41,095 bases of DNA. Origin: Guillardia theta CCMP2712. Taxonomy: Eukaryota > Protista > Cryptophyta. This document shows positions 1 to 41,095 of the stretch, in pieces. Each line of letters opens with the position of its first letter. Positions within the stretch are counted from its first letter, which is position 1. A model generated the notes under the pieces. It saw only the letters and a list, made by a program, of their open reading frames with translations, made no database searches and was not told the origin of the DNA. Both the position numbers and the translations under genes were made by a program. Location of the stretch: contig NW_005434527.1 in NCBI RefSeq assembly GCF_000315625.1, positions 113,729 through 154,823 on the forward strand, read 5' to 3'.

Positions 1-3000
1 TTCGTTTTCCTTTACGTCTCCTCCGTCGTTCCTCCTCCTCCTCCTCCTCCTCCTCCTCCTCCTCCTCCTCCTCCTCCTCCTCCTCCTCTTTGCTTTCCTC
101 TAGACCTTCGCCTCTCCCCAGGGGAGTTTCACCTGGGCCTGTTCAGCAAGTCAGGAGCACTCAAGCAAGACTTAGCAAGCAGGGATTAGAGGAAGAGGAG
201 GAGAGGACAACAAGAGGAGAAGACATTGACCTTTTCCGCCCAACAGGACGCGAGGTTTGTGTCCGCTCCTATGAGAGAACTGAATACCATGAGCTTCCTT
301 CTCTCTCTCCTCTTCCTCTTCCTCGGTCTGCACGGAGATACTTGCCCTGCCTCTCGTGTGCTCGTCGAGGACGATCGACTGCAGCTGGGCGTTCCTCTTC
401 TTCACACGGTTCAGGTCCACCTGCACCTGCTGCAGGCACAGTACCAGAGCCTCATTCCCTCCCTGAAGCTCTACCACCTGCGATCGCAGCGCCTTCACCA
501 GCTCCCCACGAGAGTCTCCTGCTATGACACTCCCCATCCTCTTCTCCTCCTCCTCCTCCTCCTCTCCCTCCCCGCCATCTGACTGCAGTATGAGGTCCCT
601 GCCCAGCAGCTCGAGCTCGATCTTGAGAGGGAGGAGCTCGAGGGTGAGGAGGCGTTGGATCGTCTTCTCCATCCCAGCGAGTCTCTCCTCCTGTCTGTGC
701 CCTTTGACCTCCCTCCGAACTTTCTCCGACACAAATCCATCTAGCTCTTCTCGCAGCGTCGAGTTCTCCTTGGTCAGGATGCGCAGCTGACGCTTCCGCT
801 CTCGCGCCTCCTGCTGCAGCTCCTTCACTGTCGCCTGCAGGGCAGCCGAAGTTCCTCGAAGGTCCTCTAACTCACTTCCAACATCCTTGCCGGCAGACGA
901 TATGATATCCAGCTTGATGCTCGTGAGTTCCCTCAACGCGTCTTGTCGCGCCTGCTCGAGCCCGACGACCTTCTTGTAGAGGTAAGATTGAACGTCGACG
1001 AGCTTGTCACGGGAGACTTTGAGCTGAGAGGTTTCGATCTCGTCCCCTGCAGCCGCCTCCTTCTCTGCCATCGAGCTTCGCCTTTTCTCTTCCTCCAACC
1101 TCTTCATTTCCGCTGAGCTTTCCTTCATCTCCTCCAATTGAGTTTGAATGGCTATCATGCTGCTTTTCATCCTCTCCTCGCTCTCTCTCACCTTATTCAG
1201 CTCCCCTTCCCTCTTCCTGCAAATCCCCAGCAGAATCCTCTCCCTCTCAAGCACATCCTCTAGTTGCTCTCGCAAGTTCTGCATCGTCTTCTCTTCCACC
1301 GGCTCCTCCGTCGGCTGCACCTCCGGCAGCTTGAAGGCAAGCGGCATGCCCAGCCGCGTCCTCTCCTTGTGCTGAGTTCCATCTTCCTTGCCCAGCTGGT
1401 CCGAACTAAGCTCATACTGCGAGGAACAATCGCTAGTAGTAGGAGGAGGAAGACTCTGACAGCCCTGCTCGAGCTGGACAGGAGCTTCTGACTGAGACGA
1501 GCCGTCAGTCGTATGAACAAAAGACTCTGACAGCCCTGCTCGAGCTGGACAGGAGCTTCTGACTGAGACGAGCCGTCAGTCGTATGAGTCAAAAGACTCT
1601 GACAGCCCTGCTCGAGCTGGACAGGCTTCCTCTCAGCTTCTTTCAACCTCACTGACAACGCAGCGTGCCGTTCTTTCAGGGAGGTATACAACGCCCAGCT
1701 CTCCTCCACTTTGTGAGACCATCGCACAGTGTGCTTGTCAAACTCGTCAAGACAGTCCTCACACAACTGGAGAGATCGGCCAAGTGCAGTTTTCGTTTCC
1801 CCAAACTCGAGGTTGATAGCCTTGACCTTGTCAAACACGGAGTTCAAATCCTGCAGAGCCGACACCAAGATAGCATCTTTCTCCCTCATCGCCTCTTTGG
1901 ATTTCTGCCTGAGAGAGTTCAGAACATCGGCCCTCTCCCTCTCCCGCACAAGAGACTCTTGCAAGCGCTTCAGGTCTTGCTCATGGCGACTGACAACCTC
2001 GGTCGTCTTCTCCTGACAAGAGTCCACCTGTCTTACGCTCTCCTCCAAAGACATGGTCAGAGCTTTTTCCTTCTCTTTCGCAGCCTCCAGCAAAGTGGTC
2101 AAACTCGTAGCCTCCGCATCCAACAGCTGAATCTGATCCGTTTGACACACGATCACCTCCATAGCATTCGACAAGTCCTGCTGCAGCCTAGCGCTCTCCT
2201 CCTCTGCGATCGTCCTCGAGCTGATCTCCTTCTGCAGGAGTTGATCAAGGTACTTGATGCGATCATCCTGAGCCTTCTTGTCGATCTCCATTTGTTGGAT
2301 GCGTTCGACTTGCTCCTTGTTCTCTTCAACCACCGCAGCAATCAGGTCTTCAAGTTGCTTCTTGGTGGACTCAAACTCAGTGAAAGACTCTTCTGCCTTC
2401 TTCTCTAGCTCGAGCCTCTCCTCAACTGCTTCCTGGACGGCCATGAGAAGTCTCTTCTCAACCTTGTTCTTTTCCTCCTGGCAACTTTCCATCACGATCT
2501 TCGCTGCATTTCTGGCTTCGAGCTCTGCCTGCTCTTTCATATGAGCCATCGAAGTTTCCAGCCTGTGGATCCTCTTCTCGTAGCTCGAAGTGTCTGACTG
2601 AAACTTTACCATCAGCACTTCTACTAGGTCGAGAGCAGACGATGCGAGCTCAAGGGAGTCGAGCCCAACCGCATCCGATTCTTCAATGTGCCGCTTGCTC
2701 TTCAGCAGCTGATCCTGCAGATCCTTCTGAATCGACTTGAGCTGCGTTTTGTACTCGATATGGAGAGACTTCATGTCTTGCTCAGCCTGCCTCGCCTTCC
2801 TCGCTTCAGCTCGCATCTCCCTGCCTAGCTCGGTCACCTCATTCAACCACACCTTCCATCATTTCGTCAGTCGATGGCACTCTCCATCTGGCATGCTTCA
2901 CCTTCTCCTGCTGCTTCTGCTTCGCTTCCGTGTCATCGAGGGCTTCCTGAGTAGCCGAAATCAGCTCCTCTACTTTAATCTCAAGACTTTGCGCAGGCGG

Positions 3001-3685
3001 AGAGGCGTCGTCGTCTTCGTTGTCGTGAGTATTGTCTGCTTCAATCTCCTCAACCGTAGGGGTTGGCAGCTCAAGATTTCTGGCTCCTAGCTTGAGAGTT
3101 TGCCTGTGTTGGACCTCCTGCTCCTCATGATCATTGTTCTCTACGTTGCCAATTGGTTCAGTCGCTTCTTTCTTATTCTTCAGCAAGTTCACAGATACTG
3201 CATAAGCTGGAGAAACCTCTGGATCCAAACCTCTCCTCTCGAATCCAAACAGCATATGATCATGACATTGCTTCCTCTCTGCTTCAAAGATCTCATCGAT
3301 GTTTATGGACGAATCTCCCTTCTGCAGTTCTTGAGTACCGATCCGTATCAGGTAATCATCGATTTCAATCCTTCCAGTCCACATTCCATTCTGTTAACAC
3401 GCAAACATATGGTTAGACTTCAACCATGCACGTATCATGCAATGATCTTACGTGCGACTCCCGTATCAACTTCGCGTCGTTGAAACAAGAATCCAGCGTT
3501 ATGCTTTCTACCACAAGACCAGCTCCAATGTTGCGAATCGTAAGGCCCATGATCTCATACTTTGGTGCTGATTTTCGATCACTCACGCTCGTCTTGGTCA
3601 GATTCATTGCTGGTCTCAAGGTGTCTGGATGGAGCAGAGGTTCGCTCCAAAATGCCGAAGAAGCAGTCTTAGTAATTCTTTCCAT
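1..3685 (-). CDS. Large coiled-coil protein, multi-exon, 3' end probably beyond the window
   Basis: ORFs 3413..3685, 2839..3384 and 1260..2852 join in frame through GT-AG introns 3391..3451 and 2853..2901. ORF 172..1347 continues after a frame break in the 1451-1626 repeat, and another donor lies near 230. The sequence is E/K/Q/L-rich with heptad-like periodicity. The start may lie further upstream (~3865). Confidence 0.75.
1451..1626. repeat. ~2.4-copy 71/72-bp tandem repeat inside the coiled-coil gene
   Basis: AGACTCTGACAGCCCTGCTCGAGCTGGACAGG starts at 1451, 1522 and 1594 (periods 71 and 72); it encodes PVQLEQGCQSL units. Confidence 0.95.
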
Positions 3686-4269
3686 CCTGAAAGATTAGAG
3701 GGCTAGTTACGACTGTTTTGTCATGTTTTTATCGTCTTCCAAGAATAGATCAATGCTTCCCTTTCATCCTACATAGAAACGTCAGCACCGCAAAAAGTTT
3801 TGAAGGATGCAGAAACATACACTAGGACTAAGAATGAAAAATTTGGGAAGGATTTTGCCAGTCATGTTTACAAAGAATTGCAATTTGAAGAAGCACTTTC
3901 ACGCGCACAAAGGCATATCCATGAACAAGAGTGATATAGTCCCCTCATAAGAGAAAAGACACTGACCAAAGTTGTTACAGGGGACAGGACTTTCAATGAG
4001 ATGTTGAATACATGACCAAGGGGAATTACACATAATTTTTCATCGATGGTTCAACAATCTGTGACGAAATGAGTATGGAGAAAGCTGTTTGGATCAAAGC
4101 ATAGGATGCTGTAGATGTCAAGGGAGTTGCTGATGGTGTAGCCATGCAGCAGCAGCAGCAGCAGCAGCAGGCAGGAGAAAGAGAGGGGAATGGCGAAGTA
4201 AATTGCGACAGTGCATGATGGCGCGGAGACACTGGGGAGGGGTGGGTCAAGTATCACCCGTCCTCGAAG

Positions 4270-4680
4270 CATCAATCATACCCTCCCCTCCTCTCCTGAT
4301 GCGTCATTGTACCCCTCCATTATCTCTGATTAGTACCCCTACAGGGGAAGAATGTACTACCCCTACCCCCTCGCGAACTGCTGCCATGATGTGACCCACA
4401 GTGGTTCCCGGTCCCTCTGCTGTCGTTCACCCCTGACTGAAAAAAAACTTTGACTAGGGCTTGACAACTACCCCCCACTACCCGTTGTGTCTCCAAGAGC
4501 CTCACTTGGGGGGGGGGTCCACAGGCCACCTCCCCAGTTGCAACGCCTAACTGGTAGGTAGGCTCCCCTCCTTTCCTCAGTGGGTGACGCATGTGGGATA
4601 GGGTGGGTCCAGTATTTAGTCAGAGGGAGGTGGGTAGTAAGCACCGATTGTACTAGGGTGGGGTGGGGAGCCTATGAAAA
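4270..4680. promoter_or_regulatory. TACCC/GGGTA-rich cluster upstream of the coiled-coil gene
   Basis: Repeated GTACCCCT, CTACCCC and GGGTAG words in non-coding DNA between divergent genes; regulatory role is inferred. Confidence 0.4.
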
Positions 4681-4739
4681 TAGACAAGCCGCCGTTACAC
4701 TCGTGCTTTACTCAAAGTTAAGTTAAACATCAGTACGAG

Positions 4740-5460
4740 GATAACCCGGGGCCTGAGAGACGGTACTGAGACGCCTCAGTCACTGTGACGCCGGACCGTG
4801 GCAGGCCATGCACTGCGGGATAAGAGCCTGATGGTTCTTTTTTTTACTCGAAGTTAACTTAAAAATCAGTACGAGGACAATCAGGAGAGGCGAGGAGGCT
4901 TGACCCGGCTGACGCAGTGTCGCCGTCGGTCCGATCGGATCGCACAGGCCAAACTTTGACAGCGAGAAGAGAAAAGACAGCGAGAACTTCGGAACCAAAC
5001 CCAATCCTGCCAACTGCCTGCCCCCCAAATGGTTCTCCGGCGGAGTCCTTAAACTCACAGCCTCTTAAACTAGTCGGCGTACCGGAACGCCGCACCGTTG
5101 TGACAGCAAGTTGGCAACACTTTGTGACTCAGAACAACTAGTAGGCTACTCAACCCTGACAGTCACTGAGTCGGACGGTCAGTTACTGAAAAAAAAACTT
5201 GAATAACCCGGACGGTTGCGACAGTGCCGTGCCCGGCCCGGAACTACTGACTCACGCCGCATAGGGCCTCGGATGCGGCAGGTTGAAAATTTAGTACTAT
5301 CGGGGGAGGCCCCCCGGCCCGCCGGGCAGCAAGCCACTGGCCAGGCGGCAGTGACCGGCGGTGATTGGCCAGCGGCGGCCGGCCCGCCAGGCGGCTCCGG
5401 GCGGTCACGCTCGGACGTGACCACTGGAAGTCAACCTGATGATCGCGGGGTCCACCTGTC
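4740..5460. repeat. GC-rich word-repeat island 1
   Basis: Rich in CCGG, GCCCGG, GTCAC, ACTGAG and GATCGGAT; contains GAGAAAAGACAGCGAGAA at 4969-4986; no credible ORF. Confidence 0.55.
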
Positions 5461-5934
5461 AATTGTGTACTTCCGTTTATATAACTTTATTAATGACCGT
5501 TCCTCACGAAGAGCCGCCGATATAATTGTTTAATGGGCCTGCCCCAGAGTTTCTGAGGGTTCGGAGTTCCCTGGCACCTCAAGGGTTTACATGAATTTAA
5601 AACACTTTGAGTTGGTATTTCAAATCATAGAGAGTAGGTTCAAAAAGGCGCTGAGCGTTCGCTATAATTGTTTTTGGGCGCTGATTTATAAACTGACGGG
5701 AGTTATGCTGTGTTCTATAACATTTTATGTGATCTATTTCTACGACCTCAGTTATTACAATATTGTAAAATTGTACCAGATCTCGAAACTTTATAACGTT
5801 GTAAATCTTTTGACGCACGGAAAAGGATTCATGCCTTGACAGGCTGACTGAGAGGCCTCGCAGGGGGGAGGGGGCGAGAACGGACAGGAGTCAGCACTGA
5901 GGGAGGACAAATTCGGGCAGGACAGGATACTATA

Positions 5935-6008
5935 GGACGGGAGACTCCGGGACGGGAGAGGACGGGAGAGGCCGGGAGAGGACGGGAGAGGACGGGAGAG
6001 GACGGGAA
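5935..6008. repeat. (GGACGGGAGA)n 10-bp minisatellite
   Basis: About 7 tandem copies visible. Confidence 0.9.
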
Positions 6009-6386
6009 GGCAGTGGTACATTATTAGGAGGGGCCAGCCAAAATCGAACCAAACGTTGTCGCGCCTTTCCAAGTTCCAAATTTGAATCAAGTATTGCATG
6101 TAGTCAAAGCAAAGGATATCCCTGGTAGAGAAAGCTTTGAAGAAGAGAATGAGAAGAGGACGATTAGGTACGATCGCTCCAAAGCACTAGCAGAGAAAGG
6201 CATAGAACGGGGCAATGGTTTACTTGGCAGCAAAATGTTCTGAACCTTGATCTTCATTGTTCCTGGTTGATTGCATAGTTAATTTTATCCTAGGCCCTTG
6301 ACATTTGAATGGACGAACATTTCCGGAGCAGTCATCAGATGCAATCAAAAAGCATAGCTTGAAGTCGACCCTTCCTTCCCTCCGGC

Positions 6387-8436
6387 ATGCTTCATCCGGA
6401 TACTCTCAAGACGGTTGACTATGGTGTTGTGTTGGATAACATGGCAAAGTTCAAGATAGAGGACGGCTGGTCGATCTTGAGTTTACAAAGGGGTCAGGAA
6501 AGCGACAAGACAAAAGGGAGGTTCTTAGGAGAAGTGAGATATCAAACAACAAACTTGTTCGAGACTCCAGTCGCTCAGCTTGTGCCTGGACCTGCTCGTA
6601 GCTCTTCCACATCCGAACAGGTGGCATCCACAGGGAGCTCTTCCTCTGGGAGAAGGAGGAAGAAGATCTTCAAGCCCCATCCTGAGGTGGTTTTCAAGAA
6701 ATACGCCACCGTGATGAGTTGGAGGTGTCGTATGAGTGAAGTGAATGTGATGCAGGCGGATGCTGAGATCACCATGAATGCGATCAAGAAGTGTTTCGAT
6801 GAACTTCAGATCAACATCCCTGAGGCTCTGGTGTGTTGGTTTCTCATCCACTTGTTGGCGTTTGTGGTGATGATGGTGATGGTTGTGGCAGGTGGAAGAG
6901 AAGTTCAAATCACTGGATGTGAACAAGAATGGCGTGCTTGATTACAAGGAGTTCATGGCGATCTATCGCGAGGGAAATCATCTCGAACATGCAGACAAGA
7001 TGCTGCTGGAACTCACAGTGGAGAAGAGACTTCATCACCAGGCGATGGAAGCGATAGATGATTACCTCAAGCACCTCAAGTCGGGAGATGACACGAGGAC
7101 ATGGCTGGAAGAGCAGATGAGCTTCCATGACCTGGACTTGTTAGACGAAGGAGCGCACAAACTCTTGTGGACAGAATCGAAGCTGGTGCAGGGGCAGAAG
7201 CTCCATGCGAAGGTGAAGGAGAAGATTGTATCGGCATGGAAGGGAGTGAAGGGACAGATCTTCATGCTGCGATACGGTCACCTGATGAACAAGCGCAAGT
7301 CAGACAAGTCAAAGAACGAGCCGTGTATGAAGGGTTGGCTGTGCATTACAGACGAAGAGGACGCGCGCCCCAACCACGTCCAGTGGACCTCGAGGTATTT
7401 CGTGCTCAGGAAGAACCAGGACCTGCAGTGGTTCGTCGGAGAGAAAGAATTCCTCAAAAGTAATCGGTCGATTGGTAGGCTGGCTGTGTCAGGTCTGCCT
7501 TTCCCCCATTCCTCCTGTCTCCCCTTTTACTCTCCTCTCGCCTCCCTTCACTGTCTCCGCTTCCCCCTCCCCCCACCCCCGCCCTTGTTCCTGATTCCGG
7601 CCCCCTCCTCCTCGCGTCTTCCTTCTCTCTCCCCTCCTCTCGCGCTTTCCCTCTCGGCCCTTCATACTCGCTTCAGGTGCTGATCGATATCGCGTTTGTG
7701 TGTTTGCAGATTTCCAACTCTTCCACGAGTTCCCCCAGCTCAAAGGCAAAGGGAACGTGTTTGCGCTCAGGAGCCTCCCACCGCACGCGCAGACGGAGTG
7801 GGAGGAAGGAGACAACCGGCACAAGTGGATCTACTTTTCTGCTGGCACTTCACGGCTGCGGGAGAAATGGACCAGCGCGATCACTAAAGGTGTCTCCCCC
7901 CAGCCCCTCCTAGCCGCTTCCCTCTTCACTTCAGCTCCACCCTCGTCCCTTCCTTCGAGTTTCGCCGTCTTCGTCCTGGGCTCCTGCTGTTCTTCTCTGA
8001 GTCGCTGACTTTTCGAGCAGTACAGAAGTCAGGGGAGGGAGGAGTGAGGGCGCAGCTTGCTCTCATGCAAGGAACAGTCCTCGACTTCCTCATTGCTCAC
8101 GGCGCCGACGTCAACGTGGAGGACGAGTTCGGTTGCACTGCTCTGCATCTCGCAGCAGACGAAGGGGTGAGCCAGACCGCTGCTCTTCCTCCTCCTCCTC
8201 CCTTTCTCTCTTGATCGCCTGCTCCACTCCCCTCCCTCCTCGCATCGGCTTCTTGTCCTGCCTCCAATGACCGTGGGTCGTAGTACGCCAAGGGGGTACA
8301 GGAGCTCCTCAAGATCCCCACGCTGAAGCTGGATGCTCTTTCGAGGCGAGGACTGACAGCAGAGGAGAGCGCGACACAGCACGGGAACCAAACGATCGCT
8401 CAGATGATCCATCACGCTGCTAAGATGCGCCGGTAA
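6387..8436 (+). CDS. EF-hand + PH domain + ankyrin-repeat protein (true start probably upstream)
   Basis: EF-hand DVNKNGVLDYKEF; PH domain MKGWL...WTSRYFVLR...LQWF...NVFAL...IYFSAGTSRLREKWTSAI; ankyrin [35 protein letters not shown]. Introns ~6830-6891, ~7493-7709, ~7890-8020 and ~8167-8283; stop TAA at 8434-8436. Confidence 0.8.
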
Positions 8437-8568
8437 GGTCAAAGAACAAGGTTGTACAGTTGTGAGGAAAAGAGGTTACATGTGACGCTTCCCCTCCTCC
8501 TTTCCTTAATCTCAGATATTTCACTCACCCCTATCACTCTACACGCCCCTGAGCTTTCCTTCCTCCAA

Positions 8569-10300
8569 TCAAACCATGGCCTTAACACTCTCAGTCTTCT
8601 CCCCCTGCTCCTGCTTCGCTGCTGCTTCCCCTTTCCCCTCCTCTCCCAGCGGCTTGCTGGACAGGACCCCACACAGGTTCTGCACGCGGCTGAAGTCGCT
8701 GCCGCAGACCCACTCACCGACCACCTGCCGAATGTCAGATGAGGCAGCGGCTCTGACATCTCCCACCTCACAGACTCTCTCAATGACCAGCGGGATCCGG
8801 CTCATCTCCTCCTCCTCGAAGTTTCCGAGCACGTGATCCACGAGGTTCTGACCTGAGACGAGGCGTAAGGGAGAGGAGAGGACGAAGAGCAGCGAGGGGA
8901 AGAGGACGAGCAGTATTGACGACCTTCAGGAACGGTTCCCACCCCCACGCGCAGACGGGGATAATCGGGCGTAACGAGCTTGCGCTCGACGTCTTTGAGT
9001 CCGTTGTGTCCTCCGGGGCTCCCCTTGGGCCTCGCCTGCGCTCATCTCAGTCTCCCGATGGCAGACAAGAGGGAAGGCTGCACCCGCAAGCCCCCGACGG
9101 GCAGGTAGATGTCGTCGATGATGACGAGCAGCCGTTCGAGGTTGGTGATGTCGAGGAGGGAGAGAGCTGCTTGCACAGACTTGCCCGAGAGGTTCATGAA
9201 GGTCGTTGGCTTCAGCAGGTGGACCCTCCGCCCGTTGATCATGACGCATCCAAGATCCCCATGGACCTCCGCCACCGGCTTCATGGTTACTTGCCACCTC
9301 CTCGCAAGCTCATCAACAGCCAGGAAGCCTGAACAGCACAGGACATGAGCAAGGTAGGACGGAGAAGAAGGAGGAGGAAGGGAAGGGAAGTTGAGTATGA
9401 GGTACGAGAGAAGGGGAGTGAAAAGAAACACCGATGTTGTGCCTCGTGTGCGTGTACTGCGATCCTGGGTTACCCTGCGACGTTGGTGAGGTTCGGGCAG
9501 CGGGAAAGTGGCAGCGACAAGCATATCAAGAAAGGCCAATAACGCATGTACAAAGGTAGAGGACGAGGTAGCGTTCAAGTGGTAGTTAGATAGAGGAAGG
9601 GAAAGGGGTAAAGGAAAGACAAGGGCAAGGCCAAGGCCAAGGGCAAGGGGCAGGGGTAAAGGATGGGGTAGGGGCAGGAAAAGGGGTAGGAGAAGGGGTA
9701 GGGGTAGGAAGGAAGGCACAAACTCACCAGTCCTACAACGAGGACAGGGTCACTCAGCACAGAATCGCTTCCTGGGGTGCCGCAAGCTTCGATCGTCTTC
9801 GATTCTTTCGCGATCTTGGCGTCGGTAGAAGACGAGGAGAAGGAGGAGAGGCAAACAGGAGGAAGACGTTGTCTGGACGACTCAGAGAACACTCTGCTTG
9901 TAGTCTTCAAGCTTATCTTCTTGGTTTCCTTTCCATTCACTTTCGAGATTCCGCAAGATGCCTTCAGCGACGTGGCTGCACGACCTCTCCGGCCGCAAGC
10001 ATGCGGTCCTGGTACTCCTGCAGCTTCCCCTGCCGCCCCTGCCGCCGACACTTTGCCTGAGAGACCAGAAACGATCCATGCTGACGTCAGCGAGTCAGAG
10101 ACAGCGCTGGTTGCCGGTAAGGGTCCATCCTCCGGACGAGATCTTGCCGCCATGAAGGCAGCTGAAGATGCCGTGAGGCTACTGACGATCCTCCCGGCAC
10201 TTTGTCTTCCCATCGATGGCATTCTTACTGCTGCTCCTCCTGCTCCCACACAACCGACTTGAAGCGCCAGGTGAAGAACCGCCATACCCGCCCCCCGCAT
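8569..10300 (-). CDS. pth: Peptidyl-tRNA hydrolase (bacterial/organellar Pth1 type) with long N-terminal extension
   Basis: Spliced motifs [69 protein letters not shown] and DHVLGNF; the family's catalytic Asn/His/Asp/His motifs are present. Confidence 0.9.
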
Positions 10301-10309
10301 TCCTTGGCA

Positions 10310-10540
10310 GCATGTACCCCCACCCTCCAAAATCACCTTGTTGGTACCCCTGAAAAAGCAATGCTGAATCGATTCAATTCAATACTTTGGTGATACCTTC
10401 TTTGAATCGATTAAATTCAGATACACCCCTACCCCCAAATTTCAGCCGTGTGAGATACTACCCTTGTGGACTGATAAATGTTGCTGATACCCCTAAGTTC
10501 CTCTTGTATTTACCGGGTGGGGGTAGGGTGGAGGGTTAAA
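10310..10540. promoter_or_regulatory. Short bidirectional promoter region with TACCC words and a duplicated palindrome
   Basis: About 250 bp between divergent ATGs (10300 and 10555); TGAATCGATT(C/A)AATTCA at 10365-10381 and 10403-10419; several TACCC/GGGTA words. Confidence 0.55.
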
Positions 10541-10554
10541 CGCGAAGAGGCATC

Positions 10555-11311
10555 ATGCAGCGAACATGGGCAGCGTTGGGGGCGAGCGGCGCCATGCTCC
10601 TGCTCCTTGCGCTGTTGGTAGTCGACAGAAACTCCTCCTCCTTTGTCCTCCAAGACATTGATGCGCCCACCACTCAGGATCTTGCTTACGTCAACAGGTA
10701 CAAGAGCAGAGGCGCGTTGAAGCACAACTCGCAGAAGCTGCTTATGAAGGACAACCATGTTCTTCGCCAGGAAGTTCGCGTGCTTGAGAAGGAAGTGAAC
10801 AGCCTTTCTGGAAAGCTCTCTGCTCTCAACCCCAAGTCTGGAGCGAGGCGCCATCAGATGCTTCGTTCTCAGGTGCAGAGCTTGGCGGGCAGGCGCGGCC
10901 TTCCCCATGAGCTCGCCACCACGGATAGCGATTCTCCATACTACAGCACCTCGAGAAACGATCCCATCTCGACCCAGTCCCTTGAGTCCGCCGCTGGTGA
11001 CAGCAACTTTGTCTCGAAGCTTGAGCCTGGTGACTATTGGAAGGACCCGTAAGCTGTTTCTTGTCTTGTCCCCTTCCTGTTGTGACTTCGTTTGCAGATA
11101 CGAGCGCCCATTCTTGCACGCGCCGATGCCCCATGACCCCTCATCTTCCCTTGCTCACACTGTCACTGGAGACTACGCATCCCCAGCCACGTTTGGCGAC
11201 ATCTACCATTCCAAGGAAGCCATCGATTGGTGCACTGAGAACTTCCCGTGGTTCGAGGACCGCATGAAGTGCTTGAGGAAGATTCATGCGCAGGGCCCCC
11301 TCCTGGGATAA
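10555..11311 (+). CDS. Hypothetical signal-anchored protein with a short coiled coil
   Basis: Hydrophobic N-terminus MQRTWAALGASGAMLLLLALLVV; coiled coil LMKDNHVLRQEVRVLEKEVNSLSGKL; GTAAG...TTTGCAG intron ~11049-11098 joins in frame to an exon ending at TAA 11309-11311. Confidence 0.7.
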
Positions 11312-11510
11312 ACTCTTTGATAGAAGGAGCTCTGATGTGATGTTCAACAGAAGTCTTTCAGAGCTGGAACATTCTAGAGAATGGATACGATGATGTTCTT
11401 TGAACTTGGTTTCTTTGAAAGGACATGGAACCATTTGTGGCTATTAAAACAAGTCTTCCCATCAAGGTTTATGTGACCTTCACATGTCAGGGACTGACTC
11501 ATGGCGTGCG

Positions 11511-13250
11511 CTACCATGGCCTTGTTTTCCTTTGAGATTGTTTGTCCATCGCGTTTGATTTACCCTGCAGCTGATTTGCGTTGGTCAACTCGAGCCATCG
11601 GCTTCGAAGAAATTCGTTGAGGGACTGCAGAGAACAAAAGTCATCCGTGAATCGTTCCTCTCACATGTCTTACTAGCAGCAAGGACTGATCTTCATTCTC
11701 CTCGCTCTCGTTCGTCTCCCGAAGCGATTGAATGTCTGAGATGTCAGGGTTCTTGTCCTTGCGTGAGACCACAGCCTCGACGTGCCCCTTGAACGGTTGC
11801 CAGACTTTCTTGTTGTTGAACGCTCCGTATGTGTCGCCCACCTGCCCTCCCGTCACCTTTCCCTCACGGCACTTCAACCTTCAGCCTTCACCTTGTAGTT
11901 CCCTGGTCCAGGCTTCGACCGAGCGTCTCGCACTATCCTGTCAAGTTCCGATATCGGACTTGAGATCGAAAAACGCCCCCCTGAGTCTACAAGGCTGGAG
12001 TACTTGGGCTTCCAGGCGTGTCAGAGCGATACAACGTCATGCCAGAAGTGAGCTTACGTTGTAGTAGTGGTCGGGAGCAGGTGTATCGGGCACGAAGTTG
12101 TACATTGACCCGACCATAAGAGAAGCTTTACCGATCTTCCCAACCGATGGCCCATTCTGTTTGCGCTTTTGAGGAAACTTTCGAGAGAGATATGAGTTCT
12201 TTTACCTTTTTTGTTGTTGCTATGTTGGGCAAGGCATATTGGCCAGGACCAGGGAACTTCGCGGTTCTATTTGGCATAGATTAGAAGGCAGCAGTAGGTA
12301 CAGAAAGCAAGAGCAACCTTCTACAGATTACATCTACCTCTGAAGGGCTGCTGCTTGTAGAAAATCTTGCGAATCAGCTTATTAGCTTTTTAGCGACGAG
12401 GAATTGTTTGCAACTTGCTACCTTCCACCAGACGATGCGTTGAGATGCGGAGGGATCGGGTTGCCGTATGCTCCAGGTGCAGGAAAACTAGAGAGAACAT
12501 CTCAGAAGATGCGAGGACTTGGCGATCATGGTGACCTTGACTTCAACTTGCGGATAAATTCTTCAGAGTTCATCCCTCTCGAGAGAGTCATCTTCCCCCC
12601 GACCTGACTATTTCTATAGGACACGCATCAAACGACCAGGAACAATCTTAAGGTACCACAGACTCGGTCATCACCTGTACAGACTCGTATGTTTGAGTGC
12701 ACTCTCGTTGCTGTTTCCGTACTGAATCGGGGAGGGAACCTGTCTTGAGCGATGTACGACCCAGTCGAGCTCTGACTTGCTGTTTGAAAGTGCAAACCTT
12801 CCAAAGAGCACTTTAGCCGATTCAGCAAGTTGCCAGTCAGACATCTACCTGGGTGCCTGAGACTTCGCCGTCGGTATCCGTACAATGTCTGACCGCCATG
12901 GGTCCGCCTTTGAGACGTCATACGCTCCTGGCCCGGGACCATGGAAGCCGATTGACGACTTAGAACGCCCTTGAGTCATGAGGTATGAGGAGCTCGGTCG
13001 TTCCTCAGATCCAAAGGTTGACACTTTCCGCTCGCTCCTCCTCCTCTGCCCTCTACCTTCACTGACTTGTCAGCCCGTTGGTATCAGGAATCCCCGAAAG
13101 CTCTTGGCCAGACTCCTGCAGGGCCCCCCTGTTCAACGTGGGCTGCCGGCTCTTGGGAGAGCAGTCTGAGGGAAGGAGAGGAGAGAGGACGTTCAGCTTG
13201 TCTTGTTGTTCATCATTGTCTTCACGTCCCTCCTCGTAACCCTCAGTTGA
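11511..13250 (-). CDS. SHIPPO/PGP-repeat (ODF3/STPG-like) ciliary microtubule-associated protein
   Basis: About 9-10 short exons give GPGPGAY, SELDWVVHRSRQVPSPIQY, FPAPGAY, FPGPGQY, TPAPDHY and GGRFS...SELDRIVRDARSKPGPGNY, typical PGP(G)xY repeats. Start codon unresolved. Confidence 0.75.
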
Positions 13251-13399
13251 GAATTTCCCACTGCAAGTTCGCGTCTGCTACCCCCGGCCCTGCCATGACT
13301 GGCGCACCAACCGTCTATCACCCCTACCCATGCGCTTCCCGTGTTGGCTGTACTATTTCAGGTACCCCCTACCCCCCTCAGGCTTGGACCGTTACTCAG

Positions 13400-13700
13400 T
13401 CAAAGTGGTCTGACCGGACGGTCACACGAGTCAACTTGGGGCTCGATCATCACCGGCGGCGGCGGCCGCGCCTGACTGCGGCACTGTCCGATCATCGGAT
13501 CACCGGCGTGCCGCATCGGATCCCGGCCCGGCCGGCCTTTCCGAACCCGGGCAAGAGAGTAGGCTCAGTGACACCGTCCGCCTCAGTGTCGCGCAGCCGC
13601 CGCCGGGTCGCGAGACTCCGGGAGAAAAGACAGCGAGAAACAACCCTCATCCGGCAGACTGCTGTCCCTGTTTAAAACAGTTGGACTGTACGGTGTCACA
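13400..13700. repeat. GC-rich word-repeat island 2, with an adjacent TACCC cluster at 13278-13380
   Basis: CCGGCCCGG, TCCGATCATCGGA and CTCAGTG words; GAGAAAAGACAGCGAGAA at 13622-13639; lies between divergent genes. Confidence 0.55.
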
Positions 13701-13908
13701 CTGATGATCATGTGATCTCATATCGGATGATCATTGAGATCAAGTCCGACTGATATCGCTAGGGGGGCAAACTTGATGCAGACCCGCCTCAGAGGGAAGC
13801 GACCTCCACCATGGGCGAGGGACTGTGGGAGCAGGGGAACGATGGCACGAGGGGAGCGAGAGGAAGAGGATGAGAGGAGGAGGGAGAGAGATTCGTGCTG
13901 ACGACTCC

Positions 13909-16900
13909 ATGTCCAAGATCCTGCGTCCCGCAGCCACGCTCTTCCTCCTCCTCTCCTCTCTGAGTCAGGCTGGCACCGCCGTCCCACGAAACGCGCGCGA
14001 AGTTGTGGTTAACAGTGCTTCTTTCGCATCTGACGAGACAGACAAGCCCCTTGACTTTAGCCTGCCAGAGGCAGCACGCAGCATGACAGGAGAACAGCTG
14101 TACTTCATCGGTGAGAAGCTCCTGCTGGAGGGAAGAGCGTCAGAAGCTGTGGCATTCCTGTCCAAGGCTGCATCGCTAATGCCGAGAGACGCCTTCACGC
14201 ACAGCAACCTGGCGATCAGCCTCCATCAGCTGGGGAGGTCGAAGCAAGCGATCCCTCACTTCAAGATGGCTGCCAGCACCCAGCTCGACTCCTTGTACTT
14301 CGCCAACCTCGGGCAAGCGCTGTGGAGTGTCGGGGAGATTGAGGAGGCGATCCGGGTGCTGGAGACGACCATGCGGCTCGATGAGAATCAGTTCGGGTCC
14401 TTAGCTCTCCTGCTCCAGGTGCTCCATGCTCCTCCTGCCCCTGCCCCTCTACCTCCTGTCATGCTGTCACTTCTCGTGCTGCTCGTCCCTGTTCTCGGCC
14501 TGTCTCGTGTTCCTCCTGCTCCTCTCACATGGCCCTGCTCCTTCCCTCCCCTCCCCTCCTTACCTACGTATCCTCTTGCCGCTCTGACCAACTCTAGCTG
14601 GAGCACTACACGGCCTCCATCCTCTCCTCCTGGAACCGCAACTACGCTAGAGCGCGACGAGCTCTTCACGTCGTCCTTGGCAAAGCTGAAGTGTCGGGCA
14701 ATCCGGCAGACACGGTCTGGACGCCGTCACAGGTGAAGGAAGGGGGGAGGGTAGAGGAGGGAGGAGGGATGGGGAAGGGGGTGGTAGGAGGGTAGAGGAG
14801 GGAGGAAGGAGCAGGAAGGGGTTGGTAGGAGGGAAGAGAAGGGAGGAGGGTAGAGGAGGGAGGAAGGAGCAGGAAGGAGATGGTAGGAGGGTAGAGGAGG
14901 GATGGAGAAGGGTGGACAGGGGAGATGCCATTGTCTGAAGATTTTCGTGGTTTCAAGATTTTGCTTCTGGATGTTGATGAGGAATACGTTCTCAAGCTTT
15001 GCCGCATCCATACGAACAGAAATCTGCAGCCATCTCTTCATCGTTTCCGATATGGTACGACATGCTAGTCTTGTATGTACGCATTGAGGTCCTGGATGAG
15101 ATGTTCATTCCTCGCACACTCTGCATTCTAATCTCATGTAATGAAAGTGACCTTACATCTCCGTTTTCATGTTTTTACCTCACCTTTCATCAACTCAGAT
15201 TCTCTTGTCTCTTCTCTCTTCTCATGTTATTCTGCCCCCACCTCTGCTCTGCTCTTCTCTCTTCTCCTCCTCTTTGTTTCCTGACCTGCATGCCAGTCAG
15301 ACCGTCTGGAAAGAAAAGGCTAAGAGTTGGGTCACCTTACCGCTCTGCCCTTGCGGGAGCTGCTGACTTGTCTTCAGGTACCTGAGCTACAGCTTCGGCC
15401 TCGGAGTTCGCAACGGGCTCATGTACCATGTAAGCTTGCGACGAGGAGGGGAGGAAGAGCGTTAGTGATGAACCTTTAGGTTTTCGGGTCGCACAACCGA
15501 AGTCAAGTCGAGGTTGTCAAGAATCAGCCGGCGCAGGCTGCTGAGATTTGCACGTCAGATCTTTGGGTTTGCTATCAGACCGCACGACGACAATGCTGAC
15601 GATGCGGAGAAAGCGAGGGTGGAGAAGAACGTGAGAGGAGAGGCTCTTCCTTCCTTGGAGTTGTTGAGACTCCTTCAATCTAACAGGTCGAGCACTTCGT
15701 CGACATTAGTAGGATCGAAGTGTCCGACATCCCTGCCCTCATCAACTCCAACAACGTCCACGTCCTCGTCGACATCTGCGGCCTACACGCCAACGGCACC
15801 ATGCTCTACAAGAGGTGAGATCAGTCGATCCTGTCGGGACATGTTTGACTCTCGTCCCGCTCGTCTCCTCATGTCAGTCTGCTCGCCTTCAAGCCCTCGG
15901 CCGTTCAAGTTGCCTACATGGCCTTCGCCGCAACCACCGGAGCATCTTACATAGACCACCTTGTTACCGACAAAGTGACCCCCTCATGCCCATCGGCTGA
16001 ATGATTCCCAGTCCCCGCTTCCTCCTCCCCCTCCTCGTCCTCGTTTTCCTCCTCCTCCCACTCCTCCTTCCCCTCCTCCCGCTTCGTCCTCGTCCTCCTC
16101 GTCCTCCTTGCCCTCCTCCTCCCACTCCATCCTTGTCCTGCTCCTCGTCCTCATCTTCCTTCCCTCCCGCTCGCCTCCTTCTCCTCCCTTTTCCTTATCT
16201 GTTCCTCTTGTTTTATTTATTTCAGTGCCTTCAGACCTTCTTCTCTAGTTGACTTTCAGTGTATCAGATCACAAGTCCGCCAGATTATCGTCATCACTAC
16301 TCGGAGTCCTTCATCTACATGCCCAACTCGTATCATGTCAACTCCCACAAGTACTTTGCTCTTCATCTTTCATCGTGGGTTGCAATCTGTTCTGCTGGCT
16401 GACATGTCTTGTAACGTCCTCCTCTTCTGCCATCCCATCACATTACTGTTGTCTTCTCTGTTCAGGCAACGATTCAAGACAAACGTCTTCGGTACATTCC
16501 CTCCCTCTCCTCATGAGTAGCTCAAACTCTGGAGCAGGAGAGAAGGAGCTTGTGGGCAGGAGGAGCAAGGAAGGACTCCCCAACTCTTCTATCATCTACT
16601 GCAGGCAAGGAGAAGGGAGGGATGTGACGACGACGAGGAGGAGCAGGAGGAGGAGAAGGGGAAAGAGGAGGATGAGCACGACGAAGAAGAGGAGGGAGAG
16701 GAGGAGGAGGAAAGTAATGCTGTTTCAGCTACAACCAATTCTTCAAGATAGACAAGCACATCCTACGAGCATGGATCGATATCCTTCGACGAGATGAAAA
16801 GGTTCTCAAACTTTTCTCTTCATTTTGGCCCTTGAAAGGTTTGAGCCAGTCTGTCCTCGTGCTCGTAAAGTTCTTGTTTCACAAGCAGGTTGCAGGAAAA

Positions 16901-18444
16901 CTTTTCCTTTCCCCTTCCCCTTCCCCTTCCCCTTCCCCATCCCCTACTTGACGATCCTGCTCCGACTCTTTCCGCCTTCCTCCTCTTACTCTCATTCTTT
17001 CATCCCTTCCCTCATTTCAACCCGGCCTTTCATACACTGATCATTTCTTTCACCCTCCCACTCCTACTCTTCCTCCTCCTGCTCCTCCTGCTCCTCCTGC
17101 TCCTGCTCCTCCTGCTCCTCCTGCTCCTGCTCCTCACTTCATCCCTCTGATTCAGGCGGAGAGAAATCTTCGCGCTGCTCTGCGTGCAAATGGAATCAAC
17201 GCGACTCGTTTGATCCTAGCGGAGAAGGTGAATGATAACCCTTCGCTTCCTCCTGCTGCTGCTGCTCTCCCCTACCTCCTCCTCCTCTTCTCCCTCGCTG
17301 ATCTTCCTCCTCCTCCTCTTCCTCTCCCTAGCTGATCTTCCTCCTCCCCCCCTCTTCTTCTCCCTCGCTGATCTTCCTCCTCCTCCTCCTCCTCCTCCTC
17401 CTCCTCCTCCTCCTCTTCCTTAAGTTGTGGCTCCTTCTCCAGGTTCCTTGACCACCTTCTCTTCCTTCTCCTCTTCTCTCTCGCTGATCTTCTTCTTCCA
17501 GCTCAAGAACCAGGAGCACATCCTTCGCTCTCAGCTCATGCATCTTCATCTCGACACCCGACTGCAGAGCGGTCACACCACCACAGTACGACGACACTCC
17601 TCCTCCTCCTCCTCTAGCCCTCACTCCTGCTAGGTCGATGCGCTCTGGTCAGGGATTCCCGTTCTTGTGTGGCCGGTCAGCATTGCTGCTCCTGCTTCTG
17701 CTCCTGCTCCTGCACTTGCTCCTGCTCCTCTCCCTTGGGTGACAGCAGGTGCATGCAGGCGAGGAGCATGGTATCAAGAGCAGCCGCGGGCATCGTCCAT
17801 GGAGCAGGTGAAGGAGGCGCACAGGAGGAGGAGGAGGAAGAGGAGGAGGAGGAGGAGGAGGAGGAGCTGACTGCCCTATAAGGCTTGTCCTGGATGATTG
17901 CGAGGAACGGTCAAGACTACGTGGAGGCGGTGAGAACAGCCGTTGGTCAGGGGAGAAGAGGAATAGAGACGGGGAGAGGAGAAGGAAGGGACAAGAAGTG
18001 GGAGAGAGGAAAGATACAGTGTAGGGAGGTCGGGAGGGGGAGAGGAGAAGAATGGAAGGAGAAAAGGAGGGGAGCAGGTGGTAGAAGGGATAGAGGAGGG
18101 AGGATGAAGCTGCTTCTTTCAGGCGATGGTGCTCTCGAGGTCCAAGGCGGCTAGGATGCTCGTTGACGCTGCTCGATCCTCCTCCTCTCTCTTCAACCTC
18201 GACAAGTGAGGAGATGTTGGTCGAGCTCGCAGCCTGAAGTGCTTTCTCGCAGGTGGGTGAAGGACTGGGAAAGAAGCCTTAAGCTCGCAGCAGACAGCCA
18301 GGGTGAGACCAGGGAGGAGGGGAGGGAGAGGGAGGGGAGGAAAGAGGTGGAGGTGGAGGGCGACGGGAGGAGACAAAGGGCGAATGTGAGAATGGTTTGA
18401 TAGCAGGAGGAAGCGTTCGTCACATCATCGCTCACAACTCTTAA
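13909..18444 (+). CDS. TPR-containing glycosyltransferase family 41 (O-GlcNAc transferase-like) with predicted signal peptide
   Basis: N-terminus MSKILRPAATLFLLLSSLSQA; ~3 TPRs; GT41 motifs across many exons: RLRVG-YLS, VHVLVDICG, RPVQVAYMAFAATTGASYIDHLVTD, HYSESFIYMPNSYHVNSH, CSYNQFFKID, LHLDT...GHTTT-VDALWSGIPV, MVSRAAAGI, SSLFN...WVKDWERSL. Confidence 0.85.
14735..14920. repeat. Purine-rich intronic minisatellite
   Basis: GGAGGGTAGAGGAGGGA(GGAAGGAGCAGGAAGG) units repeated within a GT41-gene intron. Confidence 0.8.
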
Positions 18445-18513
18445 AATCACTTCGTCCCCTTATCTTCACTCGTTCACTTCCTATCCCCTTCTCCTTCTAT
18501 TTCCCCCTCCCGC

Positions 18514-20717
18514 TCATCTGCGGTCGATGAGCTGCCGTAGAACGATCGGCGCTGCCATTTGCAGCAAATCGAGCGAAGGATCCAACTCCCTTCCGACCCC
18601 ATCGAGGACCTGCGAGCAAGTCAAACATGAGAGGAGGACGAGGAAGGGGCACCATGACAGCCAGGCAGACGGCAGCGAAGTTGCTCTCGATCTTCACGCG
18701 ATGCAGACAAGCCTGACAGAGGATGAGCGATGAGCACGCGGCAGTGAAAACGTACAAGAGTGAAGGCCTGAGCCAGAATCTGCCCAGCACGGAACTTGCC
18801 GAGCACCAGACCTCTTCCTAGCGCGTCATTGACGAGCCGCTCTGCGAGAAGAGTCACAAGGAGCGACACTGAGAGCGCAAGAGGAGGAGGCAAGAGGAGC
18901 AGCGGACGAGATCAGAGCATAGGGCGGTTCCTACCCATCCCGTCGCAGAAGGCCTCGACGTTGTCACATGCGTGATCCCTCGCGTTCTCCAGCATGAGCT
19001 GAGCAGCCAGTCGACCGTCTCGCTGCACGACAGCTCCGAACAGTGCAACGAAGTTCTTCTTGTCTCGATCCTGAAACCAAGTCACCTTGTGCTCCCTTGG
19101 CACGTCTCATAGCTCACCGACAGCTGGGAGGTGATGCCGGCATCGAGGAAACTCACTCTGATGGGCCCGTTGTTGTCCTCTCCGAACGATACGAGGACGT
19201 TGCCAGGATGTAGATCCCCGTGAATGAAGTTGTGCTGTTCGAGCAGTCAGACACTGCGTACACTCATGTCCTCTCACCTTGAAGCACATGGCAAGAAACG
19301 CCCTCATGCCGATGTCTGCGACTTTCCTCCTGATGTCAGTCTGGTCCGACAGGTTCCCTGCTCGCAAGCATCAGTCGCACGTCGCACGGCAGGCAGCCGA
19401 GTTCACCTGAGATCAGCTCGGCCAGAGGAATTCCGTCCTGAAGAGTCTCCACTAGGATGTTCTCCGATACCAAGGGCCGGATTGGCAGAGGGAATTTCAC
19501 CTCCTCCCACGATTTGAAATTCTGAGAGAACATTTCGAGGTTGTTGGCCTCAACCCTCAGGTCTATCTGGTTCTGCATCAGACCTGCGAATTCCTCAACG
19601 CTTTCTCTCAGAGACAACCAGCGCAGCCGCGGCAGTTTCTCCACCAAAGTGGCCAGGCTCAGCATCAGGTGAATGTCAGCGTACGACGTCGAAGGAACTT
19701 CGGGGTGGATGATCTTGATCGCTACTTTCATGGGCTCGTCGTCCTTCATGATCACTGCCCGATGTACCTGCGCAATGCAGCCTGAGCCGATCGGCGTCTT
19801 GTCCAGCGACAGGAGCTGATATCCCGAGTTTCGCATCAAGAGGAGCAGGTCGTCCAGCGAGCTCTCGATGTCATGCGTCTGCGCGTTCGAATGCAGGATG
19901 GAGAGTCTGCTGCAGAGATCCTGCGGGAAAATATCCGTGCGAGTTGCCGCCCACTGACCGAGCTTGACAAACGCCGGGCCGCTCCTCTCCAGCTCTGCGA
20001 TGGCCCACCGCCACCACAAGTCGAGGGCTGAACCTCCCAGGAGACGGAAAGGGAGGTAAGAAACAGCGAGAGGAAAGAAGATGAAGATGTGTCGAAAAAT
20101 CCTCTGCACCATCAAGTTGACGCTGATCTCTCGTTCAACCCTGCAAAACCATCATTCACACAACCTTCTCGCAAGACAGGTTCTCACCATAATTGATTGC
20201 TACTCATCCCCGTGTTGTCCAGAACTGGCACAGTGAGCTCGGCGACCGAGTTCTCCTTGCTAACCAGCCAAGGTAGGCTTGCATGTCTTCCTTGCATCCT
20301 CTTGATTGTCAGCCCAAGTCCCGTCATGCCAATAGCAAACGTCGTACAACCCACACAAACTCGACCAAATTTTGACTTCCAAAACAAGTAGAATCTGATC
20401 AGCGCGTTTGTTGGGACCTCAACAACTGCTGACCGATGAATATAATGAGCTCGACCTCCCTGACCCCCATACCTTGCTCGTTTCCCCGAAAGAATATGCA
20501 TCCCCCTCCGTTGTAGAAACGTCACCTGAAACTCCCACACCAACGGCTGAGTTCGCCTGAGTTCAGATTTCCCATGATCCGCCGCAAACCACATGTGTTT
20601 GGTAGTCAACCCTTCTACATGGCTGCTAACAATGTTCCTTGCAGGTGTTTTGACCGCACCTTTGGCCGCAGCCATGAACAAAGCCTTCTTGGTGAGATTT
20701 GCCATCATACTGGCCAT
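18514..20717 (-). CDS. ABC1/UbiB atypical kinase, ADCK2-like, probably mitochondrial
   Basis: SGPAFVKLGQWAATRTDIFP (KxGQ), PIGSGCIAQVHRA, VAIKIIHP, QIDLRVEANNL, HNFIHGDLHPGNVLV, FLDAGI, HRVKIESNF and VLDGVGRELDP; basic N-terminal presequence. Confidence 0.88.
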
Positions 20718-21129
20718 TCTTGCAGATTGTGCTCACAATCCGAGCAAAACTATCAGCAAATCAACAGCCCAACACTTTCCCTATCATCAAGTTCATGCAA
20801 ACCAAGGCAGTGACCGCCGATGTTCTCTTCTCCCTGCAGCGTCTCCTCAGGTCAGTTTGCAAATTTCACCAAAATCTGCCTCAAGATTTCGAATGAACCG
20901 CAAGCGTGCGAGATGTTACTTGGCAAGAAATTCTCAGGGAAGAGACGTTAAGGCAACAGTCTTGGTTGTCGTTACTGTTTGTTCTCCTCCTCCTCCTCCT
21001 CCCCTCCTCTCACTCCTTTCCTCCCTTCAGCATGTTCCGCCACCTTCCACCTACTTCCATCACCCCCACCCCATCCTCTTCATCATTTTCCCACCCCCTC
21101 CCCATCGAATCCCATCACCTCATCGCTAA

Positions 21130-21730
21130 CCCGTACTTTTCACCTTTATCACCCCCTCATTTATACGGGATGTACAACCCCCCCGTGTTAGTCTAACCCT
21201 GGACATGACCCCACCCAACGGCCTCTTGTTTTCATTACTACCCACCCCTTGCGACTGGTGGATGAGGGGACGTAGAGGGGGTAGGGGTGTACTGGTCGGG
21301 TCAGGAATGGGGGTGAGGGGGTCTACTTTCAAGTACCTTGAACAGGGCTGGGATAACCAGGGGTGGTCAACCCATCCATGATGTGAGGGTGGGGTATTCA
21401 AATAGATCTAGAGGGGGTAGGGGGTATTAAAAGGATATATGGTCCAACATGAGGTGGATTGGACTGAATTTTATAAGGAAGACCAGGGGTAGTCCAAGAG
21501 CCTTATTGTATACCCGTCCTTTAGAGGTAATTTTCAATTGATTTGTATAGGTGGGGGTAGTCGGGATTCCTACAGTGTTCCTATGACCACGGTCTTTATG
21601 TCATCAAACCACCCCCCTTCACTGACCCCCTAAGATAATAGTTCAACACTACCCACCACATATTTCCCCACTAAAGAGTAGTGTAATATACCGGTCCAAA
21701 TAATCTCAAGAGGTACCCTACCCCACCGTC
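21130..21730. promoter_or_regulatory. Dense TACCC/GGGTA cluster in a divergent intergenic region
   Basis: About 10 GGGGTA/TACCC words, e.g. GGGGTAGGGGTGTAC, GGGGGTAGGGGGTA and GGTACCCTACCCC. Confidence 0.45.
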
Positions 21731-21878
21731 ATCCTCACGCGTGCAGCGTTGAGAGTTCAAACCGATTGGCGAAGTTTTTTGAAGAAGTTTGTGGAAGTTT
21801 GAAAGTTTGAAAGTTTTGAAGTCTGAGGGTTGAGAAAGTTTGAAACTATGCAAGTCAAGTAGAACTAAAGTTTCTGCT

Positions 21879-21948
21879 ATGCTCGCAATGAAGCCCATGG
21901 CCGACTCTAGGGTTGCATCGCCCCAGTCCCCTCCTTCCGCTAGCCCTC

Positions 21949-22026
<78 letters not shown>

Positions 22027-24458
22027 TCTGCTTCTGCTGCTGCTTCTGCTTCTGCTTCTGCTTCTGCTTCTGCTTCTGCTTCTGCTTCTGCTTCTGCTTC
22101 TGCTTCTGCTCCTGCTCCTGCTGCTCTTCATCATCATTCTTTCTGCTCCTCACGAATCTCGCAAAGCCGCAGCCATGTTGTTACTGGCATCTATTCCCGT
22201 TCTAACAAGTAGAGATCTGACCCTCGCACTCTGCTAGATGAGGACATGGCTGGTGGTGATGACGATCACGCTCGTCGAGTTGAGCATGTTGGAGCGCGAC
22301 GAGGGAGCAAGCACGAAACCCCCGATGAGCTTGTCGGAACTTCTTCACGTCCTGTAATGATCGAAGTGTAGCCTGACACATCCATCCGCTGATAGTCAAC
22401 CCATAGGAGAGACCGATCGAAGATGCTGAGAAGATGGCCGCTGAACAGACCGCCATGGCAGCTGGGGGCGGAACTTGAGGCGAGTGATAGTGATCCGAGG
22501 TCAATCCTGATCCCCCGACCAGGAGCTCTACAGAGACTGTGGAGAGGATTCACGTTTTGGGTGACCGATGTTGAATTACAGTGAGGTGATGTAAAGGATG
22601 CTCTTGGCAGGGGGCTTCAGATCTTAGGGGACATCGACGACGAGACTTACGTGAAGTCAACGCCGTTTGTATGACATGGGATCCTTTGTTGGGTGCGTCT
22701 GACATGGACCAACGCCAGTATTCGCTGTATCAGCGATACATGACGTGAGTTGTGAAAACTGTCGCGATATTATTGACGGGAGATGTCGGCAAGACAGGAT
22801 GGGGCCAGACAATGTGTCGTATATTGATGAGTCCGTCGGAATGTTCACTCACGCAGAGCTGGCGAGATACAGGTGGTTGCCTAGTCTCACTTGCAGCATT
22901 GGATGACGTGGCGAGTCAGATGTCCTGGAAACGGACCGATCAGGAAGATCTCAGTAGAGGAGCACGTGCGCCTGGACGCGAACCTTTTCCCGTCGACCTG
23001 ACCGTCTTCAAAGGACGCCTGGGTTGATCAGTGGCACGAGCGAATTGCAAAGATGGCGCCGGAGGATTCGTCAGGGCTACCGAAGCACATGATCTTTGAT
23101 CCGTGAGATGCCTGCACCGTCTCTCTTTGAAGTCTCTGCAAACTCACCCCGTGAGGCAGAGTTCGAATCGTGCACGGGGAGAAAGAGAGGGACAGTCATT
23201 GCTACACAGCCATGTTGCGAGCATAGTCAGTTCTTGCTCCTTGCCTCTGCTCTTCGTGACCTCTCCTTTGACTCTCCAGTCGCCAATCGCATTACCTCAA
23301 GAGCTTCTCGGGTCACAGCGCAAAGAATCAGCATGGTGATTGTGTGTGGGAGCAACAAGAAGCTGAGATGTGTCAAGGCGAGTTCATGGCAGAGCCTGAC
23401 GTGCTCTTCGGACAAGTGCCTGGATGGATGTCAAGGTTGTTGTGACGTCATCACATGGCGATGTCACGTTCTCCCGTCACTCACGCCCGCATCTCAGATT
23501 GGAGCTGGACGAAAAGATGCGCGTCTTCGATGCCCGCATGTTGGCTGACATGCGGCCGGCACTGGAGCGGAGAAACATTACCGCGATGCTGGAGACAGTC
23601 CATCGGTAGGTGTGAGTTGCTCGTAAGGTGTCGCGTGAGCGATGAAGCAGGGGGCTGCGGTCTGAGGGCTTGACAGAGAAGGACATCTGTCCAGGAACAA
23701 ACTCGAGGTGAAATCGTTCACGAATTCTTTCTGCAATGCGCATCTTACCTTGGATCGACTCAACTTTGTCACCACCAGTGCGATCTCTCCTCCTTGTGAA
23801 CTCCTTGTCTCCTGCAGATCTTCGCGATTCATCGATGCAATCTTCTTCACTCAAGTCGTCATCTGCCCCACTCGTGGCCTCGTCAACTTGACGTTCACCA
23901 AGAATGTCAGTCATAGACCATGGGCCATCGACAAGTGAGTCACTCGCTGATCCTGTTTCTCCTCCATCCTCCCCTCCTCTTCTTTCTCTTCCTCTTCCCC
24001 ATTCCTCTCTTCCTTTTCTACCCCTCTCTCCCTCCCCTCCCTGCCTGTTTCCCCCTTTCCTATCTTCGTTCCCTTCCCTTCCCTCCCTCCTTTCCCTTCG
24101 TGTACCCCTTCCCTATCTTTCCTTCCTTCCCCTCCCCTCCCCTCCCCTCTCCCTTCTCTCCCTTCTGTCCTGCCTTGTCAACTGCTCTCAGATTTGGGCA
24201 TGCGTTAGACTTCCCGAGGAGGCCCAACGGGAAGATCATTGCAGAGGTTTTGACAGATGGAGACATCGAAGCTCTCAAGTCTGCCAACAAGCAAGACACT
24301 TCTCCGCCTCTCCGCCTCGCTCACTCCTCCTCCGCAGATACTCTGAGGTCTCATCAGCGCCAACAGAGAGGGAGGAGGAGAGGATAAAGCGGAAATCGTC
24401 TTATGTCAAGAGGATCGAGTACGCCAAGGTCTTAATGTGGAAGGTGAAAACATCTTGA
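21879..24458 (+). CDS. Hypothetical multi-exon protein
   Basis: A run of ~50-nt GT-AG introns separates short open exons (e.g. RMGPDNVSYIDESVGMFTHAELARY, DAWVDQWHERIAKMAPEDSSGLPKHMIFDP, LELDEKMRVFDARMLADMRPALERR). Start and exact exon path uncertain. Confidence 0.5.
21949..22126. repeat. Compound (CCTGCT)n/(TCTGCT)n microsatellite, probably intronic
   Basis: Direct inspection. Confidence 0.95.
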
Positions 24459-24463
24459 ATTAC

Positions 24464-24840
24464 GCTGCTGCCGCCCCCACCTTCACCTGCTGCTGCTGCT
24501 GCTGCTGCTGCTGCCCCCACCTTCACCTGCTGCTGCTGCTGCTGCCGCCGCCGCCCCACCTTCACCTGCTGCTGCTGCTCGCCGCCCCACCTTCACCTGC
24601 TGCTGCTGCTGCTGCTGCCGCCGCCCCCACCTTCACCTGCTGCTGCTGCTGCTGCCGCCGCCGCCCCCACCTTCACCTGCTGCTGCTGCCGCCGCCGCCC
24701 CCACCTTCACCTGCTGCTGCCGCCGCCGCCCCCACCTTCACCTGCTGCTGCTGCTGCCGCCGCCGCCCCCACCTTCACCTGCTGCTGCTGCTGCCGCCCC
24801 CACCTTCACCTGCTGCTGCTGCTGCTGCTGCTGCTGCTTC
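24464..24840. repeat. Higher-order minisatellite: 10 x CCCCACCTTCACCTG separated by variable (CTG)n(CCG)n
   Basis: Ten constant cores counted; starts just after the stop of the upstream gene. Confidence 0.95.
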
Positions 24841-25250
24841 ATCGCCACGAGGAGCAGATAGAACGATGTCGAGAAGTGTTGAAAGATGACGGGCATGGTT
24901 TTGGCGTTGCTGATGTCACGATTCATTGGAGCAGTCGCAAGAAGATTTCATGCGGAGGGAGCAGAGGAAGTTTCTCAAGCAGGTGGTACCAACTGGTTCA
25001 TTGCTGTGTTGATGTGGAGCAGGCAAGACAGAAGAAGAGTGGCTCGACGATGTTCAACATGGTGGTTAAAAGCCATGAGCAGATAACTCAAGGTTAACAA
25101 GTGTGCTCGATGAGATTTGGACTGAGCAAACGGCAACACGATGAGAGTGGGAGGAGACAAGGACAACTGAAGAGAGCATCTCCACGAGTCAATGTACTTC
25201 ATTACACTCTAACCAATAACAGGCGGTTAGTAACCGTCAAGACCAGCTCC

Positions 25251-27328
25251 TCACTGCGGGGTGGTGAGCCCAGCCTTAACCTTCCTCTCCATATCCTTGG
25301 TCAATTTCTTCTTATACTCGAGGATGTCTCCCTTCCACACCTCAACCTTCTTGTTCTCGCACAACCAAACCTCCTTAGCCACCTTGCCGATCAACCTGAA
25401 ATCGTGCGACACCAGCACCATGCCTCCCGCGAACTCGTTGATCGCGTCCGCCAGCGAGTCGATCGACTCCATGTCAAGATGGTTGGTTGGCTCATCAAGG
25501 AAGAGGATGTGCGGATTGCACTCGGCGATATAGGCGAAGACGAGGCGAGACTTCTGTCCGTCCGACATGTACTTGATCTTCGCTGTCTGCATCTCACCGG
25601 AGACTCCGAACCTCCCGACGCGACTTCTCCATGCCTCGAGCTCCAGGTTCTTCTCAGGGAACTGAGAGTTCATGTACTCCAGAGGCGTCATGTCCTCGTC
25701 CAGCTGATCCACCGAGTGCTGATGGAACTTGGCGATCTTAAGATGCGAATGTTTCTTCACGTCTCCCCTGGTGGGGCTCAGCTCCCCGTACATCAGCTTC
25801 AGCAGCGTACTCTTTCCTGCTCCGTTGGGACCGATGAGAGCGATGCGAGAGTCGAGATCCACAGAGAGCTCCAGGTGCTTGTAGAGCATGTCCTCTTCTT
25901 TGCCACTGTACGCAAAGGAGACATCGTTGATCGCGAGGACGGGAGGAGGGATCGATCCGCAGTCAGGGAAATGAAACTTGATGCTGCGATCATTCTCAGG
26001 TTTCTCGGTGAGTCCAGCCTCCATCATCTTGTCAATAATCTTCTGCTTCGACTGAGCCTGCTTCACCAAATTGGCATATGTACCACAGGATGCGATGAAT
26101 TCTTTCAAGTGCTTGATGTCCGCCTGCTCCTTCTCATAGCGCTTCATCTGATTGACATCATTCTCCCTCTTTGTCTTGACAAAAGAATCGTAGTTTCCTC
26201 CGTAGTAGACGAACTTTCTCTTAGACGTCAAGTGAATGATGTGGGAGCAAACTCCATTCAAGAAATCTTCCGAGTGAGAGACAAGAACAAGAATTCCAGG
26301 ATACTTTGCCAAGTAGCTCTCCAACCAGCAGCAGGACTCCATATCCAAATGGTTCGTGGGCTCGTCCAGGAGAAGAAGCACAGGCTGCAATAGCAGAGCA
26401 CGGCCAAGTGACACTCGCATACGCCATCCTCCGGACAGATCTCGAGTTTTCTTCTGGAGGAAAGCGTGCGAGAAACCCAAACCAATGAGAATCTCGGTCG
26501 CGCGGACTTCAAAGGTAGACGGATCCATACGATCGATGCGCTCGTAGATGTCCTGTGCACAAGGGTAAGGGTAAGGGAAAGGGAAAGGGAAAGGGAAAGG
26601 GCGGGGGCGGGGGCAAGAGGCGGGGGCAAGAGGCGAGGGGAAGAGGGAGCGCGAGGAGTTACCTGGAGGATCTCTGCTTCAGGCCCGTGGCTCTCAAGAA
26701 CCATCTCAGCGAGTTTCTCCAACTTCTCCACCTTCTCTCTGACAACGTCCACCACAGCCTCCACAGCAGTTCTCTCGCTGGGCTCAGCTTCTTCCTCGAG
26801 GTGGTAAATATCAATGTGGTCGGGGATCGGAAGCTCTCTAGAGGCCAGGGCAGTCAGGAAAGTAGACTTCCCGGACCCGTTTGAACCGATGAGACCATAG
26901 CGGTTTCCGTACGAGAGCTCCAGAGTGGTGTCCTCGATCAAGCGCTTGCCGTACAGCTGTAGAGAGAAGGAGATGATCTTCAAATCCCTTGAGAGAGGGT
27001 TCGATCCAAGCTCTCCTGTTCAACCACTTTGTGTCAGCCTTGAGCTGCGACAAGCCGTCGCCTCCTACACACACACGAGCAAACACACAGCACCCCAAGC
27101 TAATACATAGCCTCGACAGCACGTACCAGTAACATTTCTGGCAGCAGCAGCTTCTTTGTTTGCGACGGACTTGGAGACAGTCGAAGTGCTCAAGTTCTTC
27201 AAGGCAGCGGCAGCATCTTCAGCTCCAGCATCCCCTTCGTTCTCTTTGTCCTCCTTGCCAGCCTTCTTCTTCTCCTGCTTCTCCTGGCGCTTCTGCTTTG
27301 CGCTCTTCTTCGGTTCTTCTTTGCCCAT
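25251..27328 (-). CDS. ABCF2: ABC-F translation factor, ABCF2/Arb1-like
   Basis: Three exons (introns 27016..27126 and 26553..26662). Two ABC domains: GSNGSGKST/LSGGWRMR/LLLDEPTNHLD and GPNGAGKST/MSDGQKSR/FLDEPTNHLD. No TM segments; K-rich N-terminus; RNVTG-ELGSNPLSRDLKI matches the ABCF2-type lead-in. Confidence 0.93.
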
Positions 27329-27619
27329 GGTTTCGATCTGCTTCCTCAGGAGGTTCGAGCAAGAGACTAGTGTGCGCTGGTACTGAACCCTCTCCTCCTG
27401 CCGCCGCCTGGCCTGTGCGCGGGAATTGCGATACCTACCTCCAAGGGAAGCGGGTGGACGACACGAATTGAGTGAAAGGGTGGGGTCTTAAACCTAATGA
27501 GATTGTACCTGAGATAAATAGCTATGGTACTGAATAAAATATTCTACTAAAACTAATTGTATGATGTTTACAATTTATCAGTACAAATTTGAGATGACAG
27601 TACAAAATATATCGGGGAC

Positions 27620-28030
27620 AAAATACCATCGGGGGTGATGACCCCTACCCACATGCTGCAGACCGCACGTGTGATCGTTCCCTCAACCTCTGCAAGTCCG
27701 CCTCACTGGAGACCACCCCATCCCCCATTCTCTCTGATGCTACTCATGTACCCCATGTAATTCCCTCCGATTGACCCGTACTTACATACCCTCACCCCCA
27801 GCCAATCGATACCCCTGCAAACTTGTACCCCCACCTCCTTTTGATCCTGAATCTAATTTGAGATGAGGGATAGTAGGGTACTTCCAGGTACCCACTTATA
27901 GGAATAGTACCCCTTCAAAGTCCCTATCTTAGAGGGGTACTCCTGATCTTCGAAGGGACAACTCCAATCTCTTCAGTCGCCCCTGCAGGCATAGAGGCCA
28001 TTAAGAGGACCCCTACCCCCCAATTAACTA
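27620..28030. promoter_or_regulatory. TACCC-rich cluster upstream of ABCF2, preceded by an AT-rich tract (27490-27610)
   Basis: About 10 TACCC/GGGTA words. Confidence 0.45.
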
Positions 28031-28039
28031 GCCATGGAC

Positions 28040-28350
28040 CAGGGTTACACCGACGGCATGTGATCATATAAAGGCGCACCCCGGCGCCGGACCGGGGCCC
28101 GGGGCCGGGGCCCGGAAAAGTGGAGCGCGCCGGGCCGGGCTGTGACTGAGAGTGAGTGTGACAGTCACGGTGCAGCGAATGCCGGCGTCCGATCAAGCGC
28201 ACTCGGAGGTAGAGAGCCCCGAATCAGGCTGCCGTAGGAGAGATGCCAGTCGGACGGTTTGAAAGTTTGTTTTGCCTGCAAGGATTGATAGTTCCCTTTG
28301 ACTCAACCAAACTCCCGGGCCTTGAAGGCGTCGGCCGGGCCCGGATACGC
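28040..28350. repeat. GC-rich word-repeat island 3
   Basis: CCGGGGCCCGGGGCCGGGGCCCGG, GTGACTGAG, AGTCACGG and TCCGATC words as in the other islands. Confidence 0.45.
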
Positions 28351-28483
28351 GGCACACTTTCCCAACCCTCTTGGCAAGTTTGCGAATACGGTAGTACAAG
28401 GAGGGGCAGGTGCGGCGGTACGGTAAACCTTCAAACAGTGTGCTGGAGATGGAACCGTTGAACAGGCGCGTGCAAGCGGGGAC

Positions 28484-28549
28484 GAGAAGCTGATATCAGC
28501 GGGGGAGGTGGAGGTAGAGAAGCTGATATCAGCGAGGGAGGTGGAGGTA
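28484..28549. repeat. 2 x 33-bp direct repeat, each copy containing the palindrome GCTGATATCAGC
   Basis: GAGAAGCTGATATCAGCG(G/A)GGGAGGTGGAGGTA occurs twice. Confidence 0.9.
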
Positions 28550-30097
28550 GCGAAGGCGAAGCTGGAAAAGACACCGTGATGCGAGCAAGAGGGCTCTGGC
28601 TCGCATGTATTGGGTTTATCTGAACTTCCCGCACATATTGCATGGAAATAACGTCGGCATTTCTTATTATCATACATGGCAAGTAGAGAGATGTTCTTGT
28701 TTGAATTTGCATTGCGATGTTTCCTGAAACAAGCATGATGGGGCTTGAGGTCCATCTGCATTGCCACCAAAGTTTTTGACTCTGGACCATGTTCGAGTGA
28801 AAATCTATCATTGTCTTAGAGAACATTCTCTGAGGCAGACTTGAAACTTCTAATAAACAACTAGTATGATGGGGGCAGTGTCAGTGTGACACCATCATTG
28901 CTACACAGCCGTGCGGTGTATGGTGCCGTCATAGACAATATGTAGAGACAAGACTTTCCAACTTGACTCTCAACCGGGGCTTCAAGGGTCATGGTACCCG
29001 CCCCGTTGGAATCCAATGTGACAAATAAACAATTTATGTTTTCCAAGTTCTGGATCATGTAATGCTGGCCAATCTTTTTGAAACTGCTGCTTTTTGCACA
29101 AAGTTAAGTTTTTTACATGTGAAACAATGAATCTTAGTTGTCATCTTTCTCCAAGATCTCAGGGCGAGCTCTGATTGCAAGTTCTGCCAATGATTTCAAA
29201 TAAAGAAAGCCTTAAACTTTCTTGATCACTGTGAGCATCATTTCAGTTGTGTGCTCCCCGTCATCTCCGACTACAACTCTTTCCCAGGTCAGTACAATAC
29301 ACTCTTGGACTCACGGCCAAGCGTACGGTTCAAGTAGAGTTCTACTTCAGCTATACTTTGTGCCGAGGTTTAGAGTTCCTTCTTCTCCATCTCTTGTTCA
29401 TGTCGCATCATACAGCCCCCCCCCCCCCCCCTCGTGCATTCCGAGTCTCTTCATACCTGGGGAGTCAAATCTTTAAAAATAGCACAAAAGGCCTTAAACC
29501 ACACCTTTTCAGAAATGACTCTTCCTTCCAATCGGCATAATGGGACTACCCTACCACATGTTTTATGACATACCCTACCCCCAATCACCATTTCAAAGGC
29601 AAATACACACAATCATTACCCCTGTCACAGGCGTGTACTACCCTACCTCCTGTATATGCACGCGGCTTTTCATTCCAATCGCCGCCGGCTAAAAGCGATC
29701 TAAAAATACCCTCCAAGGTGGACCCACCCGTACATATCATAGGTTTTCCATGGGTCCGTCAAGGGGTTTACAAGTACTGATTATATGACTTTCTTGAATC
29801 CCTCCGACTGGTCGCTCGAATCCGTTTGCCCGTGCTCGCCTTCAACTTGTACACTTCTGCCCTCCCCTCTTGTCGCTCCTCCTCCTCCTCCTCCTCCTCC
29901 TCTTCCTCCTCCTCCTCATCCTCCAACATCTTTGACGGGACCCAGACGACCAAGAAACAATTCAAAATTCTGTCGTCACTCCATTCCCACCCCCCTCGCG
30001 TCCTGATCCCCCCTTCTCCGATCTTTCTCCCACCTCCTGTGCTCACTTAGACTTCCCCGATTCAGATAAACAGCAGAATTCCTCCCTTCCTACCTCG

Positions 30098-31012
30098 ATG
30101 TCTCAGAGCAATATCACCCTCGACCAGCTCAGCCACTACTTCCACCTCCCAGAGAAGCAGGTTGCACAGGAGCTCGGTATCTGCCTCACCTCCCTCAAGA
30201 AAATCTGCCGCGCTCGAGGCGTCATGCGCTGGCCCTTCAGGAAGCTCCGCCGCCTCCAGCGNNNNNNNNNNNNNNNNNNNNNNNNNNNNNNNNNNNNNNN
30301 NNNNNNNNNNNNNNNNNNNNNNNNNNNNNNNNNNNNNNNNNNNNNNNNNNNNNNNNNNNNNNNNNNNNNNNNNNNNNNNNNNNNNNNNNNNNNNNNNNNN
30401 NNNNNGACGCAGGCGTCGTGCGAGCCTGCGGAGGCAGAGCAGCAGGTCGAAGGCTCCTTGTCGGACCTCTGGCCCACGTGCACCATCAGCGGGGCGCACA
30501 TGCATCAGCTTATCGTACACAACTGGAGCTCCTTGTGGACTGTCCACCAGATGCGGCGGCGGCTGCTGACGGCGCTGGGAGGCAAGGATCTGACCATCTC
30601 CCCGGACGGCATCAGGGCGTACCTGGTCTACACCAGCTCACTTGCGGCCATGCAGGCGAAGGCAGTGTGCGAGCAGGCGTGCGAGCTACTGCGGGAGCGG
30701 GCGGGGAGCGCCGGGGAGGCGAGAGGGGCGTCGCTGGAGGAGGCCGCGAAGGCGGCAGAGGCGGCTTCGGAGCCACAGCAGCCGATGACGTTGATGTCGA
30801 TGGTGGAGCCGGGGGCAGGGCTGGAGCTTGAGGGCTTTCTGGCGCAAACTCCGAGTAAGCCTTTGAGTGGGGAAGAGTTCGATGGCATGGGACATCATGA
30901 CGAAGAGCCTTCAGAATTCAGTCATTTTGTGTCCCCGCCGGAAACGAGCTTGACCTCGAATCTGTTTGACCCGGTCTCCCATCCTTGTGGTTTCAGTTTT
31001 CAATTCTTGTAA
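30098..31012 (+). CDS. RWP-RK transcription factor, copy A (apparently intronless, contains assembly gap)
   Basis: ITLDQLSHYFHLPEKQVAQELGICLTSLKKICRARGVMRWPFRKL is the RWP-RK signature. Confidence 0.9.
   Translation: MSQSNITLDQLSHYFHLPEKQVAQELGICLTSLKKICRARGVMRWPFRKLRRLQXXXXXXXXXXXXXXXXXXXXXXXXXXXXXXXXXXXXXXXXXXXXXXXXXTQASCEPAEAEQQVEGSLSDLWPTCTISGAHMHQLIVHNWSSLWTVHQMRRRLLTALGGKDLTISPDGIRAYLVYTSSLAAMQAKAVCEQACELLRERAGSAGEARGASLEEAAKAAEAASEPQQPMTLMSMVEPGAGLELEGFLAQTPSKPLSGEEFDGMGHHDEEPSEFSHFVSPPETSLTSNLFDPVSHPCGFSFQFL
30262..30405. other. Assembly gap (144 N)
   Basis: Run of n. Confidence 1.
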
Positions 31013-31412
31013 ATGTAGTGTGTTTTTATACAATTATTAGCCTTGTTTGACTTGAAATTAAAACGAAATGTGATATTCAACGCTTCTTTTCATCCCGCTC
31101 GATTTACTTGCAGTCATTTCACTAGTTGCATATTACTGCTTTGATTCTTGAAGCGCTGGAATAGGCGGCATATGGCATACACGTTCTCTTTCCATCTTGA
31201 AGTTCTGATTTTCAGAATTGCTATTAATAAAGGACAATCCGACAAACTTCATGGCAACCCCGAAAAGCGTCTCGCTTACCAAGCTGTGACCTCTCGATTT
31301 GACAATATCATGTGAAAACACTCGTGTGAGATATCTCGAACACTTTCTTTGCATGTCTTTATTTATTGAATCACACTCAAAACAACCTATATACAAAACT
31401 CGTTCAATCTTC

Positions 31413-32348
31413 TTAGACGCTGACGAGATGGGAATTGCAAAGTCCTCCACTGGCTGGACCAGAAAGAAAATGCATTTCCTCAAGAAAGCAGGAAGACAGG
31501 GGCTGGCTTGAAGGAGGGGTACACAGGAACTGGCACTCTTCCTTCTTTCCTTCGGCTTCCTTGTCCTCAACGGACCACCAGCAGGCATGGCTTGATGTCT
31601 GCGCCAGAAAGCCCTCAAGCTCCAGCCCTGCCCCCGGCTCCACCATCGACATCAACGTCATCGGCTGCTGTGGCTCCGAAGCCGCCTCTGCCGCCTTCGC
31701 GGCCTCCTCCAGCGACGCCCCTCTCGCCTCCCCGGCGCTCCCCGCCCGCTCCCGCAGTAGCTCGCACGCCTGCTCGCACACTGCCTTCGCCTGCATGGCC
31801 GCAAGTGAGCTGGTGTAGACCAGGTACGCCCTGATGCCGTCCGGGGAGATGGTCAGATCCTTGCCTCCCAGCGCCGTCAGCAGCCGCCGCCGCATCTGGT
31901 GGACAGTCCACAAGGAGCTCCAGTTGTGTACGATAAGCTGATGCATGTGCGCCCCGCTGATGGTGCACGTGGGCCAGAGGTCCGACAAGGAGCCTTCGAC
32001 CTGCTGCTCTGCCTCCGCAGGCTCGCACGACGCCTGCGTCGAGCCGTGCACGGACGGGACCGGAGACCCGGACTGGCACGACGGGGACCTGTCGATGGCC
32101 TCGGCCATAGGGACTGGGGAGAGATCGCGGCCCGAGGTCATGATCGAGAGCGAGTCGGTGTCATTGCCGACCTTCTTGAGGGTGCGCTGGAGGCGGCGGA
32201 GCTTCCTGAAGGGCCAGCGCATGACGCCTCGAGCGCGGCAGATTTTCTTGAGGGAGGTGAGGCAGATACCGAGCTCCTGTGCAACCTGCTTCTCTGGGAG
32301 GTGGAAGTAGTGGCTGAGCTGGTCGAGGGTGATATTGCTCTGAGACAT
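31413..32348 (-). CDS. RWP-RK transcription factor, copy B (intronless ORF, 311 aa)
   Basis: Same N-terminal 250 aa as copy A wherever A is readable; different 61-aa tail. Confidence 0.92.
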   Translation of the reverse strand: MSQSNITLDQLSHYFHLPEKQVAQELGICLTSLKKICRARGVMRWPFRKLRRLQRTLKKVGNDTDSLSIMTSGRDLSPVPMAEAIDRSPSCQSGSPVPSVHGSTQASCEPAEAEQQVEGSLSDLWPTCTISGAHMHQLIVHNWSSLWTVHQMRRRLLTALGGKDLTISPDGIRAYLVYTSSLAAMQAKAVCEQACELLRERAGSAGEARGASLEEAAKAAEAASEPQQPMTLMSMVEPGAGLELEGFLAQTSSHACWWSVEDKEAEGKKEECQFLCTPPSSQPLSSCFLEEMHFLSGPASGGLCNSHLVSV

Positions 32349-32823
32349 CGAGGTAGGAAGGGAGGAGTGGCGAGGGGGGAGAGGCGGCGCGTGGAGGAAG
32401 GGGAGGGGGGGGAGGGGAATTGAGCCTTGGTCGGTGGGGAGACGTTATGAGCACAGGGAGTTTTATCAACAGGATGGGGGCAATACCACCGGTACTTTTG
32501 ACTGACAATACAGTGATCAGACATGGTAGGGTCATAAAGGAGGTTATTTTTAGGGTGTTTTTTGTCTTTGACGATTCGATTGAAACGACGTCCGAGTGTA
32601 GGGGGTAGGGTGGTGAAGTTTTGGTTCGTGACGTTCTTTTGTACCATGACCTGCATATATTCGGGGTCATGGGGTAGTATTGTCAATGTTTTCTATCAGG
32701 GTGGGTGGTTTACTGACACCGATTGGAACGAAGAGTCAATGGACGTGAGATTTCGAAAAGAGATGTTTTCAGAATTATGATCGTTAAAGATCATAACCTA
32801 GTTGATGGCTTGGCGTTGCTAAG

Positions 32824-33830
32824 TTAGCGAACTAAGCCCCATGGCTGACTCCAACATGAGAGCGAGAGGAAGCTTTGGGAAGTGTTGGGACCTGAATGTT
32901 GGGTCCGGGAGTGGAAGAAGAAGAGGCGAGGGAAACGATAGTGTGGAAGATCTTTGCGTTTTAACTGTGCTTGCATGCGCATTGCAGACCGTGCCATGAC
33001 ACTTGGACTCAGGTGTACAGTTTTTCTCGCTAGTGAAAGTTTCTGTGTGATCTTCGATTGTCTTGCATCTGTGATGTCGACTCTCTTTTGTTTGTGAAGA
33101 CCTTGCTTAGCATGACTGAGGTTGACAAAAGAGGGTACGCATTTTCCTATCTGTGCCTTTTTTATAAGGCAACCTTGTAGAGTCGGGGAGATCACTAGGA
33201 AAATCACTGCTACCTTTATGACAGGTCACTAGGACAATTAAAGCTGCTGTTAATAGAACACAATAAGCAGGGCAATCTCCTACTCCTTGCTGGAGCATGG
33301 AGCTCGTGCATGGTCATGTGTGTCTCTGGGTGCGGTGAGCTCCGCTTGGTCTGGTATACCACGCTCACAGAGTCAGAGTGTCGCCTATGTACTTCAGGCC
33401 TCATACCTCTCTACCTCGCATCGAAATAATTGATTCGCCGAAGCAGCCTCTCTCTCTCAAGGTTTTCAATCCATTGATTAGACTGTACAATATCAAAAGG
33501 TTGGTTGTAACACTACAAGCAGCAGATGACGCTTGTTTACCTGTTGACCGAACACGAATCGCTGTTAAGCATTTCTCAACCCACTTGGGGGCTGGAGGCC
33601 AGAAGCCTCGAAGACAAGCTCGCAATCCTCTCGAGTAGAACCTTCCTGGTCCCTATCTGGGTTTGTGCTGGGAACCTCTAAGTCTCTGTCAGCTTAAAGG
33701 ACAGTAGTGATATCTCCTATCGCTTCAGAGGGCGGAAAGAGGAGAGATCGACTAAGATCGACGTCGGATCTATCCTCAAGAGGAGAGCGTCTTTGCAAAG
33801 GCTGATGATGGTCACGATGGGGAAGATCAT
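32824..33830 (-). CDS. Possible small multi-exon hypothetical gene
   Basis: Intron-like GTAAAC...GTACAG followed by the open exon SNQWIENLERERLLRRINYFDAR and further short GT-AG segments; no complete model could be built. Confidence 0.25.
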
Positions 33831-34400
33831 CGGATGCGGCGGCCGGTGGGCCCCCGCCGGGCCCAAGTTAACTCATTACGTAATGTGCGCCGTCCGGTAG
33901 TGGCGGGGGCGGCAGCATATGCGAGCACGGGCGGCGGCGATCGGGATGTAAACTTGAAACTTGGGATGCGGGGGCTCAGCCGCTCACTCACTGAGTCCGC
34001 TGCTCTTTTGTTCCTCAGGCTACTGCCCCCTCCCGGAGTCCACCTCGGAACTTGTTTGTTCCCGGAGTCCTGATTCTTGTCTCCTCCTGCTCCGGGTCCT
34101 CCTCGAGACGGTCCCATTCCGAGCCTGGAGTGAGTCATGGCGGTTGACAACACACAGGCTGAAACGACTTGCCGCTGTCTTTTCTCTTCCGACGGCGAAG
34201 TTCAGTGTCCTCGCCCGGTCGCTGACTCTCGGCGAGTTTTTAACTCTGATACCGGAGTCCCGAGTCCGGGAACGGCCCGTCAGCCGCGCGGCCGTCACGG
34301 CGCCGGGCCGGGCCGCCGGGCCGGGCGACCGTACTCGATCGAACCGTCGCCGGGCGGCGGGCGCCGACAACCCGGGCTGGCCGGCGGGCCTGGGGCCGAC
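33825..34400. repeat. GC-rich word-repeat island 4
   Basis: GATCATCGGATGCGGC, CCGGGCCGGG, GTCACGG and GAGTC words; CGCTGTCTTTTCTCTT at 34173-34188 is the reverse complement of the shared core. Confidence 0.55.
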
Positions 34401-34539
34401 AATTTCTGCTGAATCTCAAAATATTTCAAAATCTTTACTAAACTTTCAAAATTATATTGAAATAAAATCAGCCACCCTGCTATTCAGTTCTGATTGAAGT
34501 CGCTGCGCGGGAGGGAACGGCCAGAGCCGCTTGGCGACC

Positions 34540-35731
34540 ATGCCGCGAAACTTGAGCGTCGACAGCGCGGAACATGGCGAGAGTGGTGAGAGTGGGATGA
34601 TAGGCAGCGAGCAAACACAACAAGCTGATGAGAAGATGGAGTTCAAGCAGTTTGAAGAGCTTTGCAAGCACAATATGCAATTCGACAAATGTATTGATTG
34701 CATGGAGGAGAACAAGAACTTGAACCCTTCGCTTTGCTCGCATAATGCAATCAAGGAGAAATGCAAAATTTGTATGCCTTCAGATGATGCGAAAGAAAGT
34801 CAGATTCAGTGTGATCACGGCAACGAAGCATCACAGTGCGAAGCTTGCTATCTTTCTGAAATGTGTGAACATAGCTGCAAGCGAACTGAGTGCAAAGACT
34901 GCGAGGTCATGCTTCCTCAGAACAAGAAGAGGAGAAAAGAAAAGAAAGCTTCTGGAACCTGTGAACACAATCGTCAGAAGAGGCTGTGCAAGGAATGCGG
35001 CGGATCCAGCATCTGTGTTCATAAACGACAGAAGAGAAGATGCAAAGAGTGTAGGGGCTCGGGAATATGTGAGCATGACAGGGAACGCAGGCTGTGTAAA
35101 GATTGTGGGGGCTCCGGTATTTGTATACACAAGAGGGAGAAGAGGAGATGCAAGGAATGTGGTGGCTCGGGGATCTGTGAGCACAATCGCAGGAGGAGCC
35201 TGTGCAAGGAGTGCCGAGGGTCAGCAATCTGTGAGCACAACCGTGAGAAGCGGCTCTGTAAAGATTGCCACGGAGCGGGTATCTGCGCTCACAACCGTCA
35301 GAGGAGACTGTGCAAAGAGTGTAAGGGGTCTGAGATCTGTGCGCACGGGAGGCGCAAAGGCCTGTGTAAAGATTGCGGGGGAAGGAGCTTCTGCGAGCAC
35401 AACAAGGTCCGCCGTCGCTGTAAGGAGTGTGCTGGGCTTGTGCTGGAAGTGACAGAGAAGAAGAAGCGGAAGCGAGGTCGAACGAAGTCAGACGAGGCTC
35501 ATGAGGTGACAGAGAACAATGCGAGCGTTGAAGCTCCGAAGGAGTTGACGGTAAACAGCGATGGCTTTCAAGGTTGGTGCAGTAGCAGCTGCTGTTCCTG
35601 TGCTGATGCCGTTCTTTCCAGGCCTCGTCAAGGCTCTCCGCTCGATGCCTCTTGCTACCGCATCCGAGAAGAGCGCTGAAGATTCTGCGATTGCAGAGCA
35701 CAGCTCGATTGAAGCAGAACTGCACAAGTGA
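34540..35731 (+). CDS. CxH-x6-CxxC tandem-repeat (putative zinc-binding) nuclear protein
   Basis: Nine tandem 18-aa repeats like ICEHNRRRSLCKECRGSA plus four degenerate N-terminal units; basic NLS-like clusters KKRRKEKK and KKKRKRGR; likely intron ~35573-35621 then stop at 35729-35731. Confidence 0.8.
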
Positions 35732-36028
35732 GCTTCTTGCTCAAGTGCACTTCCAAACCTCATCGCTTTCGGCGTCGTGTAGCCACATGACGCCTTTTGA
35801 TCGTCCTGACCTGAACGTCCGAGATCTGCTTCCAACCTCCAGCAAGGGAGCTTTGTTAATTATTCCGATTCCAATGAAAGACTGTTAAAACTACTCTGAC
35901 TGCAGCTGGTTTATTGGAACTTGTTTCCTCCAATGGAAAAGAGAAGCTGATTGGCAGGTACATGGTATGAATAATGCACTACCCACAGTCCGATGGATTT
36001 TGGGGTTCCAACACAGCTATTGACTCAT

Positions 36029-36030
<2 letters not shown>

Positions 36031-36076
<46 letters not shown>

Positions 36077-36245
36077 CTTCAGTATCTTGTCTTGTCTCGT
36101 CTTGTCTTGTCTTGTCATGTCATGTCATGTCATGTCATGTCATGTCTTGTCTTGTCTTGTCTTGTCTTGTCTTGTCTTGTCTTGTCTTGTCTTGTCTTGT
36201 CTTGTCTTGTCTTGTCTTGTCTTGTCTTGTCTTGTCTTGTCTTCT
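36031..36245. repeat. (TG)n followed by (TCTTG)n with an embedded (TCATG)n block
   Basis: Direct inspection. Confidence 0.95.
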
Positions 36246-36501
36246 TGATCTAACTTGGTGTTCGTTTGTCGTCGTTTCACGTCAAACTTGTCTACCTCTG
36301 AGGCGGAGCGCTTTGTTGCTTTGCGACGTTGCAGCGGTGGCAATGTTAGCTAGTCAATGGGGTACTTTTCCTATCAAAAGGAGGGGTCCACCAAACATGG
36401 GGGTGGGTAGAGGGGTAGGGAGGTAGCATGCAGTTTTGACCAGTGTAGTCAATGCTGGGAAGGAGCGAACATTGAAGTGCAAAGCGCACTTGTAATACAG
36501 T

Positions 36502-36615
36502 GAGAGGAGAGGAGAGGAGAGGAGAGGAGAGGAGAGGAGAGGAGAAGAGAGGAGAGCACAGCACAGCACAGCACAGCACAGCACAGCGAACAGAAGAGGA
36601 GAGGAGAGGAGAGGA
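36502..36615. repeat. (GAGAG)n/(GCACA)n compound pentanucleotide repeat
   Basis: Direct inspection. Confidence 0.9.
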
Positions 36616-36866
36616 AGGGAGTACATGAGACTTGTAAGAAAAGATGCCAACTGAGGAGAGAACATGGAGACTGCGAAATACAGTGAGAAATGAAAATGAA
36701 TGGGGGGACGTGAAACGAGCCAGATAGATATGAGCTCTGTAATTGAGATGCTACAGGATCATTGTACTCACAACAGGAGAGAAGAAATAAAGTCTGATCA
36801 AAGAATGCTGCAGGCTCTCGTCACCGGTGATTTTGTAAAGCCAGCGATCCGAATTGGTGTCCGAAG

Positions 36867-39800
36867 ATGGCATCAAGACATGACCTGATGCAAGGAATGA
36901 TCCAAAAATTGAAGAACGACAGAACCCATAACAAAGTTCCGTCAGACTTCCTTGACGTAGATGAATTCGAGAGCATCTCAGGACCTAGGAAGGAGGAGAA
37001 CGTTTTCAGCAAGGGCGATAGAGTACATATCTTCGGGTTGAAGAATGCAAGGCAGTACAATGGTCAAGTGGGCACCGCAGTGAAGGAAGAACAAGACAGC
37101 AAGTGGCTTGTTCGATTGGACGACGGGAACGAGATCATGGTGAGGGAGAAGAACTTAAGTCTGCCCGTGTTCAACGCGAATGATGCTTCAAGACATCATC
37201 ACTCGAGCCGTCACCATGAGACCGAGGCGTCAAGATCGCAGCCTCAGCAAGGGCCCAGCTCGCGATTCTTGAATCAGAAGGCCGAGGGAGGGAACACTCC
37301 CAAAGAAGAGCTTCCAAGTAGCCGAATCCCTGGATGCAGCAACTTTGATGCGAGCACGGGGAGAAACGTCCCCTTCTCCTTCCGCGACCAAGAGCGAGCA
37401 CGAGACGACTTTGACGTCGCGTTCAAGAGAGATGCTCTGCCGGAGGAAGTGAAGATGAAGTTTCCCGTCTCATCGAGAGCTGTTGTGATTGGGTTGAAGA
37501 CGGCAACAGAGATCAACGGGAGGACGGCAAGTATCATCGGATATGACGACGATAGAGTGATAGTCAAGGTTGAAACCGCCAGCGAGTTCGGATCAGCAAG
37601 TCAGAGCAAGATCATCAAGGTTCTTCATTCTCCTTCGCTCTTCAAGGCTCTTGTCTCACCCCCTGAACCTCCTCAGGTGCGGCCGAAGCATCTCCAGGCG
37701 CTCGCAGATTTCTTCAATGACGGCAACGAGGACAAGGCAAGAAGTCCTCTCCGTACCCGATCTTCCGACAGGAGGTAGCAACACTCCTCCTCCTTCCCAT
37801 GCTGCTGGAGTATACACACAGAAAGATGCATATTCCTCTCATCTCTTCCTCTCATCTCGTTCATCCTCACTTGCGCGTGCTAGGATCGGTGCCAAGAAGC
37901 TCGAGCTGCTGACTGGACCTGGAGAGCAGAATGCTGAGGAGGGCTTCCAGGGTACGGCGAGGAGGGATGCGCGACCTGGACAGGTAGATGTTGTTGGAGA
38001 TCGCGCCCCGTGCAAGATCCGCATGCTGGCTGATGGACGTGAGCTGATGTCTGCCTCCTCAGGTCGTCCGTGAAGTGACCGACATGGTTGATCAGTACAA
38101 GGCGGAGGAGGACGAGGCTGCCAAGGTAAGTGGGGAGGGCGCTGTTGAGTTCCCAAGATCATTCGGGGATTGGCAGGAGCTTCTCCGCACGATCGCTTCC
38201 AAGATCGTCGAGGCGTTCGACAACCACGGGCTGTCCGCAGCTCAAATCGCTAGGGAGCTTACGGATNNNNNNNNNNNNNNNNNNNNNNNNNNNNNNNNNN
38301 NNNNNNNNNNNNNNNNNNNNNNNNNNNNNNNNNNNNNNNNNNNNNNNNNNNNNNNNNNNNNNNNNNTTTTTCCCCCCCCCCCCCCCCCCCGCCATCCCAA
38401 GGTCCTGCCCTCGTTTCCTAGGTCCTGCCCTCGTTTCCTTCTCCACCTCTTTCTTTCCTTCCTCCTCCTCTTGTAAGCAGCTGCCTTACGGTTTCCTCAG
38501 CCCTCTTGCGTCCCCGAGGCGCAGGAGGTTTTCTCCTCATCCTGCTGCCTCGTCGAGTCCTGCACGGAGTCGAAGTCCTTACTCTACTGAAGGATCGTCT
38601 CGAGGACAGTCCAGGAACGCCTCCCCGCTGCCATGGGGTGCGGCAATGAGCAGCGGGAGCAGGCTGAGTGAAGAGAGTTCGGCTCCTCCCGCTCCTCCTG
38701 CTCCGCTTTCTCCGGACAAGTAGGACGAGAGGAAGGAGATGACGTGGTTGTGACTTCTGCCCTCCTCCTGCAGGTTGAAGGAAATTTTCTCGGTGATAGA
38801 CGAAGACAAGACGGGCCTGATAACGCACCCCAAGATGACAAAGTTCATTGTGTAAGATCCTCAGCTAGCTCGTGACTTCTTCCTCTCTCCTCCTCCTCTT
38901 GCTCAATCTCCTCCTGCTCGTCTCCCCCCTTTCTCCTACTCCTCCTGCTTGCCCTCCTGCTCCTTCTGCTCCCTCTGCCCCTGATCTACATCCCCCTTCT
39001 GCTCCATCCCCCTCCTGCCTCCTGCCTCCTGCCTCCTGCCGTTCCCCTTCCTCCTCGACCTTGCTCCTCCTTGTTTGCTCTCGTCCTGTCCTTATCTTCT
39101 TTCTGCGCAGAAAACATCCAAAGGTGGCTGAGCGCCTTGGCTTCCCTTCTGTGGTCCCACTCGAACCCAGCGACCCGCGCAGGCTGGAGTATCGCAGAGT
39201 GAGAGGATGAGGATGGAAAAGTGGACAGGAGGAGGAGGGAAGAGGGGGCAAGAGGAGGGTGGGTGGATGGAGGAGGGGGTTATGCCAGGAGAGCAAGGCG
39301 AGGAAGAGCAGAAACTAGAGGGGGAGGAGGAGGAAGTTGTGCAGGTCGAAGGGGAAGAGGAGGAATCAGGAGGGGAAGGGGTGGGGGGGGCGGAGAGGGA
39401 GAAGCAGGCGAGCAGAGCTGATGATAGTGCAGATCTTCTCACGAATGGATGTCAATCATAGTGGAATGATCTCCCTCGTTGAATTTCTCGGTTACTACGG
39501 ATATGGTGACTGGGCAAGTGACTCAGCCAGAGAAGAAGTAATTGCTCCTCTCCTCTCCTCTCCTCTCCTCTCCTCTCCTCTCCTCTCCTCCCCTCTCCTC
39601 TCCTCTCCTCCCCTCTCCTCTCCTCTCCTCTCCCCTCCTCTCCTCTCCCCTCCTCTCCTCTCCCCTCCCCTCCTCTCCCCTCCTCTCCCCTCACCTCACC
39701 TCCTCTCCCCTCCTCTACCCTCCTCTCTTCGTCTCAGTCAAATTGTTGCAGGTGCAGGNNNNNNNNNNNNNNNNNNNNNNNNNNNNNNNNNNNNNNNNNN

Positions 39801-40481
39801 NNNNNNNNNNNNNNNNNNNNNNNNNNNNNNNNNNNNNNNNNNNNNNNNNNNNNNNNNNTCTGAACCCGAGGAAAGACATGCTGGCCGTCTTCGTGAAACA
39901 ATTCTCAAAGCTTGACCTCAACGACAACGGAAAGGTCAATAATTTTCCTTCCTTCTGCTCTGATAACTGTTCGGTCCTCCGCTCCTCCACCTTCTCCCCT
40001 CCCCTCGCTTCCTCTCCCTTCCACTATCCCCTCGCTTCCCCTCTCCTCCCATCCTCTCCCACGATCTCATCCACTCACCTACTCATCCTCTTTCCCTCCT
40101 CCTTTCCTCGTCTTCTCTCCGTCCTTGTGCTGCGTCTGAACTCTCCGCGTCCTTTCCTCCCGTCCCTCAGGTCGATGAAGATGAATTCCTGGCAAGGTTT
40201 GGCTTCGGCCCCTTCGCCGACCCTGAGCTGCAGGTAATTCCACACCGACTCCCTTGTGTGTTCCGCTCCTGCTGCTCCTCCTGCCCCTGCTCCTCCTGCA
40301 CCTGCACCTGCACCTACTGCTGCTGCTGCTGCTGCTCCTCCTCCTCCTCCTCCTCCTGTCCTACCCCCCTCGCTTCTCCTCCCTCTCCTGCTTCTGGTGC
40401 TGAGCAAGGCTGCAGGTCCGCATGGATCGCCTCAAGTACGAGGCGCATAAATCTCCTCGAGCCCGACGAGCGAGGTCATGA
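36867..40481 (+). CDS. Protein with two SH3/KOW-like beta-barrel repeats and C-terminal EF-hands (spans two gaps; could be two genes)
   Basis: GDRVHIFGLKNARQYNGQVG...WLVRLDDGNEIMVREKNL and SSRAVVIGLKTATEINGRTA...VIVKV...VRPKHL; EF-hands IFSVIDEDKTGLIT, IFSRMDVNHSGMISLVEF and FSKLDLNDNGK-VDEDEF; last exon VRMDRLKYEAHK...TGA 40479-40481. Confidence 0.65.
38267..38366. other. Assembly gap (100 N)
   Basis: Run of n. Confidence 1.
39759..39858. other. Assembly gap (100 N)
   Basis: Run of n. Confidence 1.
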
Positions 40482-40564
40482 GGAGACGATAGAGGAGAAG
40501 AGAAGCAGAGGAGGCAGCAGGGGAGGGAACAAGAGGTGGAAGAGGAGGAGGAGAGGAGGGGAGA

Positions 40565-40628
40565 GGACAGCAGGACAGCAGGACAGCAGGACAGCAGGAC
40601 AGCAGGACAGCAGGACAGCAGGACAGCA
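40565..40628. repeat. (GGACAGCA)n 8-bp repeat
   Basis: About 8 tandem copies downstream of the stop codon. Confidence 0.9.
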
Positions 40629-40944
40629 TGCGAGGAAAATGGGTATTGGTCGAGAAATGTAAGTAACAATATGAAGGGTGTAAGTTTGTAAAATTTGACA
40701 AGATAAAAATGAAGATAAAGATTAATATCAAATGATGAAGATTGAATGGTAGGATCTGAGGCTGAACGGTGTTAGAGAGGGAGGGAGGAAGAGGAGGGAG
40801 CAGAGGTAGAAGGGAGATATTCAAAGTTACATGTCAGAACTTTCTTATCTCAAAACGCCGATATCCCTTGATTATGTGCTTTCTAGCGAGACATCTGAAC
40901 AGCTCATCGCGTCTCTACTTGCGTCTCCTCCTCCTCCTCCATCC

Positions 40945-41049
40945 TCATCCTCGGCACGGAAACTTGATGAGATCTGATCGCTTCGCGCCTCCTCTCGCTG
41001 TCTTGGTCCTCTCGTACTCTCCGTCTAGCCGCGGGTCGAGCACGAGAAC
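40945..41049 (-). CDS. Probable last exon of a gene entering from beyond the right edge
   Basis: Pyrimidine tract plus GTAAC...CAG acceptor followed by VLVLDPRLDGEYERTKTARGGAKRSDLIKFPCRG-stop; reading frame unverified. Confidence 0.35.
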   Translation of the reverse strand, partial: VLVLDPRLDGEYERTKTARGGAKRSDLIKFPCRG

Positions 41050-41095
41050 CTGCTGGTCGGTTACTTGCGAGAGAGAAAGAGAGGGAGGAGGGGGA

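What the first reader, a model, noticed from the sequence alone, without database searches (positions are those of the whole stretch)
30080..32366. Inverted RWP-RK pair with identical arms but different promoters and tails: candidate tail-swapping (flip-flop) cassette
Seen: two convergent RWP-RK genes share a 767-bp inverted arm (18 bp upstream of the ATG plus ~250 codons), identical wherever readable. Outside the arm, each has its own upstream region and its own C-terminal tail (54 vs 61 aa), and both tails lie in the 753-bp spacer. Geometry: one crossover between the arms would invert the spacer and exchange which tail and 3'UTR follow which promoter, with both ORFs staying intact. Established: RWP-RK proteins include the volvocine mating-type determinant MID and plant RKD gamete regulators, and inverted-repeat flip-flop switches mating type in methylotrophic yeasts (Ogataea, Komagataella). 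Inference: this could be a recombinational switch for a life-cycle or sex regulator. No recombinase is visible, and a static duplication is at least as likely.
Basis: partly seen in the sequence, partly recalled or inferred. Interest (0 to 1): 0.82.

Follow-up and report, generated by a model that had tools for sequence, protein, structure and literature searches.

The report
Palindromic RWP-RK gene pair, homogenised arms
Two convergent copies of a cryptophyte RWP-RK transcription-factor gene share a real, identical 767-bp inverted repeat kept alike by gene conversion; both are expressed with different tails, this genome holds many such pairs, and nothing shows that the piece between them flips as a switch.

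Summary
The arms 30080-30846 and 31600-32366 are identical wherever they can be read. The spacer is 753 bp, and the two ORFs are 304 and 311 aa with 54- and 61-aa tails.

The 144-N gap has exactly the length of the other arm's counterpart (48 codons). A transcript-derived protein and two relatives' contigs cross it without an indel. An independent DNA run gives one unbranched arm unitig at about twice the spacer depth, and all four junctions are present. So the duplication is real, not an assembly artefact.

Both tails are transcribed in sense, each with its own 3' end. Tail A weakly resembles the family's C-terminus; tail B does not. The arms have GC3 0.86 and the tails 0.52-0.54. The arms differ by 2.2% from a relative's arm but by 0% from each other, which indicates arm-to-arm gene conversion.

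The genome has at least 146 RWP-RK matches. Eight of ten sampled opposite-strand neighbour pairs are also inverted repeats of 90-100% identity. The scan has flagged such pairs at other loci of this genome before.

Flipping could not be tested, because contigs cannot phase across 767 identical bases. One relative's contig joins promoter B to tail A, the swapped arrangement, but it may be a chimeric assembly path. No recombinase domain was found among the window's large ORFs. This is an ordinary palindromic paralogue pair. A regulated switch is unsupported.

The parts
29925..30079 (+). U_A: unique upstream region of gene A (promoter and 5' leader), with a (CCT)n tract just upstream at about 29866-29920
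   Evidence: No similarity to U_B. The U_A/arm junction is covered by X2 record 2 and, in a relative, by X7 record 10.
30080..30846 (+). Arm A: 18 bp of leader plus codons 1-250 of gene A. It contains the 144-N gap at 30262-30405.
   Evidence: 100% identical to arm B where readable. Gap continuity is shown.
30098..31012 (+). Gene A coding sequence, 304 aa: RWP-RK domain, disordered linker, ferredoxin-like domain, disordered tail A. No intron.
   Evidence: P0078 from a transcriptome is identical in full. Pfam hit, model.
30847..31012 (+). Tail A (54 codons), the family-type C-terminus
   Evidence: Conserved in relative P0001/L005 (92.8% at DNA level, 5 synonymous and 5 non-synonymous codon changes). 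It scores 6.9 bits against the family C-terminal profile, reached by 7 of 500 shuffles. Sense RNA reads reach depth 16.
31013..31412 (.). AT-rich non-coding middle of the spacer (GC 0.37), holding both 3' UTRs. A's transcripts end near 31050-31120 and B's near 31330-31400.
   Evidence: X23 depth falls to 0 between 31125 and 31324 on both strands. GC value.
31413..31599 (-). Tail B (61 codons plus stop), not detectably related to the family C-terminus
   Evidence: Scores 0.7 bits, reached by 251 of 500 shuffles. No Pfam hit. No relatives found with P0076:170-311. Transcribed in sense at depth up to 5.6. The exact protein P0076 is in NCBI and MMETSP.
31413..32348 (-). Gene B coding sequence, 311 aa
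31600..32366 (-). Arm B, fully read
   Evidence: X2 record 4 covers 31600-32366 as one unitig at depth 121.3.
32367..32470 (-). U_B: unique upstream region of gene B, pyrimidine-rich on the sense strand
   Evidence: Homologous to L005 positions 1-89 (81% identity, against 69.5% for U_A). The arm/U_B junction is covered by X2 record 5.

Best explanation
This is a real palindromic (convergent) pair of paralogous genes for a cryptophyte-specific RWP-RK transcription factor. The protein has an N-terminal RWP-RK domain, a disordered linker, a ferredoxin-like (RRM/ACT-like) domain and a disordered tail.

The first 250 codons plus 18 bp of leader are kept identical by arm-to-arm (intrachromosomal, probably GC-biased) gene conversion. 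The conversion tract ends where homology ends, so each copy keeps its own promoter and its own C-terminal tail. Gene A keeps the family-type tail. Gene B reads into unrelated spacer sequence and has a new tail. Both are transcribed and end separately in the AT-rich middle of the spacer.

The cell therefore makes two proteins with the same DNA-binding and middle domains, but from different promoters and with different C-termini. The locus is one instance of a genome-wide habit of the expanded RWP-RK family, which forms inverted and tandem local duplicates that are homogenised. On cellular timescales it is a static arrangement.

Shown: the structure, its reality in independent DNA, expression of both tails, the compositional break, and recurrence elsewhere in the genome. 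Inferred: gene conversion as the cause of identity, and that tail B is a new tail.
For: Structure.

Reality: in independent DNA run X2 the unitigs break at the arm ends, the arm has depth 121.3 against 54.1 for the spacer, and all four junctions are present.

Gap continuity.

Expression: X23 sense reads lie on tail A (30725-31124, depth up to 16) and on tail B (31325-31624, up to 5.6), with none in between and no splice joints. Exact full-length proteins for both genes are in a transcriptome collection.

Concerted evolution:
- The window's arms are 100% alike, but the arm differs by 2.2% from L005's arm. Tail A differs by 7.2% and the non-coding spacer by 11%.
- Relative X7 (contigs 95-99% alike) has U_A/arm, arm/tail A and tail B/arm junctions at the same places. 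Its contigs end there and its arm depth is higher, so the repeat appears older than that split.
- At 32280/30166 X2 carries the relatives' base across an unbranched double-depth arm unitig, where the reference has the other base in both arms.

Composition: GC3 is 0.82-0.90 along the arm and 0.52-0.54 in both tails. The single-copy paralogue on C32 has 0.48-0.70.

Tails: tail A matches the family C-terminal profile (7 of 500 shuffles reach its score). Tail B does not (251 of 500).

Recurrence: there are at least 146 RWP-RK matches in the genome. Eight of ten sampled opposite-strand neighbour pairs are inverted repeats of 90-100% identity, and some have different N- or C-terminal ends (C121, C3).

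Context: the neighbours are ABC-F, ABC1 kinase, TPR and EF-hand genes, with no recombinase domain in the large ORFs scanned.
Against: - Phase across the arms was not observed in any data set, so a mixture of two spacer orientations is not excluded.
- L005 joins a U_B-type upstream region to tail A. If that is a true contig, the spacer has inverted at least once between lineages.
- The presence of the repeat in X7 rests on short contigs. The tail B/arm overlap is only 26-29 nt, and the sample is a metagenome that may hold more than one strain.
- The X2 single-base difference could be allelic or between-copy variation hidden by contig building.
- High GC3 in the arms could reflect codon bias of the conserved domains instead of biased conversion. 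The paralogue's tail is also GC3-poor (0.40).
- The data on whether tail B is under selection are too few: two third-position changes in X7, and three non-synonymous against one synonymous in the 19 codons that L005 covers.
Confidence: 0.7

Rival explanations
1. Evolutionary or occasional flip/flop. Crossovers that accompany arm-to-arm conversion invert the 753-bp spacer now and then, so lineages or cells differ in which promoter drives which tail. No dedicated recombinase or regulation is involved. This does not exclude the best explanation; it adds to it.
For: L005, from a relative, has U_B-type upstream sequence (81% identity to U_B against 69.5% to U_A), then the arm, tail A and the spacer, with an intact 304-aa ORF. 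That is the swapped arrangement. Identical 767-bp inverted arms are a substrate for homologous recombination. The Saccharomyces chromosome XIV flip/flop region shows the same logic: homogenised inverted paralogues and recurrent re-inversion (PMC9731477).
Against: L005 is a 1562-nt k127 metagenome contig that ends inside unique sequence on both sides, which suggests low coverage. A de Bruijn path through identical arms cannot be phased and would be chimeric about half the time. No second relative spanning a whole arm was found. The reference and X2 are consistent with one orientation, but their contigs cannot exclude the other.
Confidence: 0.2
2. Regulated recombinational switch. Inversion is induced, as in Ogataea mating-type switching, and changes the cell's life-cycle or mating state by exchanging tails and 3' UTRs between promoters.
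For: Only the geometry and the general link of some RWP-RK proteins to gamete or mating-type control (own knowledge; PMC4086717 was listed but not read in detail).
Against: There are many equivalent RWP-RK inverted pairs in the same genome. No recombinase, silencing context or mating-type-like neighbourhood was seen. Both tails are expressed in the same RNA sample. Tail B shows no conservation signal.
Confidence: 0.03
3. Very recent segmental inverted duplication of exactly 767 bp, with no ongoing gene conversion. The arms are identical simply because they are young.
For: Sharp boundaries with no residual homology outside the arms. Tail B looks like read-through into unrelated DNA.
Against: Relative X7, whose contigs are 95-99% alike to the window, shows the same junctions. 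GC3 of the arms (0.86) is far above that of the paralogue and the tails, which needs time.
Confidence: 0.06
4. Assembly artefact: a single gene folded back by the assembler around a gap.
For: There is an N gap inside arm A, and its length matches exactly. The public gene model for A is truncated to 120 aa (P0077).
Against: X2, a separate 2021 DNA data set, has both outer junctions, both inner junctions and about double depth on the arm. Both tails are present in RNA.
Confidence: 0.01

Closest known systems
Saccharomyces chromosome XIV flip/flop region flanked by homogenised inverted Centroid-family genes (Salzberg et al. 2022, PMC9731477)
   Same: Inverted paralogous genes are kept nearly identical within a genome by recurrent homogenisation. 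The intervening segment can invert by recombination between them. In that system the orientation is stable on laboratory timescales.
   Different: There the repeat is 4 kb, spans whole genes and flanks 24 kb holding 15 genes, and both orientations are documented. Here the repeat is 767 bp and ends inside the coding sequences, so an inversion would swap promoter and tail combinations. The spacer is 753 bp, and two orientations have not been shown.
Palindromes with arm-to-arm gene conversion, such as primate Y-chromosome palindromes (own knowledge: Rozen et al. 2003)
   Same: Inverted arms of about 100% identity carry expressed genes, show concerted evolution compared with orthologues, and have a unique spacer.
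   Different: The scale is hundreds of bases here, not tens of kilobases or more. This is not known to be a sex chromosome. The arm boundary cuts the gene.
Ogataea/Komagataella flip-flop mating-type switching (PMC4238957, PMC5720833)
   Same: Inverted repeats flank an invertible segment that carries cell-type regulators.
   Different: There inversion moves whole MAT genes into or out of centromeric or telomeric silencing, is induced by nitrogen starvation, and both isomers are seen in cultures. None of this is shown here, and here the repeats are the genes themselves.
RWP-RK transcription factors (PF02042; NLP, RKD and MID groups)
   Same: The RWP-RK domain is present at residues 5-52, well above the Pfam threshold.
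   Different: This subfamily appears only among cryptophyte sequences in the hit list. It has a ferredoxin-like middle domain in place of a PB1 domain. No orthology to MID or RKD was established.

Membership tests
RWP-RK domain proteins (PF02042) | RWP-RK domain above Pfam's gathering score | tested here: met
   76.5 bits against a cut-off of 29.3, residues 5-52, profile positions 1-48 of 49.
Palindromic gene pair under arm-to-arm gene conversion | Inverted arms near 100% identical, present in independent DNA at two-copy depth | tested here: met
   767 of 767 readable bases are identical. In X2 the arm unitig has depth 121.3 against 54.1 for the spacer, and the junctions are present.
Palindromic gene pair under arm-to-arm gene conversion | Arms more alike within a genome than orthologous arms are between lineages that share the repeat | tested here: inconclusive
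   0% divergence within the genome against 2.2% to L005. X7 shares the junctions, but only on short metagenome contigs. Whether L005's organism has the repeat is unknown.
Palindromic gene pair under arm-to-arm gene conversion | Compositional signature of biased conversion confined to the arms | tested here: met
   GC3 is 0.82-0.90 in the arms and 0.52-0.54 in the tails. The paralogue has 0.48-0.70. Other high-identity pairs average 0.72 against 0.61 for old pairs and singletons (rough).
Flip-flop (inversion) switch of the Ogataea type | Inverted repeats flanking the segment | tested here: met
Flip-flop (inversion) switch of the Ogataea type | Both orientations present in one strain, or inducible | not testable with these tools
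   Only k-mer contigs and 60-nt RNA reads were available. No record bridges a whole arm by a single molecule.
Flip-flop (inversion) switch of the Ogataea type | Orientation decides which gene is expressed | tested here: not met
   Both tails are transcribed in the same RNA sample and both proteins occur in a transcriptome set. Here an inversion would change promoter and tail pairing, not turn a gene on or off.
Mating-type or gamete RWP-RK regulators (MID, RKD) | Orthology to MID/RKD, or a sex-linked location | not tested
   Hits covering more than the RWP-RK domain are all cryptophyte sequences or unnamed. No phylogeny was made. The neighbours are housekeeping genes.

The most novel reading that the evidence does not exclude
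The 753-bp spacer does invert by crossover between the homogenised arms, recurrently in evolution or at low frequency in cultures. L005 would then be a true flipped isomer. Because the repeat ends inside the coding sequences, each flip re-pairs two promoters with two different C-terminal tails and 3' UTRs of an otherwise identical transcription factor. That would be a form of recombinational isoform shuffling not described for RWP-RK genes, and possibly general to the many RWP-RK palindromes of this genome.
Probability: 0.2. Interest if true: 0.6.

Novelty: new member of a known kind. Interest (0 to 1): 0.33.

Why it matters
The work corrects a truncated public gene model: gene A is 304 aa, not 120. 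It shows that the gap hides nothing unusual. It also documents a clean case of concerted evolution that stops inside a coding sequence, giving two transcription factors that share their DNA-binding domain but differ in promoter and tail.

Together with the other RWP-RK palindromes, this points to local inverted duplication plus homogenisation as a major mode of growth of this family in Guillardia. If the spacer were shown to flip, the locus would be a compact natural example of promoter and tail re-pairing by inversion.

Tried and rejected
- Two scans of JGI metagenome contigs (protein patterns; a 29-nt conserved arm pattern) found no further relatives.
- Exact look-ups of P0078 and P0076 found no other contigs.
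- A protein search with the last 142 residues of gene B, meant to catch fragments that carry tail B in relatives, found nothing. The length window limits what that blank means.
- The search for residual homology between U_A and U_B, and between the two tails, at DNA level was negative.
- The protein alignment suggested by eye that tail B also has the family's C-terminal motifs (TPPSS, LVSV). This did not survive a profile-against-shuffle test and was dropped.
The only background is the 41-kb window itself, which has no other repeat of 150 nt or more.
- Rfam found nothing at 29000-33500. Pfam found nothing for the middle domain or the tails.
- The fold search gave only middling matches (Z 6-7.4) to ACT and RRM domains, a common ferredoxin-like fold, so no function is claimed.
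- X1's 2991-nt contig runs from the spacer through arm B into U_B. It was considered as evidence of phase and rejected, because it is a k-mer path at depth 6 in which the A-side junctions are simply not covered.
- The 30-nt loose end of X7 upstream of 30008 has no match in the window.
- The GTAAG at 30855-30859 was considered as a splice donor. RNA reads run through it without a joint, and the transcript protein equals the unspliced ORF.
Full report
**What is there.** The window is part of contig C147 of an 87.1-Mb, 669-contig genome. The protein hits place it in the cryptophyte Guillardia theta or a very near relative (GUITHDRAFT, Hanusia, Rhodomonas, Baffinella).

The repeat finder finds two perfectly complementary inverted blocks, 30406-30849/31597-32040 and 30080-30261/32185-32366. 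Only the N run interrupts them. A script shows that strict identity runs over 30080-30846 and 31600-32366, which is 767 bp. Position 30847 is the first difference. Neither the upstream regions nor the tails keep any DNA similarity beyond the arms.

Gene A (30098..31012, +, 304 aa) and gene B (31413..32348, -, 311 aa) are convergent. Each starts 18 bp inside its arm. They share 250 codons and end in 54- and 61-residue tails that lie in the 753-bp spacer. Gene B has an RWP-RK domain at residues 5-52 (E 1.5e-21).

**The gap.** The N run 30262-30405 is 144 nt. That is exactly the length of arm B's counterpart 32041-32184, and it is a multiple of three.

- A transcriptome-derived protein in the same 90% cluster, P0078 (304 aa), is gene A read through the gap, with the same 48 residues as gene B.
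- The public genome model of gene A, P0077, is only 120 aa and starts after the gap, which is an annotation casualty of the gap.
- Two relatives cross the gap without an indel. One is metagenome contig L005. The other is X7 record 10, which the read tool reports as a joint from 30261 to 32184 on opposite strands with no letters between.
- In DNA run X2 the arm is one unbranched 767-nt unitig, so no second version of this stretch is visible there.

The gap therefore hides the same 144 bases, in frame.

**Real or artefact.** X2 is a 2021 DNA data set. It is separate from the 2011 runs (X1) that probably fed the assembly. Its contigs break exactly where an inverted repeat predicts:

| Contig | Coordinates | Depth |
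|---|---|---|
| U_A plus 30 nt of arm | 29925-30109 | 32.7 |
| Spacer plus 30 nt of each arm | 30817-31629 | 54.1 |
| Arm alone | 31600-32366 | 121.3 |
| 30 nt of arm plus U_B | 32337-32412 | 19.3 |

The arm has 2.2 times the spacer's depth. The duplication is real. It is the only copy pair of this arm in the genome and the only repeat of 150 nt or more in the window.

**Expression.** Raw RNA reads of X23 are a 3'-biased library of 60-nt first mates. They lie on the + strand over 30725-31124 (depth up to 16) and on the - strand over 31325-31624 (up to 5.6). Between 31125 and 31324 there are essentially none (depth 0.18 at most), and there are no splice joints.

The simplest reading is that the first mate is sense in this library. 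Both genes would then give polyadenylated mRNAs with their own tails and short 3' UTRs, ending in the AT-rich (GC 0.37) middle of the spacer without overlapping. The opposite strand assignment would need transcripts that skip the spacer's middle. Exact full-length proteins for both genes also occur in a transcriptome collection. The ORFs equal the genomic translation, so the genes have no introns.

**What the protein is.** An AlphaFold model built from a 16-sequence family alignment gives four parts:
- a helical RWP-RK region (residues 1-67)
- a disordered linker
- a confident beta-alpha-beta-beta-alpha domain at residues 122-205 (pLDDT 90-96)
- a disordered tail from about residue 225

The domain's best structural matches are ACT and RRM domains at Z 6-7.4, which is a common ferredoxin-like fold, so I draw no function from it. 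Pfam sees nothing there.

Hits that cover more than the RWP-RK domain are, where named, from cryptophytes. Within this genome only one other locus, on contig C32, shares the middle domain. The family's C-termini share a short proline-containing motif. A profile of these C-termini scores tail A at 6.9 bits, reached by 7 of 500 shuffles. It scores tail B at 0.7 bits, reached by 251 of 500. Tail A is therefore the ancestral type. Tail B is most simply a read-through into unrelated DNA.

**Why the arms are identical.** Against L005, a relative whose non-coding DNA differs by 11-19%, the divergence is as follows:

| Region | Divergence from L005 | Codon changes |
|---|---|---|
| Arm | 2.2% | 9 synonymous, 6 non-synonymous |
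| Tail A | 7.2% | 5 synonymous, 5 non-synonymous |
| Non-coding spacer | 11% | n/a |

Within the window the arms differ by 0%.

X7 is a metagenome holding a relative whose contigs are 95-99% alike to the window. It has U_A joined to the arm, the arm joined to tail A, and tail B joined to the arm (26-29 nt of overlap). Its contigs end at the arm edges and its arm depth is higher. So the repeat seems to pre-date that split, yet the arms have not diverged within the reference. This is concerted evolution.

Composition agrees. GC3 is 0.82-0.90 all along the arm and drops to 0.52-0.54 in both tails. The single-copy paralogue has 0.48-0.70 over the same domains. This fits GC-biased gene conversion confined to the arms, although codon bias of the conserved domains contributes an unknown share.

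At 32280 (equivalent to 30166 in arm A) X2's double-depth arm unitig carries the base that L005 and X7 have. The reference has the other base in both arms. Either a change was spread to both arms, or contig building hides variation between copies or alleles. In both cases the arms are at least 99.9% alike.

**The locus is not unique.** A six-frame search of the genome with the arm protein gives at least 146 RWP-RK matches, many of them in clusters. I fetched ten neighbour pairs on opposite strands. Eight are inverted repeats:

| Contig | Repeat |
|---|---|
| C89 | 593 nt at 98% |
| C121 | 390 nt at 97% |
| C1 | about 720 nt at 96-99% |
| C50 | nested, about 2.3 kb at 98-100% |
| C19 | about 1.2 kb at 97-99% |
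| C3 | 94-100% |
| C52 | 90% |
| C2 | 94% |

In C121 and C3 the two proteins share an identical core but have different ends, the same pattern as here. Earlier notes of this scan on other pieces of the genome say the same. I checked the claim independently.

Genes in the high-identity pairs have a somewhat higher GC3 (mean 0.72 against 0.61, rough, as some ORF calls are doubtful). The focal pair is a clean member of a genome-wide class, in a more conserved subfamily.

**Does it flip?** The geometry is right: a crossover in the arms would give U_A-arm-tail B and U_B-arm-tail A, both intact. No data within reach can phase 767 identical bases. Logan contigs are k-mer paths and the RNA reads are 60 nt. 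X1's contig, which runs from the spacer through arm B into U_B, is such a path at depth 6 and proves nothing.

There is one hint. L005's first 89 bases are homologous to U_B (81% identity) and not to U_A (69.5%, over a shorter and gappier alignment). Its downstream part is tail A, the spacer and the distal part of tail B. If L005 is faithful, then either its organism has the flipped isomer, or the ancestral single gene was U_B-arm-tail A and the reference arrangement arose by duplication plus one inversion. Either way the spacer inverted at least once.

But L005 is a 1562-nt k127 metagenome contig that stops in unique sequence on both sides, as low-coverage contigs do. If its organism has identical arms, the path through them is arbitrary. 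I put about even odds on it being chimeric. No further arm-spanning relative could be found.

Pfam found no recombinase or transposase domain in the 20 large ORFs scanned outside the locus. The identifiable neighbours are ABC-F, ABC1 kinase, TPR and EF-hand genes. Rfam finds nothing in the locus.

**Comparison with known systems.** The best analogue is the Saccharomyces chromosome XIV flip/flop region. There, inverted paralogous genes are continually homogenised and the segment between them re-inverts on evolutionary timescales, while staying stable in the laboratory (PMC9731477). Y-chromosome palindromes (own knowledge) are another analogue.

Ogataea's regulated flip-flop (PMC4238957, PMC5720833) shares only the inverted-repeat geometry. 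Its defining features are inducible inversion, both isomers in a culture, and expression set by a position effect. These are either untestable here or, for on/off expression, not met, since both genes are expressed together.

What is particular here is that the homogenised tract ends inside the coding sequence. The pair therefore encodes two proteins with identical DNA-binding and middle domains but different promoters and tails.

**Verdict.**
- Observation: confirmed.
- Interpretation: the static, gene-converted palindromic pair is well supported (0.7).
- Occasional or evolutionary inversion: possible (about 0.2).
- Regulated switch: unsupported (about 0.03).
- Novelty: a new member of a known kind.
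- Interest: modest, 0.33.

Noticed in passing
G000 contigs C89, C121, C1, C50, C19, C3, C52, C2 (loci L018-L023, L026, L027): The genome has at least 146 RWP-RK matches. Eight of ten sampled opposite-strand neighbour pairs are inverted repeats of 90-100% identity, including a nested palindrome of about 2.3 kb with two genes per arm on C50. Several same-strand tandem arrays are also seen (C33, C57, C86, C158, C430).
   Followed up: partly
window 30098-31012: The public protein model of gene A (P0077) is only 120 aa, because the model starts after the assembly gap. The transcriptome protein P0078 gives the full 304 aa.
   Followed up: yes
window 32383-32443: The G-rich tract upstream of gene B splits into several short, low-depth alternative contigs in DNA run X2. 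This may be length or base variation, or sequencing trouble in a homopurine run. Gene A has a (CCT)n tract at about 29866-29920, so both upstream regions are pyrimidine-rich on the sense strand.
   Followed up: no
run X7 (coded), laid on window 29925-32900: A sample labelled freshwater metagenome holds contigs 95-99% and over 99% alike to this Guillardia locus, possibly from two strains. At 30481-30530 one contig matches the reference and one is a variant. Upstream of 30008 its contig continues for 153 nt with sequence that has no match in the window.
   Followed up: partly
window 28484-28549: Two tandem copies of a 33-nt unit, 97% alike.
   Followed up: no
window 25251-26983 (-), 19336-20115 (-), 13825-14736 (+), 6883-7683 (+): The neighbouring ORF pieces carry ABC transporter ATPase domains of ABC-F type (ABC_tran plus ABC_tran_Xtn), an ABC1 atypical kinase domain, TPR repeats and a weak EF-hand. 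This is an ordinary housekeeping context with no mobile-element domains.
   Followed up: partly
P0078 residues 122-205 (window 30461-30712): A confidently modelled ferredoxin-like domain (pLDDT 90-96) is conserved in the cryptophyte members of this RWP-RK subfamily. It has no Pfam family. Structural matches to ACT and RRM domains reach only Z 6-7.4.
   Followed up: partly
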